64,000 nt of DNA from Clostridia bacterium. GTDB lineage: Bacteria; Bacillota; Clostridia; Christensenellales; RUG350. The DNA lies in assembly GCA_017631635.1 (NCBI GenBank), contig JAGBSX010000048.1, positions 5,626-69,625 of the forward strand. The letters are read 5' to 3'. Below the pieces are notes generated by a model. That model was not told where the DNA came from. It searched no databases and saw only the letters and a program-made list of their open reading frames with translations. Of the stretch, positions 1 to 64,000 are shown piece after piece. How positions within the stretch are numbered: the first letter of the stretch is position 1; each line of letters begins with the position of its first letter. The translations under genes were made by a program, and so were the position numbers.

Positions 1-64
1 GGTTACAAACTACCTTGAAATGTGGTATATATAATTGACTGAATAGTTGTATAGAGAGGTTATT

Positions 65-1282
65 ATGAACAAATTTGTAATGTACGGAGCCGGAAACATC
101 GGCAGAGGCTTTATAGGTCAGCTGTTTTCCAACGCCGGATATAAGGTAGGCTTCGTAGATATAAACAAAGAGGTAATTGCAAGGCTCAACTCTGACGGAA
201 GATACCCCGTAAACACAGTATCAGGCGATATTAACGAGGAGACTTTCGTTGAAAACGTATACGGTATAGACGGTACGGATATCGAGCTTGTGTCCGAGGA
301 AATTGCCTCCGCATCCATTATGGCAACGGCTATCGGCGTAAACGTTTTAAGGTTTATTGCAAGGCCTATCGCTTTAGGATTAAAAAAGAGGATGGAGCGC
401 AACGCCCCTGCCTTTAACATAATCATTTGTGAAAATTTAATCGGCGCGGACGAGTATCTTAAGGAGCTCGTTTGCAAAGAAGTGCCCGAAATCGCAGATT
501 ACGTGCACAATAACGTAGGCTTCGTTGAGGCAAGCATCGGCAGAATGGTTCCCGTTATGACCGAGGAAAAGCGTCAGGGCAATCCTTTACGCGTATACGT
601 TGAGCCGTATAATATTCTCCCCGTAGATAAGGCGGCTTTCAAGGGCGAAATACCTGAGGTAGGCAATCTTTACCCCTTCTCGCCGTTTAATTTGTTTATT
701 CAGCGCAAGCTCTTTATGCACAATATGAGCCACGCTCTCTGTGCGTATTTAGGCAACCTCCGCGGGTATGAATACGTATATCAGTCGATAGCTGATTACG
801 ATATCCGCTACGTTGCATACAAGTCTCTTACCGAAATGGCTGTAGCAATTTCGCTTGAAAACGGCACGGAGGTAGCAGGTCTTATCAGTCATGCGGAAAA
901 TCTCCTCTACCGTTTTACCAACGAGGCTTTGGGCGATACCGTTTTCAGGGTAGGTAGGGATACCAAGCGCAAACTCAGCAGTAACGACAGACTTGTCGGC
1001 GCGTTAAAGCTTGCTATAAAGCACGGACATCAAAGTAATTTTCTCTGTCTTGGCATAGCGGCAGCACTTCTTTTTGCACCCGACGGGGACGATAGCAGTA
1101 AGGAGCTCAGCGCGTATGCAGAGCAAAACGGCGTAGCGGCTACTCTTAAGACCTATTCCGACCTCGAGGGCGAGCCCGTAGTGCTTATAACCGAGCTTTA
1201 TACAGAGCTTAAAAACGGCACCCCGTTTGTAAAGCTTATAAAATACTGTGACGACCTTTCTTCGTCAAAAATGAGGGTATAA
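65..1282 (+). CDS. mtlD: mannitol-1-phosphate 5-dehydrogenase family protein
   Basis: ORF 47..1282. N-terminal Rossmann motif MYGAGNIGRGFIG is typical of MtlD. ATG at 65 follows a GAGAGG RBS. Confidence 0.7.
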   Translation: MNKFVMYGAGNIGRGFIGQLFSNAGYKVGFVDINKEVIARLNSDGRYPVNTVSGDINEETFVENVYGIDGTDIELVSEEIASASIMATAIGVNVLRFIARPIALGLKKRMERNAPAFNIIICENLIGADEYLKELVCKEVPEIADYVHNNVGFVEASIGRMVPVMTEEKRQGNPLRVYVEPYNILPVDKAAFKGEIPEVGNLYPFSPFNLFIQRKLFMHNMSHALCAYLGNLRGYEYVYQSIADYDIRYVAYKSLTEMAVAISLENGTEVAGLISHAENLLYRFTNEALGDTVFRVGRDTKRKLSSNDRLVGALKLAIKHGHQSNFLCLGIAAALLFAPDGDDSSKELSAYAEQNGVAATLKTYSDLEGEPVVLITELYTELKNGTPFVKLIKYCDDLSSSKMRV

Positions 1283-1283
1283 T

Positions 1284-2195
1284 ATGAACGCCGAAGTATC
1301 TAATCTTTATCAACTTGCAAGCCTTACACGTTATACTATAACGGACGGCATAGGTAAGGGACTTGACGTTCTTGATTGCAACAACGGAAAAATTCGTTTT
1401 CTTCTTAACGTCAGTAAGGCGTGCGATATTATGCAACTTTACCACGAAGGACAAAATATGTCGTTTGTATCCAAAAACGGCTTTAGCAAAAGAGAAATCC
1501 CCTTTTTAAACCGTTTTGAAGGCGGTATGTTATACACTTGCGGTTTGGATAGCGTAGGTGGTAGAGAAGGGTATGAATTACACGGAACACTGCATAATAT
1601 CCCTGCCGAAATTATCCGCGAGGAATGTGACGAAAATGGTATAGTTGTGGAAGCAATTATCCGTGATACGGCGTTGTTTGGAAAGAATCTTGTCTTGAAA
1701 CGTAAGATTTTCACGGAAATAGGCGGTGATAGTATAACGCTTGAAGATACACTTTGTAATATTGGATATAAAGAGGAAGAATATTGTCTTTTATATCATA
1801 TCAACATTGGGTATCCTATGCTTGACAACGGTGCAAAAGTAATTGCAGACGTGGAAAGCTACACACCGAGAACGGCTTGGGCAAAGCAAAATGAGACTAC
1901 CATGTACGCGATGAGTGGCGCAGTACCTAATCAAGAAGAAACTTGTTATTTTTTGAAGTTAAGTAAGCCTGAAATATCACTTGTCAATGAGAAAATCGGA
2001 AAGAAATTTACCATTTCTTATTCGGGGGATACACTTCCGCATTTTGTAGAATGGAAGAGTATGGCAAGCGGTGATTACGCGCTTGGATTAGAGCCTTGCA
2101 CAACGGAACTTGACGATTGCTTTGCGTATAAAACGATAGAAGTAGGAGAGAAAATAAAATTTTTTGTAAATATTTCGATTGCTAAAAAGCAGTAA
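1284..2195 (+). CDS. aldose 1-epimerase-like (DUF4432-type) protein
   Basis: 303-aa ORF starting 2 nt after the mtlD-like stop. Overall resemblance to the DUF4432/aldose-epimerase fold family, from memory only. Confidence 0.45.
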   Translation: MNAEVSNLYQLASLTRYTITDGIGKGLDVLDCNNGKIRFLLNVSKACDIMQLYHEGQNMSFVSKNGFSKREIPFLNRFEGGMLYTCGLDSVGGREGYELHGTLHNIPAEIIREECDENGIVVEAIIRDTALFGKNLVLKRKIFTEIGGDSITLEDTLCNIGYKEEEYCLLYHINIGYPMLDNGAKVIADVESYTPRTAWAKQNETTMYAMSGAVPNQEETCYFLKLSKPEISLVNEKIGKKFTISYSGDTLPHFVEWKSMASGDYALGLEPCTTELDDCFAYKTIEVGEKIKFFVNISIAKKQ

Positions 2196-2510
2196 AGAGT
2201 CAGAGAATATAAAAGAAGTGGAAGTGGCAGAAAAATTATTTGCAACGTGTCTCGTCTGTACTTGTAAACTGTGTAGGGGAGACAAAGGATCAATAGTTGA
2301 TATAATCTGCCCACGTTGTAAAAATTTAATAGCAATTAGAATATAAAAGTATAGTTAAAACAACGCTATTAAAAAAGCGTAAAAAAAGTTTACCAAAGAA
2401 AAGAGTTCAAAACTTGCGAGTTTTGGCTCTTTTTTGGCAATAAAAACACTTTTTGTTCCACACATACAAAAATAAAAGAGTATCAAGTGATAGTCTTTTA
2501 TTTTTAGTTT

Positions 2511-2660
2511 GTGTCCTTGGACACAACACAGTTTGACTGAAGGTCAACACAGTTTCGAGCAAAGCGAAGAACACAGTTGTCCGTAGTCGGACACAAAACG
2601 AAGTTATGCTTATGCATAAACTGTGTGGGCATACGCCCAACGATGTTACCCTATCGGGTA
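2511..2660. repeat. hairpin-array element, divergent variant (E1)
   Basis: Seven mini-hairpins (GTGTC-CTTG-GACAC, TGAC-TGAAG-GTCA, GTCCG-TAGT-CGGAC, ATGC-TTAT-GCAT, GGGC-ATAC-GCCC, TACCC-TATC-GGGTA, one weaker). They are separated by ACACAGTT three times, then by its reverse complement AACTGTGT. Confidence 0.6.
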
Positions 2661-2667
2661 AAAGATA

Positions 2668-2696
2668 TTGACAAAAACATATAGACGATTTATAAT
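2668..2696 (+). promoter_or_regulatory. sigma-70-type promoter for the RNase gene
   Basis: TTGACA (2668-2673), 17-nt spacer, TATAAT (2691-2696). Confidence 0.55.
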
Positions 2697-2728
2697 GAAA
2701 GCGTGCTTATAAAATAGGGAAAGGATAG

Positions 2729-3319
2729 ATGAAAAGAATTATAGAGTTTTATGACAAGAGAAAAAACAAGTTTATATTTATTACGACTATAGTTCTAATA
2801 GTTTTGTTTATTATGCCGTTTGTTACTACTCGCAATATGGATATAAAAGAGGCGTATACAAAAAAAGAAGACGTGGCTTTATATATTATTCAACATCATC
2901 AACTTCCACCGAATTATATCACGAAGTATGGTATAGATTATGCTAAAAATCACGATATAGCGATAGATGATTGTATAATGGGTGGGGATACGCATTTCAA
3001 CACAGCGCAATTTGTTCAATTTGGCGTAAGTAAATCGACCAAGTTGAAAGAGTGCGATATAGCAGGGCCAAACTATGATATAACGGGCAAACGTGGTGCG
3101 CAAAGATTAGTATATACATGCAACACAAATGAAGTACGTGTGTTTTATACGTATAATCATTATAAAAGTTTTGAAGAAATATCATACTTTCATTTGCAAA
3201 TAACAAGTAATGTATTTTGGATTATTTTTGGCGTTTATACGGCAAGTTTGATTACTTTTTACATTGTGATAAACAAGGTGAAGAAAAACTTTGAGACGAA
3301 AGAAAACCAACGTGATTAG
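2729..3319 (+). CDS. barnase-like guanyl-specific ribonuclease with N- and C-terminal hydrophobic segments
   Basis: LPPNYITKYG matches barnase LPDNYITKSE. ECDI..GKRGAQRLVY..YTYNHYKSFEEI matches EADI..GFRNSDRILY..TTDHYQTFTKI, with the catalytic E, R, R and H conserved. TM-like stretches FIFITTIVLIVLFIMPF and VFWIIFGVYTASLITFYIV. Confidence 0.8.
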   Translation: MKRIIEFYDKRKNKFIFITTIVLIVLFIMPFVTTRNMDIKEAYTKKEDVALYIIQHHQLPPNYITKYGIDYAKNHDIAIDDCIMGGDTHFNTAQFVQFGVSKSTKLKECDIAGPNYDITGKRGAQRLVYTCNTNEVRVFYTYNHYKSFEEISYFHLQITSNVFWIIFGVYTASLITFYIVINKVKKNFETKENQRD

Positions 3320-3364
3320 ATACTTCAAATTGTCAAGCACGCTAGAGTGTATATCAGGTCAACG

Positions 3365-3397
3365 AAAAAAAAGACTTACATAGATGTAAGTCTTTTA
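3365..3397. terminator. bidirectional intrinsic terminator
   Basis: AAGACTTACA-TAGA-TGTAAGTCTT stem-loop flanked by an A-run and a T-run, between convergent genes. Confidence 0.7.
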
Positions 3398-3416
3398 ATT
3401 TTTGATAAGAATAGTG

Positions 3417-3701
3417 TTATTTTAGATTTTTAACAATTTGTAATAAAGCAATTTTATTTTCTTGCGAAAGAAGTCTGACCTTTCTAATAAGTTCGTCTTC
3501 TTCGTTGGCTTCTTTGAAGAAATCAGATAGGCTAATTCCAAATGCTTCACAAATTGCACGTAAAGTTGAAATTTTTGGCTCGGTTTTTCTTGAATATAAA
3601 TTATTAAGGGTTGATTGAGTTAAACCACTCTCCATGGCAAGATAGTTGATAGACCATCCTTTCTCTTTTCTTAAAATCTCTATTCTTTCTAACACTTCCA
3701 T
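3417..3701 (-). CDS. XRE-family HTH transcriptional regulator
   Basis: 94 aa. LRKEKGWSINYLAMESGLTQSTLNNL is a typical HTH_3 motif. Confidence 0.8.
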   Translation of the reverse strand: MEVLERIEILRKEKGWSINYLAMESGLTQSTLNNLYSRKTEPKISTLRAICEAFGISLSDFFKEANEEDELIRKVRLLSQENKIALLQIVKNLK

Positions 3702-3755
3702 TTTTCTATTTTACCTCTTTTGTTTTTATTATATAACTAAATTGAGTTAAAAACA

Positions 3756-3797
3756 TAACCCAAAACACTTGACAAATAAACCCAAACGGGTTAATAT
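3756..3797 (+). promoter_or_regulatory. promoter with candidate operator repeats in the divergent XRE/lipoprotein region
   Basis: TTGACA (3769-3774), 17 nt, TAATAT (3792-3797). Direct repeat TAACCCAAAAC / TAAACCCAAAC, and inverted repeat AACCC-aaac-GGGTT (3779-3792) inside the spacer. Confidence 0.4.
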
Positions 3798-3840
3798 ATA
3801 AACAAAAGTTATAGTCACTAAAAAACAAAGGAGAAAGGTT

Positions 3841-4527
3841 ATGAAAAAGGTAATGAGATCATTGATTGTAGTTCTATTGTTGTTTTCGATGCTAGTTTTT
3901 ACCGGCTGTAATTCTGAAATAAAGCCAACGGATGAGAACAGTTACTTGATTTCCGTTTATAGTGTTAAGAGAGAACAAAAAACAAATGGAGAAGTTGTTA
4001 ATACTGGTCTAGAACTTAAAAAAACAATTCAAGTGCTTAAGACACAATGTTTTGAACTAGATTATGAAGAAGTTAAACTAGTTGATTATGATGGTGACAC
4101 ATATGAGGCGCTTGGCAAATATGAGTATTCTAGTCTGCCAAGTCAAAGAAGTTATTTTGATAAAAAGATAGTAGTATTTCCGACTAGCGATGCGACAATT
4201 TTAGTAAGAGAACGCCAGAAGAAAAACATTAAAATATATTATGGCGGGGAAGAAGTTCTCAACAATTTGGGCGAAAGAGAAAAAGTAGAGTATAATAACT
4301 ATTTTAAAAACACGTACAATGAAAGCTTTAGTATTACAGGTACTAATGTCGACGCCATATTAAAAGGCGTAAAAAAGAATGTGACCATTGAGTTGTATAC
4401 TCATTCTTCCTGTGTTGGAGAACCCTTTGCCGAAGGCAGTTTTACTTATAGAAGTTATGGATTTTCGGGAAGTATAGATTTTGAGTTGATTCAATCAACT
4501 GACATATACGTGAAAGTAATACAATAG
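3841..4527 (+). CDS. hypothetical lipoprotein
   Basis: Signal peptide ending in the lipobox LVFTGC. GGAGAAAGG RBS. No recognisable domain. Confidence 0.6.
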   Translation: MKKVMRSLIVVLLLFSMLVFTGCNSEIKPTDENSYLISVYSVKREQKTNGEVVNTGLELKKTIQVLKTQCFELDYEEVKLVDYDGDTYEALGKYEYSSLPSQRSYFDKKIVVFPTSDATILVRERQKKNIKIYYGGEEVLNNLGEREKVEYNNYFKNTYNESFSITGTNVDAILKGVKKNVTIELYTHSSCVGEPFAEGSFTYRSYGFSGSIDFELIQSTDIYVKVIQ

Positions 4528-4903
4528 TTGTCAAATAGTAGAAAGAAATTTTCCATAAGAGGTTAAAAAACATTATAAAAGACTAACGAAATCCTCGTTA
4601 GTCTTTTTAATTTTTGCTTTGCAAAACATACAGATTTAGAGAGTGAATCTACAAACCATCAATTGTCACAGTCGAAAACAAGGTTTTTGAGGTGTATATG
4701 ATAAAAAATAAAAAAACAAGTGGGCTCAGTTGCATTGATATCCACTAAAAAAGTGGTATAATATTTATAATAAAATTGAGAGATAGCACACGTATACTAG
4801 CAACCGTGCATAAGTCTATCGTATCATAGCAAAAGGTGATTGAACGAAACGAAAAAAAGGGCAGTCCTCCACAAGGACGGCTAGAAGATAGAGGGGAGAA
4901 ATT

Positions 4904-5500
4904 ATGATAGATGATATAGTCATAGGACAATTGATAGATAGATATACCCAAGCACTAAATATTTGCCTAGAGAAGAGGATATATATAGAGGAGCACCGTG
5001 AGGATATAGATGCGCAACTTAGACTAGTAGTCGCCATAGGAGACTACCGCGATATAGAGAGAGAACTCATAGACACGATAGGTCTAGATGAGGCTCAAGA
5101 GGTGATACTAGAGTGCAAGCGAGAGGTCGTAGGGAGAGAGAGGAGTAGAGGTATAGTATTCTACTCTGAGGATGTGGAGAAACTAGAGAATATCCTCGCT
5201 ATCAAACACCTCACGATACCTACCTCACTACGCATAGATAGACAAGAAAATATGGATATGGAGGAGGTAGTGCTGTCTAATCATAGAGGGGAGAAGTATC
5301 ATTTTCGCACTTGGTCGGTACTACACCTAGACGGCGAGGTGTATATAGAACTAGAACTACTAGAAGATATGAGGGTGGGCAAGTTTAACTATTATCATAT
5401 ATCCAACTCCACTCTCAAAATGGTGCAGGACAACTCTCTCACGAGGAGACTAGACGAGAGGAGAGAAGTGGTAGAGGTGGCTTTGGGCAAAAATAGGTAG
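4904..5500 (+). CDS. hypothetical acidic protein
   Basis: 198-aa ORF with a GAGGGGAG RBS. No family recognised. Confidence 0.5.
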   Translation: MIDDIVIGQLIDRYTQALNICLEKRIYIEEHREDIDAQLRLVVAIGDYRDIERELIDTIGLDEAQEVILECKREVVGRERSRGIVFYSEDVEKLENILAIKHLTIPTSLRIDRQENMDMEEVVLSNHRGEKYHFRTWSVLHLDGEVYIELELLEDMRVGKFNYYHISNSTLKMVQDNSLTRRLDERREVVEVALGKNR

Positions 5501-5546
5501 TATAATCCTACAAATCTAGCACACACTAACTCCAAGGAGAAAGAAT

Positions 5547-5981
5547 ATGTACTTTGAAGAATTGACCCTAAATCAAGTGATAGATATACCACCTGTGACT
5601 ATCACCCAGGAGAACATGCTAGACTTCGCTAGCAAGTATGACAATATCCCTCTGCACACCGACGAAGAGTACGCCAAAAGCACGCATTTCGGAGGATTGA
5701 TAGCCCCTGGAGTGATGAGTTTTGTGAGTGTGTGGGCGAAGTATCTGGAGGTAGACCCTATAGGGAGAGAACTACTAGCAGGCAAGTCTACGCATATAGA
5801 GTGGTACAAGCCTGTGTACGCAGATGATATATTGAGAGGAGTAGCCACTATCACCGACCTAGTCAGTCGCAACGAAAAAAACGGAGTAGCCCAGATATCC
5901 ATAGAGGTACACAACCAACGAGGAGAACTAGTACTCACGAATATAACCGAGGCTGTGGTCAAGAAAAATATAAAAGAATAA
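5547..5981 (+). CDS. MaoC-like (hotdog fold) dehydratase
   Basis: 144 aa. PLHTDEEYAKSTHFGGLIAPGVM matches the MaoC dehydratase motif. Confidence 0.7.
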   Translation: MYFEELTLNQVIDIPPVTITQENMLDFASKYDNIPLHTDEEYAKSTHFGGLIAPGVMSFVSVWAKYLEVDPIGRELLAGKSTHIEWYKPVYADDILRGVATITDLVSRNEKNGVAQISIEVHNQRGELVLTNITEAVVKKNIKE

Positions 5982-6047
5982 GACACGCTAAACAAAATAA
6001 AAAACACACTATTATCTATGATAACGGTGTGTTTTTTGGTGTATTGT

Positions 6048-6845
6048 TTAGAGATATTTGGCTACGTCGTTGAGACTGTCTAGCACTAGCGTAGCCTCGA
6101 TACCACTCTCTCGATAATCATCCATAGTGGTCTCGCCAGATAGCACTAGCACCGAATTGAATCCACAATTTAGTCCAAACTTGACGTCGGTGTATAGCCT
6201 GTCGCCTACCATAGTCACCCTAGAGGTCTCGACGGCTAGTTGGTCTAGTATCATCTCGCCCATATAGGTATAAGGTTTGCCTATGATTACCTCGGGAGTC
6301 CTACCTGACGACGCCTCAAACATCTTGATAAAAGAGCCTACGTCAGGCATAAATATATCGTCGGTAGGGCACACTAGGTCAGGGTGGGTGGATATGTATC
6401 TAGCCCCTTTGACTAGCATTTCATTAAATCTCTTTATCTTGGCGAAAGTGAGCGAAGTGTCGTAGGCTAGTACTGCCACGTCTGCATCATCTTCGACGAG
6501 ATGGATACCACTATCTACATACGAGCGCTTGAGGGCATCCGTGCCTAGTAGATACACTCTGCTATCTGCGTGGTATTTGCGTAGATACCATATCGACGCC
6601 ATACCAGAGGTGTAGATGATATCCTCATCTCTCCAAAAGCCTATACGAGTCAATTTCTCTCGGTACTCGTCTACCGTCTTTGAGGAATTGTTGGTAAAAT
6701 ATACTATCTTCTTGCCTGCTCGACGAATGCTGTCTAGAGTGGAGACCATATCGCCGATAGGAGTGCTATCTAGGTAAATAGTACCATCCATATCTAGCAA
6801 AAACACGTCGGTATTGGCTATTAAGTTTTGCAAATCGTCTCGCAT
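6048..6845 (-). CDS. HAD-IIA family hydrolase (NagD-like sugar phosphatase)
   Basis: Motif I FLLDMDGTIY, FTNNSSKT, and a C-terminal GDRLYTD. Confidence 0.75.
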   Translation of the reverse strand: MRDDLQNLIANTDVFLLDMDGTIYLDSTPIGDMVSTLDSIRRAGKKIVYFTNNSSKTVDEYREKLTRIGFWRDEDIIYTSGMASIWYLRKYHADSRVYLLGTDALKRSYVDSGIHLVEDDADVAVLAYDTSLTFAKIKRFNEMLVKGARYISTHPDLVCPTDDIFMPDVGSFIKMFEASSGRTPEVIIGKPYTYMGEMILDQLAVETSRVTMVGDRLYTDVKFGLNCGFNSVLVLSGETTMDDYRESGIEATLVLDSLNDVAKYL

Positions 6846-6848
6846 AAT

Positions 6849-7413
6849 TCACCTCTCTATGTCTACTTGATGAGTATTTTTCTTGATATCGTGTCGCACT
6901 ACTCCTATCACTACGGAGATAAGCACGAATACTTCGCACGCTATTGCGCCCATAGACACGGTGATGATATTGTACACTAGCCACATAGGGGACGCCAAAA
7001 ATGCTAGCATACGGATATGTCTACCCTCTGTCATACGTAGGGCTACGTGGCTAGAGGTCATACCTAGCACGGGGAGTATCTCTAGTAGGGCGTGGGATAG
7101 GTCAAACGGCGTGCCAAACACCGTGAAAGTAAGCACGTACATAGTCAGATATAGACCGATAAAGAACACGAGCCAACCTGCGTGATTTGCTCTAAACTTG
7201 TCCTTATGGGAGTATACGATACACCTCAATATGCCCACACCATTGAGAAGTCCCCCGGTATAAGTGCCCAGTAGCAAATAACTAATTGTAAAAAAACTAC
7301 TGCCTGCCAGTTGACATAGGACGATATTGCGGTGAGACTTAAATTGATAAGAAAGTATATTGAAAAAAGCCCCCCACAAAGCCTAATATTTGTCCCAGTA
7401 TCTCTATAATCAT
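6849..7413 (-). pseudogene. YgjV-like inner-membrane protein, frame broken at a G6 (C6 on +) run
   Basis: Track ORF 6849..7379 (YLLLGTYTGGLLNGVGILR resembles YgjV) starts at a TTG with no RBS. ATG 7413 with an AGGAGTG RBS opens MIIEILGQILGFVGG in a frame offset by 1 nt. The two frames meet at CCCCCC 7370-7375. Confidence 0.55.
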
Positions 7414-7568
7414 AATCACTCCTAGTACATCTGGGATAATTGTACTACAAAGAGCAAACTTTGTCTAGTATAATTCAAACATCAAAACAAACGATAATTA
7501 TACATTATCGTTGATTTTTTGAGTGTTGTAGTGTTATAATGTAGAAAAGAAGATGAAAGAGGCTAGAT

Positions 7569-8444
7569 ATGAAGATAATAGATATACTCAAAGAAAACAA
7601 ACTCACCCTATCATTTGAGGTGTTCCCCCCAAAGACGGAGACGGCTTTTGACAGCGTCAGGCAGGCTACAGAGGAGATAGCCTCTCTATCTCCTGCATTT
7701 ATGAGTGTGACCTACGGCGCAGGTGGTGGTACGAGCAAATACACTCTGGATATAGCCAAAAATATATATGAGACTCACGGCGTACCTACACTAGCACACC
7801 TCACTTGCGTATCTAGTACCAAGGAGACTGTGAGGAGCAGGATAGAGGATATCAAGCAGGCTGGTATCACCAACGTAATGGCGCTACGAGGGGATATCCC
7901 AGAGAGTATGGCAAATGAAGATAGGAGTAGATGGGATTATCGCTACGCTATAGACCTAGTGAGAGAACTGAGGGCTTGCGCTCCAGACCTATGTATAGGT
8001 GGTGCGTGCTACCCAGAGAAACACCCCGAGAGCGCTAACCAAGCAGAAGACATAAACCATCTAGTAGAGAAGGTAGAGGCAGGATGCGACTTTTTGACGA
8101 CGCAGATGTTTTTTGACAACAATCTACTCTACAACTTCCTCTACAAGATACGACAGGCAGGTGTCACCGTACCCGTCATACCAGGCATCATGCCTATCAC
8201 CAACGCAAATCAGGTGGATAGGGCTATCAAACTATCAGGCTCGCTCGTACCACAGCGATTTAAGAGCCTAGTGGATAAGTTTGGCTCTAATCCAAATGCT
8301 ATGAAACAAGCAGGTATAGCGTACGCTACGGACCAAATCATAGACCTATTTGCAAACGGTATCCAAAACGTGCACGTGTATAGTATGAACAAACCCGACG
8401 TAGCCAAGATGATATTATCCAACTTGTCGGATATATTGGGGTGA
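7569..8444 (+). CDS. metF: methylenetetrahydrofolate reductase
   Basis: LSFEVFPPKT, SVTYGAGG, TCV..., MALRGD: typical MetF motifs. Confidence 0.9.
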   Translation: MKIIDILKENKLTLSFEVFPPKTETAFDSVRQATEEIASLSPAFMSVTYGAGGGTSKYTLDIAKNIYETHGVPTLAHLTCVSSTKETVRSRIEDIKQAGITNVMALRGDIPESMANEDRSRWDYRYAIDLVRELRACAPDLCIGGACYPEKHPESANQAEDINHLVEKVEAGCDFLTTQMFFDNNLLYNFLYKIRQAGVTVPVIPGIMPITNANQVDRAIKLSGSLVPQRFKSLVDKFGSNPNAMKQAGIAYATDQIIDLFANGIQNVHVYSMNKPDVAKMILSNLSDILG

Positions 8445-8447
8445 GGT

Positions 8448-9116
8448 ATGATATCCCCAGTATTTGTCAAGACGTATGATGCTCCCTCTTATGACGAGAG
8501 GGAGATATTGCGTTATATAGGAGAGACCTCACCAAATAGCGAGACGGTGGAGTTGGTACGCTCCTGCATAGCAGAAGTGGAGGCGCACCTATCGTACAAA
8601 GTGTGCTATGCCGTCTATGATGCACAGGTGACGCCAGACGGGGTAGATATGACCTTCGCCAAGACAAAATCTACCTCACTAGCGAAAACTTTGGCTGATA
8701 GCGATAGAGTGATATTGGTGGTGGCTAGCGTGGGTATAGGTATAGATAGGCTCGTCAAGAAGTACCTTAGCATTAGTGCGAGTAGGGCTCTCGTGATGCA
8801 GGCGATAGGCGCTGAGCGAGTGGAGAGTCTACTAGATGCATTTTGTATAGAGATGCGAGAAAAATATAGAGGGCTAGGACAAGATATCACTACTAGATAT
8901 TCGCCTGGCTATGGAGATTTGCCTTTGCAGTTGCAAAGAGAGATATTTGACGCGCTAGACTGTCCCAAGAGGATAGGGGTATCTCTATCGGATAGTATGA
9001 TGATGACTCCTACCAAGTCCGTCTCTGCTATCATAGGTATATCTAGGTCGATATGTAGTGACGTATCCCTAGACAAATGCAAAAATTGTAATAAGGATTG
9101 TCAATATAGGAGATAA
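8448..9116 (+). CDS. vitamin B12-dependent methionine synthase activation-domain protein
   Basis: YSPGYGDLPLQ...MMTPTKSVSAIIGI resembles the stand-alone MetH activation domain of Clostridia. Lies between metF and metH. Confidence 0.7.
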   Translation: MISPVFVKTYDAPSYDEREILRYIGETSPNSETVELVRSCIAEVEAHLSYKVCYAVYDAQVTPDGVDMTFAKTKSTSLAKTLADSDRVILVVASVGIGIDRLVKKYLSISASRALVMQAIGAERVESLLDAFCIEMREKYRGLGQDITTRYSPGYGDLPLQLQREIFDALDCPKRIGVSLSDSMMMTPTKSVSAIIGISRSICSDVSLDKCKNCNKDCQYRR

Positions 9117-9118
9117 TT

Positions 9119-11515
9119 ATGGATATTAGAGGATATATCTCAAACAACATAGTATATCTAGACGGTGGTATGGGAACTCTACTGCAAGGTAGAGGTCTGC
9201 GCCCAGGTGAATTGCCAGAGAGGTGGAATATATCTCACCCTGATATCATCACTCAAATACACGCCGACTACTTTGACGCAGGTAGCAATATCGTGAGCAC
9301 AAATACCTTCGGCGCAAATATTCTCAAATACGATATAGATGAACTCACCCAAATAGTGCATAGCGCGATAGACAACGCGAGGAGCGCTATCGCTCTATCT
9401 ACCTCCCCTCAACCCAAGTGGGTGGCGTTAGATATAGGACCTATAGGTCGTATGCTCAAGCCTTATGGAGAGGTGAGTTTTGACGAGGCTGTCGAGATAT
9501 TCGCTAAGACTGTACGCATAGGTGTAGAGTATGGAGTGGATTTGGTATTTGTAGAGACTATGAATGACAGTTATGAGACCAAAGCAGCCGTAGTGGCAGT
9601 CAAAGAAAACTGTGATTTGCCACTCTTTGTTTCCAATGCTTATTCTGATGACGACAAACTAATGACTGGCGCTACTCCAGAGGCTATGGTGGCTATGCTA
9701 GAGGGACTAGGAGTAGATGCTATAGGTGTCAATTGCTCCTACGGTCCTACCAAGACTGCCAAGGTGATAGAGGAGTATCTTAGGTACGCATCCGTACCTG
9801 TCATAATGAAGCCAAACGCAGGACTACCTACGGTGGTAGGGGGAGAGACTATATTTGACTTGTCTGCAGAGGACTTCGGTCGAGAGGTGGCTAGATGCGT
9901 GGAGGCTGGCGTGAGGATATGTGGAGGATGCTGTGGTACTACTCCTGAGTACGTCAGACGTATGGTAGAGTGTAGCGAGGGTATCAAGCCAAAGGCTATC
10001 TGCCACAAAAACCGTACGGTAGTATCCTCATACACGCACGCCGTATCGCTAGAAGATAAGCCTATACTCATAGGAGAGCGCATCAACCCTACCGGCAAGC
10101 CTAGATTTAAGGAGGCATTGAGAAACGCAGATATAGACTACATACTTTCCGAGGGTATCTCCCAACAAGACAAAGGAGTGCATATACTAGACGTCAACGT
10201 GGGATTGCCAGAGATAGACGAGGCAGATATGCTCGAGAGGGTAGTGAGTGAGTTGCAGGGAGTAGTGGACCTACCTCTACAGATAGATACGTCCAACGTC
10301 TTGGCTATGGCTAGGGCGCTCAGAATATACAACGGCAAGGCTATGCTAAATAGTGTCAACGGCAAGCAGGAGAGTATGGATAGCATATTCCCTCTAGCCA
10401 AGAAGTACGGAGCAGTCATTATCGCATTGACGTTAGACGAGAGTGGTATACCTGCTACTGCAGAGGGCAGAGTGGAGATAGCGCGCAAGATACTAGACAA
10501 CGCATCTAGGTGGGGTATAGCCAAAGAGGATATAGTATTTGATCCATTGGCTATGACCGTGAGTGCCGACAGTGGTGCAGGCGTGCAGACGCTACGAGCC
10601 GTGCGCATGCTACGAGATATGGGTTGCCACGTGTCGCTAGGTGTGTCCAACGTGTCTTTTGGATTGCCAAATAGAGATTTGCTCAACTCTACCTACTTCA
10701 CTATGGCACTCCAAGAGGGACTCTCTATGGCTATACTCAATCCTAATTCGATAGATATGATGAGAGCGTATTACGCATATACGGCGCTAGTGGGACTAGA
10801 CGACAATTTCTCTAGATACGTGGATTTTGCGAGTACACTCGCCACTACCTCTACGGTGGCTACCAAGGTGGAGATGCCTAAGGCGAAAGACGAGGGGGAC
10901 ACCCCTCTACAATACGCCATTATCAAGGGGCTCAAGGATCAGGCAGGCTCACTCACAGAGAGCCTACTAGAGAGCGTGCCTCCTCTAGAGATAGTGAATA
11001 GTCACATCATACCTGCGCTAGACAAGGTGGGACAAAGTTTTGAGAAAAAGACGACTTATCTACCCCAACTACTCATGAGCGCAGAGGCATCACAAGTGGC
11101 TTTTGAAAAAATCAAATGCAAAATGAGTGGGGACAATGCGATTAGCAAATGTACCTTCGTCATAGCCACGGTAGAGGGAGATATACACGACATAGGCAAA
11201 AATATAGTCAAACTGTTGCTCCAAAATTATGGATACAACGTGATAGACTTGGGCAAAAACGTATCGCCTACGACGATAGTGGACACCGTAGTAGATACTC
11301 ACGCGCCTATAGTGGGATTGAGCGCTTTGATGACTACCACAGTCCCCAGTATGCAAGAGACTATTAGGTTGCTAAGAGATAGAGCCCCTTGGTGCAAGGT
11401 GGTAGTGGGTGGCGCTGTGCTGACGCAAGAATATGCAGACAAGATAGGCGCAGACAAGTACGCCAAAGACGCTATGGCGACCGTGAGATACGCCGAGCAA
11501 ATCAATGAAGGCTAA
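9119..11515 (+). CDS. metH: methionine synthase (homocysteine S-methyltransferase + pterin-binding + B12-binding domains)
   Basis: 798 aa. Has an Hcy-binding GGCCGTTPE motif, a pterin-binding region, and the B12 motif GDIHDIGKN...GLSALMTTT. Confidence 0.9.
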   Translation: MDIRGYISNNIVYLDGGMGTLLQGRGLRPGELPERWNISHPDIITQIHADYFDAGSNIVSTNTFGANILKYDIDELTQIVHSAIDNARSAIALSTSPQPKWVALDIGPIGRMLKPYGEVSFDEAVEIFAKTVRIGVEYGVDLVFVETMNDSYETKAAVVAVKENCDLPLFVSNAYSDDDKLMTGATPEAMVAMLEGLGVDAIGVNCSYGPTKTAKVIEEYLRYASVPVIMKPNAGLPTVVGGETIFDLSAEDFGREVARCVEAGVRICGGCCGTTPEYVRRMVECSEGIKPKAICHKNRTVVSSYTHAVSLEDKPILIGERINPTGKPRFKEALRNADIDYILSEGISQQDKGVHILDVNVGLPEIDEADMLERVVSELQGVVDLPLQIDTSNVLAMARALRIYNGKAMLNSVNGKQESMDSIFPLAKKYGAVIIALTLDESGIPATAEGRVEIARKILDNASRWGIAKEDIVFDPLAMTVSADSGAGVQTLRAVRMLRDMGCHVSLGVSNVSFGLPNRDLLNSTYFTMALQEGLSMAILNPNSIDMMRAYYAYTALVGLDDNFSRYVDFASTLATTSTVATKVEMPKAKDEGDTPLQYAIIKGLKDQAGSLTESLLESVPPLEIVNSHIIPALDKVGQSFEKKTTYLPQLLMSAEASQVAFEKIKCKMSGDNAISKCTFVIATVEGDIHDIGKNIVKLLLQNYGYNVIDLGKNVSPTTIVDTVVDTHAPIVGLSALMTTTVPSMQETIRLLRDRAPWCKVVVGGAVLTQEYADKIGADKYAKDAMATVRYAEQINEG

Positions 11516-11548
11516 AAGAATATCTCACAAGGCAGGAGAGGATATATT

Positions 11549-12871
11549 ATGAAGAAGAGAAAGGGCAGTTTTTGGGTGACGGTGATATTGTTTAGCCTGA
11601 TAGGTCAGGTGGCGTGGGTAGTAGAGAATATGTATTTCAACGTATTTATCTACAATATGTTTGGGGCATCTGCCGAGGACATATCCCTCATGGTAGGCGC
11701 GTCCTCTGTGGCGGCTACCCTCACGACACTACTCGTGGGAGCATTGTCCGACAAGGTGGGCAAGCGAAAGATATTCATCACAGGAGGATATATCCTCTGG
11801 GGTGTGTCTATACTAGGATTTTCGCTAGTGCGTACCGACGTGATAAGCGCTATATTCCCTACGGCGACCTCCGTGTCGGCTATATGTATCACGATAGCCA
11901 TCATACTAGACTGTGTGATGACCTTCTTCGGATCTAGTGCCAACGACGCTTGTTTTAATGCGTGGCTCACCGACGTCACGGAGGAAAAAAGCCGTGGAGC
12001 AGTCGAGGGTGTCAATGCTATGATGCCACTCATGGCGATACTAGTAGTATTCGGTGGGTTTATGGCATTTGACCTACGAGAGCAGTCTAGTTGGGTGACT
12101 ATATTTATGGTGATAGGTATAGTAGTCGTCATAGTAGGCGTGCTATCTATATTTTTGGTCAAAGACGACGTCAAGACGGTAGAGGGGCAAGATAGCAGTT
12201 ATTTCAAAAATATAATCTACGGCTTTAGACCATCTGTCATCAAGGCAAATCCCGTGCTATATCTCACGATAATCGCCTTTGCCGTATTTGGTATATCTAT
12301 CCAAGTATTTATGCCGTATCTCATACTGTACTACGAGGTGTCGCTAGATATGGCTGACTACGTATTCATAATGGCTCCTGCCATCATCATAGCAGGTATA
12401 GTGACTGCTGTGTACGGTAGGTATTATGACAAGGTGGGATTTGTCGGTTCTATTATTCCTAGTCTCATCTCATTGAGCGCAGGCTACGTGGTGCTATCTA
12501 TATTTATCGATACGGTGCTAGTTTTTGTAGGCTCGCTACTCATGATGATAGGATACCTCACGGGTATGGCTGTATTTGGCGCTATGATTAGGGACAATAC
12601 CCCTATAGGCAAGGTAGGAGTATTTCAAGGACTACGCATAGTAGGACAAGTGCTAATACCTGGTATCATAGGACCTATGATAGGCGCTATGCTACTAGCC
12701 AACGCAGACACCATAGTAGGCTCTGACGGTGTGACCAACTTCGTACCAAACCAAAGTATATTTGTAGGAGCATTGGCAGTAGTGGTGCTAGTGGCAGTAT
12801 GCGTGCTAGTGCTAAATCGTGTGATAAAAAACAAATCAAGAGAGGCCCTAGATGATACTAACTCTAACTGA
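11549..12871 (+). CDS. MFS transporter
   Basis: 440 aa, about 12 hydrophobic segments, loop motif SDKVGKRK. Confidence 0.7.
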   Translation: MKKRKGSFWVTVILFSLIGQVAWVVENMYFNVFIYNMFGASAEDISLMVGASSVAATLTTLLVGALSDKVGKRKIFITGGYILWGVSILGFSLVRTDVISAIFPTATSVSAICITIAIILDCVMTFFGSSANDACFNAWLTDVTEEKSRGAVEGVNAMMPLMAILVVFGGFMAFDLREQSSWVTIFMVIGIVVVIVGVLSIFLVKDDVKTVEGQDSSYFKNIIYGFRPSVIKANPVLYLTIIAFAVFGISIQVFMPYLILYYEVSLDMADYVFIMAPAIIIAGIVTAVYGRYYDKVGFVGSIIPSLISLSAGYVVLSIFIDTVLVFVGSLLMMIGYLTGMAVFGAMIRDNTPIGKVGVFQGLRIVGQVLIPGIIGPMIGAMLLANADTIVGSDGVTNFVPNQSIFVGALAVVVLVAVCVLVLNRVIKNKSREALDDTNSN

Positions 12872-13403
12872 CAGTAACTAATAGAATTGTGAAAAACTAC
12901 ACAAATGTGTAGTTTTTTTCATTTTCTACTAAAACAATTGCAAATTCTACAAGTATTTGAAAAAAAGTAAAAAGTATGCGCGTATAGATTGAAATTGCCA
13001 AGATACTGTGTTAAAATGAAGGTATGATATTTTGATAAAAGAGGTGTCGTATGAAAAACTTTTATCTTACAGACGATTTGAGATGTCCTCCATAGAGGAG
13101 AGCGTAGTAGGAGAGGACGTAGAGATAGAGTATACAAAGTAGATAGCGTAGACCGACTTGTTTACGAAGGTAGAGGTACTACCTGCGTGGTGGAGGAGGG
13201 AGAGTACTACGTAGTAGCCGTATGCGATATAGGCGAAGGTAGTAGGTCTCTACGCCGAAGAACAAATACCAAAGTGGCTCATTGGGACAACAGACCTGAC
13301 CTAGGATTTGTGAGAGACACTCGTAGCAACGAACACGGATATCCTGGTTTTCTATATATGACAAACCAAGATATGCCTATATTAAATTATCCGGAGGATT
13401 AGT

Positions 13404-13910
13404 ATGACGGCAATCAAGATAATACTCAAAGACAAGAGAGAGATGAATATAATGCTAGATGAAGAAAATGCGCCTATTAGTTGCGCCAACTTTTTGAGAC
13501 TAGTGGACGACGGTTTTTATGAGGGACTATGTTTTCATAGAGTTATAGCGAACTTTATGATACAAGGAGGAGGCTTTGAGTGGGGCGCAGGTCTAGTGGA
13601 CAAGGCGTCTCCATACGGGGCTATCAAGGGCGAATTCGCTATCAATGGAGTCAACAATCCTATCAAACACGAGGTGGGAGTGATATCTATGGCTCGTACC
13701 AACGTCAAGGATAGCGCCACCTCTCAATTCTTCATCTGCGTAGCAGACGTACCATATCTAGACGGTCAATACGCTGCATTTGGCAAGACTATGGACGAGG
13801 AGAGCAAGCAGGTCGCTATCGACATATCCACCGTACCTACAGGTAGGTGGGGATGGTACGACGACGTGCCTAGAGACCCTATCGTCATAGACAAAATCGT
13901 GCGTATATGA
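13404..13910 (+). CDS. ppiB: peptidyl-prolyl cis-trans isomerase, cyclophilin type
   Basis: FHRVIANFMIQGGG, SMARTN..DSATSQFFI: cyclophilin signature. Confidence 0.9.
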   Translation: MTAIKIILKDKREMNIMLDEENAPISCANFLRLVDDGFYEGLCFHRVIANFMIQGGGFEWGAGLVDKASPYGAIKGEFAINGVNNPIKHEVGVISMARTNVKDSATSQFFICVADVPYLDGQYAAFGKTMDEESKQVAIDISTVPTGRWGWYDDVPRDPIVIDKIVRI

Positions 13911-14638
13911 TGAAAGACAAGAATACCACTACTTTGACCAAGGTGCTAAATGTAGTGGCTAGTATCATATTTGGCATATCGCTAGTGGTGTGTAGTGTGA
14001 TAGGTGGATTTGCCACTTTCGCCACCGACGCAGATTATTATAGAGAGGTACAGAGTGGGCTGGGAGTCACTCCTAGCAGGATAGGACTATCTAGCGAAGA
14101 AAATATGATGATAGCCAACGAAAGCCTAGCAGACTATATGGCAGGTCGCATAGACGATATGCAGGTGATAGTCACCAACTACGGAGCAGAGCAACCTCTA
14201 TGGTCTAGTCAAGCCATATCTCATATGAAAGACGTGAGGGACCTAGTCCAACTATGGAGTACCATAGCGATAGTGCTAGTGGTATATATGGTAGGATATA
14301 TCGTGTATCGAGTCAGGGACAAGAGTGGCAGGCTCAAACTGTGTAGTGACGTAGTGAGTACCTACTGTATCGTAGGTATAGTGATAGGGATTATCGCCGT
14401 ATCGGTACTCGTATTTGGCTTTAACGACGTGTTCGTGATATTTCACAAGTTATTTTTCTCAAACAACGACTGGCTATTTGCACCTAGCGATTTGATAGTC
14501 AGGCTACTGCCAGAGAAATTTTTCTTGACTATGGCTGTGCGAGGAGGTATTACCGTGCTGAGTGTGGTGGCTATCACTCTAATCTCTGCTATCATATATA
14601 GAAAAGTAGCCAATAGACAAATCGACAAAAAGGACTAA
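13907..14638 (+). CDS. TIGR01906/DUF1461 integral membrane protein (Lit-like lipoprotein intramolecular transacylase family)
   Basis: FHKLFFSNNDWLFAPSDLIVRLLPEKFF matches the family signature. 4-nt overlap with ppiB. Confidence 0.65.
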   Translation: MMKDKNTTTLTKVLNVVASIIFGISLVVCSVIGGFATFATDADYYREVQSGLGVTPSRIGLSSEENMMIANESLADYMAGRIDDMQVIVTNYGAEQPLWSSQAISHMKDVRDLVQLWSTIAIVLVVYMVGYIVYRVRDKSGRLKLCSDVVSTYCIVGIVIGIIAVSVLVFGFNDVFVIFHKLFFSNNDWLFAPSDLIVRLLPEKFFLTMAVRGGITVLSVVAITLISAIIYRKVANRQIDKKD

Positions 14639-14770
14639 TCGCCAAGATTAGACCTTTTTTAGTAAGTGAGTAGAGTGGGGGGTTTTGCAAAAGGTTTGCA
14701 ATTTGTATCAAAAGGTGCTATACTGTAGGTGACGAGGGGCGTTGCCCTACTTTTATAAGGAGATGAAAAA

Positions 14771-15940
14771 GTGGATAAGAAGATAAGAGTGGCTATGTTC
14801 GTGGACAGTTTTGGGGCTATGGACGGAGTAGTCAACGTAGTCAAACAATATAGCAAACTACTCTCCGATAGAGCAGAGGTGACCATAGTAGCCCCCAAGA
14901 CTACCTCCAAAGAGGACAATAGTATAGAGGGCGTAGAGATACTCCGTTGCGCATCTATACACGTGCCGATAGTTAATTATGATTACGGCATACCAGAACT
15001 AGACGGCAAATTTCTCAAAGAAATCAAGGATAGGAGTTTTGATATAATTCACCTTCACTCTCCCTTCAACTTGGGCAAGTTGGCTATCAAGATAGGTAAA
15101 GAACTAGATATCCCCGTAGTAGCCACATTTCACTCTCAATTTAAGCAAGATTTTAAGTTGGCGCTAGGGCTAGACTCTCTAGCAGAGGCTTGGCTAAAGG
15201 ACATAGTCAAGGTGTTTAACGCTTGCTACGAGGTGTGGCCTGTCAATAGCAAGGTGCAGGAGATACTATACGAGTATGGATACGTAGGCAATAGTACGGT
15301 CATCACCAATGCTACCGAGATGAAACCTCTAGAGGGGGATTATCGTAGCGAGGTAGACAAGATGTATGGTCTCAAAGCCGACCAACCTATGTTTTTATTT
15401 GTAGGGCGTATCATTACTCTCAAGAACGTATTGTATATAGTAGAGGTAATGAGGGCGCTTAGGGAGAGAGGTTTTGACTTCAAGATGGTGTACGTAGGAG
15501 ATGGCTACGCCAAAGCGCAAGTCAAGTCCCTCATCAAGAAGTACAAACTAGAAGACTACGTGATACTACCTGGCAAGTTGTCCAATAGAGAAGACTTGGC
15601 AAAGGTATACCAGAGGGCAAATCTAGTGGTATTTCCCTCATACTACGACGCCGATTCGCTATGCAAATACGAGGCTGCATCCCAGAGCACACCTACTATT
15701 TTCGCCGAAGGTGCTGCCACTATAGGTGGTGTCAAGGACGAGGTGGACGGATACGTCGCCTCTGGCGAGGACGAATATCAGTTCGCAGATAGGATTATAG
15801 AGATATTTGAGGACAAGCCCAAGTATCTAGAGGTGTGCAAAAACACCTATGATAGACTATATCACACTTGGACAGACGTGGTAGACAAGGTGTATGACAA
15901 TTATTTGAGAGTCATTAGCGAATACCACTTTGGCAAATAG
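14771..15940 (+). CDS. GT4-family glycosyltransferase
   Basis: GTG start after AAGGAG. Reads as a GT-B fold, with a C-terminal FPSYYDADSLCKYEA region (E-x7-E-like). Confidence 0.7.
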   Translation: MDKKIRVAMFVDSFGAMDGVVNVVKQYSKLLSDRAEVTIVAPKTTSKEDNSIEGVEILRCASIHVPIVNYDYGIPELDGKFLKEIKDRSFDIIHLHSPFNLGKLAIKIGKELDIPVVATFHSQFKQDFKLALGLDSLAEAWLKDIVKVFNACYEVWPVNSKVQEILYEYGYVGNSTVITNATEMKPLEGDYRSEVDKMYGLKADQPMFLFVGRIITLKNVLYIVEVMRALRERGFDFKMVYVGDGYAKAQVKSLIKKYKLEDYVILPGKLSNREDLAKVYQRANLVVFPSYYDADSLCKYEAASQSTPTIFAEGAATIGGVKDEVDGYVASGEDEYQFADRIIEIFEDKPKYLEVCKNTYDRLYHTWTDVVDKVYDNYLRVISEYHFGK

Positions 15941-15949
15941 GAGGGCTAG

Positions 15950-17107
15950 ATGAAACCAAAGGTAGTATTTACTTTTGTCGAGGCAGGTATGGGACATATA
16001 ATGCCTGCTACGGGATTGGCAGATGCATTTGAGAGTAAGTACGGAGACAAGTGCGAGGTCGTCAGGCTCAAGATATTTTCTCAAAGCCCACACGAGTGCG
16101 TCCAAAAGTACGGTCAATCTCTCGCAGACGACGTCAAGAAACTAGGCTCTAGCGACATATATGCGTGGGGAGAGTGGTTCTTTAGCGAACTAATCGGTAG
16201 CAAAAACACTCTCAAGTTTTTGGACAATCTATACAAAGATGCTAGAGAGTTGATACTAGACGGACTGGAAGAACTCAATCCTGATTTGATATTTAGCACC
16301 TATTATTCTCCATCACACTTCGCTATACAGGCGAGAGAGCAGGGTAGGATAGATAGCATCATAGGTTCATATTCGCCAGACCCCGAGATATACGCCGCGT
16401 GGGATAGGAGAGGGGACTTCTTCATCACCAACAACGAGAGGGCGTACCGTCAAGCGATTGACAAAGGGTGCGAGAGAGTATATCAAATCCCCTTTATCTA
16501 TCGCAAGGAGATAGAGGAGGCTTCTAGTATATCCAAAGAGGATATGCGAGATAGACTAGGTCTACCTAGAGACAAATTCACCGTGCTACTCAGCGACGGT
16601 GCTTATGGTCAAAAAAATCTAGTGAGATTTACCAAGGCGCTACTAGACAGCGAATTACCTATCAGCATAGTGTCTATCTGTGGCAAAAATCAACAAGCCT
16701 ACGAAGAACTAAAATCCCTCAAGCCAAAGAGTGAAGATACGTATTTCTTGCCACTAGGATTTGCGACGAATATGCTAGAGTATTTGCGTTCGGCAGATAT
16801 GTTCGCAGGTAAAGGTGGCTCAAATGCGATAAACGAGGCGTTTTACTTTGGATTGCCAGTAGTGGTGAGCGCATTTGCCAATATGCTCGAGAAACAGACT
16901 GCCACCTATTTCTTGATAGAGAGAGGGCTAGGCAAGATTATCAAAAATCCTAATAAATTCGTAGCCTTCGTGAGACACCTGCTAGACAATCCTAGCGAAG
17001 TGGACAGTTATAGAGAAAAACTTGTCTCCCACCACGATAGTACGGGTGCTAGTCAAGGAGCAGACATTATCTACCAAATGCTAAAAGAAAAATATCCAAA
17101 TCTATAA
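15950..17107 (+). CDS. MGDG-synthase/UgtP-like (GT28) diacylglycerol glycosyltransferase
   Basis: N-terminal VEAGMGHIMPA and C-terminal GKGGSNAINEA are typical of this family. Adjacent to the GT4 gene. Confidence 0.6.
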   Translation: MKPKVVFTFVEAGMGHIMPATGLADAFESKYGDKCEVVRLKIFSQSPHECVQKYGQSLADDVKKLGSSDIYAWGEWFFSELIGSKNTLKFLDNLYKDARELILDGLEELNPDLIFSTYYSPSHFAIQAREQGRIDSIIGSYSPDPEIYAAWDRRGDFFITNNERAYRQAIDKGCERVYQIPFIYRKEIEEASSISKEDMRDRLGLPRDKFTVLLSDGAYGQKNLVRFTKALLDSELPISIVSICGKNQQAYEELKSLKPKSEDTYFLPLGFATNMLEYLRSADMFAGKGGSNAINEAFYFGLPVVVSAFANMLEKQTATYFLIERGLGKIIKNPNKFVAFVRHLLDNPSEVDSYREKLVSHHDSTGASQGADIIYQMLKEKYPNL

Positions 17108-17114
17108 AGAGATA

Positions 17115-17145
17115 AACCACGAAAGGTAAACTTTCGTGGTTTTTT
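17115..17145 (+). terminator. intrinsic terminator
   Basis: AACCACGAAAG-GTAAA-CTTTCGTGGTT followed by TTTTT. Confidence 0.8.
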
Positions 17146-17214
17146 ATTTGGCAAAGTGAGGAGTTGGCAAACGAGAAAATTTACCTCAAAAAGAACACAC
17201 CTTGTCACAAAGAT

Positions 17215-17260
17215 TTGACAAGGACAAACTATCCATTTATAATTATATGGATAATTATAA
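17215..17260 (+). promoter_or_regulatory. promoter of the McrB-like gene with an overlapping palindrome
   Basis: TTGACA (17215-17220), 17 nt, TATAAT (17238-17243). Perfect 10-bp inverted repeat TTATAATTAT-atgg-ATAATTATAA at 17237-17260. Confidence 0.55.
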
Positions 17261-17278
17261 CAAAAAAACGGGGTATTT

Positions 17279-19042
17279 ATGAAAAAAGATAACAATTCTA
17301 CTCCCAACAACGTAAATATATTTAGCGTATTGAGTTCCAAGACTACTAGAAACGCTATCATCATAGTTATGCTGATATTGAGTATATTTGGTATGATTAT
17401 GATAGATGAGTCTAACTTCATCAGGACGGACTATTTTGCGTTTTTGGAGAGCAATATAGCAGTAGACTTTATGACGATATTCGGCATAGAGAGGTTTAAT
17501 ATTAGTTCTGGAGCGTGGGTGCTATTCTTCGCCATATTTTTGGTGACACTCATATTGCTAATAGGCAATATGGTCGAGAGACAGGTACTCAAGGATAAGC
17601 CTGGTATATTGAACAAAGTGTGGTATTATCTCTCCCTAGTGCTTATATGTGGAGCAGTAGTATTCGTAGCGTATATGCTAGGAGCATTTGAGGAGGTCAG
17701 CAAGAGTGCCGACGTCCTAGCCAACCTGCTATACACCCTACTACTATGTTTGATACTAGTGCTAATCATACCCGTACTCATAGTAGCCCTACTATATCTC
17801 ATCAAGGGTGCTATCATAGCGATTAGATGGCTTATCAAATTCTTTATGTCCACCTCATCTGCCAAGACTGTGGCTATAGAGGACACGGTCACGGTATCTG
17901 CAGACGGTATAGAAGGGGTTAACTTCGGCGATAGTAGTGACGAGCCATTGTCTACCGAGCAAATATTCCCTGCACTAGTGCGTATAGACAATATGCCAGT
18001 AGATGAGCCTGTGGTCAACGTGGATATAACTCTAGAGCAACTAGCACTACAATTTCAATCCTATGCTATACACCATCATCAGATATACTATGGACTACCA
18101 CTTATTCGTTCGTTTGTAGCAGGACTAGCCACCTCTAGGCTACTCATACTAGAGGGACTCAGTGGTACTGGCAAGTCAATGCTACCTAGACTATTTACCC
18201 AATTTATAAATTCGACTTCTTTCTTCTCCCCTGTGCAAGCCACCTGGAGAGACAAGACTGACGTGTTAGGTTTTTATAGCGAATTTGCCAAGACGTTTAA
18301 GTCAACGGGATTTTTGGAGAGTTTGTACAAAGCATCATATAGCGACAAGGCAAATATAATGGTGCTAGATGAGATGAACCTATCTCGTATAGAGTACTAC
18401 TTCGCAGATTTTCTATCCGTCATAGAGTACCCTGCCGAGGAGTGGAAGATACGTATATACGAGCCTCAAGTAGGTCAGGTGCTACCAGCCAAATTGCCTG
18501 ACGGCTACGTGAGAGTGCCTACAAATACTTGGTTCGTAGGTACTGCTAATACCGACGATAGTACCTTCATCATCACCGACAAGGTGTACGACCGTGCTAT
18601 CATCATAGACTTCGCAGAGAAGGTATTGCCTATAGAGAGTGATTATTGCTCTGACGATATCAATTTGTCTGCAGATGGATTGACTAGACTATTTGAGGAG
18701 GCTCAAAGAGACTCGTCCAAGTGTCTCACTAGCCAAGAGATAGAGAAGTTCTACAAGTTGTGCGACTTCATGAGTGAGAAACTCGACGTGCGATTTGGCA
18801 ATCGTATTATGGTGCAGATAGAGAATTTCGTACCTGTATACGTAGCGCTAGGTGGCTCAAAGGAGGAGGCTCTAGACTTCATGTTCGCACGCAAGATCTT
18901 GCGAAAAGCAGACGGACTATTTGGCGATTACGTCAAGGAGGAACTAGTCAACCTCACCAAACTAATGCACTCTTTGTATGGAAAGGGGGTATTTGTCGAG
19001 AGTGAGAAAGTTATCGCCAAACTTACCAAGAGGTTGGGCTAA
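17279..19042 (+). CDS. McrB-type AAA+ NTPase fused to an N-terminal 4-5 TM domain
   Basis: Walker A GLSGTGKS; VQATWRDKTDVLGFY; Walker B plus the McrB signature VLDEMNLSRIEYYFADFLSVIE; WFVGTANTDDS. The first ~190 aa contain hydrophobic helices such as AWVLFFAIFLVTLILLIGNMV and LLYTLLLCLILVLIIPVLIVALLYLI. Confidence 0.7.
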   Translation: MKKDNNSTPNNVNIFSVLSSKTTRNAIIIVMLILSIFGMIMIDESNFIRTDYFAFLESNIAVDFMTIFGIERFNISSGAWVLFFAIFLVTLILLIGNMVERQVLKDKPGILNKVWYYLSLVLICGAVVFVAYMLGAFEEVSKSADVLANLLYTLLLCLILVLIIPVLIVALLYLIKGAIIAIRWLIKFFMSTSSAKTVAIEDTVTVSADGIEGVNFGDSSDEPLSTEQIFPALVRIDNMPVDEPVVNVDITLEQLALQFQSYAIHHHQIYYGLPLIRSFVAGLATSRLLILEGLSGTGKSMLPRLFTQFINSTSFFSPVQATWRDKTDVLGFYSEFAKTFKSTGFLESLYKASYSDKANIMVLDEMNLSRIEYYFADFLSVIEYPAEEWKIRIYEPQVGQVLPAKLPDGYVRVPTNTWFVGTANTDDSTFIITDKVYDRAIIIDFAEKVLPIESDYCSDDINLSADGLTRLFEEAQRDSSKCLTSQEIEKFYKLCDFMSEKLDVRFGNRIMVQIENFVPVYVALGGSKEEALDFMFARKILRKADGLFGDYVKEELVNLTKLMHSLYGKGVFVESEKVIAKLTKRLG

Positions 19043-19045
19043 TCA

Positions 19046-28300: not shown

Positions 28301-28436
28301 AATTATCTCCTTAGGATATATTATAATGTAACGAGAGATATTAGTCAACTTTAGGTGCAAAAAAAAATTTTTGCATTATATTGTTGAAAATGTCTATTAG
28401 TTTGTGTTATACTTAAAAAAACCCTAGGAGGTAATT

Positions 28437-28919
28437 ATGGCTAAGAAATCTACCAAAAAATCAATGCCCAACAATTTGTTTAGCGCATTATGTATGCTAG
28501 CGATAGGTATACTACTCATAGTGCTCAAGACTAGCGCTATTTCTATCGCTATGACGATATTTGGAGTGTATCTCATATACAAGGGAGTGGTGACTATATT
28601 GTCCAAAGACTTGGTCAAAGGATTGATAGTAGGGGTGATAGGTATAGCATTGATTACCTGTGGTTGGTTGTTTGTGACCGTGGCGCTATACGTGTTGGCT
28701 GCAGTACTACTCATCAACGGTATCGGCGATATACTCTCTCTAGTGAGGAGGGGTGGCAAGCCTAATCTCGCAGAGTATCTATCTCCACTACTCATGACGA
28801 TAGCAGGAGTGCTACTCATATTTGCCCAAGGAGAGACTTTGTCGTGGATGTTTATAGTAGTAGGAGCGCTAGTAGTACTCAAGTCTTTGCTTATGATATT
28901 TAGGAGTGCCAAGAAGTAA
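28437..28919 (+). CDS. small membrane protein (DUF308/HdeD-like?)
   Basis: 160 aa, about 5 hydrophobic helices, AGGAGG RBS. Family assignment is tentative. Confidence 0.45.
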   Translation: MAKKSTKKSMPNNLFSALCMLAIGILLIVLKTSAISIAMTIFGVYLIYKGVVTILSKDLVKGLIVGVIGIALITCGWLFVTVALYVLAAVLLINGIGDILSLVRRGGKPNLAEYLSPLLMTIAGVLLIFAQGETLSWMFIVVGALVVLKSLLMIFRSAKK

Positions 28920-28920
28920 T

Positions 28921-29481
28921 ATGAAGGTACTAATAGCATCAGATTTGCACGGTTCTATATATTACGTAGACAAACTGATAGAGAGAATAAAGGTAGAGAA
29001 CCCCGACCGTATCATACTGCTAGGAGATATACTCTATCACGGACCACGCAACGATTTGCCTAGCGAATATTCGCCCAAGAGCGTCATATCTGCGCTCGCA
29101 CCATATAGCGACAAGATAATCGCCGTGAGGGGCAACTGTGATGCAGAGGTGGACTTGATGGTGCTACCTTTTGAGGTGAAGAGTAGATACGTATTTGGCA
29201 TAGGTGGACGCAAGGTGTATGCTACGCACGGACATCACTTCAATCCTAGCGCCATGCCTAGGTGTCTTAGGGAGGGGGATATACTACTCACAGGGCATAC
29301 GCACGTAGTAGCCAACTGTGACGTGGACGGAGTGAGATATCTCAACCCTGGCTCTATCTCTATACCCAAACAAGGTACGCCTAGGGGATATATAGTGGTA
29401 GAAGAGGGCGCATTTGTATTTCGAGACCTAGACGGGGTGGAGTATGATAGATATATCTACAAAAACCACGCTAATTGTTGA
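28921..29481 (+). CDS. YfcE-family metallophosphoesterase
   Basis: MKVLIASDLHGS...LLGDILYHGPRN...GNCD...GHTH motifs. ATG immediately after the upstream stop. Confidence 0.8.
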   Translation: MKVLIASDLHGSIYYVDKLIERIKVENPDRIILLGDILYHGPRNDLPSEYSPKSVISALAPYSDKIIAVRGNCDAEVDLMVLPFEVKSRYVFGIGGRKVYATHGHHFNPSAMPRCLREGDILLTGHTHVVANCDVDGVRYLNPGSISIPKQGTPRGYIVVEEGAFVFRDLDGVEYDRYIYKNHANC

Positions 29482-29506
29482 CAACTAGCCAATAGTGTGC
29501 TAAAAT
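29478..29506 (+). promoter_or_regulatory. promoter of the SCIFF operon
   Basis: TTGACA (29478-29483), 17 nt, TAAAAT (29501-29506). Confidence 0.55.
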
Positions 29507-29539
29507 CTATGTAGCAAAAGGACATAGGAGGATATAACT

Positions 29540-29686
29540 ATGAATAGAATCAAGACTATCAGCACCAGAGACGTGAACAAGTCTGTCAAGACAGGTGGTT
29601 GTGGAGAGTGCCAAACTTCTTGCCAATCTGCTTGCAAAACTTCTTGCGGAGTTGCTAACCAAAAGTGCGAAAACGTTAACAAATAA
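29540..29686 (+). CDS. scfA: six-cysteine ranthipeptide precursor SCIFF (48 aa)
   Basis: Not in the ORF track. My translation is MNRIKTISTRDVNKSVKTGGCGECQTSCQSACKTSCGVANQKCENVNK. AGGAGG RBS at 29526-29531. GGCGECQTSCQSACKTSC is the SCIFF core. Confidence 0.9.
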   Translation: MNRIKTISTRDVNKSVKTGGCGECQTSCQSACKTSCGVANQKCENVNK

Positions 29687-29706
29687 GTTTTTGACAAGAT
29701 TGCACA

Positions 29707-29734
29707 AAACGCTGTCCGTGTGACAGCGTTTTTT
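29707..29734 (+). terminator. intra-operon attenuator/terminator between precursor and maturase
   Basis: AAACGCTGTC-cgtgt-GACAGCGTTT followed by TTT. Confidence 0.7.
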
Positions 29735-29749
29735 GTGTCAGGGGAGTAT

Positions 29750-31123
29750 ATGATACATCAATACAAATTAAATGGATACAATATAGTGCTAGACGTGGCT
29801 AGTGGTAGTGTGCACGTGGTAGACGAGGTCGCCTACGACGTGATATCTATGTACAAAGACCATAGCGAGGAGGATATCATATCCACCTTGTCCACCACTT
29901 ATGCTAGTGATGGCGTCACCAAAGAGGATATAGCAGAGTGTATAGCAGACGTACGCGCTCTAGAGAGTGATGGCAAACTATTTACTCGTGATATATACGA
30001 GGGGCTAGCGCGCAATTACAAGAACAATTCTAAAGTGGTCAAAGCCCTATGCTTGCACGTGGCTCATACTTGCAATCTCAATTGTAGTTATTGCTTTGCC
30101 TCACAGGGCAAGTATCAAGGAGACAGAGCCTTGATGACCTACGAGGTGGGCAAGAGAGCATTTGACTACCTCATAGAGAACTCCGGCACTAGGACCAATC
30201 TAGAGGTTGACTTCTTCGGTGGAGAGCCTCTCATGAATTGGGAGGTCGTCAAACGCCTAGTACAGTACGCTCGTAGCATAGAGAAAGAACACGGCAAAAA
30301 CTTTAGATTTACCCTCACTACCAACGGACTAGGTATCACCGACGAGGTGATAGACTTTTGCAACCGAGAGATGTCCAACGTGGTGCTATCTCTAGACGGC
30401 AGGAGAGAGGTGCACGATAGGTTTAGAGTGGACTACAAGGGAGAGGGTAGTTATGAGAGGATATTGCCCAAGTTTAAGCAACTAGTAGAGGCTAGAGAGG
30501 GCAAGAATTATTATATGAGGGGTACTTTTACCCACTTCAATACCGACTTTACCAAGGATATATTGCATATGGCAGACCTAGGCTTCAAGGAACTGTCTAT
30601 GGAGCCCGTGGTGTGTCCACAGGGAGACCCTTACGCATTGACGGAGGAGGATTTGCCTATCCTACTAGAGCAGTACGAGATACTAGCGCGTGAGATGATA
30701 GAGCGAAATAAACGTGGAGAGGGATTTACCTTCTACCACTATATGCTAGATCTCAAAAACGGACCTTGTATCTACAAGCGTATCACAGGTTGTGGATCGG
30801 GTACGGAGTATATGGCTGTCACCCCTTGGGGAGACCTATACCCTTGTCATCAATTCGTAGGTGATGAGAAGTACAAACTAGGAGATATATGGACAGGTGT
30901 CACCAATACTTCTGTGCAAGATGAATTTCGCTCCTGCAACGCATATTGCAGAGAGGAGTGCAAGGATTGTTGGGCTAGATTGTATTGTTCGGGTGGTTGT
31001 GCCGCCAACGCCTATCACGCTAGTGGTAGTATCAACGGTGTGTACAGTTATGGTTGCGAATTGTTCAAGAAGCGTATAGAGTGCGCCGTGATGATACAAG
31101 TAGCAGAGGACGACAATGTATGA
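29750..31123 (+). CDS. scfB: radical SAM/SPASM SCIFF maturase (thioether cross-link forming)
   Basis: CNLNCSYC radical-SAM motif and a C-terminal Cys-rich SPASM region (CGSG...C..C...LYCSGGC). Immediately downstream of scfA. ATG 29750 chosen because the GTG 29720 extension runs through the terminator hairpin. Confidence 0.9.
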   Translation: MIHQYKLNGYNIVLDVASGSVHVVDEVAYDVISMYKDHSEEDIISTLSTTYASDGVTKEDIAECIADVRALESDGKLFTRDIYEGLARNYKNNSKVVKALCLHVAHTCNLNCSYCFASQGKYQGDRALMTYEVGKRAFDYLIENSGTRTNLEVDFFGGEPLMNWEVVKRLVQYARSIEKEHGKNFRFTLTTNGLGITDEVIDFCNREMSNVVLSLDGRREVHDRFRVDYKGEGSYERILPKFKQLVEAREGKNYYMRGTFTHFNTDFTKDILHMADLGFKELSMEPVVCPQGDPYALTEEDLPILLEQYEILAREMIERNKRGEGFTFYHYMLDLKNGPCIYKRITGCGSGTEYMAVTPWGDLYPCHQFVGDEKYKLGDIWTGVTNTSVQDEFRSCNAYCREECKDCWARLYCSGGCAANAYHASGSINGVYSYGCELFKKRIECAVMIQVAEDDNV

Positions 31124-32433
31124 ATACCCCTATTAGCGATTTTGTAGACAAGTATATAGAGTCCTCTACTATTAGACTACATATGCCTGGTCACAAGGGT
31201 GTAGGGGATATGGAGAGATACGATATCACCGAGATAGCAGGCGCAGACGTGCTGTACCATAGCGACGGTATCATCAGGGAGAGCGAGAGAAATCTAGAGA
31301 AACTATACTCCACTAGTCGTAGTGTGTATTCGACAGAAGGCTCGACACTCTCTATCAAGGCTATGCTCACTCTAGCGTATATGAGTGGCGTGCGTAGGAT
31401 AATCGCACCTCGCAACGTGCACAAGGCTTTTGTCTACGCAGTAGCACAGATAGGACTAGAGGTGGAGTGGATATCTACCACTTCGCTAGATATATGCAGT
31501 AGTCCCCTCGATATAGAGAGATTGGAGAGTGTACTGTCTAATGATAGTGACGGTGTGGCAGTATACGTGACCACCCCTGATTATCTAGGCAATATGCTAG
31601 ACGTGAAGGCTATATCCAAGTGTTGCAGAGCGCATAGAGTACCACTACTAGTAGACAATGCTCACGGTGCGTACCTTAGATATCTGCCCAAGGATATGCA
31701 CCCTATATCTCTAGGGGCTAGTATGTGTGTGGATTCGGCACACAAGACGCTATCAGTACTCACAGGAGGAGGATATCTGCACCTAGCCAAAGATGCCAAC
31801 GCTATATGGATAGATAACGTAGAGAGGGCTATGGCTATGTATGCTAGTACCTCTCCTTCGTACCTAATACTGCGTTCTCTAGATAGGCAAAATGCCTATA
31901 TGGATAGCGACTATCGCAGAGACCTTCTTGAGGCGACGGATAGAGTGGTGGCGTTGAGAGAAAACCTCATCTCCCACGGATATACTCTAGTAGGAGACGA
32001 GCCTCTCAAGGTGAGTATAGATTGCTCCTCGTATGGATATAATGGAGGGGAGATAGAGGGTGTATTGAGAGCAGAGGGGATAGAGGTAGAGTATAGTGAC
32101 GAGAGGTATATCGTGATGATGTATAGCGAGCGAAATACCCTAGAGGATATTCGCAAAGTGTCTAGCGTCCTCACTAGCATACCTCCCAAACCACCTGTGG
32201 AGATACCTCCTATGACTTTGCCTACGCCAACTAGGGCTATGAGCATAAGAGATGCGCTATATAGCCAAGTCGAGAAGATAGACGTCAAGAGAGCAGAGGG
32301 TAGAGTGTACTCTGACACGCTCATATCTTGCCCACCAGCCATACCAGTACTGATGAGTGGCGAGATAGTATCTAGAGAGGCTATCGACCTAATGCAAAAT
32401 TTGGGAATTAGTCATATAAACGTAGTGAAATAA
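31120..32433 (+). CDS. PLP-dependent Orn/Lys/Arg decarboxylase-family enzyme
   Basis: RLHMPGHKG and DSAHKTL (PLP lysine) motifs. ATGA overlap with the scfB stop. Confidence 0.7.
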   Translation: MNTPISDFVDKYIESSTIRLHMPGHKGVGDMERYDITEIAGADVLYHSDGIIRESERNLEKLYSTSRSVYSTEGSTLSIKAMLTLAYMSGVRRIIAPRNVHKAFVYAVAQIGLEVEWISTTSLDICSSPLDIERLESVLSNDSDGVAVYVTTPDYLGNMLDVKAISKCCRAHRVPLLVDNAHGAYLRYLPKDMHPISLGASMCVDSAHKTLSVLTGGGYLHLAKDANAIWIDNVERAMAMYASTSPSYLILRSLDRQNAYMDSDYRRDLLEATDRVVALRENLISHGYTLVGDEPLKVSIDCSSYGYNGGEIEGVLRAEGIEVEYSDERYIVMMYSERNTLEDIRKVSSVLTSIPPKPPVEIPPMTLPTPTRAMSIRDALYSQVEKIDVKRAEGRVYSDTLISCPPAIPVLMSGEIVSREAIDLMQNLGISHINVVK

Positions 32434-32610
32434 AAAAACACGTGTTATAACAAAACAATGTGTTTTTGATAACAAGCAACAACAAAAAACGGTCAAATGT
32501 CCAACGAAGAGGCATTTGACCGTTATTTTTAGTTAAAATTATTAACTACTTGTCGTTGTTAAAATTTGATATGCAAAGTGATTTGTTCATCTAACCTGCA
32601 CACTATATTT

Positions 32611-33342
32611 TTAGTCGGCATTAGTATATCCATTTTTTACTATTTCTGTAGAGAGTTCTTTGTACGTTCTGCTGAAAATTGTTTTTGATACTACAAATAT
32701 GGCAAGAAAAACAATATCTACAACTATAAAACCAGACAATCCTGAAAAATTTGCAAAATACGAAAGTTGTGGTAACGAAGAAGTAGCTTCAAACATTTTT
32801 AGGAAAAAAAAGTTGAAGACAATGGAAAAACAGAAATACATAATAGTAATGGTAATAGGGCGTTGACTTTGATATAGCTTCACATAATATTTATTATCAT
32901 TCTTTGATATTTGTGCGTATTCAATCATTGCATATTCTTCGGGGTTTTGCATACTACGTATACCATTGTAAATGCTTTTTCCACATTGTACAATAGAAGA
33001 AAAAGCAGTTAACACTGTTGAAAATGGTAAAATGCAAAATAAAAGGGCAACTCCTGCATCATTACCAGAACCGTTTAACGTTAATTGCAAACTGTCAATA
33101 AGACCGTCTACTATAGAAAAATTTTCAGCAAATACATACTGGCCGTTTTTAATATTTTCTTGTGTTAATTGACCTAGTAGGTTGAGTGGCAACTCTGATA
33201 AAGGAATACTTTTGGTCGTTTGCAAAACAGGTACGAATAATAAGACAAAAACCATAATTAATGAACATGCGCTCAAAATCAAGTTAAACAAATTTACTTT
33301 TTTAAATTTGTCAAGGTATTGTAAATAAGGTTTTGATTCCAT
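32611..33342 (-). CDS. hypothetical membrane protein (AT-rich island)
   Basis: 243 aa, about 5 hydrophobic helices. Codon usage differs from the flanking core genes. Confidence 0.5.
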   Translation of the reverse strand: MESKPYLQYLDKFKKVNLFNLILSACSLIMVFVLLFVPVLQTTKSIPLSELPLNLLGQLTQENIKNGQYVFAENFSIVDGLIDSLQLTLNGSGNDAGVALLFCILPFSTVLTAFSSIVQCGKSIYNGIRSMQNPEEYAMIEYAQISKNDNKYYVKLYQSQRPITITIMYFCFSIVFNFFFLKMFEATSSLPQLSYFANFSGLSGFIVVDIVFLAIFVVSKTIFSRTYKELSTEIVKNGYTNAD

Positions 33343-33457
33343 AAAACTTTCTCCTTTTGTAAAAACAATAAAATTAAGCTCAAATTAATGATATGATTAT
33401 ACAAGAAGTTTTCTTCTTTGTCAAGTATTTTAAGAAGTTTTATTCTATAATAAAAGT

Positions 33458-33667
33458 ATGACGGTTGGAGAAAAAATAAAAGAATTAAGGATTGATAAGG
33501 GTTGGTCTCAAGCACAACTGGGTAAAATGGTAAACGTTAGTCAAAAAGCAGTTGATTATTGGGAGCGAAACGTCAACGAGCCGAAAGCAAGTTATTTAAT
33601 TGCTCTTGTACATGTTTTTGGCTTGTCGTTTGATGATTTTTTTTATGATTTAAGTACGAAAGATTAA
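33458..33667 (+). CDS. XRE-family HTH regulator
   Basis: IKELRIDKGWSQAQLGKMVNVSQKAVDYWE is an HTH_3 motif. Confidence 0.8.
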   Translation: MTVGEKIKELRIDKGWSQAQLGKMVNVSQKAVDYWERNVNEPKASYLIALVHVFGLSFDDFFYDLSTKD

Positions 33668-33847
33668 ATAGCACGGAGTACCGTGCTTTTTTATTGAGGT
33701 TAAAGACAAGGGCTTTTTTAACCGTATTTAATAATCTTTTGATAAAGTTATTAAAAATTTTTTGACAATACTCAATAAAACGATTAATAAAAGTATGTAA
33801 CTAGTTAGTTACTTAGATATTTTTTTAATGTAGTCAAGTGAATATGA

Positions 33848-34420
33848 CTACATAGGAGGTTTATATGTGGACTGAACAAATGCTATGTATTCTTCTAAAC
33901 TTGTGATATAATTATTATACAAAGTCTCTTTTTTGAGTATGCTATGAAAACGCTCCATTGGAGAGTCGTCAATAGGCGTGCCTTTACGGCTCATGGAAAT
34001 GGTGATTCCATTAGCTTCACAGATGGCTTTGTATTCAAAGGACGTGTATTGAAACCCTTGGTCACTGTGAATGATTAGGTTTTTCACGTTTTTTTTTGCT
34101 ATTGCTTCGTTTAACGTATCCGTCACAAGAGAAATATTATTAAATTTCCCTATTCTATACGCAACAATTCTTCTATCATACAAATCTATTATTGTAGATA
34201 AATATGCTCGTTTCTCGTTGTGTATTAAATATGTTATGTCAGTCAACCAAACTTTGTTTGGAGCAGTAGAATTAAAATTACGTTTTATTAAATTAGGCTT
34301 AACGTTTTCTACTATTTGACGATATTTAGGTTTTGTTTTAATTCTCTTTACATATTCAGGTTTTAAGGCGTATTTTGCCATAATTCGTTGAACTTTTTTG
34401 TGATTAAATATGCGTGTCAC
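33848..34420 (-). mobile_element. IS3-family transposase OrfB fragment (5'-truncated, no OrfA)
   Basis: DDE core WLTDITYL...HSDQGFQYTS...PMERFHSILKKE. Only 190 aa, starts at a GTG with no RBS, and there is no upstream orfA or frameshift site. Confidence 0.75.
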
Positions 34421-34482
34421 TCATAGGGATTTTAATTGAATAATTTATAAAACTCGACTTGTGAAAAGTCGAGTTCTGTTTA

Positions 34483-34833
34483 TTATTTCTCTTTAAGTGT
34501 TTTGCACGAAGAAATTAACATTTTTCGTATTGCACCACAATCGTTATTTAGTTTTTTATATTGATTTTCTTCTAAATAGCCTGTTTCAAAAAGCAATTCC
34601 AACCAATATTCACTTTCAAAGCACTCTTTTAATGCTATATCAAGTTTTGAAATAAAATCAGCCGTTCCTTGAGCGTACTGCGCTTAGTGGATATTTGCAC
34701 CAATACTTGTTCCCGAACGCAATAGTTGATTAGTTAATACACTTTCTTTATTGTTGGCTTTAATTTCTCTTGTAATAAATACAATGTTTTTAGCAAACTC
34801 TTTTGCTTTTTCTCTTAAAATGCTTTCACGCAT
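34483..34833 (-). pseudogene. four-helix-bundle protein (TIGR02436 / 23S IVS protein / Avd-like) with an in-frame TAA
   Basis: My translation is MRESILREKAKEFAKNIVFITREIKANNKESVLTNQLLRSGTSIGANIH*AQYAQGTADFISKLDIALKECFESEYWLELLFETGYL... The stop at 34684-34686 sits where the family has GANI(A/H)EA. Confidence 0.65.
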
Positions 34834-34868
34834 ACAATAATTATAGCATAAATCAAGTTTTTAGTAAA

Positions 34869-35077
34869 GTGATATTGTTTGCATAGCAAACAGTTATATT
34901 TTTAGAGCAAGTCTAAAAGTTATATTTTGACCTGTGGTCAAAGTTATATTATATTTGCCACAACTCGCCGATAGGCGAATATCACTTTGCGTAGCAAAAT
35001 ATAACGCCGTAAGCATATAACTTGCCGAAAGGCAAATATAGTTGTGGCGTAGTGATAAATCCCTATCACTACGCCAC
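34869..35077 (-). repeat. hairpin-array element copy E2
   Basis: Core GTTATATTATATTTGCCACAAC at 34943-34964 (reverse complement of GTTGTGGCAAATATAATATAAC). 14-bp terminal hairpin GTGGCGTAGTGATA/TATCACTACGCCAC at 35044-35077. Mini-hairpins separated by AGTTATAT / AATATCAC / AATATAAC. Confidence 0.8.
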
Positions 35078-35125
35078 TAATCGTTAGTCCTATTTGATGA
35101 CAATTAAGTCGTGTCTACGTGTGGT

Positions 35126-36064
35126 TTAGTGCAGATATTTGGCTACGAAGTCCCTATATATTTGCTCGTATCTAGGAGTGTCTACTATATATGACGTACC
35201 GTGTCCTGCTCTAGCGAAAGTGTGTAGCGTGATATTGTCGCTCAACTGGGCTATCTTTTTACTCATATCCACAGGTACTAGTTCGTCATCTTCGCCGTGC
35301 ACTATCACAGTAGGTAGATGCGTGAGGGGTGCTGACTTGAGTGGAGATGCGCTCTCTATACCAAATCTACCGTATAGCCTAGCGCCTATCTTGAGTAGGG
35401 GATAGACTAGGGTGGGATTGAGTTTTCTACTAGCACATTCGCTCTTGAGTATGCTATCTACCGAACTGTATGGACAGTCTGCCATTATACATTTGACGGT
35501 AGGAGGTAGAGGTAGGTCTCCACACATTAGCACGGTAGCGCCACCCATAGACACTCCACACAATGCGACCGGCATAGTGGGATATCTTCGTTCGAGATAT
35601 TCTACCCAAGAGAGTACGTCATATCTCTCTAGTATGCCAAACGATATGGTCTTGCCTTCGCTAAGTCCGTGTGCGCGTTGGTCGATAAGTAGGGCGTTGT
35701 GCCCTAGGTCAAGCGCCATACGCAGTCCACCACTCATATCTCTCAGTCCACTACCTTTGTAGCCGTGGCACAATACGTGTATAGGCTTGCTCTCGTCATT
35801 GATATATAGTCTAGCCGATAGCCTCAAGCCATCGTCGGAGGTGACAAATACTCTCTCGTAGGGGAGTTTGGCATTTGTCTCTATGACGGGGACAAAGTCG
35901 TCGTACTGTTGTTTGAGGAGGGGGTCTTGGGATAGGGGATAATATATATCACGATTTTTGATAGGATTAAAAAAGGCTTGTCTATAGGCGTAGTATGAGC
36001 CACCTATGAGGACAAGTGCTATTAGTAATATCACGATTGCCAATATATACCACCACATAATCAA
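35126..36064 (-). CDS. alpha/beta hydrolase with an N-terminal membrane anchor
   Basis: HGYKGS, nucleophile elbow GVSMGG, HGEDD. Confidence 0.75.
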   Translation of the reverse strand: MIMWWYILAIVILLIALVLIGGSYYAYRQAFFNPIKNRDIYYPLSQDPLLKQQYDDFVPVIETNAKLPYERVFVTSDDGLRLSARLYINDESKPIHVLCHGYKGSGLRDMSGGLRMALDLGHNALLIDQRAHGLSEGKTISFGILERYDVLSWVEYLERRYPTMPVALCGVSMGGATVLMCGDLPLPPTVKCIMADCPYSSVDSILKSECASRKLNPTLVYPLLKIGARLYGRFGIESASPLKSAPLTHLPTVIVHGEDDELVPVDMSKKIAQLSDNITLHTFARAGHGTSYIVDTPRYEQIYRDFVAKYLH

Positions 36065-36159
36065 ATGATATCACACAAAATAAAACTTTGCAATAAAATT
36101 TGCCAAAAACAAAAAAAATTAGCACATTAAGATAATGTGCTAAATAATTTTATACTATA

Positions 36160-37473
36160 TTATACGTCTAGGTCGTGTAGGCAGTCCCAACTCTCTCTCT
36201 TGACGGCTAGATAATGCTCATTACCTCTTAGCATCACTACAGGTGGCCTAGCCACTCGGTTGTAGTTGGACGCCATAGAGTAATTGTATGCGCCAGTCGT
36301 GAGACAGGCTACTATATCTCCTCTAGAGGTAGTAGAAGGCATATATACGTCTGGTTGTATGATATCTCCACTCTCGCAACATCTACCTACCACAGAGCAT
36401 AGCATATCTCTATCTTGGGTGAGTCTAGAGAGATTGAGTAGAGTATATCTAGAGGAATATAGCGCATAGCGAGGATTGTCCGTCATACCACCGTCTACGG
36501 ATACGTAATTCTTGTAGCCAGGTATGCGTTTGAGAGAGCCTACCGTGTATAGAGTAAGTCCACTATCTGCCACTATCGACCTGCCTGGCTCGAAGTATAT
36601 AGCAGGCATATCTATACCTAGGCTAGCCACTTTGTCTTTGATGAAGGTGGCTACCTTGAGGATATTTTGGCGAATATCAATGCTTGGGTCTAGGCTAGTG
36701 TACCTCACGCCGTATCCACCACCTAGGTCTAGTCTAGATATGGTGTAGGATAGAGTGTCTTTGACCTCTTTGATGAAGTCTAGCATCACTCCTGCCGTGG
36801 CGAGATACACCTCTGAGTCAAATACTTGCGAACCCACGTGACAATGATAGCCTATTAGGTTGATAGAGGGGAGTGTGAGTGCCAATGACGTGATAGCCAT
36901 GGCTTGTCCAGTCTCTATGGCGCTACCAAATTTGCTATCCACCTTGCCAGTAGCGACGGCAGAGTAGGTGTGAGGGTCTATACCTGGGGTAATGCGTAGA
37001 TATATATCTTGGACTCGTCCCATATCGCTAGCGATAGTGGATATGGCTCTGAGTTCGTCTTCGCTATCTACTGCTAGTACGCCTACGCCCATAGAGAGTG
37101 CGTAGCGAATATCCTCGTCAGTCTTGTTGTTGGAGTGATAGCAAGCCTTGCTCATATCAAATCCTGCCTTGACGGCTGTGGCTATCTCGCCAGGAGACAC
37201 CACGTCGATACCCATACCCATATCACTCATTATGCGATATATTTGCTTAAAGGAGCAGGCTTTGGATGCGTAGTACACCCCACCTTGAGTGCCAAAGGCC
37301 TCACGGACGGCATCTAGGTAGGTGCGACACCTATCTCTGATACGGTCCTCGTCCATCACGTATAGAGGAGTACCATAAATGCGAGCAAGCGCCATTACGT
37401 CGTGCTCGCCCATATATAGTCTACCGTCACGGATAGATAAATTTTGGCATATCAAATCATTGGTAATATTCAT
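36160..37473 (-). CDS. lysA: diaminopimelate decarboxylase
   Basis: YASKA (PLP Lys region), GGGYGV, and CESGD motifs. Confidence 0.9.
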   Translation of the reverse strand: MNITNDLICQNLSIRDGRLYMGEHDVMALARIYGTPLYVMDEDRIRDRCRTYLDAVREAFGTQGGVYYASKACSFKQIYRIMSDMGMGIDVVSPGEIATAVKAGFDMSKACYHSNNKTDEDIRYALSMGVGVLAVDSEDELRAISTIASDMGRVQDIYLRITPGIDPHTYSAVATGKVDSKFGSAIETGQAMAITSLALTLPSINLIGYHCHVGSQVFDSEVYLATAGVMLDFIKEVKDTLSYTISRLDLGGGYGVRYTSLDPSIDIRQNILKVATFIKDKVASLGIDMPAIYFEPGRSIVADSGLTLYTVGSLKRIPGYKNYVSVDGGMTDNPRYALYSSRYTLLNLSRLTQDRDMLCSVVGRCCESGDIIQPDVYMPSTTSRGDIVACLTTGAYNYSMASNYNRVARPPVVMLRGNEHYLAVKRESWDCLHDLDV

Positions 37474-37480
37474 AATATCC

Positions 37481-38461
37481 TCATAGCATACTTGCTATTA
37501 TTTGTTCTCTAGATAGAGGTGATAGGTCCACGGGGCGTACGTCGAATACCGTCACAGCACCTACCTCTCCTCTCATGTGCATATTGTACACAGCCCTACA
37601 AAAAGCCGTGATTACACTAGCAGTGAATTCGGGGTTTGAGTCTAGTTTGAGAGAATATTCTACTACGTGATTATTCGCTTTGTCTAGTCCCGTGCTACCA
37701 GTCCTGATGACAAATCCACCGTGTGGTATACCCTTGTGGTCTCTGTCTAGCACCTCTTGGGATACGAAATGCACCATAGTATCATAATCAGCGAAATAAT
37801 TGGGCATGGTGACTATCTCTCTCTCCACTCTAGCCTTGTCTACTCCATCTGCCACTACTACGTAGCACTCACGGATATGTTTGTCACGAGTGGTGAGGTC
37901 AGGGCATACGCCACTACGCACCTTGTCTAGAGCAGAGTCTACGGGGATAGTGTATTGTCTAGCATCTAGCACACCCTCTATTCGCCTGATAGCGTCGGAG
38001 TGACCTTGCGAAACTCCCTTGCCCCAAAAGGTATAATCTCTGCCATTTGGAAGTATAGCACTACCGTATAGTCTGGCTAGCGAAAACATACCTGGGTCCC
38101 AACCTGCCGATATGAGGGCGAGGTGGCGACTCTCTCTAGCCGTAGCATCTACGTTGGCTAGATGAGTAGGTATATTGGCGTGAGTGTCAAAACTGTCTAT
38201 GACGTTGAAATGTTTGGCTAGTTCGGGAGTCGTAGTAGGTAGGTCGGTAGCCGAGCCACCGCATAGTACCAATACGTCGATATCGTCACGGTAGAGAAGT
38301 ATATCGTCGCTAGAGTACACGGGCGCTCCCGTGAGGGTGGTGAGAGTAGAGGGGTCTCTACGAGTAAATACACCCACTAGCGTCATATCATCTGCATAGT
38401 TGACGGCACACTCTATACCTTTGCCTAGGTTGCCGTATCCGTATATCGCTACTCTTATCAT
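37481..38461 (-). CDS. ddh: meso-diaminopimelate D-dehydrogenase
   Basis: MIRVAIYGYGNLGKG...GWDPGMFS...WGKGVSQGHSDA are typical of Ddh. ATG 38461 follows GGAGG; the longer track ORF overlaps dapB. Confidence 0.85.
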   Translation of the reverse strand: MIRVAIYGYGNLGKGIECAVNYADDMTLVGVFTRRDPSTLTTLTGAPVYSSDDILLYRDDIDVLVLCGGSATDLPTTTPELAKHFNVIDSFDTHANIPTHLANVDATARESRHLALISAGWDPGMFSLARLYGSAILPNGRDYTFWGKGVSQGHSDAIRRIEGVLDARQYTIPVDSALDKVRSGVCPDLTTRDKHIRECYVVVADGVDKARVEREIVTMPNYFADYDTMVHFVSQEVLDRDHKGIPHGGFVIRTGSTGLDKANNHVVEYSLKLDSNPEFTASVITAFCRAVYNMHMRGEVGAVTVFDVRPVDLSPLSREQIIASML

Positions 38462-38469
38462 ATATCCTC

Positions 38470-39228
38470 CTAGTCTGCTAACAAGTCTTGCATATTGTAT
38501 ACACCAGCACTCTTGCCTACGATAAACTGGGCAGCACATATAGCCCCTTCTGCAAATAGAGACCTATCGTGAGCCTCGTGTTTGAGGGTGATGGTTTGAG
38601 CATTAGTACCTATGATGACTTCGTGCTCTCCTACTATATTGCCCATACGTATAGCGTGTATACCTATCTCGTCGTGAGTACGCTTGGCGTTGCCACTACG
38701 ACCTAGATTGAGGGTAGCATTTGGGCGAACTTCTTGGATACCACGTGCTATCATGAGGGCAGTACCAGATGGAGCGTCCACCTTGCGATTGTGGTGTTTC
38801 TCGACAATCTCTATCTCAGCATCAGGCATAGCGACGCTAGCCCTCTTGGCTAGTTCGACTAGTAGGGCTACACCCACCGACATATTTGCCGAATAAAATA
38901 TAGGTATCATCTCTCCTGCACGGTTGATGAGAACTTTCTCCTCTTCGCTATGTCCAGTAGTAGCGAGTACCACAGGGATATTGTGTCTAGTAGCGAAGTC
39001 TAGTAGTCCCTCGGTAGAGGAGTGATGCGAAAAGTCCACTATCACGTCCACTTGGGATAGAGATGATAGATCGTCAGCCTCCGTATAGCCTACTGCTAGG
39101 GGCACGTCGATAGTAGCAGGGGATATATCTATACCTCCCACGAGAGAGGAGTCTCTATATCCTTGGCGACATAGGTCTGCTACGATTTTGCCCATATGTC
39201 CGAGTATTCCATTGACTAATATATTCAT
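38470..39228 (-). CDS. dapB: 4-hydroxy-tetrahydrodipicolinate reductase
   Basis: GILGHMGK, E.HH..K.DAPSGTA motif. Confidence 0.9.
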   Translation of the reverse strand: MNILVNGILGHMGKIVADLCRQGYRDSSLVGGIDISPATIDVPLAVGYTEADDLSSLSQVDVIVDFSHHSSTEGLLDFATRHNIPVVLATTGHSEEEKVLINRAGEMIPIFYSANMSVGVALLVELAKRASVAMPDAEIEIVEKHHNRKVDAPSGTALMIARGIQEVRPNATLNLGRSGNAKRTHDEIGIHAIRMGNIVGEHEVIIGTNAQTITLKHEAHDRSLFAEGAICAAQFIVGKSAGVYNMQDLLAD

Positions 39229-39241
39229 AATATACCTCTTT

Positions 39242-40126
39242 TTAGATGAGATTTTGCTCGCGCATTAGGTCGTAGAGAACTTCTGCGTGCTTATCCTCCA
39301 TAGGAGTAAGTGGTAGTCGTAGATAATTGTCACAGTAGCCCATCTTGGCGACGGCTGCTTTGACAGGGATAGGATTGACCTCTACAAATAGTTGCTTGAT
39401 GAGAGGGAATAGGTCTAGTTGGAGTCTAGTAGCCTCCTTGACGTTGCCCTCTAGATAAGCGTGGCACATACGAGAAGTCTCTGCAGGCATTATGTTGGAC
39501 AATACGGATATTACGCCCGAGCCACCTAGAGACATAATAGGTACGATTTGGTCGTCGTTGCCTGAGTAGATGTCTATCTCATCTCCACATAGATGAGCGA
39601 GTTCGGCTATTTGGGATAGATTGCCACTAGCCTCCTTGATGCCCACGATATTGGGGTGCTTTGCGAGTATTTGCATAGATTGAGGAGTGAGGTTGCATCC
39701 AGTACGGCTAGGCACGTTGTATAGTATGCAAGGCTTGGTAGATGCGTCGGCTATAGCCTCAAATGACTTGATGAGACCATTTTGGGTAGCCTTGTTGTAG
39801 TAAGGTGTGACTAGTAGCATAGCATCTGCGCCCACTTCGCAAGAAAACTTGGTGAGTTCGATAGCATAACTAATGTCGTTTGAGCCAGTACCTGCTATGA
39901 CAGGCACTCTACCTGCTACTACGTCTACGCAAAACTTGATAGCGTCTTTGTGCTCTTGGTCGTTGAGAGTAGAGCCCTCACCGGTAGTACCTACTGCTAC
40001 TATGGCGTCTATGCCACTAGCGATTTGCCACTCTATCAATCTGCGAAAATTCTCAAAATCGATACCATTTTCGTTGAGTGGTGTGACGATTGCTGTGGCT
40101 GCGCCTGTAAAAACTGTATTTTTCAT
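39242..40126 (-). CDS. dapA: 4-hydroxy-tetrahydrodipicolinate synthase
   Basis: TAIVTP...GTTGE...YNVP..TG... motifs. ATG 40126 follows an AAGGAG RBS. The 96-codon upstream extension in the track is the riboswitch leader. Confidence 0.9.
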   Translation of the reverse strand: MKNTVFTGAATAIVTPLNENGIDFENFRRLIEWQIASGIDAIVAVGTTGEGSTLNDQEHKDAIKFCVDVVAGRVPVIAGTGSNDISYAIELTKFSCEVGADAMLLVTPYYNKATQNGLIKSFEAIADASTKPCILYNVPSRTGCNLTPQSMQILAKHPNIVGIKEASGNLSQIAELAHLCGDEIDIYSGNDDQIVPIMSLGGSGVISVLSNIMPAETSRMCHAYLEGNVKEATRLQLDLFPLIKQLFVEVNPIPVKAAVAKMGYCDNYLRLPLTPMEDKHAEVLYDLMREQNLI

Positions 40127-40189
40127 AATAAAAATCTCCTTTTTTGCACACAAATATTCATCTTGACAAAAGAAAAAGACGACTGTACG

Positions 40190-40390
40190 CCATCTCATCA
40201 AAATATCGCCACTACGCGAGATAATTGAATCGATAGCCCTCCGCAAAATGCGACAACAAGACGGATATTCTCCGAATTGCCAGCCAAATATCCCTAAGCC
40301 GAGGATACCCACTTCGGCATTCGCCCCTCTCGTGGCAGGTCGGCTAACCCGTACACCCACGATATTGACTAAATGCGCCTCTATCAAATG
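40190..40390 (-). ncRNA. lysine riboswitch (L-box) leader of dapA-dapB-ddh-lysA
   Basis: On the minus strand: GATAGAGGCGC... GAGGGGCGAATGCCGAAGTGGG ...CTGGCA... TGTCGC..GCGGAGGGCTATC. These are the conserved L-box blocks, with a GATAG/CTATC P1. Promoter TTGACA (40427-40422), 17 nt, TATCAT (40404-40399). Confidence 0.7.
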
Positions 40391-40552
40391 ATAGATAGAT
40401 GATAGCATACCCAAATGGCTTTGTCAACATAAAATATGCCTATCTTCGCTAAAATATATAAAAAATCACGATTTTTTCAAAAAAAAGCCTTGCCCACTTG
40501 CTAGATATGTGTATAGTGTGGTATAGTGTATGAGTCGTTAGGAGGAGGAATT

Positions 40553-41932
40553 ATGGAGAAAGAAAAGTTTGGCTCTAGACTGGGATTTATACTCATATCG
40601 GCAGGTTGCGCGATAGGTCTAGGCAACGTGTGGAAATTCCCTATCATGGTAGGACAGTACGGTGGTGCTGCATTTATACTAATATACCTACTATTTTTGT
40701 TGATATTTGGATTGCCTATCATGACTATGGAGTTTTCGGTAGGCAGAGCGAGTGGACTAAGCGTAGCCAAGTCCTTTCAAAAACTAGAGCCCAAGGGTAC
40801 GAAATGGAATAAGTTCGGCTGGGTAGCAGTAGTAGGTAATTATCTACTTATGATGTTTTATACCCTAGTCGCAGGCTGGATGTTCGTTTATTTCTTTAAG
40901 TATATCACGGGCGCGTTTGAGGGTATGGACAATTCGGTGATACCAGATGCTTTTGGTCAAATGACGGCAGACCCACTAGTGTCCGTACTGTGCATGGTGC
41001 TAGTAGTATTACTAGGATTTGGCATATGCGCGCTAGGATTTAAGAAAGGCGTAGAGAGAGTCAACAAAGTAATGATGCTAGCGCTACTTGTCATAATCAT
41101 AGCCCTAGCAGTATACGTAGCCACCCTACCAGGCGCTGACCAAGGTCTAGCGTATTATTTCGTACCAGATTTTCAAAAGATGGTAGATATAGGTATAGGC
41201 AAGGTGGTCTTTGGCGCTATGTCGCAGGCTTTCTTCACGTTGTCTATAGGTATGGGCTCTATGGCTATATTTGGCTCGCATATCGGTAAGGATAGGAGTC
41301 TATTTGGCGAATCTATATGCATAGCAGGACTAGACACCTTCGTGGCTATCATGGCAGGACTCATAGTGATACCTGCGTGTTTTGCATTTGGCACAGATCC
41401 AGGTGGCGGTGGCCCAGGACTACTATTTCAGACCTTGCCACAAGTATTCAATTCTATGCCAGCAGGCAATATCATAGGCACTCTATTCTTTGTATTTATG
41501 ATATTCGCCGCTATGTCTACGGTGGTAGCCGTATTTGAGAATATCATATCGTTTGGTGAAGAACTATTCGGCTGGTCGAGGAGAAAGTCTTGTCTTATTA
41601 ACCTAGTAGCCCTCATTATTCTCTCTTTGCCTTGCGCACTTGGTAGCAATTTGCTCTCTTCTATCAACATAGCAGGTATGGACATAATGAGTATAGAGGA
41701 CTTCTTGGTGTCTAGCAATATATTGCCATTAGGCTCACTAGTATACGTGCTATTTTGCACCTCCAACAAGCACGGTTGGGGTTGGGACAACTTCATCACG
41801 GAGGCAAATGCAGGCAACGGTCTCAAGTTCCCCAAGATCTTTAGGGGATATTGCTCGTATGTATTGCCTATCATATTACTAGCATTGTGGCTACTAGGAA
41901 TATTGACAACCTTTGGTGTAATCACTCTATAA
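40553..41932 (+). CDS. sodium-dependent transporter, SNF (neurotransmitter:sodium symporter) family
   Basis: FILISAGCAIGLGNVWKFP signature. ATG 40553 follows GGAGGAGG. Confidence 0.85.
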   Translation: MEKEKFGSRLGFILISAGCAIGLGNVWKFPIMVGQYGGAAFILIYLLFLLIFGLPIMTMEFSVGRASGLSVAKSFQKLEPKGTKWNKFGWVAVVGNYLLMMFYTLVAGWMFVYFFKYITGAFEGMDNSVIPDAFGQMTADPLVSVLCMVLVVLLGFGICALGFKKGVERVNKVMMLALLVIIIALAVYVATLPGADQGLAYYFVPDFQKMVDIGIGKVVFGAMSQAFFTLSIGMGSMAIFGSHIGKDRSLFGESICIAGLDTFVAIMAGLIVIPACFAFGTDPGGGGPGLLFQTLPQVFNSMPAGNIIGTLFFVFMIFAAMSTVVAVFENIISFGEELFGWSRRKSCLINLVALIILSLPCALGSNLLSSINIAGMDIMSIEDFLVSSNILPLGSLVYVLFCTSNKHGWGWDNFITEANAGNGLKFPKIFRGYCSYVLPIILLALWLLGILTTFGVITL

Positions 41933-41935
41933 TGC

Positions 41936-41964
41936 TTGACAAATGTAGATAGTGGTGCTAAACT
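41936..41964 (+). promoter_or_regulatory. promoter for the orphan 5S rRNA
   Basis: TTGACA (41936-41941), 17 nt, TAAACT (41959-41964). A second TATAAT lies at 41975-41980. Confidence 0.45.
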
Positions 41965-42013
41965 TTGAGAACATTATAATTAAGTATATTACGCGTGAGC
42001 GTATATAACCATA

Positions 42014-42129
42014 TCCGGTGACAATAGCGAAAGGGACCCACCTGTATCCATTCCGAACACAGTAGTTAAGCCTTTCAGCGCAGATGGTACTTGACTGGTA
42101 GCGGTCTGGGAGAGTATGACGTCGCCGGA
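42014..42129 (+). rRNA. rrf: 5S ribosomal RNA (stand-alone copy)
   Basis: 116 nt. Terminal helix TCCGGTGAC/GTCGCCGGA. Conserved CCGAACAC, GTTAAGC, CAGCGC.GATGGTA, GGGAGAGTA.GAC. Followed by T6. Confidence 0.9.
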
Positions 42130-42153
42130 TTTTTTATGCAAAAAAAGAGGGTA

Positions 42154-42473
42154 TTGTCGCTCTTCCCGTAGGGAACTAGCGACAACTAAATAAATCCTTA
42201 CGGATTTGTGATATTCGTCTAACGACGAGTGATATTGCCTGCGGCAGTGATATTTGCCTACGGCAAGTGATATTGCCTATCGGCAGTGATATTTGCCTAT
42301 CGGCAAGTTATATTGCTTACGCAGTTATATTTTGCTAACGCAAAGTTTTATTTTCCCTTTCGGGAAAGTTGTGGTAAATATAATATAACTTTGACCGAAA
42401 GTCAAAATATAACGCAAAATAGTTTTTCATATCACTTTTAGCCACAAGGCTAAAAATATCACTAATATGTTTC
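42154..42473 (+). repeat. hairpin-array element copy E3
   Basis: 5' hairpin TTGTCGCT..AGCGACAA, then TAAATAAATCC-ttac-GGATTT. Nine units of GT(G/T)ATATT plus hairpin. Core GTTGTGGTAAATATAATATAAC at 42368-42389. Then hairpins followed by AATATAAC / ATATCAC. Confidence 0.85.
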
Positions 42474-42534
42474 AATTTGTCCAAAGTCTATTGCCAATTA
42501 AAAACCTCACCCTGTACGGATGAGGTTTTCGTTT

Positions 42535-42611
<77 letters not shown>

Positions 42612-42622
42612 ATTTCGCCAAG

Positions 42623-42651
42623 ATTGTAGCATATATATTTGTCTTTGTCAA
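42623..42651 (-). promoter_or_regulatory. promoter of tRNA-Val
   Basis: Minus strand: TTGACA (42651-42646), 17 nt, TACAAT (42628-42623), 11 nt before the tRNA 5' end. Confidence 0.55.
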
Positions 42652-42718
42652 TTGATTTTAGGTAGTTTGCTATTTGCTATCGTTGACTAATTGTGTCAAA
42701 GCGTAGTATACTATGTAT

Positions 42719-43663
42719 ATGAGCAAGCCTAGATACAAATTAGCCAAAGGGACTGCACTCGCCGGCATGGGATTGAGACTGCTAATGGGGTCTTATAGCG
42801 CATGGAAATTTAGAGTGGCAGGCAAGTTTCTCCGTGCTATTTATAGAGGTAGAGGGGACAAGAGAACTCTACGCAGAGGGGAGATATATATACCTAGTGG
42901 AGACAATACTCTCAGGGTGGTCACCTATGAGGACAAGAGCGCTAGTGGAGACACTATAGCACTACTATGGATACACGGAGGTGGCTACGCTATGGGTATC
43001 CCAGAGCAAGAGGTAGTATTCGCCAAGAAGTTGTGCCACTCCTGTCACGTCAAGATGTATCTACCAGACTACACTTTGAGCGTGGACAAGCCATACCCTA
43101 GAGGACTAGAGGATTGCTACACCACTCTACTATATCTCTACGACCACGCAGAGGAGCTAGGGGTAGATAGAGACAAGATAATAGTAGGTGGAGATAGCGC
43201 AGGAGGAGGACTCACGATAGCGCTATGCCTACTCGCTAGAGATAGAGGAGTAGTCAAGATAGCAGGACATATTCCTCTATATCCTATGATAGACTGCAGA
43301 GAGACGGAGACTTCTAGAGACAATCACGCACCCGTATGGGACACCTTGTCCAACAACCGTGCTTGGGATATATACCTGAGGGACGTGGACAGGAATAGTC
43401 CACCTATATACGCCTCACCGTCTCTAGCAGAGAGTTATGAAGGTATGCCACCGTGCGTGACTTTAGTAGGGGAGCATGACCCCTTCTTGGCAGAGACTAG
43501 GAGATACGTGGAGAGACTAAAGAGTGAGGGGATAGATACCTATTACCGTGAGTACGAGGGGTGCTACCACGGATTTGACGTAATAGCAAGAAATTCTCCT
43601 TCGGCTAGAGAAAGTGGAGAGTTTTTGGTAGAGAGTGTCCAAGATATGATAAGCAAATTATAA
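42719..43663 (+). CDS. alpha/beta-fold esterase/lipase (HGGG type)
   Basis: LWIHGGGYAMG oxyanion motif and the GDSAGGGL nucleophile elbow. Start is at 42713 or 42719. No SD, and the -10 TATACT ends at 42712. Confidence 0.75.
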   Translation: MSKPRYKLAKGTALAGMGLRLLMGSYSAWKFRVAGKFLRAIYRGRGDKRTLRRGEIYIPSGDNTLRVVTYEDKSASGDTIALLWIHGGGYAMGIPEQEVVFAKKLCHSCHVKMYLPDYTLSVDKPYPRGLEDCYTTLLYLYDHAEELGVDRDKIIVGGDSAGGGLTIALCLLARDRGVVKIAGHIPLYPMIDCRETETSRDNHAPVWDTLSNNRAWDIYLRDVDRNSPPIYASPSLAESYEGMPPCVTLVGEHDPFLAETRRYVERLKSEGIDTYYREYEGCYHGFDVIARNSPSARESGEFLVESVQDMISKL

Positions 43664-43680
43664 AATAAATCAAGCCTCCA

Positions 43681-44066
43681 AGCCGAGTCCCTACGAGGGA
43701 TTCGGGGGCTAAATAAATCCGTAGACGGATTTGTGATATTCGTCTAACGACGAGTGATATTGCCTATCGGCAAGTTATATTGCCTATCGGCAAGTTATAT
43801 TGCCTATCGGCAGTGATATTTGCCTATCGGCAAGTTATATTGCCTATCGGCAGTTATATTTTGCTAACGCAAAGTTTTATTTTCCCTTTCGGGAAAGTTG
43901 TGGTAAATATAATATAACTGCGACTGTAAGTCGCAATATAGTGCAAAACTTATGTGCATATCACTTTTAGCCACAAGGCTAAAAATATCACTTATCAAAC
44001 TTAATCTTTTGTGGATAAGAAAAGCCCACCATATTTCGCATATAAGCGAAGTATAGTGGGCTACAC
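43681..44066 (+). repeat. hairpin-array element copy E4 (longest)
   Basis: 5' hairpin CCGAGTCCC/GGGATTCGG, then TAAATAAATCC..GGATTT. Tandem units at 43754-43896 (five carry TGCC-TATC-GGCA). Core at 43897-43918. 3' hairpins with ATATCAC spacers. Long 3' hairpin AGCCCACCATATTTCGC..GCGAAGTATAGTGGGCT at 44023-44062. Confidence 0.85.
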
Positions 44067-44131
44067 TTTTGTATTAAATTAAAATCCCCTTATAGGAACG
44101 CCCCTATTAGGAGGCTTTTTTCATAGGGATA

Positions 44132-44896
44132 TTAGGCTAGGCGTAGCACCGTCAAGGTGGCAGAGCCTAGGGTGATAGTACTGTCAGATGTGTTGTATAT
44201 AGACAGAAAGTCTCCTGCGGTGAGTGAGAGGAGGATGGTACGAGATACAGCCTCAGTCTCTGCAGAGGTGTTGACTGACAAAGTTTCGTTTGGCACAAGC
44301 ACACCGTTTCTATACAGCGACACCGATAGGTCGCTACCACCTGCCTCAGGAGTACCTGATAGTGAGTATGATACTAGATATACTCCACTCTCTGTGATGA
44401 ATACGCTACTACCCGTGACAATCATAGTACTGCCCACAGTTTGCTCAACTTGCGCGATAGGCAGTACAGTATCGGTAGCAATCGTACCTGCGTACACTCC
44501 TGCATATATAGCGTCGTTTGTACCTGCAGGGCCTTGAGGGCCTACAGGACCAGTCGCACCTGTAGCGCCGGTCGGACCTACAGGACCTATTGCACCAGTC
44601 GCACCAGTTGGGCCTTGTGGACCTACCGGACCTACAGGACCTACAGGGCCAGTCGCACCAGTTGCACCCGTCTCTCCCTGAGGGCCTGCTGGACCTACTG
44701 GACCTCTAGGACCTCGAGGACCTATTGCACCAGTCGCACCAGTCGCACCTGTAGCACCAGTCGGACCTATAGGACCTTGTGGTCCCATAGCACCCATAGG
44801 GCCCTGAGGACCTTGTGGACCTACAGGACCTCTCGGTCCACGAAGATACACGTAGTTTGGTTGACAAGTATTGTCACATCTATTAAATAAGCACAT
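44132..44896 (-). CDS. collagen-like triple-helix repeat protein with a BclA-type C-terminal domain
   Basis: 35 uninterrupted G-X-Y triplets ([14 protein letters not shown]...GPQGPAG) by my count. A ~125-aa beta-rich C-terminal domain follows, resembling the BclA/C1q-like exosporium domain. Confidence 0.8.
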
Positions 44897-45048
44897 AGTC
44901 TATTACCTCACTTTGATATGATTATGTACTACTATATACTATGCATTTTTCCCTTAGTAGGTGCTATGTGTCGTTTACGGTACGATATATATTGACACGA
45001 GCCAAATATTTGGTGTATGATATATCTATCTATACTAGAGGTGAAGAT

Positions 45049-46284
45049 ATGCTAGAATATATAATAATCGCGCTACTCGTAGTACTCATAGTGCTAGCCG
45101 TGTTGATACTCACGAAGTCAAATTCTAATGCAGACGAGGCGCTAGTAGTCATCAGAGAACAATTAAAAGGCATACAAGAAGAACTGAGGATAGTCAAGGA
45201 GGACAATATCAGGTACTCTGCATCCATCAGGCAAATACTAGATACCCAGCAGACGGGACTATATCGAAATATGGACGCTCTAGCAGAGCAAGTCAAGTCT
45301 TTGAGCGAGGCTATGGATAGACTGCGTGCCGAACTAGGTGCGTCTATGCAAGCGCTCCGAGACAACAACGCCAAGTCGCTAGAGAGTATCAGGAGCACCG
45401 TAGACGAGAAACTCACCGAATCTATAGACACTCGTCTAGCCAATTCCTTTAAGGTAATCAGCGACACCCTCGAGGCTGTGACCAAGGGAGTGGGAGAGAT
45501 GCAATCTCTCGCTACTGGTGTGGACGGACTAAAGAATCTGCTCACCAACGTCAAGACGAGAGGTGGTTGGGGAGAGGTGACACTAGAGAATCTACTCCAA
45601 GACGTGATGACTCCAGAGCAATACTACCGTCAATACAAAATCAAGCCAAACTCCAACGATATGGTAGATTATGCTATCATTATGCCAGGCAAAGAGGACA
45701 GCGAGGTGCTACTACCTATCGACGCCAAATTCCCTATGGAGGATTATCAGAGATTGATAGATGCGTCGCAGAGAGGAGACAGGGCTATGGTAGAAGAGTC
45801 CGTCAAAGCATTGAGACGCCGTATCATAGAGGAGGCTAAGACTATACAGAGCAAGTATATAGCGCCACCTACCACTATAGACTTTGCGATTATGTTTTTG
45901 CCTACGGAGGGACTATTTGCAGAGGTTATGCGTATAGCAGGACTCAGCGAAGAGGTGCAAAACAAGTATCGAGTCATACTAGCAGGACCTACTACCATAT
46001 CTGCGCTACTCAATAGTCTACAAATGGGCTTTAGGACGGTGGCAGTAGAGAAGCGTACTAGTGAGATTAGCAAACTGCTCGCCACCTTCAAGAAAGATTT
46101 CCAATCTTTCAACAGTCTGCTCGTCAAGACTCACAAAAAACTCACCGAGGCCACTAGCACTATCGAGAAAGCCACCGACCGTACTCGTATCATAGGCAAA
46201 AGATTGTCCAAGGTAGAGATAGACGGAGAGGACGAGCCTCTAGAGTTGGAGGATATACAATACCTAGACACCCCAGATGAATAA
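45049..46284 (+). CDS. rmuC: DNA recombination protein RmuC
   Basis: N-terminal TM, long coiled coil, and a C-terminal GGWGE...VDYAI..P...LPIDAKFP...FLP.E RmuC nuclease-like region. Confidence 0.8.
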   Translation: MLEYIIIALLVVLIVLAVLILTKSNSNADEALVVIREQLKGIQEELRIVKEDNIRYSASIRQILDTQQTGLYRNMDALAEQVKSLSEAMDRLRAELGASMQALRDNNAKSLESIRSTVDEKLTESIDTRLANSFKVISDTLEAVTKGVGEMQSLATGVDGLKNLLTNVKTRGGWGEVTLENLLQDVMTPEQYYRQYKIKPNSNDMVDYAIIMPGKEDSEVLLPIDAKFPMEDYQRLIDASQRGDRAMVEESVKALRRRIIEEAKTIQSKYIAPPTTIDFAIMFLPTEGLFAEVMRIAGLSEEVQNKYRVILAGPTTISALLNSLQMGFRTVAVEKRTSEISKLLATFKKDFQSFNSLLVKTHKKLTEATSTIEKATDRTRIIGKRLSKVEIDGEDEPLELEDIQYLDTPDE

Positions 46285-46294
46285 ATGCAAACAG

Positions 46295-46322
46295 TAGCCG
46301 ACTCGTAGTAGTCGGCTATTTT
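46295..46322 (+). terminator. intrinsic terminator
   Basis: TAGCCGACT-cgtagt-AGTCGGCTA followed by TTTT. Confidence 0.75.
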
Positions 46323-46416
46323 AATTTTGTCAACTATCACCTCAAGATGTGAGTTTAGGTGGTGTCAACTTGTAGACAAAGCAAATATTTTGTGCTAATA
46401 TATCTAGGAGGTATAT

Positions 46417-47319
46417 ATGGACAAGAAATTGAGAGGTAGCATATTTTTACTAGTAGCGTCGATATTTTGGGGGAGTGCATTTATTGCCCAAGATGCAGGA
46501 CTAGAGTATCTAGGACCTTATGCTATCAATAGTATGAGGTTTTTGCTAGGAGCATTGTTTATGATACCTCTGGTGATATATAGGAGAAAAGTTATCACGA
46601 GAGACACCTCTATGGAGAACTGGGTAGAGGTGCACGGTCGTAGTAGAAAGGCTGGACTACTATGTGGTATATTTTTGGCTATAGCCACCTCTTTTCAACA
46701 AGTAGGCTTGGTGTATACCACCCCAGGCAAATCAGGATTTATTACTGCTATGTATATCATACTAGTACCTGTACTCATGGCGTTGTTTTTTAAGAAAAGA
46801 CAGGGGTGGAATATATGGGTAGCATGTATAATGAGCGTGATAGGTCTATATCTACTAGGCAACGTAGGTGGAGAGTCTATCAATCTAGGTGACGTGTTGA
46901 CTATGGTGTGTGCATTGTCATTTGCCGTGCATATCATATCCGTCGACAAATATAGTGGTGGCACGGACGGTATAGTATTGTCGCAGTATCAACTACTCTC
47001 TGCAGGAGTGATAGGGCTAGTGATTACCATCCTCTCAGGAGAAGTGGTGACTATATCTGGACTAGTAGGTGGACTACCATACGCGCTATACATAGCGATA
47101 TTTTCGTGTTGCGTAGCCTACACCTGTCAAATACTAGGTCAAAAGGACACCCCACCTGCTATGGCGTGTGTAATTATGAGCCTAGAGTCTGTATTTGCAT
47201 ACGTATTTGATATACTCATCAACGGCGCTGTATTTAGTCTGCGAGAGGGTATAGGAGCATTAGTGATATTTGGAGCGATACTGCTCGCTCAATTGATAAA
47301 TGGAAAAGTAGTGAGGTAA
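46417..47319 (+). CDS. DMT-superfamily (EamA) transporter
   Basis: 300 aa, 10 hydrophobic helices, WGSAFIA motif. Confidence 0.75.
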   Translation: MDKKLRGSIFLLVASIFWGSAFIAQDAGLEYLGPYAINSMRFLLGALFMIPLVIYRRKVITRDTSMENWVEVHGRSRKAGLLCGIFLAIATSFQQVGLVYTTPGKSGFITAMYIILVPVLMALFFKKRQGWNIWVACIMSVIGLYLLGNVGGESINLGDVLTMVCALSFAVHIISVDKYSGGTDGIVLSQYQLLSAGVIGLVITILSGEVVTISGLVGGLPYALYIAIFSCCVAYTCQILGQKDTPPAMACVIMSLESVFAYVFDILINGAVFSLREGIGALVIFGAILLAQLINGKVVR

Positions 47320-47322
47320 ACT

Positions 47323-48366
47323 GTGGCTAAGACTGTAGTAGTAGGTCTGAGTGGTGGCGTAGATAGTTCGGTAGCGACGTATTTGCTCAAGGAGCAAGGC
47401 TACGACGTGATAGGACTATTTATGCGCAACTGGAGAGAACGTGACGGTGGACGTTGTACGGCAGAGGAGGATTATCGCGATGCTAAGTCCGTAGCACGTC
47501 TTTTGGGTGTGCCACTATATACGGTTGATTTTAGCCAAGAGTACCTAGATAGAGTATTTGAACATTTTGTCGAGGAGTACAAGAGAGGTCGCACTCCAAA
47601 TCCAGACGTATTGTGCAATCGTGAGATTAAGTTTGGACCATTTAGAGAGTATGCTATGGACCTAGGCGCAGACTACGTGGCGACAGGGCATTATGCAGGT
47701 ATCAAGCACGAGGGAGATAGACACTATCTACTGCGCTCTACCGACGACAACAAGGACCAGACGTATTTTTTGCATCAATGTAGCGAGGAGCAGTTGTCAA
47801 ACGTGCTATTCCCTCTCGATACTATATCCAAGCCCGAAGTGAGAGAGATAGCCACCAAACTAGGGCTAACGACTGCTACCAAGAAGGATAGTACGGGTAT
47901 ATGTTTCATAGGAGAGAGAAATTTTAGAGAGTTTTTGTCCAGTTATATCCCTATGCAAGACGGAGATATAGTGTGCGACGGCGAGGTAGTGGGCAGACAC
48001 CACGGAGTATACTACTACACCATAGGACAGCGAAAAGGTCTGGGAGTAGGTGGCGAAGGTGGTAGATGGTTTGTCACAGCCAAAGACGTGGAGAAGAATA
48101 TACTCTACGTATCCCACGGAGACGAGAGTGTACTGATGAGAGATAGTATACTCCTTGAGGATATGCATTGGATCAACGGTATGCCTAAGATAGATAGGGT
48201 GACGGCACGCATTAGACATCGCCAACCTCTGCAAGATGCTACCTACGAGGTAGTGGGCGATAGTGTGAGAGTGGTATTTGACGAGCCACAGAGAGCCCCT
48301 GCTAGTGGACAATATTGCGTCCTCTATGACGGTATGGTATGTCTAGGCGGTGGAGTTATAAAATAA
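47323..48366 (+). CDS. mnmA: tRNA 2-thiouridine(34) synthase
   Basis: VVGLSGGVDSSV PP-loop, NPDVLCN, KDQTYFL. GTG start. Confidence 0.9.
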   Translation: MAKTVVVGLSGGVDSSVATYLLKEQGYDVIGLFMRNWRERDGGRCTAEEDYRDAKSVARLLGVPLYTVDFSQEYLDRVFEHFVEEYKRGRTPNPDVLCNREIKFGPFREYAMDLGADYVATGHYAGIKHEGDRHYLLRSTDDNKDQTYFLHQCSEEQLSNVLFPLDTISKPEVREIATKLGLTTATKKDSTGICFIGERNFREFLSSYIPMQDGDIVCDGEVVGRHHGVYYYTIGQRKGLGVGGEGGRWFVTAKDVEKNILYVSHGDESVLMRDSILLEDMHWINGMPKIDRVTARIRHRQPLQDATYEVVGDSVRVVFDEPQRAPASGQYCVLYDGMVCLGGGVIK

Positions 48367-48496
48367 GAATTTTGCGTGATGCAAAATTTATAAATTTAGA
48401 CTATTTTATCAAAAAGTGCAACTACAAACAAAATAAGTTTGACAATTAACAATATGCTTGATAAGATATCAAATAGCCAATCTAGGAGGGTTGAAC

Positions 48497-49822
48497 ATGA
48501 AGAAGAAAATAACTGCCGTAGTAGTAGGATTTGGAGATAGATCAGGCATATACGTTAGAGAAGGATACAAGCATAGACCAGACGATTTTGAGGTAGTAGC
48601 CGTAGTAGATCCAGACGACGTTAGACTAAAACTCGCCAAGGACACCTACTCTCTAGAGGATAGTATGCTATATCACTCTATCGACGAAGTACTCTCTCAA
48701 GGCAAGATAGCAGATTGCGTTATCAATGGTACTATGGACCAATACCATATAGAGACTGCCGTACCTTTCCTCAAGCAAGGATACGATATGCTACTCGAGA
48801 AGCCTGTATGCAACAACCTAGATGACCTCATGATGATTAGAAATACTGCCGAGGAGTATGGTTGCAAACTTATCATTTGTCACGTGCTACGATACAGTCC
48901 ATTTTATGCCCTCATCAAGAAGATAATTAATTCGGGCGAGATAGGTACTATCATGAGTATGGAGACTAGCGAGAGAGTAGGCGTAGCACACTCTAGCGTG
49001 TCATATATCAGAGGTAAGTGGAACAAGGAGTCTTACTGTGGATCTGGTATGCTACTAGCCAAGTGCTGTCACGATATCGACCTAGCTTGCTGGCTAAACA
49101 ACGCTACCAAGCCTGTCAAAGTTATCTCCGTAGGAGGTAGAGATTTTGTCAATCCTACATATGCCCCAGAGGGAGCAGGTGAGAGATGTATGGTGGATTG
49201 TCCACACAACTCTACTTGCAAATATAGCGCAGAGAATCTATACATCGAGCACGAGACTCTACCATGGCTACCTTTCCAATGCACAGGTAGACTACACACC
49301 GACCTCACTGAAGAGGAGAAGATAGAGAGTCTCAAGACCACCAATCCTCACGGCGTATGCGCATACAAGACTGATATGGATATAGTAGACCACCAGACCG
49401 TGACTATACAGTTTGCCAATGGTTCTACCCTCAATCACACTATGACTCAAGGCTCTATCAGAGCAGGTCGCAATATCTTTATCCAAGGTACTGACGGCGA
49501 GATAGAGGGTTGGGCAGAGACAGGCGAATTCGTAGTACGTACTTGGGACTACGATAGCAAGTCATATATAGAGAAGAAGTATGATATGAAGGCAGAGGGC
49601 AACAACGAGAGAGGACACTTTGGTGGAGACCAGGGAATAGTGGACGAATTCCTCACTCTCATCAAGGGTGGCACACCATCAGTATCTTGTACACATATCA
49701 CCGACTCTATCTACGGACACCTATGCGTATTCGCAGCAGAGAAGAGTAGGCTATCGGGTGGTATACCATACGTCATATCCTATGACGAGGGAGACATCAC
49801 CATCAAGCGAATAGATGAATAA
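48497..49822 (+). CDS. Gfo/Idh/MocA-family oxidoreductase
   Basis: N-terminal Rossmann VVVGFGDRSG and an EKP motif. ATG 48497 follows AGGAGGG. Confidence 0.75.
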   Translation: MKKKITAVVVGFGDRSGIYVREGYKHRPDDFEVVAVVDPDDVRLKLAKDTYSLEDSMLYHSIDEVLSQGKIADCVINGTMDQYHIETAVPFLKQGYDMLLEKPVCNNLDDLMMIRNTAEEYGCKLIICHVLRYSPFYALIKKIINSGEIGTIMSMETSERVGVAHSSVSYIRGKWNKESYCGSGMLLAKCCHDIDLACWLNNATKPVKVISVGGRDFVNPTYAPEGAGERCMVDCPHNSTCKYSAENLYIEHETLPWLPFQCTGRLHTDLTEEEKIESLKTTNPHGVCAYKTDMDIVDHQTVTIQFANGSTLNHTMTQGSIRAGRNIFIQGTDGEIEGWAETGEFVVRTWDYDSKSYIEKKYDMKAEGNNERGHFGGDQGIVDEFLTLIKGGTPSVSCTHITDSIYGHLCVFAAEKSRLSGGIPYVISYDEGDITIKRIDE

Positions 49823-49914
49823 ACAGATAGACGGCTCACACGAGCCGTTTTTTGATGCTTTTTTACAATTAAAAACCCCTATGGCGTAGTGCCACAGGGG
49901 TATTGTTGACGTGA

Positions 49915-50700
49915 TTAGATTTCGTCCTTGTATATTTCTTTGAAGTACTTGTAGGTGTCTACCTTTAGTTCGCCACAAGCAGGCTCATCACATACGATTA
50001 TGCCGTCTTTGTGTAGTTGGAGAGCGCTGATAGTCCACGCGTGGTCTACGCCACCTTCGACACAATGGCGCAACGCACGTGCCTTGTTGTGACCATTGAT
50101 GATGAGCATGACTTGCTTGGAGTCGCATACAGTACCTACGCCTACGGATAGAGCAGTCTTGGGGACTAGGTTGACGTCTCCACCAAAGAAACGTGAGTTG
50201 ACTATGAGGGTGTCCTCGGTCAATGCGCGCACGCCAGTCCTCGAGGTGAGAGATGTAAATGGCTCGTTGAAGGCTATGTGTCCGTCTACGCCACTACCAC
50301 CCATAAATAGGTCTATACCACCGTAAGATGCGATCTTCTCCTCATAGCGAGCGCACTCTGCCTCTAGGTCCTCAGCCATACCGTCTAGGATATTGATATT
50401 CTCTCTAGGTATGTCGATATGATTGAAGAAATTGTCGTGCATGAAGTACCAATAACTCTGGTCGTGGTCCTTGGGCAAGCCTACGTATTCGTCCATATTG
50501 AAGGTGACTACGTTCTTGAAGGTGACTAGACCTGCTTTGTTCATCTCTATCAAGTTCTTGTATACGCCTAGTGGAGATGAGCCGGTAGGCAAGCCGAGTA
50601 CAAAAGGACGGTCTTCTTTGTGATTGTTGATAGCATTGGCGATATGCTGAGCACCCCATAGGCTCACGTCGGCATAATTATCTTTGATGATTAATTTCAT
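49915..50700 (-). CDS. nagB: glucosamine-6-phosphate deaminase
   Basis: [31 protein letters not shown]-like motifs. Confidence 0.9.
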
Positions 50701-50881
50701 AATTCGCTCCTTGATGATTTATTTTCAACTAATTATACTACAATTTAACTGTGTTGTAAAGAGATTTGAGATATTTGGCGCATATACTCTCTAATTGGGC
50801 GAAACGTATACCTCTCTATACTTATCTCCCCAATATATAAGTGCACCAACGCAGTATCGCAGGTGCACTATATAGCGAATA

Positions 50882-51667
50882 TTATTTTTTCTTGGTGGCT
50901 ACCTTTTTGGTCGAGGTAGCACGCTTGCGAGGAGTGCGAGCAGGCTTGACTTTCTTGACGCGTATGTAATAATTGATACACTTCTTGTCTCCTGCGCCCT
51001 CTCTGGCATCTATTTCAAATCCATCTAGAGTCTTGACAAAATTGGACGTCTTGGAGTGACCAAATACTCTGGAGTCGTAGTCAGGCAATCTCTTGGAGAG
51101 TATATTGAATACGTCGCTGAGAGATACCCAACCGTCTTTGTCTTCGTCTAGTTCGGGTATGATATTGAGGAGGGTAGATGCTACCACCTCTTTGGTGAGA
51201 GAGGTCTGCTCGTGAGAGATACTATCCTCTTTGAGCACGTCTAGGTACACGAACTTGTCGCAAGTGGCTGTGAAAGATTTGGGGGCTTTTTTCTCTCCCA
51301 TACCTATCACGTATTTGCCAGACTCACGCAGTCTAGTGCATAGTTTGGTAAAGTCGCTGTCCGACGACGCTATACAAAAACCGTCTACGTTGCCACTATA
51401 TAGTATATCCATAGCGTCTATAATCATAGAGGAGTCGGTACTATTCTTGCCAGTGGTGTAGTTAAACTGTTGGACGGGGGTGAGTGCGTGAGCGAGTAGT
51501 ATGCTTTTCCACGATTCTGCGCCCTTGGAGGTCCAGTTGCCGTATAGTCTCTTGTAGGTGACGATACCGTATTTGCTAAGTTCATCTAGTATAGCCGTTA
51601 TGTATTTTGGCGATATGTTTTCGCTATCTATGAGTAGTGCGAATTTTTTGTCTAATAAATTTTGCAT
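50882..51667 (-). CDS. NYN-domain protein with a C-terminal OST-HTH/LOTUS-like region
   Basis: FALLIDSENISPKY...YGNW...ASSDSDF are typical of NYN/LabA-like RNases. Confidence 0.7.
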   Translation of the reverse strand: MQNLLDKKFALLIDSENISPKYITAILDELSKYGIVTYKRLYGNWTSKGAESWKSILLAHALTPVQQFNYTTGKNSTDSSMIIDAMDILYSGNVDGFCIASSDSDFTKLCTRLRESGKYVIGMGEKKAPKSFTATCDKFVYLDVLKEDSISHEQTSLTKEVVASTLLNIIPELDEDKDGWVSLSDVFNILSKRLPDYDSRVFGHSKTSNFVKTLDGFEIDAREGAGDKKCINYYIRVKKVKPARTPRKRATSTKKVATKKK

Positions 51668-51710
51668 AATTCAATCTCCACGACTATTATGCGATACATT
51701 AGCGCTTTTG

Positions 51711-52013
51711 TCAACGACTTTTTGATGATTTTGATACGTAAATTGCCAATTTTTTGACTAGGTGAGAGGATAGCATACCTCCCACTATGCATAGAGGGGT
51801 ATATAGTCTCAACCTACCGTAATCGTATAGGTACGCCACCACTCCTACTATTAGGTACGAGGCTAGCACTATCATCACGTCTACCACTACCCTGAGCCAT
51901 TTGATAGTCAGTCTGCGAGTGAGCAGTGTGATGATAGTAGATAGCGCATATACGACTACCCCTGTGAGAAATAGTATCAGCGCGACGTAAGGTTGATAAG
52001 TAGTGGATATCAT
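51711..52013 (-). CDS. yabQ: spore cortex biosynthesis protein YabQ-like membrane protein
   Basis: 100 aa, 3 TM, 4-nt overlap downstream of yabP. The call rests on conserved synteny. Confidence 0.55.
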   Translation of the reverse strand: MISTTYQPYVALILFLTGVVVYALSTIITLLTRRLTIKWLRVVVDVMIVLASYLIVGVVAYLYDYGRLRLYTPLCIVGGMLSSHLVKKLAIYVSKSSKSR

Positions 52014-52255
52014 TTCAATATTTTTTTCAACAAGCCTTGCCCTTGCCCCGAGCTATATCTCATAGAGGATATATCCCCCTCTATATCGGCGATTTTGCCT
52101 ACTGTGTCTATGCGAGTGAGTGACAGATGATCGCCACCTATGGAGAGTTTTTTGTCCTCTAGTGCTAGCAATATCTCTTTGTCGTTGTACCTAATCACCG
52201 ATTTGACACCTTCTACGTGTAGACTAGAGTGGTCTACTAGGCATAATTTGTGCAT
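52010..52255 (-). CDS. yabP: sporulation protein YabP
   Basis: 81 aa. L.VEGVKSV..YNDKEI.L......L.I.G..L....L... pattern of YabP. Confidence 0.7.
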   Translation of the reverse strand: MHKLCLVDHSSLHVEGVKSVIRYNDKEILLALEDKKLSIGGDHLSLTRIDTVGKIADIEGDISSMRYSSGQGQGLLKKILK

Positions 52256-52256
52256 A

Positions 52257-53735
52257 TCACACCTCTAGGCGTCTATAATATTTGACGATTTCGTTCTCTC
52301 GTAGAGGTAGCGACAAGTCTGGATTTTGAGCCAATATATCTTCGCTAGAGGCGCATATTTGTTTGCACACCTCCCACATACTCTCTCCAGGCTTAATTCT
52401 CTTGAGCATTAGAGGAGGTAGAGGTGGCATATCATCTGTCAAGGACACCTCTTTCACGGCTAGCACACTATCGTCTTCAAATATAGCGATAGAGACAAAT
52501 GCGTCTATAGATACTTCTATACGGCCGTTTTTGATGCTAGGCATCACGTCTGCCACGCACACTCTAGATAGTAGGGTGCTATGAGGGTGTATATTCACAG
52601 ACGAGACGTCGATAGCGAAGGGTATCTCGAGGGTAGAGCAGGAGTATATGCCGTCTATAGTGTACACGGCGTCTATGTCCACCACACCCTCTACTCTAGC
52701 ATTTGTATTGTCTGCGACTACGCTAGAGAGGTAGATATTGCGTATAGAGGTGCTAGCCACGGCGTCAGCATTTGAGAGTATGACGCCCTCTAGCCTCTCG
52801 CTATGAGTGATAGTACCTAGATATCTGCCGTATGGTATCATAGCGCTATCTATGGTGGTGGTGTGGTCGGTGGAGAAGCAATCTCTCACTACCTCGTGCG
52901 AGTAGGAGCGTAGGGCGTAGGTCTTGAGAGAAATGGAGCATTCTACCTCTAGGGTGGTATCCTGTCCTTCTCCGGAGAGATTGATGCGAGCATTTTTGAC
53001 GTAGCCTAGCGAAAATGCCTCGTCTGTCTCCATAGCACCGTCTACAAATATCTCTTCGCTAAAGGGTATAGTCACTCTCTTGCACTTCACCTTGCCGTCA
53101 TTGTCGTAGGTGACCGTGCTATACACCTCTCCATTTACGGTGACTTTGTCGCGAGATAGCGCGCTAGAGGAGATGACTAGATTGTTTTCTATTAGCAATA
53201 TATTTGATATATTTTCGCCGACAGACACCTCTTCGGAAGATATGAGGTCGCTACTTCCTCTGCCCACTAGACAAGTGGACTGTATAGTGTCTAGGTCTTG
53301 GATAATACTCTCGTCTGCACCTAGTATCTCTATCTCACTAGAGAGTATAGCATATACTTGTATGCAGATAGCAGAGGTGACTTTTATCTCACTATCGCTA
53401 CGAGTAGACACTTCGCTATCTACCACGTCTGCCACGCACACTAGAGGGGTGGTGGGTGTGATGAGAGTATTTGAGTACTTGGTGGAGAAATCACTCACGT
53501 AGTCCATAGTACGCAACGCGCCGTTTTCGTCTAGGTATATGGCACGGTGACACACCTTGCCTCTGATGATAGCCTCGCCAGATAGCGATTCGCTACCTTC
53601 TATCGTGCAAGATGAGGACAATGAGAGCAATTTGTCTATCTGGGCCCCACCCCTAGTACTCATATAACACTCTACTGCCGTGGAGATAGAGGTTAGAGAG
53701 GTAAATCTGTCACATTTTAGAGATTGTGTATTCAT
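52257..53735 (-). CDS. DUF3794-like repeat protein with a C-terminal LysM-like domain (sporulation-associated?)
   Basis: ATG 53735 chosen. The upstream 58 codons of the track ORF are AT-rich promoter sequence. The C-terminus (KPGESMWEVCKQICASSEDILAQNPDL) looks LysM-like. Confidence 0.5.
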   Translation of the reverse strand: MNTQSLKCDRFTSLTSISTAVECYMSTRGGAQIDKLLSLSSSCTIEGSESLSGEAIIRGKVCHRAIYLDENGALRTMDYVSDFSTKYSNTLITPTTPLVCVADVVDSEVSTRSDSEIKVTSAICIQVYAILSSEIEILGADESIIQDLDTIQSTCLVGRGSSDLISSEEVSVGENISNILLIENNLVISSSALSRDKVTVNGEVYSTVTYDNDGKVKCKRVTIPFSEEIFVDGAMETDEAFSLGYVKNARINLSGEGQDTTLEVECSISLKTYALRSYSHEVVRDCFSTDHTTTIDSAMIPYGRYLGTITHSERLEGVILSNADAVASTSIRNIYLSSVVADNTNARVEGVVDIDAVYTIDGIYSCSTLEIPFAIDVSSVNIHPHSTLLSRVCVADVMPSIKNGRIEVSIDAFVSIAIFEDDSVLAVKEVSLTDDMPPLPPLMLKRIKPGESMWEVCKQICASSEDILAQNPDLSLPLRENEIVKYYRRLEV

Positions 53736-53871
53736 ATGGTCACTCCTATTGGTTTTTGTATAATTTATGAGGTGTCTAGGTAGGATATGACTAAATTTTT
53801 GGTGAGGAGGTAGGCTGTCCAAGTTATTGACACGAGGTATCAAAAGTATTATAATAATAATGAGGTAGATT

Positions 53872-54957
53872 ATGTACGTGAGAAGATTGACACTTCGCCA
53901 GTTTCGCAACTACGTCGAGCAGACGGTAGATTTGGGAGCAGGGCTAAATATATTTTGTGGAGACAATGCAGAGGGCAAGACAAATCTGCTAGAGAGTCTC
54001 TACGTCTTTGGCGTGGGTAGGTCTCCTCGTACTACGCAGGACAAGGACCTCGTCAATTTTGCCTCAAATCAAGCATATATTAGGGCAGACGTCGTCAAGA
54101 CTCACTCCAACCACAAGGTCGAGATACACTTTTCGCAGTCCAAGAAGCGTATCGCCATAGACGGTATGCCTATATCTAGACTAGGCGAACTAATGGGTGT
54201 GGTCAACGTGGTGTATTTTTCTCCAGACGAGATGGCTATTATCAAAGAAGAGCCTATGTTGAGGAGGAGATTTTTGGATATATCTCTATCCCAGCAGTCC
54301 AAGATATATTATTATAGTTTGCTTCGCTACAACAAGATACTTCTCTCTCGCAACAAATTGCTCAAAGAGGGTGAATCACTAGATGATACTCTCCCTGTGT
54401 GGGAGGAGCAATTAGCCAAAGAGGGCGCACGCATTATACGTATGCGTAGGGAGTACGTGCAGATGCTATCATCTCACGCCAAAGAGGCTCACGCCCTACT
54501 CACCCAAGGCAAAGAAATACTCCACGTGGAGTACGAGAGTCAATGTGATGCAGTGCAAGAGGAGCAAATCGCTACGCAACTACTAGAGTTGCTAGTGGCT
54601 AGTAGGGACAAGGACAAGAGACTAGCATATACCACAGTAGGACCTCACCGTGACGATATCAAATTGATGGTGGGAGATATAGATATACGCAAGTACGGTT
54701 CGCAAGGTCAACAACGCACCTCTGCGCTCTCACTCAAACTAGCCGAACTAGAGATATTTAGGCAAGTGACAGGGGAGTACCCTATACTACTACTAGACGA
54801 CGTGTTGAGCGAACTAGACGACACCAGAAAAGAGGCTCTGATGAGAGCAGTTAGCAAGGTGCAGACGATACTCACTTGCACCAAGTACGATATGACACTA
54901 CCCCCTGATGCTAGGGTATTTGCCGTGCATAGAGGTAGTGCGACTATGATAGAATAA
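53872..54957 (+). CDS. recF: DNA replication and repair protein RecF
   Basis: Walker A GDNAEGKTNLLE, signature GSQGQQRT, Walker B LLLDDV. Confidence 0.9.
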   Translation: MYVRRLTLRQFRNYVEQTVDLGAGLNIFCGDNAEGKTNLLESLYVFGVGRSPRTTQDKDLVNFASNQAYIRADVVKTHSNHKVEIHFSQSKKRIAIDGMPISRLGELMGVVNVVYFSPDEMAIIKEEPMLRRRFLDISLSQQSKIYYYSLLRYNKILLSRNKLLKEGESLDDTLPVWEEQLAKEGARIIRMRREYVQMLSSHAKEAHALLTQGKEILHVEYESQCDAVQEEQIATQLLELLVASRDKDKRLAYTTVGPHRDDIKLMVGDIDIRKYGSQGQQRTSALSLKLAELEIFRQVTGEYPILLLDDVLSELDDTRKEALMRAVSKVQTILTCTKYDMTLPPDARVFAVHRGSATMIE

Positions 54958-54967
54958 GGAGGAGATT

Positions 54968-55510
54968 ATGTCCAATACGATAGTAGCACCTAGAGTGCGA
55001 GAAAAAGTAATATATTCGGCGATATTTTTGCTAATCACGACGCTGTTGCCACAGTTTTGCCATTTGATAGGAGGGAGTGCGCTAGCCTCTCAAGTGTCCC
55101 CTATGCACTTGCCTGTATACCTATGCGCGTATTTCGCAGGGCCTATAGGGGCTATGGTGGTAGGACTAGTCGCGCCTATACTATCTAGCGTGCTATTTGG
55201 TATGCCACTATTTCCAGCGCCTATGCTACCTATGTGTGTAGAACTCATGACCTATGGCGCAGTATTTGGATATCTATATAGCAGGCTAAATGCCTCTGGT
55301 CTCAAGAGAGTGGCACTCACGGTAGTATCGCTACTAGTGGCTATGATAGCAGGTAGATTGATGCTACTATGCGCCAACCTATTATTGGTATCAGGCTACG
55401 ATTTTGCCAAACTCATCACCAACGCCGTAGTCAATCAATGGATTGGATTGATTATCCAAATGGTATCAATACCCCTATGCGTGCTACTAGCAGACAAATT
55501 GAAGAAATGA
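54968..55510 (+). CDS. small polytopic membrane protein (ECF S-component-like?)
   Basis: 180 aa, about 5-6 TM. The family guess is weak. Confidence 0.4.
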   Translation: MSNTIVAPRVREKVIYSAIFLLITTLLPQFCHLIGGSALASQVSPMHLPVYLCAYFAGPIGAMVVGLVAPILSSVLFGMPLFPAPMLPMCVELMTYGAVFGYLYSRLNASGLKRVALTVVSLLVAMIAGRLMLLCANLLLVSGYDFAKLITNAVVNQWIGLIIQMVSIPLCVLLADKLKK

Positions 55511-55607
55511 CAAGTATTTGACGATACACACACACTATCTCGACGGATAGTGTGTTTTTTTGTTGAAAAAGTGATAGTTCTCTCACGCATAGAGACATAC
55601 TATATGT

Positions 55608-56675
55608 ATGGACAAGATAATCAAGTGGATATTAGTAAGTGTGGTCGTGACATTGGCGACTGTGGGAGAGGTGGCTCGAGCGACCTATGTATATCCACGC
55701 CAAATAGTAGCAAAAGAGGTCAACGTAGATATCCTCAACCTCTATGGTCGAGACGAGGATAGACTGCGAGATGCTCTCATCAATATAGCCGATCACAAGA
55801 TAGCGCTAGATTATATATCTAGTGGTCTAGGAGACAAGGTGGTAGAGGTGGCTAGAGAGGTGGAGAGAGATGCTAGGGGGGATAGCATAATATTTGAGCC
55901 AAATACTAGCGAAAAGTTTCGCTATATACCTGCTAGGAGTGGTATTAGAGTGAAGTGGGATGAGGTGTACCTAGATGCTATAGAGGTGCTATATGCAGGA
56001 GGAGGAGAGGTCAGGGTGCATACCGAGAGTGTGCCTGCCGAGATTAAGTACGATAAAGGTATAGAGAATTATACTACTCTACGGTCCTCTTTCGTGACGT
56101 ATTTTAATATGGACAATACCTCTAGGGTGCACAATATCACTTTGGCTAGTAGCAGTATATCGGGAGTAGTAGTGAGGGCAGGAGAGAGATTTTCTTTCAA
56201 CGAGGTGGTAGGCAAGCGTACCCTAGGGAGAGGATATAGAGTAGCGCCAGTCATAGTCAAAGGAGAACTAGTAGAGGGAGTAGGAGGAGGTGTGTGTCAA
56301 GTGAGCACCACTCTCTACAACGCAGTCACTCTAGCAGGTCTCAAATCGGTGTGCAAGGTCGCCCACTCTATGCCTGTGACCTACGTAGAGCCATCTAGAG
56401 ACGTGACGGTATCGGAGCATATAGATTATGCATTTGTCAATGATAGTGGAGAGGATATCTATATAGAGTGTGTGGCGAGAGCAAATTATATCAAGGTCAA
56501 TATATATGGCGTACGCACCGACGAGCATATAGATATAGACACGGAGTATATAGACGAAGATGGATATAGATATAGCACGGCGTATATAGTCACCACCAAG
56601 AGAGGAGTAGTAGTATCTAGGAGCAAACTGCGTAGCGACAAATACCTTTTACCATCGCCCACTCCCACCACCTAG
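55608..56675 (+). CDS. VanW-family protein
   Basis: GGGVCQVSTTLYNA motif and an N-terminal anchor. Confidence 0.8.
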   Translation: MDKIIKWILVSVVVTLATVGEVARATYVYPRQIVAKEVNVDILNLYGRDEDRLRDALINIADHKIALDYISSGLGDKVVEVAREVERDARGDSIIFEPNTSEKFRYIPARSGIRVKWDEVYLDAIEVLYAGGGEVRVHTESVPAEIKYDKGIENYTTLRSSFVTYFNMDNTSRVHNITLASSSISGVVVRAGERFSFNEVVGKRTLGRGYRVAPVIVKGELVEGVGGGVCQVSTTLYNAVTLAGLKSVCKVAHSMPVTYVEPSRDVTVSEHIDYAFVNDSGEDIYIECVARANYIKVNIYGVRTDEHIDIDTEYIDEDGYRYSTAYIVTTKRGVVVSRSKLRSDKYLLPSPTPTT

Positions 56676-57048
56676 CCGAGTCCTATTAGGGACTCGGCAA
56701 CTAAATAAATCCTTACGGATTTGTGATATTGCATCGCAGTGTTGCCGAGCAACTTTAGTTGCGAACGCCAACTGCTTTAGCAGTTATATTGCCTATCGGC
56801 AGTTATATTTGCCTACGGCAAGTTAAGGATTTATTTAATATAACTTTGGCGATAGCCAAAATATAACTTTTAGACTTGTCTAAAAATATAACTGTTTGCA
56901 CAGCAAACAATATCACTTTACTTAAAAATCATATGCTTTGCAAAGCAAAAAGAAAAGGATAGCAAAAAATTTTGCTATCCTTTTATATTCCTAAAAAATC
57001 CCTAAGGGCGATGCCCTTAGCCGAATCCCTTGTAGGGACTCGGCTAGG
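56675..57048 (+). repeat. hairpin-array element copy E5
   Basis: Starts at the vanW stop codon. Bounded by near-identical hairpins GCCGAGTCC..GGACTCGGC (56676-56699) and GCCGAATCCC..GGGACTCGGC (57020-57044). Has GTGATATT/GTTATATT then AATATAAC/AATATCAC spacers. Central AAGGATTTATTTA replaces the usual core. Confidence 0.8.
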
Positions 57049-57079
57049 GCTTGCTTTTTGTAGTGTGTATGCGTGTGGT

Positions 57080-57502
57080 TTAGATACTGCGTAGTATCGT
57101 GTTGACGGACTTCATATCTACCTTGCCTGCGTAGTTTTCTTTGAAGTATTTCATTACGCTAGGTACGGATTTGTCCTCTAGGGAGAGTATGATGGTCTTG
57201 ATCTCGTCATCACTCATCATCTTGGGCTTGTAGATAGAGATTACTTCTATTTGCCTATTGAGAGAGGCTACGCTATCCTCTCTGCCTGCTCTAGCGAAGG
57301 CGTCACGCTCCTCTATCAGTTCTTTCTCTACCTTTCCAATTGCCGAATATACGTCGGCGTCGGTGAGTTCTTCGCCCTTTGCCTTCTTCTCTATGGAGAG
57401 TAGCATCACTCTATTGATGAGAGTGTTGAAGGCAGATACGGCGTCTTTGTCTTTTTGTTTCATAGCGTCTATTTTGGCTCTTTTGATATCGTCAAATAGC
57501 AT
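57080..57502 (-). CDS. GatB/YqeY domain-containing protein
   Basis: 140 aa. MKQKDKDAVSAFNTL... and a C-terminal GKVDMKSVNTILRS are typical of YqeY. Confidence 0.8.
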   Translation of the reverse strand: MLFDDIKRAKIDAMKQKDKDAVSAFNTLINRVMLLSIEKKAKGEELTDADVYSAIGKVEKELIEERDAFARAGREDSVASLNRQIEVISIYKPKMMSDDEIKTIILSLEDKSVPSVMKYFKENYAGKVDMKSVNTILRSI

Positions 57503-57768
57503 AATATTAGTCTCCTTTTATTGTTTTTTGTTGCAGATGAGAGTGGTGTGTCTAGGCTATGTGATATGCACTATGATAGCCTACGGATATCACCTCATAT
57601 ACTCTATTATAACCAAAAAACACCCCAAAAGCAAAGTAATTGCCTATCAAAATTCGAAATATATTATAAATAATATGCTTTTTTTGGTGGCGCTCGCTTG
57701 ACAAGTGAAAAAAAAAGGAATACAATTCATCTCGTTGTGAAATTTTTTTGCAAAAGAAGGTAATGATT

Positions 57769-59001
57769 ATGAAAAAATGGAGTAACAAATGGACTCGTGC
57801 CGCTATACCTGCTCTACTACTACATTGTAGTATAGGTACGGTATACTGTTGGAGCACCTTTAAGGCAAATATAGCCTCCTACATAGGAGCAGGCGTAGGA
57901 GACGTAGAGTGGGCGTTTTCACTAGCGATATTCTTCCTAGGTATGTCTGCTGCATTTGCAGGCAACGTCGTAGAGAAAAATATCCACAAGTCCTCTCTTA
58001 TCGCTGCGATATGTTTCGCTGTGGGACTAGCAGGCACGGCGCTATTTATAATGCTCAAGAGCCTAGTAGGTATACTCGTCTGCTACGGTTGTATAATGGG
58101 TGTGGGACTAGGACTAGGATACCTATCTCCAGTCAAGACACTTATGCTATGGTTCAAGGACAAGAAGGGACTAGCCACAGGTCTAGCAGTCGCAGGATTT
58201 GGCGCTGCCAAGGCTATAGCCACTCCTATCATGACTGCTATGCTAGATAGTGGTATGGAGTTGCCTACTATGTTCTTCATACTAGCAGGCGTATACTTCG
58301 TGATGATGATAGTAGGACACCTTCTACTCAAGAAACCTGACGGTTGGCACGAAGAGGAGGCTCCCAAGAGTGAACATCCTGTACGTGATTTCTTTGGGAA
58401 ATTCAAGGTATTTAAGGACAAGACTTTTGTAGGAGTATGGATAGTATTTTATATCAATATCACTTGTGGTCTAGCCATCATAGCTAACGAGAAGTCTATG
58501 ATATCCACCATAGGTCTAGAGTACGCTCTCATAGGTACTCTATGCGCTATATTCAATGCTGGTGGTAGGCTAGGATATTCGGCTGTCGCAGACCATATGA
58601 AAGACCGTAATACTATCTACAAGATAATACTCGCTAGCCAAATCGCTATCACCACGATAGCGCTCATACTGGCATTTACCACAGGTCTAGACAATTCGCT
58701 ACTCTCTGTGATAATAGTACTAGCGCTAGTATTCGTAGTCAATGCAGGATACGGTGGTGGATTTAGCAATCTACCTACACTACTATCCGACCACTTCGGT
58801 ATGAAGAGTATATCCACCTTGCACGGTGTAGCGTTGTCTGCGTGGGCATTCGCAGGTCTCACAGGTAATCAAATGGCATCTCTCATCACGGGCGCTACTG
58901 GAGATATCAAGTTCGTATTCTTGGCTACGTTGGTGCTATACTTGATAGCAATGGTAGTCAATCTACTACTTATCAAGCCAGCAGGACACGAGAAAGTCTA
59001 A
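57769..59001 (+). CDS. MFS transporter, oxalate/formate antiporter (OFA)-like
   Basis: W...AAIPALLLHCSIGTVYCWS is typical of the OFA family. 12 TM. Confidence 0.7.
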   Translation: MKKWSNKWTRAAIPALLLHCSIGTVYCWSTFKANIASYIGAGVGDVEWAFSLAIFFLGMSAAFAGNVVEKNIHKSSLIAAICFAVGLAGTALFIMLKSLVGILVCYGCIMGVGLGLGYLSPVKTLMLWFKDKKGLATGLAVAGFGAAKAIATPIMTAMLDSGMELPTMFFILAGVYFVMMIVGHLLLKKPDGWHEEEAPKSEHPVRDFFGKFKVFKDKTFVGVWIVFYINITCGLAIIANEKSMISTIGLEYALIGTLCAIFNAGGRLGYSAVADHMKDRNTIYKIILASQIAITTIALILAFTTGLDNSLLSVIIVLALVFVVNAGYGGGFSNLPTLLSDHFGMKSISTLHGVALSAWAFAGLTGNQMASLITGATGDIKFVFLATLVLYLIAMVVNLLLIKPAGHEKV

Positions 59002-59067
59002 TCGTATCAATACAAAAAAGCATTTCGCAAAACAGCAATAGACATAGGAATTTTTAAACAATAAAAA

Positions 59068-59303
59068 GTGTAGCCCACTATACTTCGCAAAAAGCGAAAT
59101 ATGGTGGGCTTTGCTTATCCACAGAATAGTTAAATAATTTAGTTATATTTTATCCTATGGTTAAAGTTATATTATATTTGCCACAACTTTCCCGAAAGGG
59201 AAAATAAAACTTTGCATAGCAAAATATCACTGCTTTTAGCAATATAACTTGCCGTTAGGCAAATATAGTTGTGGCGTAGCAATAATCCCTATCGCTACGC
59301 CAC
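59068..59303 (-). repeat. hairpin-array element copy E6
   Basis: Core at 59166-59187 (reverse complement orientation). Terminal hairpin GTGGCGTAGC..GCTACGCCAC at 59271-59303. Long hairpin AGCCCAC..GTGGGCT at 59072-59110, homologous to E4 44023-44062. Confidence 0.8.
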
Positions 59304-59354
59304 TAAGAAACGCTTTTTTCATTTTGTTTGTTTTGTTTGACTATCTAGTAGTGC

Positions 59355-60305
59355 TCATTTATTGACTACGTTGACAGGTGCGCCTGATAGATAAGCCGAT
59401 ACGTTGTGGGCGACTATATCCATTAGTCTCTGTCTAGACTCCCTAGGCGCCCAAGCGATATGAGGTGTGATAGTCAAGTGAGGTGTGTCCACGAGAGGAC
59501 AGTCTCTATTCATAGGCTCTACGGATAGCACGTCTAGATATGCGTGCGCTATCACTCTGTCTCGTAGCGCTCTATCTAGGGCTACCTCGTCCACGACAGG
59601 ACCTCTAGAGGTATTGACGAGTACGGCAGTAGATTTCATCATAGATAGAGTAGAGTCGTTGATGAGGTGATGAGTAGAGTCGTTGAGAGGACAATGTAGA
59701 GTGAGGTAATCACTCTCTCCAAATAGAGTCTCTCTATCCACTAGGGTATAGGGCATATCGCTAGGAGTGGTGCGTGTGTGTACCAGTACTCTCATACCCA
59801 TAGCGTCTGCTATGCGTGCTACTCGCTTGCCTATATCTCCGTAGCCAAATATGCCTAATTTTTTGCCATATAGTTCGGCGAGAGGGTAGTCAAAGTAGCA
59901 AAAGGTCTTGCTCGATATCCAATCTCCTCTCTTGACGGATTCGTCGTAGGTATGTATTTGATTGGAGTGGTGTAGTATCATGGCGAATACGTGTTGGGCG
60001 ACGTCTACCGTCGAATACCCTGGTACGTTGGTCACGACTATACCTCTACTCCTAGCATACTCTAGGTCTACGTTGTTGTAGCCGGTGGCTGTGAGTCCTA
60101 TATACCTAAGATTTGGCAATCTCTCAATCATATCTTTGTCAAATAGAGTCTTGTTGCAGATGACGATAGGGGAGTCTATGCAGGCATCTGCTACTTCTTG
60201 TCTAGAGAGTATATCGTGATAGGATACTTCACCTAGAGTATCTACGTGTGATAGGTCTATATCTCCTACTGTGAAAGTAGGTTTGTCTAATACTGTAATC
60301 TTCAT
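59355..60305 (-). CDS. D-isomer-specific 2-hydroxyacid dehydrogenase (glycerate dehydrogenase-like)
   Basis: GIFGYGDIGKRVA NAD motif, SRG, and a H...P.ES catalytic region. Confidence 0.85.
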   Translation of the reverse strand: MKITVLDKPTFTVGDIDLSHVDTLGEVSYHDILSRQEVADACIDSPIVICNKTLFDKDMIERLPNLRYIGLTATGYNNVDLEYARSRGIVVTNVPGYSTVDVAQHVFAMILHHSNQIHTYDESVKRGDWISSKTFCYFDYPLAELYGKKLGIFGYGDIGKRVARIADAMGMRVLVHTRTTPSDMPYTLVDRETLFGESDYLTLHCPLNDSTHHLINDSTLSMMKSTAVLVNTSRGPVVDEVALDRALRDRVIAHAYLDVLSVEPMNRDCPLVDTPHLTITPHIAWAPRESRQRLMDIVAHNVSAYLSGAPVNVVNK

Positions 60306-60449
60306 AAGGACCTCCGAGGATATTATAGCACTATGAGTACGGTTTGTCTAGCGTAAAATATCTAGTTCTGCAAATGAGGTGTTGAGATAATTGTAGAAAA
60401 AAACGGTAGGCTTTACTATACGCCTACCGTTTTGGTTGAACTCACTTAG

Positions 60450-60596
60450 TTAGTTGCACTTGGTAAATTCGTTGTTAGAACACTTTGGGCATGGTGGCAT
60501 TTTGTCGCTACCGCCTAGATTGACCTTGGTCTTGCAGTTGGTGCAAGAATAGCAACCGTCACCTGGCTTTTCGCCTGTCTTGATAATATTTCTCAT
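60450..60596 (-). CDS. 48-aa zinc-ribbon protein (not in the ORF track)
   Basis: My translation is MRNIIKTGEKPGDGCYSCTNCKTKVNLGGSDKMPPCPKCSNNEFTKCN. AGGAGG RBS 5 nt upstream. CxxC...CxxC. A terminator hairpin follows at about 60394-60432. Confidence 0.65.
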   Translation of the reverse strand: MRNIIKTGEKPGDGCYSCTNCKTKVNLGGSDKMPPCPKCSNNEFTKCN

Positions 60597-60667
60597 AACG
60601 TCCTCCTATATATTTGTGATATCACTAATATAATCATGCTCAATTTGACGTCAAATTATACGCAAAC

Positions 60668-60946
60668 TCATTTTTTGTTGGCGATAGATACAAAATAATC
60701 GTGTCGCTTGAGATAATCTCTACAAGCCCTCAGAGATGTAGAGGTAGAGGGGCGAGGGGGTGGAGCAGATGGAGGATTGAGGGAGTTAGAGGAGGGAGGA
60801 GAATCGCCAGTTGGGGTAGATTTTGAACCAAATATTTTGACCATCTCCGTGATAATAGGTAGTAGTGTAGCCAAAAAAGACTGCTTTTTGGGTGAATTCT
60901 CCCTGTCAGTTTTGGGAAATATGCCATATTTATTAAAATCCGTCAA
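60668..60946 (-). CDS. hypothetical Pro/Ser-rich small protein
   Basis: 92-aa ORF. Low-complexity PPSSNSLNPPSAPPPRPSTSTS. No family recognised. Confidence 0.35.
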   Translation of the reverse strand: MTDFNKYGIFPKTDRENSPKKQSFLATLLPIITEMVKIFGSKSTPTGDSPPSSNSLNPPSAPPPRPSTSTSLRACRDYLKRHDYFVSIANKK

Positions 60947-61055
60947 AAATTACCTCCAAAAATATTTGCAATATATTTCGTTATATTATATAATAATAAA
61001 GTATCAATTATGCTAGCAGTATTGTTGTTTTTTGGCTAGCATCAAGGAGAATAAG

Positions 61056-62579
61056 ATGAAGAAGAAGATTTTGACTCTGCTCGCTTTAGTTTTGGTAGTG
61101 GCTACGCTACTAGTAGGTTGCCAACCTGCCTACTCGGTATCCAACCCAGACAACGCTACGGATATAGTCACCTCAAATGGTGGTAGCGTGGTTAAGCACG
61201 GAGATTACGTTTACTTTATCAATGGTACCACCTCTTATGAGAAGCACTCCGGCAAGAATGTGTACGGCAACGTGCTCAAGGGTGGAGTTATGCGTTATAA
61301 GTTGCAAAACGGCGCTATAGTAGATGGCTCACTAGAACTAGTAGTACCCAAGCAAGTGCTAGACAGTTCCAAGACTCCAGGTATATTCGTATATGGTAGC
61401 AAACTCTACTACGTCACCCCTGCCGAGATAGTTGACAAAGAGGGATATATCCAAGAGGAGTATCTAGAGTTTTGCGAAGTGGGCGTAGACGGTACTGGCA
61501 ATAGAGTTATCAAGACACTAGATGCAAATACTATCAGTTACGTATTTGGCAAGACTGCGTTTATGTACCTCAAGGACAAGGTATTGTATAGCGTTAGTTA
61601 TGCTACTGGTGTGGAGACAGAGGTAGACAAAGACGTCGTATCTGCTATATTCCCTACCAACTACACCTACGATCCTACCAAGACAGGTATCAGTAGTGAC
61701 GATTGCGTATATTACACCAAGGCAAATGCCGACGAGGTAGTATACTCATACAACGAGATATATCTCACTACCGTAGACGGCTCTTATAAGGCTCAAATAG
61801 CAGGCAAGGATAGTTTCACTACTACCTCAGACTATACCAAGATGTACACCTATACTCTACTCAAGTACGAGGGAGGACAGTTGTACTACACCAAGTCTTA
61901 CTCAGCATCTTCTGCTCAAGCAGTAGGTACTTTTGTACTAGATATGACAGCGTATGCTTATGATGAGACCAAGGATATCACTTGGATTGCTACCAACGAG
62001 ACTAAGTTGTCTATAGAGACTTATACCCAAGTCAATGCTATCAGTGGTGGTAGATATATCTACGTGGCAGACTCCAAGACAAAGTTGAGAAATGCCGACG
62101 GTAGCGTAGAATTGCTATTTGACAAGGCTGTCACCGTAGTAGGCGAGTCCAACAACACCTTGTACTATGACAATGGCTCTGCCAAGTTGTACAAGTACGT
62201 GCTCACAGGTGTAGATGGCCCTGCAGAGAAATTGAATATCAAAGAGGATAGCGTCACTACTTGGCTATCATACGAGTTTATCGACGGCACTATCTACTAC
62301 GTAAATGCATTTAATGCTCAAAACTATTTGCACAAGTACGATATAGTAGCAGGTGAGGATATGTTTATCGGCAAGAGAACTGATATCGATATTGCTAGCG
62401 ACGTAGCGATACTCATAGATGCACTACCAAAGGTAGACGCATTGGTAGAAGATGACGAAGAGGCTATAGTAGAGGCACAAACTGCGTATGATGCGCTTTC
62501 ACCTGCGCAGAAAGCATTGGTCAACAACTACTCCATTTTGGAAGAGTTGCAAACTGCATTGGCCGAATTGAAAGATTAA
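61056..62579 (+). CDS. hypothetical lipoprotein (beta-propeller-like repeats?)
   Basis: ATG 61056 follows AAGGAG. Lipobox LLVGC. Y/T/D-rich, with repeated ..LYY.. segments. Confidence 0.6.
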   Translation: MKKKILTLLALVLVVATLLVGCQPAYSVSNPDNATDIVTSNGGSVVKHGDYVYFINGTTSYEKHSGKNVYGNVLKGGVMRYKLQNGAIVDGSLELVVPKQVLDSSKTPGIFVYGSKLYYVTPAEIVDKEGYIQEEYLEFCEVGVDGTGNRVIKTLDANTISYVFGKTAFMYLKDKVLYSVSYATGVETEVDKDVVSAIFPTNYTYDPTKTGISSDDCVYYTKANADEVVYSYNEIYLTTVDGSYKAQIAGKDSFTTTSDYTKMYTYTLLKYEGGQLYYTKSYSASSAQAVGTFVLDMTAYAYDETKDITWIATNETKLSIETYTQVNAISGGRYIYVADSKTKLRNADGSVELLFDKAVTVVGESNNTLYYDNGSAKLYKYVLTGVDGPAEKLNIKEDSVTTWLSYEFIDGTIYYVNAFNAQNYLHKYDIVAGEDMFIGKRTDIDIASDVAILIDALPKVDALVEDDEEAIVEAQTAYDALSPAQKALVNNYSILEELQTALAELKD

Positions 62580-62586
62580 AAAAGTA

Positions 62587-62617
62587 GGGGCGTCGGCTCA
62601 GCCGACGCCTTAATTTT
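62587..62617 (+). terminator. intrinsic terminator
   Basis: GGCGTCGGC-tca-GCCGACGCC followed by a T-rich tail. Confidence 0.7.
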
Positions 62618-62626
62618 GGAGAGAGT

Positions 62627-62890
62627 ATGAGAGTAGACAAATTTTTGAAGGTATCTAGAGTAATCAAGAGACGCACCGTCGCCAAAGACGCGTGTGAGGC
62701 TTGTCGCGTGTCTATCAACGGCCGTACTGCCAAACCTTCTAGCGAAGTCAACGAGGGGGATATCCTCACCGTGCGATTTGGCATCAAAGAAATAGTGCTA
62801 CGAGTACTCTCCACCAAAGAATATTGTAGAAAAGAAGACGTCGATATGATGTATGAGATACTAGAAGAGGACGGCAATGAAGTATTATGA
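62627..62890 (+). CDS. S4-domain RNA-binding protein (YabO/Hsp15-like)
   Basis: MRVDKFLKVSRVIKRRTVAKDACEACRVSINGRTAKPS closely resembles B. subtilis YabO. Confidence 0.8.
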   Translation: MRVDKFLKVSRVIKRRTVAKDACEACRVSINGRTAKPSSEVNEGDILTVRFGIKEIVLRVLSTKEYCRKEDVDMMYEILEEDGNEVL

Positions 62891-64000
62891 TGTCATAGTC
62901 ATAGGAGCAGGCCACGCAGGAGTCGAGGCAGGACTGGCATCTGCGCGTATGGGTAGCAAGACTTTGCTACTCACTCTCAACCTAGATAGCGTATCAAATC
63001 TAGCGTGCAATCCCTCCATAGGAGGCACGTCCAAAGGTCACTTGGTCTGCGAGATAGATGCTCTCGGAGGTGAGATGGGCAGAGGTGCAGATAGCACGCT
63101 ACTCCAACTAAAGATGCTCAACACAGCCAAGGGTACTGCCGTACATAGTCTCAGGGCTCAATCGGACAAGAGGGGATACCACGATTATATGAAGAAGGTC
63201 ATCACCTCCACCCCTGGACTTGACGTGATGCAAGACGAGGCTATGGAGATACTCACGGATAGTGAGGGCAAAGTCTCTGGAGTCAAGTGCGCCATAGGGC
63301 AGTATGAGTGCAAGGCTGTAGTCATAGCGAGTGGAGTTTATCTCAGTTCGCAGATAATCATAGGAGATTTTGTCAAAGATAGTGGACCTAGTGGATTTTT
63401 TCAAGCGACAGGTCTCACGGATAGCCTATTGAGACTAGGGCTAGACATACGCAGATTTAAGACTGGTACTCCACCTCGTATACTCAAGAGGAGTGTCAAC
63501 TACGACTTGGTAGAGGCGCAGTATGGAGATGAAGATATATATACCTTCTCCAGATTGACTAACGTAGACCTCAGGGAGCAAGCCCCTTGCTACCTCACTT
63601 ATACCAACCTAGAGACGCACCGTATCATACTAGACAATATAGACCGTTCGCCTCTATACAATGGTAGTATCAAGAGCACTGGCCCTAGATATTGTCCGTC
63701 GCTAGAGACCAAAGTAGTGAGATTTAAGGACAAGGATAGACACCAAGTATTCCTCGAGCCAGACGACGGAGAGGAGTTGTACGTCCAAGGTATGTCTACC
63801 TCTATGCCATACGACGTCCAAGAGAAGATGGTGCATAGTGTCAAAGGTCTCGAAAATGCAGAGATAGTTAGATATGGCTACGCCATAGAGTACGACTGTA
63901 TCAATCCTCTAGAACTACGAGCCGACCTATCCGTCAAGAAGGTCAAGGGATTGTATACGGCAGGGCAGATAAATGGTAGTAGTGGCTACGAAGAGGCTGC
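62877..64000 (+). CDS. mnmG: tRNA uridine 5-carboxymethylaminomethyl modification enzyme MnmG (5' part; runs off the window)
   Basis: My translation is MKYYDVIVIGAGHAGVEAGLASARMGSKTLLLTLNLDSVSNLACNPSIGGTSKGHLVCEIDALGGEMG... Open to the window end, so absent from the ORF track. Confidence 0.9.
   Translation, partial: MKYYDVIVIGAGHAGVEAGLASARMGSKTLLLTLNLDSVSNLACNPSIGGTSKGHLVCEIDALGGEMGRGADSTLLQLKMLNTAKGTAVHSLRAQSDKRGYHDYMKKVITSTPGLDVMQDEAMEILTDSEGKVSGVKCAIGQYECKAVVIASGVYLSSQIIIGDFVKDSGPSGFFQATGLTDSLLRLGLDIRRFKTGTPPRILKRSVNYDLVEAQYGDEDIYTFSRLTNVDLREQAPCYLTYTNLETHRIILDNIDRSPLYNGSIKSTGPRYCPSLETKVVRFKDKDRHQVFLEPDDGEELYVQGMSTSMPYDVQEKMVHSVKGLENAEIVRYGYAIEYDCINPLELRADLSVKKVKGLYTAGQINGSSGYEEA

Follow-up and report, generated by a model that had tools for sequence, protein, structure and literature searches.

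A solitary array of word-spaced mini-hairpins with the architecture of Gut-1 arrays before a ribonuclease gene in a Clostridia genome

Human gut metagenomes were the only source of the Gut-1 RNA motif (Rfam RF01706) when it was first reported in 2010 (Weinberg et al. 2010, PMC2864571). Its authors classed it as certainly RNA and as not cis-regulatory, and they put forward no function for it. We found no literature on Gut-1 later than that description. Its seed sequences share one layout, in which a stop codon or tRNA is followed by a predicted terminator hairpin, modules of a direct linker and a hairpin, a centre that ends in AAUAUAAUAUCAC, and modules carrying the inverted linker. The seed linkers read GUGAAAU, GUGAUAU or GUUAUAU.

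Clusters of small palindromes are also known from proteobacteria as REP/BIME elements and REPINs, which are mobilised by RAYT transposases and may protect mRNA 3' ends or attenuate transcription. Streptococcus pneumoniae has BOX elements, which belong with other modular, MITE-like repeats, and type III toxin-antitoxin (ToxI-type) loci place a short repeat array directly before a ribonuclease gene. Hairpins less than 15 nt apart past a transcription unit have been described as well; they need no U tail, clusters of seven are rare, and closely spaced clusters after stop codons are argued to act as termination units (Gupta and Pal 2021, PMC8355165).

Here, we analyzed a 64,000-nt stretch of DNA (the window; GCA_017631635.1, JAGBSX010000048.1:5626-69625) from an uncultured Clostridia bacterium from ruminant gut, which holds five Gut-1-type arrays and, before a ribonuclease gene, one array of mini-hairpins with another linker word, termed E1. 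The abundant form of this repeat class in this genome is Gut-1. Tentatively, and with a confidence that stays somewhat short of even, we regard E1 as a solitary, word-divergent member or analogue of terminator-adjacent mini-hairpin repeats, either insulating or 3'-protecting, or else selfish.

Gut-1 arrays of the window

The GTTATATT/GTGATATT arrays of the window correspond to the Rfam Gut-1 motif, within which the linker word varies: the Rfam consensus is GUGAAAU, and this genome has GUGAUAU and GUUAUAU. The arrays are as follows.

34860-35090: M1, Gut-1-type array
42190-42470, + strand: M2, best Gut-1 (RF01706) match, directly after an orphan 5S rRNA
43712-43990: M3, Gut-1-type array
56700-56930: M4, Gut-1-type array
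59140-59310: M5, Gut-1-type array

M2 scores 65.2 bits against the Gut-1 model at 42206-42278 (gathering score 50), and M3 and other segments of the window give sub-threshold Gut-1 scores of 32-43 bits. The main difference between M2 and M3 is how many TTGCC(tatc)GGCAA modules each contains. With start and polarity judged by the orientation of the centre motif, all five arrays begin 15-50 nt past a gene or rRNA whose transcription runs toward them; for the three that lie between convergent genes, 140-150 nt separate the far side from the second gene. The same polarity is seen in the two Gut-1 seed sequences shown with flanks and in a true Gut-1-type array (L201 1400-1560, IMG/VR 3300018495_002688), which lies on a 4.2-kb contig of viral classification, begins 11 nt past a stop codon and carries GTGATATT four times direct, then AATATAAC and AATATCAC. 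Both orientations of the M arrays occur in one replichore, cumulative GC skew rising steadily across the window, and array polarity therefore follows transcription and not replication. The sense strand folds somewhat better, with G-U pairs, in four of the five.

The surroundings of these arrays hold further features. The orphan 5S rRNA gene (42014-42130, 93.8 bits) is followed by M2 and then by a tRNA on the opposite strand (42538-42611); the window contains neither a 16S nor a 23S gene. M1 is abutted by a second low-GC island (about 30%, 32500-34850), which contains a truncated rve integrase-core ORF (33848-34420, - strand) and an XRE-type ORF (33458-33667), and two broken ORFs at 34483-34833 (- strand) resemble, by eye, a four-helix-bundle protein of the 23S rRNA intervening-sequence type. 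Convergent with the gene upstream of M3 is the gene of a collagen-repeat protein (44132-44896, - strand), possibly of exosporium type, that weakly matches the C-terminal domain of BclA, below threshold (37.4 bits, cut-off 38). A lysine riboswitch (40226-40391, - strand, 68.8 bits) precedes - strand genes that include those for diaminopimelate dehydrogenase (37481-38539) and a PLP-dependent decarboxylase of the Orn/DAP/Arg family (36160-37473).

Composition of E1 and its parallel with Gut-1

E1 comprises seven perfect mini-hairpins at 2509-2661, with stems of 4-7 bp and loops of 4-7 nt, and a linker word, (A)ACACAGTT, in three direct copies and one inverted copy. Exact copies of ACACAGTT on the + strand start at 2526, 2547 and 2571, the inverted one at 2619; the true repeat unit is the 9-mer AACACAGTT, at 2525-2533, 2546-2554 and 2570-2578.

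2399-2435, + strand: hairpin T1, terminator-like, AAAAGAG..CAAAAC / GTTTTG..CTCTTTT and then a T run, as read from the sequence
2468-2505, + strand: hairpin T2, AT-rich, 18-nt arms 94% complementary, T run at its end
2509-2593, + strand: direct-word arm, hairpins 1-4 joined by AACACAGTT
2509-2526: hairpin 1, TTGTGTC(cttg)GACACAA, followed by linker cacagt
2533-2547: hairpin 2, TTGAC(tgaag)GTCAA, followed by linker cacagt
2554-2568: hairpin 3, TTCG(agcaaag)CGAA, followed by linker gaacacagt
2578-2593: hairpin 4, TGTCCG(tagt)CGGACA, followed by linker caaaacgaag
2594-2639, + strand: inverted-word arm, a 10-nt linker, hairpin 5, AACTGTGT (2619-2626) and hairpin 6
2604-2619: hairpin 5, TTATGC(ttat)GCATAA, followed by linker actgtg
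2626-2639: hairpin 6, TGGGC(atac)GCCCA, followed by linker acgatg
2646-2661: hairpin 7, TTACCC(tatc)GGGTAA, last in the array

An earlier note on this DNA had described seven mini-hairpins spaced by the word. The seven hairpins and the three direct and one inverted copies stand, but only four of the six linkers hold the word, caaaacgaag and acgatg being without it. The 8-mer ACACAGTT occurs seven times in the window against 2.27 expected, a count that 0 of 100 shuffles reached, and four of the seven copies fall within 101 nt. Clusters of at least six hairpins appeared in none of 20 block shuffles of the window, and folding z-scores of E1 against shuffles are -4.1 (RNA, + strand), -4.4 (RNA, - strand) and -5.5 (DNA). 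These results confirm that the hairpin-plus-word array is real and far beyond chance. Full E1 RNA folds equally well on both strands, and so nothing marks E1 as RNA rather than DNA; in the core, the sense strand folds better (-39.5 vs. -36.2 kcal/mol). An alternative pairing joins TTTGTGTCC (2508-2516) to GGACACAAA (2589-2597). An extra inverted word copy, AACTGTGT, lies 240 nt upstream of E1 at 2267-2274, inside a 55-codon zinc-ribbon-like ORF (2179-2346) missing from public gene calls.

The note had also likened the direct-then-inverted build of E1 to that of the main family, and this is borne out: E1 has linkers, layout and T..A stem feet in common with the GTTATATT arrays. Like Gut-1, with its tandem mini-hairpins of 3-5 nt loops and constant linker of 6-8 nt, E1 has short linkers (6-7 nt), and its words are spaced by 21-24 nt, compared with 17-26 nt in M1-M5. 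A long hairpin opens the array (2468-2505), as in M1 and M5, direct-word modules come first and inverted-word modules second, and the whole follows a hairpin at a transcription-unit end. The Gut-1 sequence of end-of-unit hairpin, direct modules, centre and inverted modules is found in E1 as T2, three direct words and one inverted word, in a segment of about 164 nt in which a long AT-rich hairpin leads to three direct-word modules, then a centre and a single inverted-word module.

The feet of the stems extend this likeness. T..A closes the stem in seven of seven E1 hairpins and TT..AA in five of seven, against 0.31 and 0.075 among the 1081 other hairpins of the window (p = 2.5e-4 and 4.4e-5, respectively). 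The stems of M1-M5 show the same T(T)..(A)A bias, a regularity found here and lying outside Rfam's definition of Gut-1, and the T..A foot is the opposite of the A-stem-T pattern of terminators. That so specific a foot is common to E1 and M1-M5 points to the same process making or constraining both, and is the main reason to think that E1 may be a product of the process behind the Gut-1 arrays and not a chance look-alike. The architectural parallel itself is real and statistically supported.

The words are a different matter. As the note had stated, the E1 word is unrelated to that of the main family (CACAGT vs. GUGAWAU, no Gut-1 match). The Gut-1 covariance model gave no match in 2300-2800 even at E <= 10, and at a permissive threshold Rfam as a whole returned only noise there, mostly eukaryotic miRNA and snoRNA models together with a few unrelated bacterial RNA families. 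When at least three hairpins with GUGAAAU/GUGAUAU linkers are looked for, E1 offers the hairpins but the linker CACAGU. E1 thus differs from Gut-1 in its linker, CACAGT(T) instead of GUGAWAU/GUUAUAU, in lacking the ..AAUAUAAUAUMAC centre, in being a single copy where Gut-1 has five copies in the window, and in lying farther from the upstream gene and upstream of a promoter. Because the linker is unrelated and the Gut-1 centre absent, E1 and Gut-1 need not be homologous and may be convergent. A loose resemblance to the Gut-1 word GTGATATT is seen in ACGATGTT and AAGATATT, the sequences on either side of hairpin 7.

Relatives of E1 were sought at several scales. The note had suggested looking for more E1-type copies in this genome; E1 is a single copy in about 76 kb, with no second one in the rest of the window, in 2.3 kb upstream or in 10 kb downstream of the same species, and a local BLAST search with E1 yielded none either in the window or in any of the loci compared. 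Related arrays in other genomes and metagenomes, for which the note had likewise suggested a search, did not turn up among the matches listed, and E1 is so far unique. Three direct words gave at least 119 matches in GTDB genomes, nearly all of those listed being plain tandem repeats with identical spacers, and two direct words plus one inverted word gave 61 matches in JGI metagenomes and IMG/VR, with 0 hairpin arrays. The JGI negative is weak, since that collection does not hold E1's own locus; close relatives of this rumen organism are probably absent from JGI sampling. Two 9-mers brought up nothing E1-like in IMG/VR, where the analogous scan with the Gut-1 word, serving as positive control, recovered the true array of L201. 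BLAST of E1 against plasmids returned only an AT-rich 40-nt chance match and against phages nothing; M3 (43700-44000) likewise had no match among plasmids. Two Parabacteroides loci were considered as relatives and rejected as a different thing: L032 (7396-7583) and L099 (4900-5010) carry the near-palindrome ACACAGTTGTGT at an exact 22-bp period, several times direct and then several times inverted, and look like iterons or protein-binding arrays. They share an 8-mer with E1 because that 8-mer was the search query.

Nor does E1 coincide with the other systems. With REP/BIME elements and REPINs it has in common an intergenic cluster of small palindromes, mostly at gene 3' ends in those elements, and a short conserved motif beside each hairpin. 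REP elements are many copies of one conserved imperfect palindrome of about 35 nt, in alternating orientation and with a conserved tetranucleotide alongside, whereas the hairpins of E1 differ and the linker is constant; looking for copies gave seven different stems and no second E1 in the window plus 10 kb, and a Y1 (RAYT) transposase gene was not seen among the window proteins scanned. The combination of fixed end modules and a variable internal count (M2 vs. M3) recalls BOX, as do the intergenic position, strong folding and non-coding nature, but BOX modules are 45-59 nt long and conserved in sequence, those of E1 21-24 nt with variable stems, and no terminal inverted repeats were seen on E1. 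Several hairpins less than 15 nt apart without a U tail also liken E1 to the hairpin-cluster terminators (PMC8355165), which have neither a repeated linker word nor a direct/inverted symmetry. A CRISPR array was rejected. In such arrays, direct repeats measure about 21-48 nt and alternate with unique spacers of comparable length, whereas E1 has a 9-nt repeat, one copy of it inverted, and self-complementary spacers of 12-15 nt. Intrinsic termination by the E1 hairpins was rejected as well on account of their T..A feet and missing T tail; as for T2, its T run follows a stem that is AT-rich instead of GC-rich.

The three direct words of E1 agree at 27 of 27 positions. No sequence is common to the three spacers that separate and follow them, and yet all of these still pair. 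Words so constant beside hairpins dissimilar yet pairing suggest that something acts on the words and on the pairing separately, each being maintained. A local origin unrelated to Gut-1 would instead have a word-plus-palindrome unit duplicated in tandem, without function and with a convergent likeness to Gut-1; palindromes would drift fast and stay self-complementary via intrastrand template switching (quasi-palindrome correction). The single copy without relatives in the scans and without an Rfam match fits this. It would, however, demand an extreme difference in rate between identical words and their dissimilar neighbours, tandem duplication yields no inverted copy of the word, and E1 is too close to the M arrays in its T..A foot and linker length; we consider a purely local origin unlikely.

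The ribonuclease cassette and the origin of E1

Downstream of E1 lies a barnase-type ribonuclease gene, the cargo of a mobile low-GC cassette.

2442-2467, + strand: left anchor of the cassette, AAAAACACTTTTTGTTCCACACATAC, the leftmost block kept in the relatives L126, L131 and L133
2468-2631, + strand: window-specific segment of 164 nt, with T2, hairpins 1-5 and the 5' arm of hairpin 6
2632-2700, + strand: promoter block, common to the window and L126, holding hairpin 7
2729-3319, + strand: barnase-type ribonuclease gene (Pfam PF00545, 28.3 bits, cut-off 24)

The predicted protein has 196 aa with hydrophobic N- and C-terminal stretches and is probably exported. Homologues, compared together with their flanking DNA, occur in different genomic contexts, and the genes upstream of the cassette are unrelated in every relative; it is these changing neighbourhoods that identify the cassette as mobile. 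No direct repeats were found flanking the low-GC island. The note had assigned an odd composition to the segment 1-4800, but the low-GC part is actually at about 2200-4900 (31-34% GC), and positions 1-2000 have 42-45% GC and ordinary, syntenic metabolic genes.

The left block has the consensus AAAAAC.CTTTTTGT.CCACAC(AC)ATAC among the cassettes, and E1 is positioned about 25 nt inside this left end. The block shared with L126 reads TACGCCCAACGATGT.ACCCTATCGGG.AAAAGATATTGACA...TATAAT and contains a sigma-70-type promoter matching at 12 of 12 positions (TTGACA at 2668-2673, 17 nt, TATAAT at 2691-2696), which serves the ribonuclease gene; E1 is directly upstream of it. L126 (78% protein identity) keeps both flanks and the same promoter, with 20 unrelated nt in place of 2468-2631. 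L131 (92% identity) and L133 (81%) keep the left block and have a different promoter. The CACAGT array occurs in 0 of 8 related cassette loci, these three included, and T2, the first part of the window-specific segment, is absent from the same three; T1 is not common to the cassette relatives. Within the species, contigs L001, L003 and L004 carry an identical E1 and agree across all 383 nt before the gene (eight species contigs are on record, L002 beginning only 183 nt upstream, inside the array). The ribonuclease promoter region is a mosaic, with two promoter types between the same outer anchors.

This comparison qualifies the place of hairpins 6 and 7, which the note had counted as parts of the array. 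Hairpin 7 belongs to the shared promoter block, where the L126 version is not kept as a hairpin (TCACCC/GGGCAA, two non-compensating changes). Hairpin 6 straddles the junction, being insert end plus flank with its 3' arm in the shared flank, so that at least one of the seven hairpins is partly fortuitous, a point in favour of a local origin. The same origin gains from the related genome L134, which shows that palindrome-specific rearrangement occurs in this clade: the loop of its hairpin CCGTTCCGC(ata/tat)GCGGAACGG is flipped (ATA/TAT) between 95%-identical copies of an unrelated multi-hairpin repeat. These copies (605-758 and 2687-2840) are 154-nt direct repeats that flank the ribonuclease cassette of L134, each with a terminator and five back-to-back GC-rich hairpins without a linker word.

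Since related cassette loci are without E1 and L126 keeps both flanks, E1 entered or arose after the cassettes diverged. That E1 is ancestral to the cassette is ruled out by L126, L131, L133 and five other cassette loci; the pattern indicates a lineage-specific indel outside the conserved content of the cassette. The note's idea of horizontal acquisition holds for the cassette, which is mobile, but E1 did not demonstrably arrive with it (0 of 8 loci). Its further proposal, that E1 is an imported version from another lineage, is not supported: cassette relatives are without the array, and the array GC of 44.7% is host-like (host backbone 44%, island 32%), the latter being weak evidence on origin because stems need G+C. 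E1 more likely arose or inserted in this host lineage than came with the island. CATAC is found at both junctions (2463-2467 and 2630-2634), a hint of a 5-bp target duplication that would imply an empty site ...CCACACATACGCCCAACG...; it is only a hint, as no empty site was found, L126 having 20 other nt there. Terminal inverted repeats were not seen on E1.

A position just inside the leftmost conserved block raises the possibility that the words are binding sites of a transposase or recombinase near the left end of the cassette, comparable to the ends of Tn7 or Mu or to attP arm sites. The mixture of direct copies with an inverted copy and the CATAC repeated at both junctions would suit such subterminal repeats. 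Cassettes with the same left anchor (L126, L131, L133) do without E1, however, the other side of the island has no matching array or inverted end, and 2200-4900 contains no transposase or recombinase gene, leaving this the most improbable of the readings considered here.

A double-stranded DNA operator was also weighed, in which a regulator such as the XRE-family HTH protein encoded at 3417-3701 binds the 8-9-mer words, acts on the promoter at 2668-2696 and controls a toxic ribonuclease. SinR-type proteins use direct and inverted 7-mers. In E1 the words lie upstream of the -35 element with centre-to-centre spacings of 21, 24 and 48 bp, an HTH_3/HTH_19 gene is in the same island, and array and HTH gene occur together in the window and are both missing from L124, L128 and L134, the relatives with visible downstream genes. 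The spacing is not constant in helical turns, though, and 2628-6000 has 0 word copies (at most one mismatch), so none is near the promoter of the HTH gene or over that of the ribonuclease. In L126 the promoter block works as a unit without the array, and seven self-complementary spacers with T..A feet are left unexplained; an operator is quite unlikely.

The short array before a ribonuclease gene likewise recalls type III toxin-antitoxin loci. ToxI units are identical and about 36 nt long (34-40), whereas only 9 nt repeat in E1, and ToxI has its promoter upstream and a terminator before the toxin, whereas in E1 the promoter lies between array and gene. An antitoxin RNA was rejected on these grounds: only a 9-mer repeats, a 12/12 promoter separates array and gene, and the enzyme is barnase-type.

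Possible action of E1 and its meaning for Gut-1

E1 lies between the upstream terminator-like hairpins and the consensus promoter of the cassette, starting 163 nt past the nearest upstream ORF and behind the two hairpins T1 and T2. A consensus terminator scan called neither of these and no + strand terminator in 2150-2800, and the promoter and terminator scan found no promoter-like site before E1 on either strand and no terminator after it. E1 may hardly be transcribed at all. The action that we favor, that of a terminator-adjacent mini-hairpin repeat, would be that of a structured single-stranded nucleic acid like the Gut-1 arrays, most likely RNA from read-through; array polarity and the better folding of the sense strand favor RNA made by read-through from upstream. 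Such an RNA would form stable hairpins in a row, none with a U tail, and between them the linker word would be the conserved part, either single-stranded or engaged in long-range pairing; the word can pair with the inverted copies. Most plausibly, E1 would halt or buffer transcription that runs into the ribonuclease gene, or obstruct 3' exonucleases; within the same model, E1 could alternatively be a selfish repeat growing beside existing hairpins.

Gut-1 was first classed as a free-standing non-coding RNA, and E1 could by analogy be a small RNA in its own right, which might, for instance, serve as a sponge for a protein that binds the single-stranded word between the hairpins. Its repeated single-stranded motifs between stable hairpins have the layout of protein-titrating RNAs. 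The scans that yielded neither a promoter before E1 nor a terminator after it speak against this, pairing with the inverted word would mask a direct word, and E1 is a single copy without conservation; we regard such an RNA as very unlikely.

The broadest proposal, in which a single, unrecognised kind of non-autonomous element has E1 and the Gut-1 arrays as two of its specificity classes, is highly improbable in our estimate. The element would home to hairpins at transcription-unit ends and add word-plus-hairpin modules, each word being read by its own sequence-specific partner, a protein or guide nucleic acid. If true, one genome could host several word classes, and words would diversify between lineages. 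No candidate gene for a word partner was seen among the window proteins scanned, and E1 alone cannot carry the conclusion of a partner, as it is a single copy without relatives.

Taken by itself, E1 is a modest curiosity, a one-off insertion before a ribonuclease gene, and not evidence for a new system; in annotation it can be treated as a harmless non-coding insertion before a mobile ribonuclease gene. For Gut-1, an orphan motif since 2010 that was known only from gut metagenomes, the window places five arrays in a Clostridia genome and gives them a clear layout and polarity relative to the adjoining gene end. E1 adds that, within one genome, arrays of this construction can carry an entirely different linker word. 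Should further word classes exist, the part that stays constant within these arrays would be a changeable recognition site, which would point to a dedicated partner and offer a handle on the action of Gut-1.

Follow-up and report, generated by a model that had tools for sequence, protein, structure and literature searches.

The window, which is the whole 64,000-nt stretch of DNA that was analysed, contains five copies of one composite intergenic repeat, E2–E6, and no more. The 9-mer AGTKATATT occurs 38 times in the window, counting both strands, against 2.4 occurrences expected. The element strand referred to throughout is the strand used in an earlier sequence-only reading of this DNA (minus for E2 and E6, plus for E3, E4, and E5). 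The features of the five copies are as follows:

34869–35077, minus strand: E2 element, a canonical family member
35044–35077, minus strand: E2 terminal hairpin (P0), 14 bp, GTGGCGTAGTGATAGGGATTTATCACTACGCCAC
34869–35043, minus strand: canonical E2 body, about 175 nt (four units of AGTKATATT plus hairpin, core, four units of hairpin plus AATATMACT)
35031–35040, minus strand: 5′ strand of the E2 helix, TATATTTGCC, formed by the end of linker 0 and the 5′ arm of the first small hairpin (hp1)
34950–34959, minus strand: E2 core and 3′ strand of the helix, GGCAAATATA, a perfect 10-bp complement of 35031–35040
34957–34964, minus strand: GTTGTGGC of the sequence-only reading, which pairs with GCCACAAC (35041–35048) and overlaps the conserved helix by GGC
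about 34837–34865, minus strand: −35/extended −10-like sequence of E2, TTTACT..TGCTATAAT
34480–34833, minus strand: four-helix-bundle pseudogene (PF05635 / TIGR02436), directly 3′ of E2
34449–34474, minus strand: intrinsic terminator closing E2 and the four-helix-bundle module
42014–42130: orphan 5S rRNA gene upstream of E3
42156–42463 (approximate), plus strand: E3, with P0 (42156–42183), a B-type head hairpin (TAAATAAATCC..GGATTT), extra array units, and a canonical body
42206–42278, plus strand: Rfam Gut-1 match in E3, 65.2 bits (cut-off 50)
42289–42297, plus strand: E3 helix partner, ATATTTGCC, pairing with core GGTAAATAT at 42373–42381 (9 bp, one G.U)
42500–42529: terminator downstream of E3
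43672–43679 and 44110–44121: host arms of the terminator split by E4, AAGCCTCC and GGAGGCTT plus T-run
43680–44109, plus strand: E4, whole insertion, with P0 (43683–43705) and a tail hairpin (44024–44061)
43816–43824 and 43902–43910, plus strand: E4 helix partner ATATTTGCC and core (9 bp, one G.U)
56675–57043, plus strand: E5, with P0 (56675–56698), a 3′ array up to 56917, and flanks CCTA...TAGG
56702–56715 and 56824–56837, plus strand: E5 helix strands, TAAATAAATCCTTA and TAAGGATTTATTTA (14 bp)
56953–56984 and 57019–57043, plus strand: E5 terminator and second P0-type palindrome
59032–59306, minus strand: E6, an insertion of about 273 bp in the loop of a bidirectional terminator
59271–59303, 59258–59267 with 59173–59182, and 59073–59109, minus strand: E6 P0, helix strands, and tail hairpin
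59313–59307 and 59026–59020, minus strand: E6 host terminator arms, GCGTTTC and GAAATGC

The E2 module as a whole (34449–35083) comprises P0, the arrays, the promoter-like sequence, the four-helix-bundle gene, and the terminator, and is 88% identical to locus L184, with no synteny in the flanks. The gene in the E2 module carries a nonsense change at codon 50 (GAA to TAA). The copies differ from one another by 10–30%, and E3 and E4 are mosaics, each combining an E5-type 5′ head with an E2-type core. L335, a strain variant of E4, has exactly four 20-nt units fewer, and its fifth hairpin is that of E3, indicating that both unit slippage and conversion between copies reshape the arrays.

Relatives were retrieved with a three-linker pattern from one-genome-per-species contigs, yielding at least 120 loci, almost all of them in uncultured gut or rumen Clostridia (Acutalibacteraceae, Oscillospiraceae, Ruminococcus, and Christensenellaceae). 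A Bacteroidales origin, which GC content and the four-helix-bundle gene had suggested, was rejected on the basis of these Clostridia MAGs. The 72 distinct elements among the matches listed share one common plan. Specifically, the element strand reads P0 of 12–17 bp, four units of AGTKATATT each followed by a short variable hairpin, a core (AGTTnnnnGGCGAATAnAA), and four units of a hairpin followed by AATATMACT. Among the matches listed, F-type linkers precede R-type linkers in all 137 linker clusters and the reverse order never occurs, and the linker count is exactly 4 + 4 in 41 of the 49 canonical elements. Body length clusters at 170–178 nt. The spacers between linkers measure 7 to 18 bp, and the linkers are conserved, whereas the stems differ in sequence through compensatory changes.

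Part of this plan is already known. The Rfam Gut-1 model (RF01706; 77 nt, curated gathering score 50 bits) comprises three consecutive hairpins separated by GUGAWAU, an arrangement that is present here. E3 scores 65.2 bits and related Clostridia loci score 52–74 bits against this model, while the other copies fall below the cut-off on the element strand (E2, 48.2 bits, over its 5′ half at 34974–35044; E6, 39.6; E5, 38.9; and E4, 36.9). Rfam classes Gut-1 as an sRNA, and Weinberg et al. 2010 (PMC2864571) describes the motif in one sentence. The published alignment includes the same elements, and gut metagenomes and MAGs are the only sources of the family. Of the 5′ array the model takes in just three hairpins, with P0 annotated as an upstream terminator, but the flanks of the original 2010 alignment contain the same P0, core, and 3′ array, all left out of the model. 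What Rfam calls Gut-1 is therefore half of a larger element whose symmetry is approximately two-fold. Neither the Rfam model nor the description in PMC2864571 includes the core, the inverted 3′ array, the long-range helix, the terminator insertion, or the four-helix-bundle gene. A known Rfam motif is here for the first time placed within a larger element: the five copies belong to a modular insertion element, found in uncultured Clostridia of gut and rumen, whose conserved heart is an extended Gut-1 motif. Gut-1, which has stood in Rfam since 2010 as a three-hairpin 'sRNA' with no cultivated host, is thereby set in context.

A co-varying long-range helix of 10–11 bp closes the 5′ array. In 61 of the 72 elements among the matches listed, the core, GGCGAATAnAA, has as its partner TTn′TATTCGCC, which lies about 84 nt upstream (79–87 nt) and matches it perfectly over 10 nt or more. 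The partner comprises the end of the first linker and the 5′ arm of hp1, giving the consensus TTnTATTYGCC with GGCRAATAnAA. In E2 and E6 the conserved pair is TATATTTGCC:GGCAAATATA (35031–35040/34950–34959 in E2; 59258–59267/59173–59182 in E6), and the E2 core GGCAAATATA aligns with GGCGAATATA of 48 other elements. The two strands change together in several classes (..ATAT-AA/TTATATT.., ..ATAA-AA/TTTTATT.., ..ATAG-AA/TTCTATT.., and GGCA../..TGCC), and a whole-helix variant allele, GGATTTATTTA with TAAATAAATCC, is present in E5, L180, and L246. At the position that takes three states, pairing is Watson–Crick in 57 of 59 elements and G.U in the other 2, whereas 100000 permutations gave 22.6 Watson–Crick cases on average and never more than 38. 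The neighbouring linker shows no such dependence on the core.

A MAFFT alignment of 49 elements shows standard pairs in 99.3% of the 539 cells of the 11-pair helix, against 35–52% in slid controls. The covariation score of the helix in this alignment is 0.152, against 0.043 after shuffling, with 0 of 500 shuffles reaching 0.152. RNAalifold without constraints returns the long-range helix and five local hairpins as the consensus, with compensatory changes in 22 of 38 predicted pairs, many of them in hp3 and hp5–hp7. The E5 pair of 13–14 nt is far beyond chance and recurs in other genomes (L180 and L246). In E3 and E4 a partner, ATATTTGCC, precedes the core by 84 and 86 nt, respectively, which is the canonical distance. 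The helix is poorly kept in these copies and in L335.

The sequence-only reading had proposed a folded single strand in which a long-range helix encloses the 5′ array. That proposal is strongly backed across genomes, and the strings and coordinates quoted for E2–E6 (GCCACAAC/GTTGTGGC, AAGGATTTATTTA/TAAATAAATCCTT, and TTGTGG/CCACAA) are all correct, but its base pairs need reassigning. The E5 pair, AAGGATTTATTTA (56825–56837) with TAAATAAATCCTT (56702–56714), is a true variant of the conserved helix. The compensatory pair noted between the terminal hairpins of E2 and E6 is also real (T-A in E2, C-G in E6), with a G.T beside it in E6. The partner had been described as lying at different positions in different copies; across the 72 elements among the matches listed it occupies a fixed place 79–87 nt upstream of the core, E3 and E4 included. 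The argument that the partner is swapped whenever the centre is swapped fails, since E3 and E4 combine an E5-type head, including the E5-type TAAATAAATCC, with a centre of E2 type.

The long-range helix shares its 5′ strand with hp1, and the two are mutually exclusive. The local hairpin is paired in 97.4% of cases, so that its conservation almost equals that of the long-range helix, and it is broken in five elements whose long-range pairing is intact. Mean pair probabilities from the partition function are 0.24 for the helix and 0.50 for hp1 with RNA parameters, and 0.31 and 0.49, respectively, with DNA parameters; nearest-neighbour energies thus give no preference for the helix over hp1. Because it competes with hp1, the helix is one of two alternative pairings and not a fixed structure. 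Single-sequence minimum-free-energy folds are ambiguous because the linkers are complementary to one another. A 'ladder' model, with every 5′ linker paired to one of the 3′ linkers, was rejected because its variable positions do not co-vary (at linker position 4, 79 G-C, 68 T-C, 15 T-A, and 2 G-A); the inner rungs, which are invariant, may nevertheless pair. The core TATAAT was likewise rejected as an internal promoter, as it has neither a −35 element nor an extended −10 element and would leave the covariation with linker 0 unaccounted for.

Comparison with related genomes reveals that the element is inserted DNA: a bidirectional intrinsic terminator has E6 in its loop, and many other copies are flanked by the halves of split terminators. 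At the empty site, L332, a 2-hydroxyacid dehydrogenase gene (91% identical) and a convergent MFS gene are separated by 72 nt that form one bidirectional terminator, AAAAAAAGCATTTC-TTTGC-GAAATGCTTTTT. The same two terminator arms lie about 273 bp apart in the window, with E6 filling the loop. L332 and E6 thus constitute a presence/absence polymorphism with a precise empty site, as in MITEs; a transposase-encoding autonomous relative, as MITEs would have, was not found at the at least 120 loci, among the matches listed. E4 is bracketed by AAGCCTCC ... GGAGGCTTTTTT, and the split-terminator pattern is also seen at L199, L218, L137, L195, L204, L227, and L229; at L131 the arms of the split terminator span the protein gene. 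In 9 of 41 elements the 18 nt beside P0 are matched downstream by a reverse complement of 10 nt or more (0 of 41 and 1 of 41 in two controls), and the A-run and GC-rich segment before P0 are accounted for as the 5′ half of a split host terminator.

MITEs also have terminal inverted repeats and a target-site duplication of fixed length. E5 ends in GCCGAGTCC...GGGACTCGGC within CCTA..TAGG, and E6 is compatible with a TT/AA duplication, its boundaries being ambiguous. Related genomes lack the element behind their VanW orthologues, but these loci were rejected as an empty site for E5: downstream synteny is broken there, so that no E5 boundaries can be drawn from them. A literature search returned no report linking Gut-1 or PF05635 to terminator insertions.

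Among the matches listed, 12 of 69 elements lie about 35 nt behind a tRNA gene, always in the same orientation, with eight tRNA identities represented. P0 of these copies has a U-run and is a full terminator in its own right, so that the array would be transcribed only by read-through. Orientation relative to flanking protein genes is about 2:1. Co-orientation with the upstream gene, seen in 5 of 5 copies in the window, is uninformative, as E3–E6 lie between convergent genes and transcription can enter them from both sides. No promoter was seen upstream of P0. A promoter-like signal follows the 3′ array in 14 of 70 elements, among the matches listed, and in 7 of 60 controls, an enrichment so modest that the idea of a promoter immediately after the array was rejected.

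A gene for a four-helix-bundle protein of family PF05635 / TIGR02436, which matches PDB entry 2RLD, is the only specific recurrent neighbour family among the matches listed. It lies directly downstream in 8 of 72 unselected elements, among the matches listed, and is intact at L131, L140, L141, L171, L177, and L184. Conversely, when metagenome contigs were scanned for relatives of the protein, an array was present upstream at practically every locus with enough upstream sequence, the usual order being tRNA, terminator, array, promoter, and gene; relatives at least 70% identical to the module protein are almost always directly downstream of an array. The neighbourhoods of the at least 120 loci, among the matches listed, contain no recurrent family of transposases, integrases, or reverse transcriptases, and the four-helix-bundle protein has no defence-system match in PADLOC-DB.

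Our best guess is that the element, by folding on itself, keeps the terminator that it splits in working order and that the four-helix-bundle protein is its partner. An element that splits a terminator would be transcribed from the flanking gene or genes, and the folded form is therefore most likely RNA. Element-strand transcripts are probably favoured, as in E4 and E6 a tail hairpin and T-run should stop transcription that comes from one side, while P0 lacks a U-run on the other. Self-structure, comprising P0, the small hairpins, the long-range helix, and the tail hairpin, would hold both ends close, and termination would be restored either by the tail hairpin of the element or by the re-joined host arms. 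The linkers are inverted, and on either strand the 3′ half carries loops of G-N-(N)-A type; this approximate two-fold symmetry would suit an element read from both sides at convergent genes. The four-helix-bundle protein is the likely array-binding partner and may be needed for spread or maintenance, in which case it would parallel the 23S rRNA intervening sequences, which lie in hairpin loops and encode a protein of this family. We give about an even chance to the whole explanation, in which a structured insertion in a terminator loop, with a co-varying helix, folds on itself as RNA and has a four-helix-bundle partner.

The two-fold symmetry suits a single-stranded DNA intermediate equally well, and base-pair statistics do not assign the folded form to one strand. 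The stems are 97–99% Watson–Crick. The numbers of G.U and A.C exceptions are 24 and 14 in the small hairpins and 8 and 12 in P0; in the long-range helix all four exceptions are G.U on the element strand (4 vs 0). These ratios give no clear bias, and strand assignment on this basis was rejected. The near-absence of wobble bias is unusual for RNA selected on one strand.

We consider it unlikely, but worth serious weight, that single-stranded DNA is what acts and RNA is irrelevant, the element being a non-autonomous transposon whose folded strand is recognized in trans by an HUH- or IS110-like transposase. Such a transposon would account for inserted DNA with a hairpin target, for stems that are nearly perfect palindromes whichever strand is read and that show no wobble bias, and for linkers that are one 9-mer in inverted orientation. 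In addition, hp2 on the opposite strand reads GCGAAGC, an unusually stable DNA mini-hairpin, and the probability of the long-range helix is slightly higher with DNA (0.31) than with RNA (0.24) parameters. However, no transposase, integrase, or reverse transcriptase recurs among the matches listed, where the only linked gene encodes the four-helix-bundle protein; the exceptions in the helix are all G.T on one strand, which RNA fits as well; and the copies, being 10–30% diverged, give no sign of recent bursts.

It is improbable that the element is a stand-alone sRNA gene, as Gut-1 was first described, with single-stranded linkers that titrate a protein or RNA and with copies that are paralogues and not insertions. 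The Rfam class is sRNA, size and hairpin positions are conserved across Clostridia families, and compensatory changes are many in hp3 and hp5–hp7. Protein-sponge RNAs carry repeated motifs between hairpins, a plan that the element resembles. The genomic evidence is at odds with a stand-alone gene: no promoter is seen upstream of P0, and the promoter-like signal that was tested lies after the 3′ array; one site is found empty and other terminators are found split; and mosaic copies and unit slippage occur. Moreover, the F and R linkers differ as RNA, so that one binding partner would not take both.

We regard as very improbable that the functional pairings are those originally proposed, namely GCCACAAC:GTTGTGGC in E2 and E6 and core with 3′-hairpin apex in E3 and E4. 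The strings exist, and shuffling of the two 27-nt E2 segments gives P(≥8 bp) = 0.008; however, the longest real complement between these segments is the 10-bp TATATTTGCC:GGCAAATATA (P(≥10 bp) = 0.0006), which adjoins and overlaps the 8-mer. The nucleotides GGC belong both to the 8-bp pair and to the conserved helix, and the topologies of the two cross, so that they cannot form together. Nor is the 8-bp pair conserved: it is reduced to 6 of 8 in L141 and absent in L191, despite an identical core, as well as in L184, L199, and L218, where cores are the same or similar. The 6-bp apex pairing is kept in L191, but only through a G.U wobble, and L218 has the CCACAA apex with a mismatched core; ATATTTGCC, which pairs with the E3 and E4 cores at the canonical distance with one G.U, is a better candidate than the apex pairing.

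Least probable of all is a double-stranded DNA binding platform (operator or centromere-like) on which a protein reads the 9-mer both ways and the palindromic spacers are incidental: the element does have eight same-sequence sites, direct then inverted, the last of which abuts promoter-like sequence at some loci, and TATCACT would fit the WATCACW heptad bound by the omega repressor of inc18 plasmids, but the spacers vary from 7 to 18 bp and are kept as compensated hairpins and not as a length phase, the long-range covariation is unaccounted for on duplex DNA, and promoter adjacency is 14 of 70 against 7 of 60 in controls.

The self-folding insertion favoured here shares features with several known systems. 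REP/BIME, BOX, Correia, and ERIC sequences are short, structured, dispersed repeats at gene 3′ ends, modular and co-transcribed with their neighbours. The element resembles REP/BIME-type repeats in being short, structured, and dispersed, in lying at 3′ gene ends, and in its variable number of internal units; it differs in that there the palindromes are conserved, whereas here the linkers are conserved and the stems vary, and in that its target is a terminator loop. REP/BIME repeats combine a conserved palindrome with a RAYT, and among the matches listed neither a RAYT or IS parent nor a recurrent HUH gene was found. IS1397 and ISKpn1 insert in REP loops, and group IIC introns insert at terminators; their targets, like that of the element, are palindromic hairpins at the end of a transcription unit, but they encode a transposase or an intron reverse transcriptase, and the element encodes neither. 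In type III toxin–antitoxin systems an endoribonuclease toxin of the ToxN/AbiQ/CptN type is encoded downstream of direct RNA repeats; the protein here is of family PF05635, with no PADLOC-DB match. Target recognition by diversity-generating retroelements (DGRs) also involves a DNA hairpin. The PF05635 family is homologous to Avd, so that the element and DGRs have homologous associated proteins (PMC10053308). A DGR would have a reverse transcriptase and a template/variable repeat pair beside its Avd-like gene; no reverse transcriptase family recurs in the neighbour census, among the matches listed, and the sequence 3′ of the gene contains neither feature.

A further likeness, in gene content and placement, is to intervening sequences (IVSs) of 23S rRNA, exemplified by the selfish element in the helix 45 loop of Coxiella burnetii 23S rRNA, which carries an S23p ORF and is excised by RNase III (PMC4990558). 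Both are selfish insertions in the apical loop of an RNA hairpin whose flanking stem remains intact, both can carry a PF05635-family gene (as a pseudogene in E2 and intact in relatives), and gene decay occurs in both, in the S23p ORF of Coxiella and through the nonsense mutation in E2. They differ in body, which here is a linker–hairpin array, and in location: 23S IVSs lie in helix 25 or 45, whereas the host hairpin here is a terminator or lies beside tRNA or 5S genes, and the window contains no 23S rRNA. We think it doubtful, albeit conceivable, that Gut-1 elements and ORF-bearing 23S IVSs are two branches of one hitherto unrecognized mobile class that inserts in the apical loops of RNA or DNA hairpins such as terminators and rRNA helices, has an Avd-like four-helix-bundle gene as its only signature, uses array and helix as substrate, and has no transposase of its own. 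Spread of such a class could, for example, rely on a reverse transcriptase of the host that acts on an RNA intermediate and has the Avd-like protein for a cofactor, or on a hairpin-directed mechanism. The PF05635 family is widespread, including both DGR Avd and the '23S rRNA intervening sequence proteins', and the element provides a concrete, testable system for how intervening sequences arise and move and for what their four-helix-bundle proteins do. It also shows a way in which inserted DNA may occupy a terminator without obvious destruction of that terminator.

Plasmids and phages hardly carry the element: plasmids gave no match, and phage carriage is limited to three weak matches in unannotated faecal phage contigs and four IMG/VR contigs. 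Within the family, short copies occur without a PF05635 gene, and two loci, L165 and L225, resemble L171 minus its ORF.

Three copies of a small family of nearly identical palindromes, GAGTCCCTAnnAGGGAYTC, are present in the window, and terminal hairpins (P0) of the Gut-1-type insertion elements are among them:

43685-43703, copy 1, the P0 of E4
56678-56695, copy 2, the P0 of E5
57023-57041, copy 3, 3′ of the E5 terminator

Because the third copy follows the E5 terminator, E5 is bounded at both ends by one palindrome, inside CCTA...TAGG. Comparison of window positions 43650-44140 with a strain variant of the E4 locus (L335:1305-1715) reveals 98% identity and the absence of exactly 80 nt of E4, corresponding to four 20-nt linker-hairpin units; the fifth hairpin in L335 is the version found in E3. 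The missing 80 nt and the E3-version hairpin point to unit slippage and gene conversion among copies. E4 is followed by a repeat-containing gene:

44132-44896, minus strand, collagen-like/BclA C-terminal domain protein gene
44486-44840, minus strand, 9-bp (GXX) tandem repeat tract inside this gene

The encoded protein comprises 254 aa in the window versus 245 aa in the L335 strain.

Many P0 hairpins with differing stem sequences have a common apical motif, YYCC-nTAA-GGRRG, with a C.A or U.G mismatch adjoining the loop (L127, L195, L219, L224, L238, L131, and L165, all related loci from outside the window). Within the arrays, the inverted linker contains TATCACT in all copies (e.g. 34978-34986), which would fit WATCACW, the heptad to which the inc18 plasmid omega repressor binds. 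On the opposite strand the second hairpin has the sequence GCGAAGC, which as DNA would form a very stable mini-hairpin.

E3, together with a bidirectional terminator, is located between two convergent RNA genes:

42014-42130, plus strand, 5S rRNA gene
42535-42611, minus strand, tRNA-Val(GAC)

No 16S or 23S gene accompanies the 5S rRNA gene in the whole 64 kb. A further RNA element is located upstream of a minus-strand gene whose end is near 39242:

40226-40391, minus strand, lysine riboswitch (68.8 bits)

Directly after the terminator closing the module formed by E2 and the four-helix-bundle gene is an apparently truncated ORF:

33848-34420, minus strand, IS3-family integrase-core (rve) ORF, 190 aa

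Hairpin loops are the target of some IS3-family members (IS1397).

Outside the window, L263, L305, and about 60 more loci represent one locus type, very common in human gut: a tRNA and a terminator come first, then the 5′ array, the core AGCGAATATAATATCACC, and a 3′ array that is degenerate, and finally a promoter and the four-helix-bundle gene, which has a GTG start. L276 is a recombinant of this locus type in which the 3′ remnant alone is kept. Either the core motif or the gene for the four-helix-bundle protein also occurs on a small number of faecal contigs labelled 'Bacteriophage sp.' and lacking annotation (MT835815.1, MT835718.1, and MT835590.1) and on four IMG/VR contigs (L326-L329), occurrences that could reflect phage carriage or mis-binned bacterial DNA.

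Follow-up and report, generated by a model that had tools for sequence, protein, structure and literature searches.

Five intergenic loci in the window, by which we mean the whole 64-kb stretch of DNA analysed here, consist of miniature hairpins strung together by a recurring 8-mer, and the question that they raise is whether such arrays belong to a family already described and what they might bind. A sequence-only reading had described three loci on the forward strand and two on the reverse strand as one family with a common architecture, and both the positions and the kinship are borne out. For the linker GTKATATT we count 52 sites in the window, where shuffled sequence has 7.4 ± 2.7, and nearly all of them fall within the five loci; the 22-nt core GTTGTGGYAAATATAATATAAC has four exact matches against 0.01 expected, with the variant core GTTAAGGATTTATTTAATATAAC in the 56675 copy (56822-56844). 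In every window copy the 8-mer switches to its reverse complement at the core, as had been proposed, and this order of linkers (F...F R...R) is kept in nearly all of about 100 related clusters. The tandem iteration of the unit is recovered by TRF at 43753-43860 (period 20, 5.4 copies, 91% matches) and again at 42208-42332 (period 20, 6.5 copies), and five units of the focal copy do carry GCC-TATC-GGC. The focal copy folds far better than its shuffles on either strand (z = -10.7 for + and -9.9 for -). It is also not an artefact of assembly, as the 468-nt intergenic region that holds it shows 0-1 differences in three independent metagenome assemblies, among which no strain-level polymorphism of the copy was found.

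The statement that the elements match nothing known fails, because all five copies match the Rfam family Gut-1 (RF01706), on the strands already assigned to them. The 42154 copy scores 65.2 bits at 42206-42278, above the gathering cut-off of 50, and the other four copies lie below that cut-off yet are significant (E = 2.5e-8 to 2.1e-5), with 48.2 bits for the 34869 copy, 43.3 bits for the focal copy, 39.6 bits for the 59063 copy and 38.9 bits for the 56675 copy; the two focal matches, at 43706-43785 and at 43811-43885 (36.0 bits), are each under the 50-bit cut-off when taken alone. Alignment to the model consensus and covariation counts find at least three short covarying hairpins with the conserved linker GUGANAU between them. 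Two Gut-1 seed rows, BAAZ01000095 and BAAZ01025322, continue into this core and right arm outside the modelled region, where they show ...GGCGAAUAUAAUAUCAC and then hairpin-AAUAUCAC units, and one of our comparison loci (L161) equals the second of these seeds. Judged by these matches, we regard as secure the identity of the window loci as diverged, unit-expanded members of the Gut-1 family. The Rfam CRISPR-DR model gives a weak match that falls outside the array, and a CRISPR array, which would have identical direct repeats of 24-48 nt, is rejected, given a repeat of 8 nt, "spacers" that are self-complementary hairpins and the absence of cas genes in the window.

Gut-1 was published as a 77-nt model with three hairpins and was described as confined to human gut metagenomes, with organism, gene association and function not given (Weinberg et al. 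2010, PMC2864571); we found no literature on the 8-mers or on Gut-1 beyond that paper. The tandem short hairpins, the GUGANAU linker and the gut-bacterial source are shared with the left arms of the window copies, but the elements described here measure about 170-390 nt, they add P0, the long-range helix P1, an inverted right arm and terminators to the published model, and they are multi-copy and linked to PF05635 genes. The window copies further differ in the linker GUGAUAUU and in left arms that are expanded or mosaic. The elements lie in Oscillospirales and Christensenellales MAGs, which is a new taxonomic home for Gut-1, and Rfam gains with it an extended two-domain model. The roughly 1.7 kb of strange intergenic sequence in the window thus resolves into one linked and four orphan copies of a known family, with the features listed in Table 1.

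Table 1. Positions of the Gut-1-like copies, their parts and their neighbours in the window.
Feature	Position	Strand	Sequence or context
Focal copy, 5' hairpin P0	43681..43710	+	AGCCGAGTCCC-TAC-GAGGGATTCGGGGGCT; begins 18 nt past stop codon of Abhydrolase_3 gene (42713-43663)
Focal copy, second hairpin	43715..43732	+	AAATCC-GTAGAC-GGATTT; 5' half plus preceding bases (CTAAATAAATCC) matches the type of P1 5' strand in the 56675 copy
Focal copy, left arm	43733..43896	+	eight linker 8-mers, a mini-hairpin after each; period-20 tandem array
Focal copy, GTKATATT linkers	43733, 43754, 43774, 43794, 43813, 43834, 43853	+	
Focal copy, eighth left-arm linker	43876	+	GTTTTATT
Focal copy, core	43897..43918	+	GTTGTGGTAAATATAATATAAC
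Focal copy, right-arm hairpins	43919..43991	+	TGCGAC-TGTAA-GTCGCA; TTTTAGCC-ACAA-GGCTAAAA
Focal copy, 3' module	44011..44071	+	GTGGATAAG, 16-bp hairpin (GCCCACCATATTTCGC / GCGAAGTATAGTGGGC), TACACTTTTG
42154 copy	42154..42473	+	directly behind lone 5S rRNA gene (42014-42130); core 42368-42389
42154 copy, bidirectional terminator	42500-42535		
56675 copy	56675..57048	+	behind VanW gene (55608-56675); terminator 56953-56986
34869 copy, canonical "linked" copy	34869..35079	-	behind alpha/beta-hydrolase gene (35126-36064, -)
34869 copy, parts		-	P0 35041-35079; P1 5' strand ACTATATTTGCC 35031-35042; core 34943-34964
Sigma-70-like promoter	34840..34868	-	TTTACT-17-TATAAT; abuts last linker of 34869 copy
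PF05635 gene	34486..34833	-	23S_rRNA_IVP / Avd-like four-helix bundle
rve integrase ORF	33848-34420	-	450 bp from 34869 copy
59063 copy	59063..59305	-	behind 2-hydroxyacid dehydrogenase gene (59355-60305, -)
59063 copy, parts		-	P0 59268-59305; core 59166-59187; 3' terminator module 59063-59122
Analogous array	2511..2660	+	linker ACACAGTT three times, then AACTGTGT

The canonical element, defined by comparing over 100 loci in MAGs of gut Clostridia, is about 170 nt long and is composed of P0, a 12-bp long-range helix P1 and seven covarying hairpins. In this form P0 is a 5' stem-loop of 8-14 bp that is often terminator-like, P1 closes the left domain by pairing the first linker (F1) plus CGCC with the core segment GGCGAATANAAT, which is the P1 3' strand, and the right domain is a string of GNA/GNRA-capped hairpins with AAUAUCAC between them, the left-arm loops UNC/UNNC being the complements of these right-arm loops. 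The focal copy has inverted linkers AATATMAC, or a degenerate form of them, after each right-arm hairpin, and its P1 is not canonical, because the best pairing partner of its core is an internal ATATTTGCC unit, with one G·U pair. Its 3' module is terminator-like and would form a same-strand end; a module of this type also closes the 59068 copy (59063..59305 in Table 1) and three relatives (L069, L089 and L092). The 56675 copy has a P1 variant in which ACTAAATAAATCC (56700-56712) is the partner of GGATTTATTTA within the core.

The stems had been proposed to be under selection for pairing and not for sequence, and the counts support this. Among 39 canonical relatives, 95.9% of hairpin cells are paired against 78.0% in shuffles, two-sided changes are seen in 26 of 42 pairs, none of 500 shuffles reaches any of these measures, and slid controls are 34-50% paired; RNAalifold recovers P1 and the hairpins independently. 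Each hairpin also keeps its positional identity across genera. In P1, position 4 is U-A in 34, A-U in 30, C-G in 14, U·G in one and G·U in one of 80 distinct elements, with no mismatch, and the further variants ATATTTGCC/GGCAAATAT and TAAATAAATCC/GGATTTATTTA pair too. The 8-mers had been taken to be single-stranded, which stands only in part, since F1 pairs with the core in P1 and the left-arm 8-mers can extend neighbouring stems through G·U pairs. F2-F4 vary while R1-R4 are constant AATATCAC, and support is limited to the pairing of F1 with the core. A rod of four-way junctions, in which left-arm and right-arm 8-mers would pair in nested order, was rejected, no F/R register being better than another, as were pairing of the core GTTGTGG with CCACAAC in P0, which is without covariation in L039, and pairing of the last linker with the gene RBS, for which covariation was not seen by eye.

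The statement that no ORF lies beside the copies is wrong for the 34869 copy, which is followed by a PF05635 gene. The full element lies immediately upstream of the gene of one PF05635 subfamily in 66 of 70 metagenome loci (94%), or 38 of 41 when distinct upstream sequences are counted, and the element and the downstream gene for a 118-aa Avd-like four-helix bundle make up a compact module of about 600 bp, to which homology between species is limited, the flanks being unrelated. A second PF05635 subfamily (48% identity) has the same architecture in five of six sampled species with the linker GTGAAGY/ACTTCAC, and the Gut-1 model matches these elements as well; the co-variation of linker and protein rests on these two subfamilies. 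This linkage of Gut-1 to an Avd-like gene is new here. Seen from the side of the elements, only about 10% adjoin the gene, and the tally in the window is one linked copy and four orphans that stand behind genes or the 5S rRNA gene, two of the orphans having a left arm expanded by duplication of a 20-nt unit. The window's PF05635 gene is 89% identical to the L039 protein and has one in-frame stop at codon 50 (GANIH*AQ); since, apart from this nonsense codon, its whole length is retained, truncation by an IS element was rejected. This linked gene is thus broken, while the orphans are intact. As a separate observation, the linker GUGAUAUU is similar to the GAGGUGAUAUU-AUG stretch found at several linked genes.

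The position of the promoter bears on whether the linkers act in duplex DNA. An own promoter of the linked gene lies between element and RBS in 29 of 38 linked loci, so the element is not always part of the main mRNA; in L348 and L351 the ATG follows the last linker after only 15 nt, and there the gene must be transcribed through the element. A phased DNA-binding array (about two helical turns) was among the roles already suggested. As a duplex operator array, the 8-mers, 20-24 bp apart and arranged as two inverted blocks, would be bound by a DNA-binding protein that controls the abutting promoter, possibly by the PF05635 protein itself. The last linker does abut the -35 box in those 29 of 38 loci at a fixed 45-54 nt from the ATG, the linkers occur in both orientations and the period is near 21 bp. 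Duplex binding, however, does not need the compensatory changes in seven hairpins and P1 and so leaves them unexplained, some loci of the second subfamily have no promoter between element and gene, and the orphan copies have no promoter to control, which makes an operator array very improbable.

If the elements act as a folded single strand, the G·U asymmetry, the gene orientation and the 3' terminators all favour the strand of the upstream gene. Internal G·U outnumbers A·C by nine to one in P1 and by six to one in the right-arm hairpins, 38 of 50 loci have an upstream neighbour in the same orientation when ORFs are counted, as do 5/5 in the window, a co-oriented tRNA or tmRNA lies between in 5 of the remaining 12 loci, and the 3' terminator modules sit on the predicted strand of the element. 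An RNA and a single-stranded DNA of this strand are not distinguishable from these data. The opposite choice would be a small RNA of the bottom strand, started at an internal leftward promoter in the core and right arm, running across the left arm as (GNA-capped hairpin + AAUAUMAC) repeats and ending at P0 as a bidirectional terminator. The bottom strand of L016 has a predicted promoter, TTGAAA-17-TGnTATTAT, and two window copies have one at the corresponding site, the left-arm loops become GNA/GNRA on the bottom strand, three half-elements (L091, L113 and L120) amount to such an array with a terminator, and the conserved module takes in the A-tract of P0. Against this, the covarying P1 position would fall inside the -10 box, upstream of the start site, the G·U asymmetry favours the top strand, GC-rich P0 types, which lack an A-tract, would not terminate the transcript, and the right-arm covariation is left unexplained; of the accounts considered we hold this one to be the least probable.

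The placement of the elements as intergenic 3' trailers, which had also been noted in the window, is supported, and it invites comparison with repeats that act at gene ends. REP/BIME and BOX elements are multi-copy, intergenic, modular hairpin repeats that lie mostly just past genes and can terminate transcription or stabilise RNA. The present elements likewise are multi-copy, intergenic, hairpin-forming and variable in unit number, but in REP and BOX the palindrome sequence is conserved, whereas our elements have variable stems and a conserved linker, and the flanks yielded no RAYT or IS partner. Membership in REP/BIME was rejected on the variable stems, the block-wise and not alternating orientation and the lack of a recurrent transposase in the flanks. 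A function of that kind, as a compound terminator or insulator and 3' exonuclease barrier without a specific ligand, would suit several observations: many loci have the first linker 45-60 nt past the upstream stop codon, P0 with the U-rich first linker (GUUUUAUU) resembles an intrinsic terminator, on the incoming strand several left-arm units are called terminator-like, a second terminator closes many copies, and the element lies between a terminator and the next promoter in 12 of 58 loci against 0.9% of random positions. It would not account for a conserved linker that changes with the PF05635 subfamily, for helix P1 or for the 94% linkage to one small gene, and we consider it distinctly unlikely. 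In tRNA-adjacent copies P0 is a predicted strong intrinsic terminator, which RNA polymerase would have to read through to enter the element.

A selfish non-autonomous DNA repeat of MITE, REP or BOX type, served by a transposase or recombinase that acts in trans on single-stranded DNA, and carrying the Avd-like gene as a passenger, has more in its favour, though we still judge it rather unlikely. The recognition and hairpin sites for such an enzyme would be provided by the inverted linker arrays together with the perfect mini-palindromes. Five copies lie in 64 kb and at least two loci per MAG are found among the matches listed, copies are mosaic (72-90% identical over partial alignments), units expand in tandem, and the module of element and gene occurs in unrelated flanks, once with 98% identity over 925 bp. 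The linkers and loops have dyad symmetry, the stems contain very few non-Watson-Crick pairs, and sites just past terminators and tRNA or tmRNA genes are strongly preferred (16/56). The linkers form inverted termini and the flanks differ between species, but no target-site duplication is seen at the L154/L159 boundaries. Moreover, when ORFs were clustered over 120 loci, no transposase or other enzyme recurred near the elements, the clusters being those of the PF05635 gene (10 loci) and of unrelated housekeeping genes; position is stable within one species (10/10 contigs in one context). Hairpins that keep their positions across genera, and a P1 with three Watson-Crick variants, G·U intermediates and a one-strand bias, also speak against a selfish repeat. 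Phage origin was rejected, as only about three of 119 pattern matches in viral contigs are real elements and the remainder are AT-rich chance matches, mostly in giant-virus MAGs.

The reading that we prefer, and hold with about even confidence, is that the element is a structured, multi-site RNA that serves the Avd-like protein as partner or leader, with a mechanism that we infer. CsrB and RsmZ carry a short motif many times in one RNA, between or on hairpins, and titrate a protein that also acts at the RBS. The many short-motif repeats here could titrate an oligomeric protein likewise, although the motif lies in the linker and not in loops and there is no homology. This protein-titrating logic, already raised as a possible role, remains the most attractive, and it gains a candidate ligand because the elements are linked to the Avd-like gene. 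The PF05635 protein matches PDB 2RLD, which has five chains (E = 5e-29), and the family resembles Avd of diversity-generating retroelements (DGRs; PMC10053308), a pentamer of which all five protomers bind an 11-bp tetraloop-capped RNA stem-loop (bioRxiv 10.1101/2023.10.23.563531). The partner here would thus probably be pentameric, and the hairpin-plus-linker units, perhaps with P0, would be its repeated binding sites. At the linked copy binding might lead to autoregulation or to assembly of a ribonucleoprotein, and the more numerous orphans, which would be transcribed as 3' trailers of mRNAs, tRNAs or 5S rRNA, may be extra binding platforms or decoys, or else decaying relics. More tentatively, and as a possibility that we would not yet favour, Gut-1 elements and stand-alone Avd-like PF05635 proteins may form an unrecognised, possibly mobile RNP system, in which the units would be sequence-specific docking sites that co-evolve with the protein (GUGAUAUU or GUGAAGY, according to subfamily) and the dispersed orphans behind tRNA, rRNA and mRNA genes would recruit or titrate it genome-wide. 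Several observations count against the preferred reading. Linkers and loops are dyad-symmetric, which would suit a DNA-level process or a transcript from each strand, and among the stem pairs G·U is rare overall (<1%). The read-through past P0 that the tRNA-adjacent copies would require, the promoter that most linked genes have behind the element, the low gene adjacency, the broken linked gene beside intact orphans and the restriction of linker change to two subfamilies also weigh against it.

Among known systems the DGR of Bordetella phage BPP-1 is comparable in having a pentameric PF05635-like protein encoded beside a structured RNA (bioRxiv 10.1101/2023.10.23.563531). Its Avd binds a tetraloop-capped stem-loop of about 9-11 bp that resembles P0, and, much like P1 here, an internal segment is enclosed by a long-range duplex of about 13 bp, but the order is reversed, the RNA lying upstream of the gene in our elements, and the repeated linker-hairpin units have no counterpart in the DGR RNA. 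Membership in DGRs was rejected, as an Avd-like gene is all that is present: the window lacks an RT motif, no RT recurs in the flanks, and no template/variable repeat pair or target gene was found near the element. A type III toxin-antitoxin system of ToxIN type was likewise rejected, since PF05635 is a helical bundle and the units are not identical direct repeats; the promoter, moreover, usually sits between array and PF05635 gene. By analogy only, the HEARO/omega-RNA motif, reportedly fixed beside one ORF and later shown to be the RNA subunit of IscB, was an orphan structured RNA motif in mobile contexts that came from the same discovery pipeline as Gut-1; it has no sequence or structural similarity to the present elements, and the protein here is a small helical bundle and not a nuclease.

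Gut-1, an orphan motif since 2010, now has a testable candidate protein partner, and PF05635, the family of the "23S rRNA intervening-sequence protein", is very large (at least 8,000 close relatives in each of two queries). The 94% linkage and the changed linker of the second subfamily bring the two families under one question, that of a pentamer binding an array and what this would control. A supposed sixth copy at 2511-2660 is set apart from the five, as its linkers are different and it has no Gut-1 match; it is better described as an analogous design, with no homology implied, and it is flanked by a terminator-like hairpin and a TTGACA-17-TATAAT promoter.

The five hairpin-array copies in the window belong to the ncRNA family Gut-1 (Rfam RF01706, gathering score 50), first described by Weinberg et al. 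2010 (PMC2864571). The model scores 65.2 bits on one copy and 38.9-48.2 bits (E 2.5e-8 to 2.1e-5), below the gathering score, on the remaining four, with every match on the strand given in the sequence-only reading, whose coordinates and strands for the five loci are confirmed. That reading had also stated that the elements match no known family, a claim of novelty that is wrong because they are Gut-1, a clear match to a described ncRNA family being what it had itself named as refuting; its view that structure is under selection stands, and its multi-site ligand logic is plausible. The Gut-1 seed alignment retains flanks, which in rows BAAZ01000095 and BAAZ01025322 run ...GGCGAAUAUAAUAUCAC and then hairpin-AAUAUCAC units, and these are the same core and inverted right arm as in the window, lying outside the Rfam model. 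The new findings are an extended architecture, the place of the family in taxonomy, its dispersal and its tight association with genes for Avd-like proteins.

In the window the linker word GTKATATT is found 52 times (7.4 expected), is concentrated in the five loci and flips strand there at the core, while the exact 22-nt core occurs four times against 0.01 expected, with a variant, GTTAAGGATTTATTTAATATAAC, in the fifth copy (56675). The focal copy (43681) folds with z = -10.7 against shuffles on one strand and -9.9 on the other, and the 468-nt intergenic region that holds it shows 0-1 base differences in three independent metagenome assemblies, so an assembly artefact, a possibility raised earlier, is excluded for this copy.

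Coordinates of the elements and neighboring features
Sequence	Position	Strand	Feature
Window	2511-2660	+	Hairpin array with another linker, ACACAGTT three times, then its complement AACTGTGT; flanked by a terminator-like hairpin and the consensus promoter of a PF00545 ribonuclease gene
Window	33848-34420	-	190-aa ORF directly 3' of the PF05635 gene, IS fragment with an rve integrase core domain; not evidently linked to the repeats
Window	34486-34833	-	PF05635 gene
Window	34869-35079	-	Gut-1 copy, linked
Window	39242-40414	-	Gene downstream of the riboswitch
Window	40226-40391	-	Lysine riboswitch, 68.8 bits
Window	41936-42130	+	Lone 5S rRNA gene, own promoter (TTGACA-17-TAAACT), no 16S or 23S rRNA gene found nearby; helix I plus T6 run terminator-like; Gut-1 copy immediately 3'
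Window	42154-42473	+	Gut-1 copy
Window	42206-42278		Gut-1 match, 65.2 bits
Window	42208-42332		TRF repeat, period 20, 6.5 copies
Window	42377-42405	-	Predicted sigma-70-like promoter
Window	43681-44066	+	Gut-1 copy, focal
Window	43753-43860		TRF repeat, period 20, 5.4 copies, 91% matches
Window	43909-43936	-	Predicted sigma-70-like promoter
Window	44132-44896	-	Collagen-repeat protein, BclA C-terminal domain, exosporium-type
Window	56675-57048	+	Gut-1 copy
Window	59068-59303	-	Gut-1 copy
L016	7513-7541	-	Predicted sigma-70-like promoter
L047	515-1440		PF05635 gene in a MAG labelled Bacteroidaceae, CTTCAC-type units upstream, partly N-masked
L091	4023-4092, 5396-5465		Half elements
L103	1962-2187		Half element
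L113, L120			Half elements
L115	1761-1860		40-nt insertion in the H1 loop
L154	1238-2162		Element, PF05635 gene and small Cys-rich ORF
L159	2240-3164		Element, PF05635 gene and small Cys-rich ORF

A scan of species-representative genomes for three spaced AATATMAC words returned at least 120 loci. Among the matches listed, nearly all are from gut Clostridia MAGs (Acutalibacteraceae, Oscillospiraceae, Ruminococcus and Christensenellaceae), and the window-like variants, with core GGATTTATTTA and a 3' module of GTGGATAAG plus a long hairpin, are found in Christensenellaceae-type MAGs; almost every cluster has its left-arm linkers (F) before its inverted right-arm linkers (R), and about 60 loci share a canonical form of ~170 nt. 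This form opens with a 5' hairpin, P0, and CA, continues through F1 (GTTNTATT) and mini-hairpin H1 (CGCC..GGCG), F2 and H2 (GC-TTC-GC), F3 and H3, and F4 and H4 to the core, AGTT...GGCGAATANAAT, and closes with ATCAC, H5, R2, H6, R3, H7 and R4. The half elements have a single arm of four to five hairpin-AATATMAC units and a terminator; tandem duplication of the entire unit is seen in some, and a conserved GGAATATTCCAYAACT opens several. A separate seven-unit array of the same type, with a terminator end, lies ~400 nt downstream of the PF05635 gene of L047.

From 39 canonical elements RNAalifold independently predicted the local hairpins together with a long-range helix, P1, in which F1+CGCC pairs with the core. 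In these elements, paired cells make up 95.9% of the structure compared with 78.0% in shuffles and 34-50% in slid controls, two-sided changes occur at 26 of 42 pairs, and none of 500 shuffles reaches any of the pairing measures. At a variable P1 position, 80 distinct elements carry U-A (34), A-U (30), C-G (14), U·G (1) and G·U (1); none is mismatched there. An array of duplex operators would not need such compensatory changes, and we regard it as very unlikely. Two further P1 types also pair, ATATTTGCC with GGCAAATAT (window copies 34869 and 59068) and TAAATAAATCC with GGATTTATTTA (copy 56675), and the focal and 42154 copies combine the 5' strand of one type with the core of the other, P1 there having an internal unit as its sole possible partner, in keeping with the earlier description of the elements as mosaic. 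Nested pairing among the other left and right 8-mers was unsupported. The insertion in L115 has a hairpin of its own and supports H1 as a real hairpin, though the 5' half of H1 can join P1. Another fold, perhaps adopted once P1 is in place, would join the 3' half of H1 (GGCGAGU) to H2 (GCU.CGC) in canonical elements (A1 columns 22-44) and enclose the second linker in a hexaloop; both segments are invariant and hence without covariation.

At several loci the last linker is followed by a promoter, an RBS and a gene whose product starts MSxSILRDKAKxFA..., a member of PF05635 (23S_rRNA_IVP, E = 1.8e-28) for which the nearest solved structure is 2RLD (five chains, E = 5e-29). From the element side the gene is present at about 10 of 100 loci among the matches listed; starting from the protein, the association is almost complete, with a full element directly upstream in 66 of the 70 metagenome loci that encode a relative at least 77% identical and have at least 230 nt of upstream sequence (38 of 41 by distinct upstream sequence). 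Across these 38 loci the last linker stands 45-54 nt from the ATG, with a sigma-70-like promoter 0-7 nt past it in 29. The same layout, namely a tRNA or gene terminator, left arm, core with P1-type complement, right arm and gene, recurs in five of six sampled species of a second PF05635 subfamily, which shares 48% identity with the first; here the left-arm linker is GTGAAG[CT] and the right-arm linker ACTTCAC, and Gut-1 matches these elements as well, at 44.7-47.4 bits. The linked gene of the window shares 89% identity with its counterpart in the related MAG L039. It is full length, but codon 50 is an in-frame stop, the only one (GANIH*AQ; E in relatives), and the gene could be a pseudogene, a variant of this strain or subject to read-through.

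When species are compared, nucleotide homology begins at F1, ends shortly after the gene and gives way to unrelated flanks on both sides; within one species genomic context is constant. The L154 and L159 modules are 98% identical over 925 bp in two metagenomes with different flanks, lack a target-site duplication, and have a left boundary exactly at the A-tract of the P0 terminator. A DNA-level mobile repeat would account for the copy number, mosaicism, dyad symmetry and terminator- or tRNA-proximal sites, but no enzyme recurs beside the listed loci, the L154 and L159 boundaries show no target-site duplication and P1 is left unaccounted for, and we consider it unlikely, though worth keeping in mind. 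The chance that the element is a plain terminator or stabiliser module is small, since this would account for where it lies while leaving the linker, P1 and the gene association unexplained.

We conclude that the strand that folds is the top strand, that of the upstream gene. Internal wobbles are G·U rather than A·C by 9 to 1 in P1 and 6 to 1 in right-arm hairpins (1 to 1 in the left arm), which makes a bottom-strand small RNA, at odds with this asymmetry and with P1, a highly improbable product. Among the matches listed, ORF calls put the upstream neighbor on the same strand in 38 of 50 loci, five of the other 12 have a co-oriented tRNA or tmRNA in between, and a tRNA or tmRNA gene precedes 16 of 56 canonical elements, co-oriented every time. 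The upstream stop codon is often 45-60 nt before F1, a same-strand terminator closes many copies, and all five window copies lie behind a same-strand gene or 5S rRNA. In two second-subfamily loci the last linker is only 15 nt from the ATG, so the gene must be transcribed through the element. RNA is a likelier form of the folded strand than DNA, although a simple RNA reading has several features against it: pairs other than Watson-Crick ones are very rare; the left-arm loops (UUC, UAC, UGC, UUGC etc., with a C-G closing pair in 472 of 580 units) complement the right-arm GAA/GCA/GUAA/GCAA loops; P0 is a strong terminator in tRNA-adjacent copies; and the element contains a predicted sigma-70-like promoter that faces leftward into the left arm, with its -35 box in H5 and an extended -10 box that lies within the first right linker and the core.

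PF05635 is similar to Avd, the accessory protein of DGRs (PMC10053308). Avd forms a pentameric barrel of positive charge, all five protomers of which bind an 11-bp, tetraloop-capped RNA stem-loop, and 207 of 278 DGRs have predicted stem-loops of similar kind, 9 bp long with GNRA or UNCG caps (bioRxiv 10.1101/2023.10.23.563531). This likeness, with the stem-loop binding of Avd, leads us to propose, at about even odds, that the element is the RNA partner or leader of the Avd-like protein, for which P0 and/or the hairpin-linker units would be candidate binding sites. Copies without the gene might be transcribed as 3' trailers and provide extra platforms or decoys, or else be relics. The analysis establishes the family assignment, the architecture, the covariation and the linkage to the gene, while transcription, binding and any regulatory outcome are what we infer here. 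A DGR itself was rejected, as no reverse transcriptase was found among window motifs or recurrent flank genes, and no template or variable repeats nearby.

The array at 2511-2660 resembles the Gut-1 elements in its design logic, as an analogous arrangement with no homology claimed. The collagen-repeat protein beside the focal copy suggests a spore-forming Firmicute.
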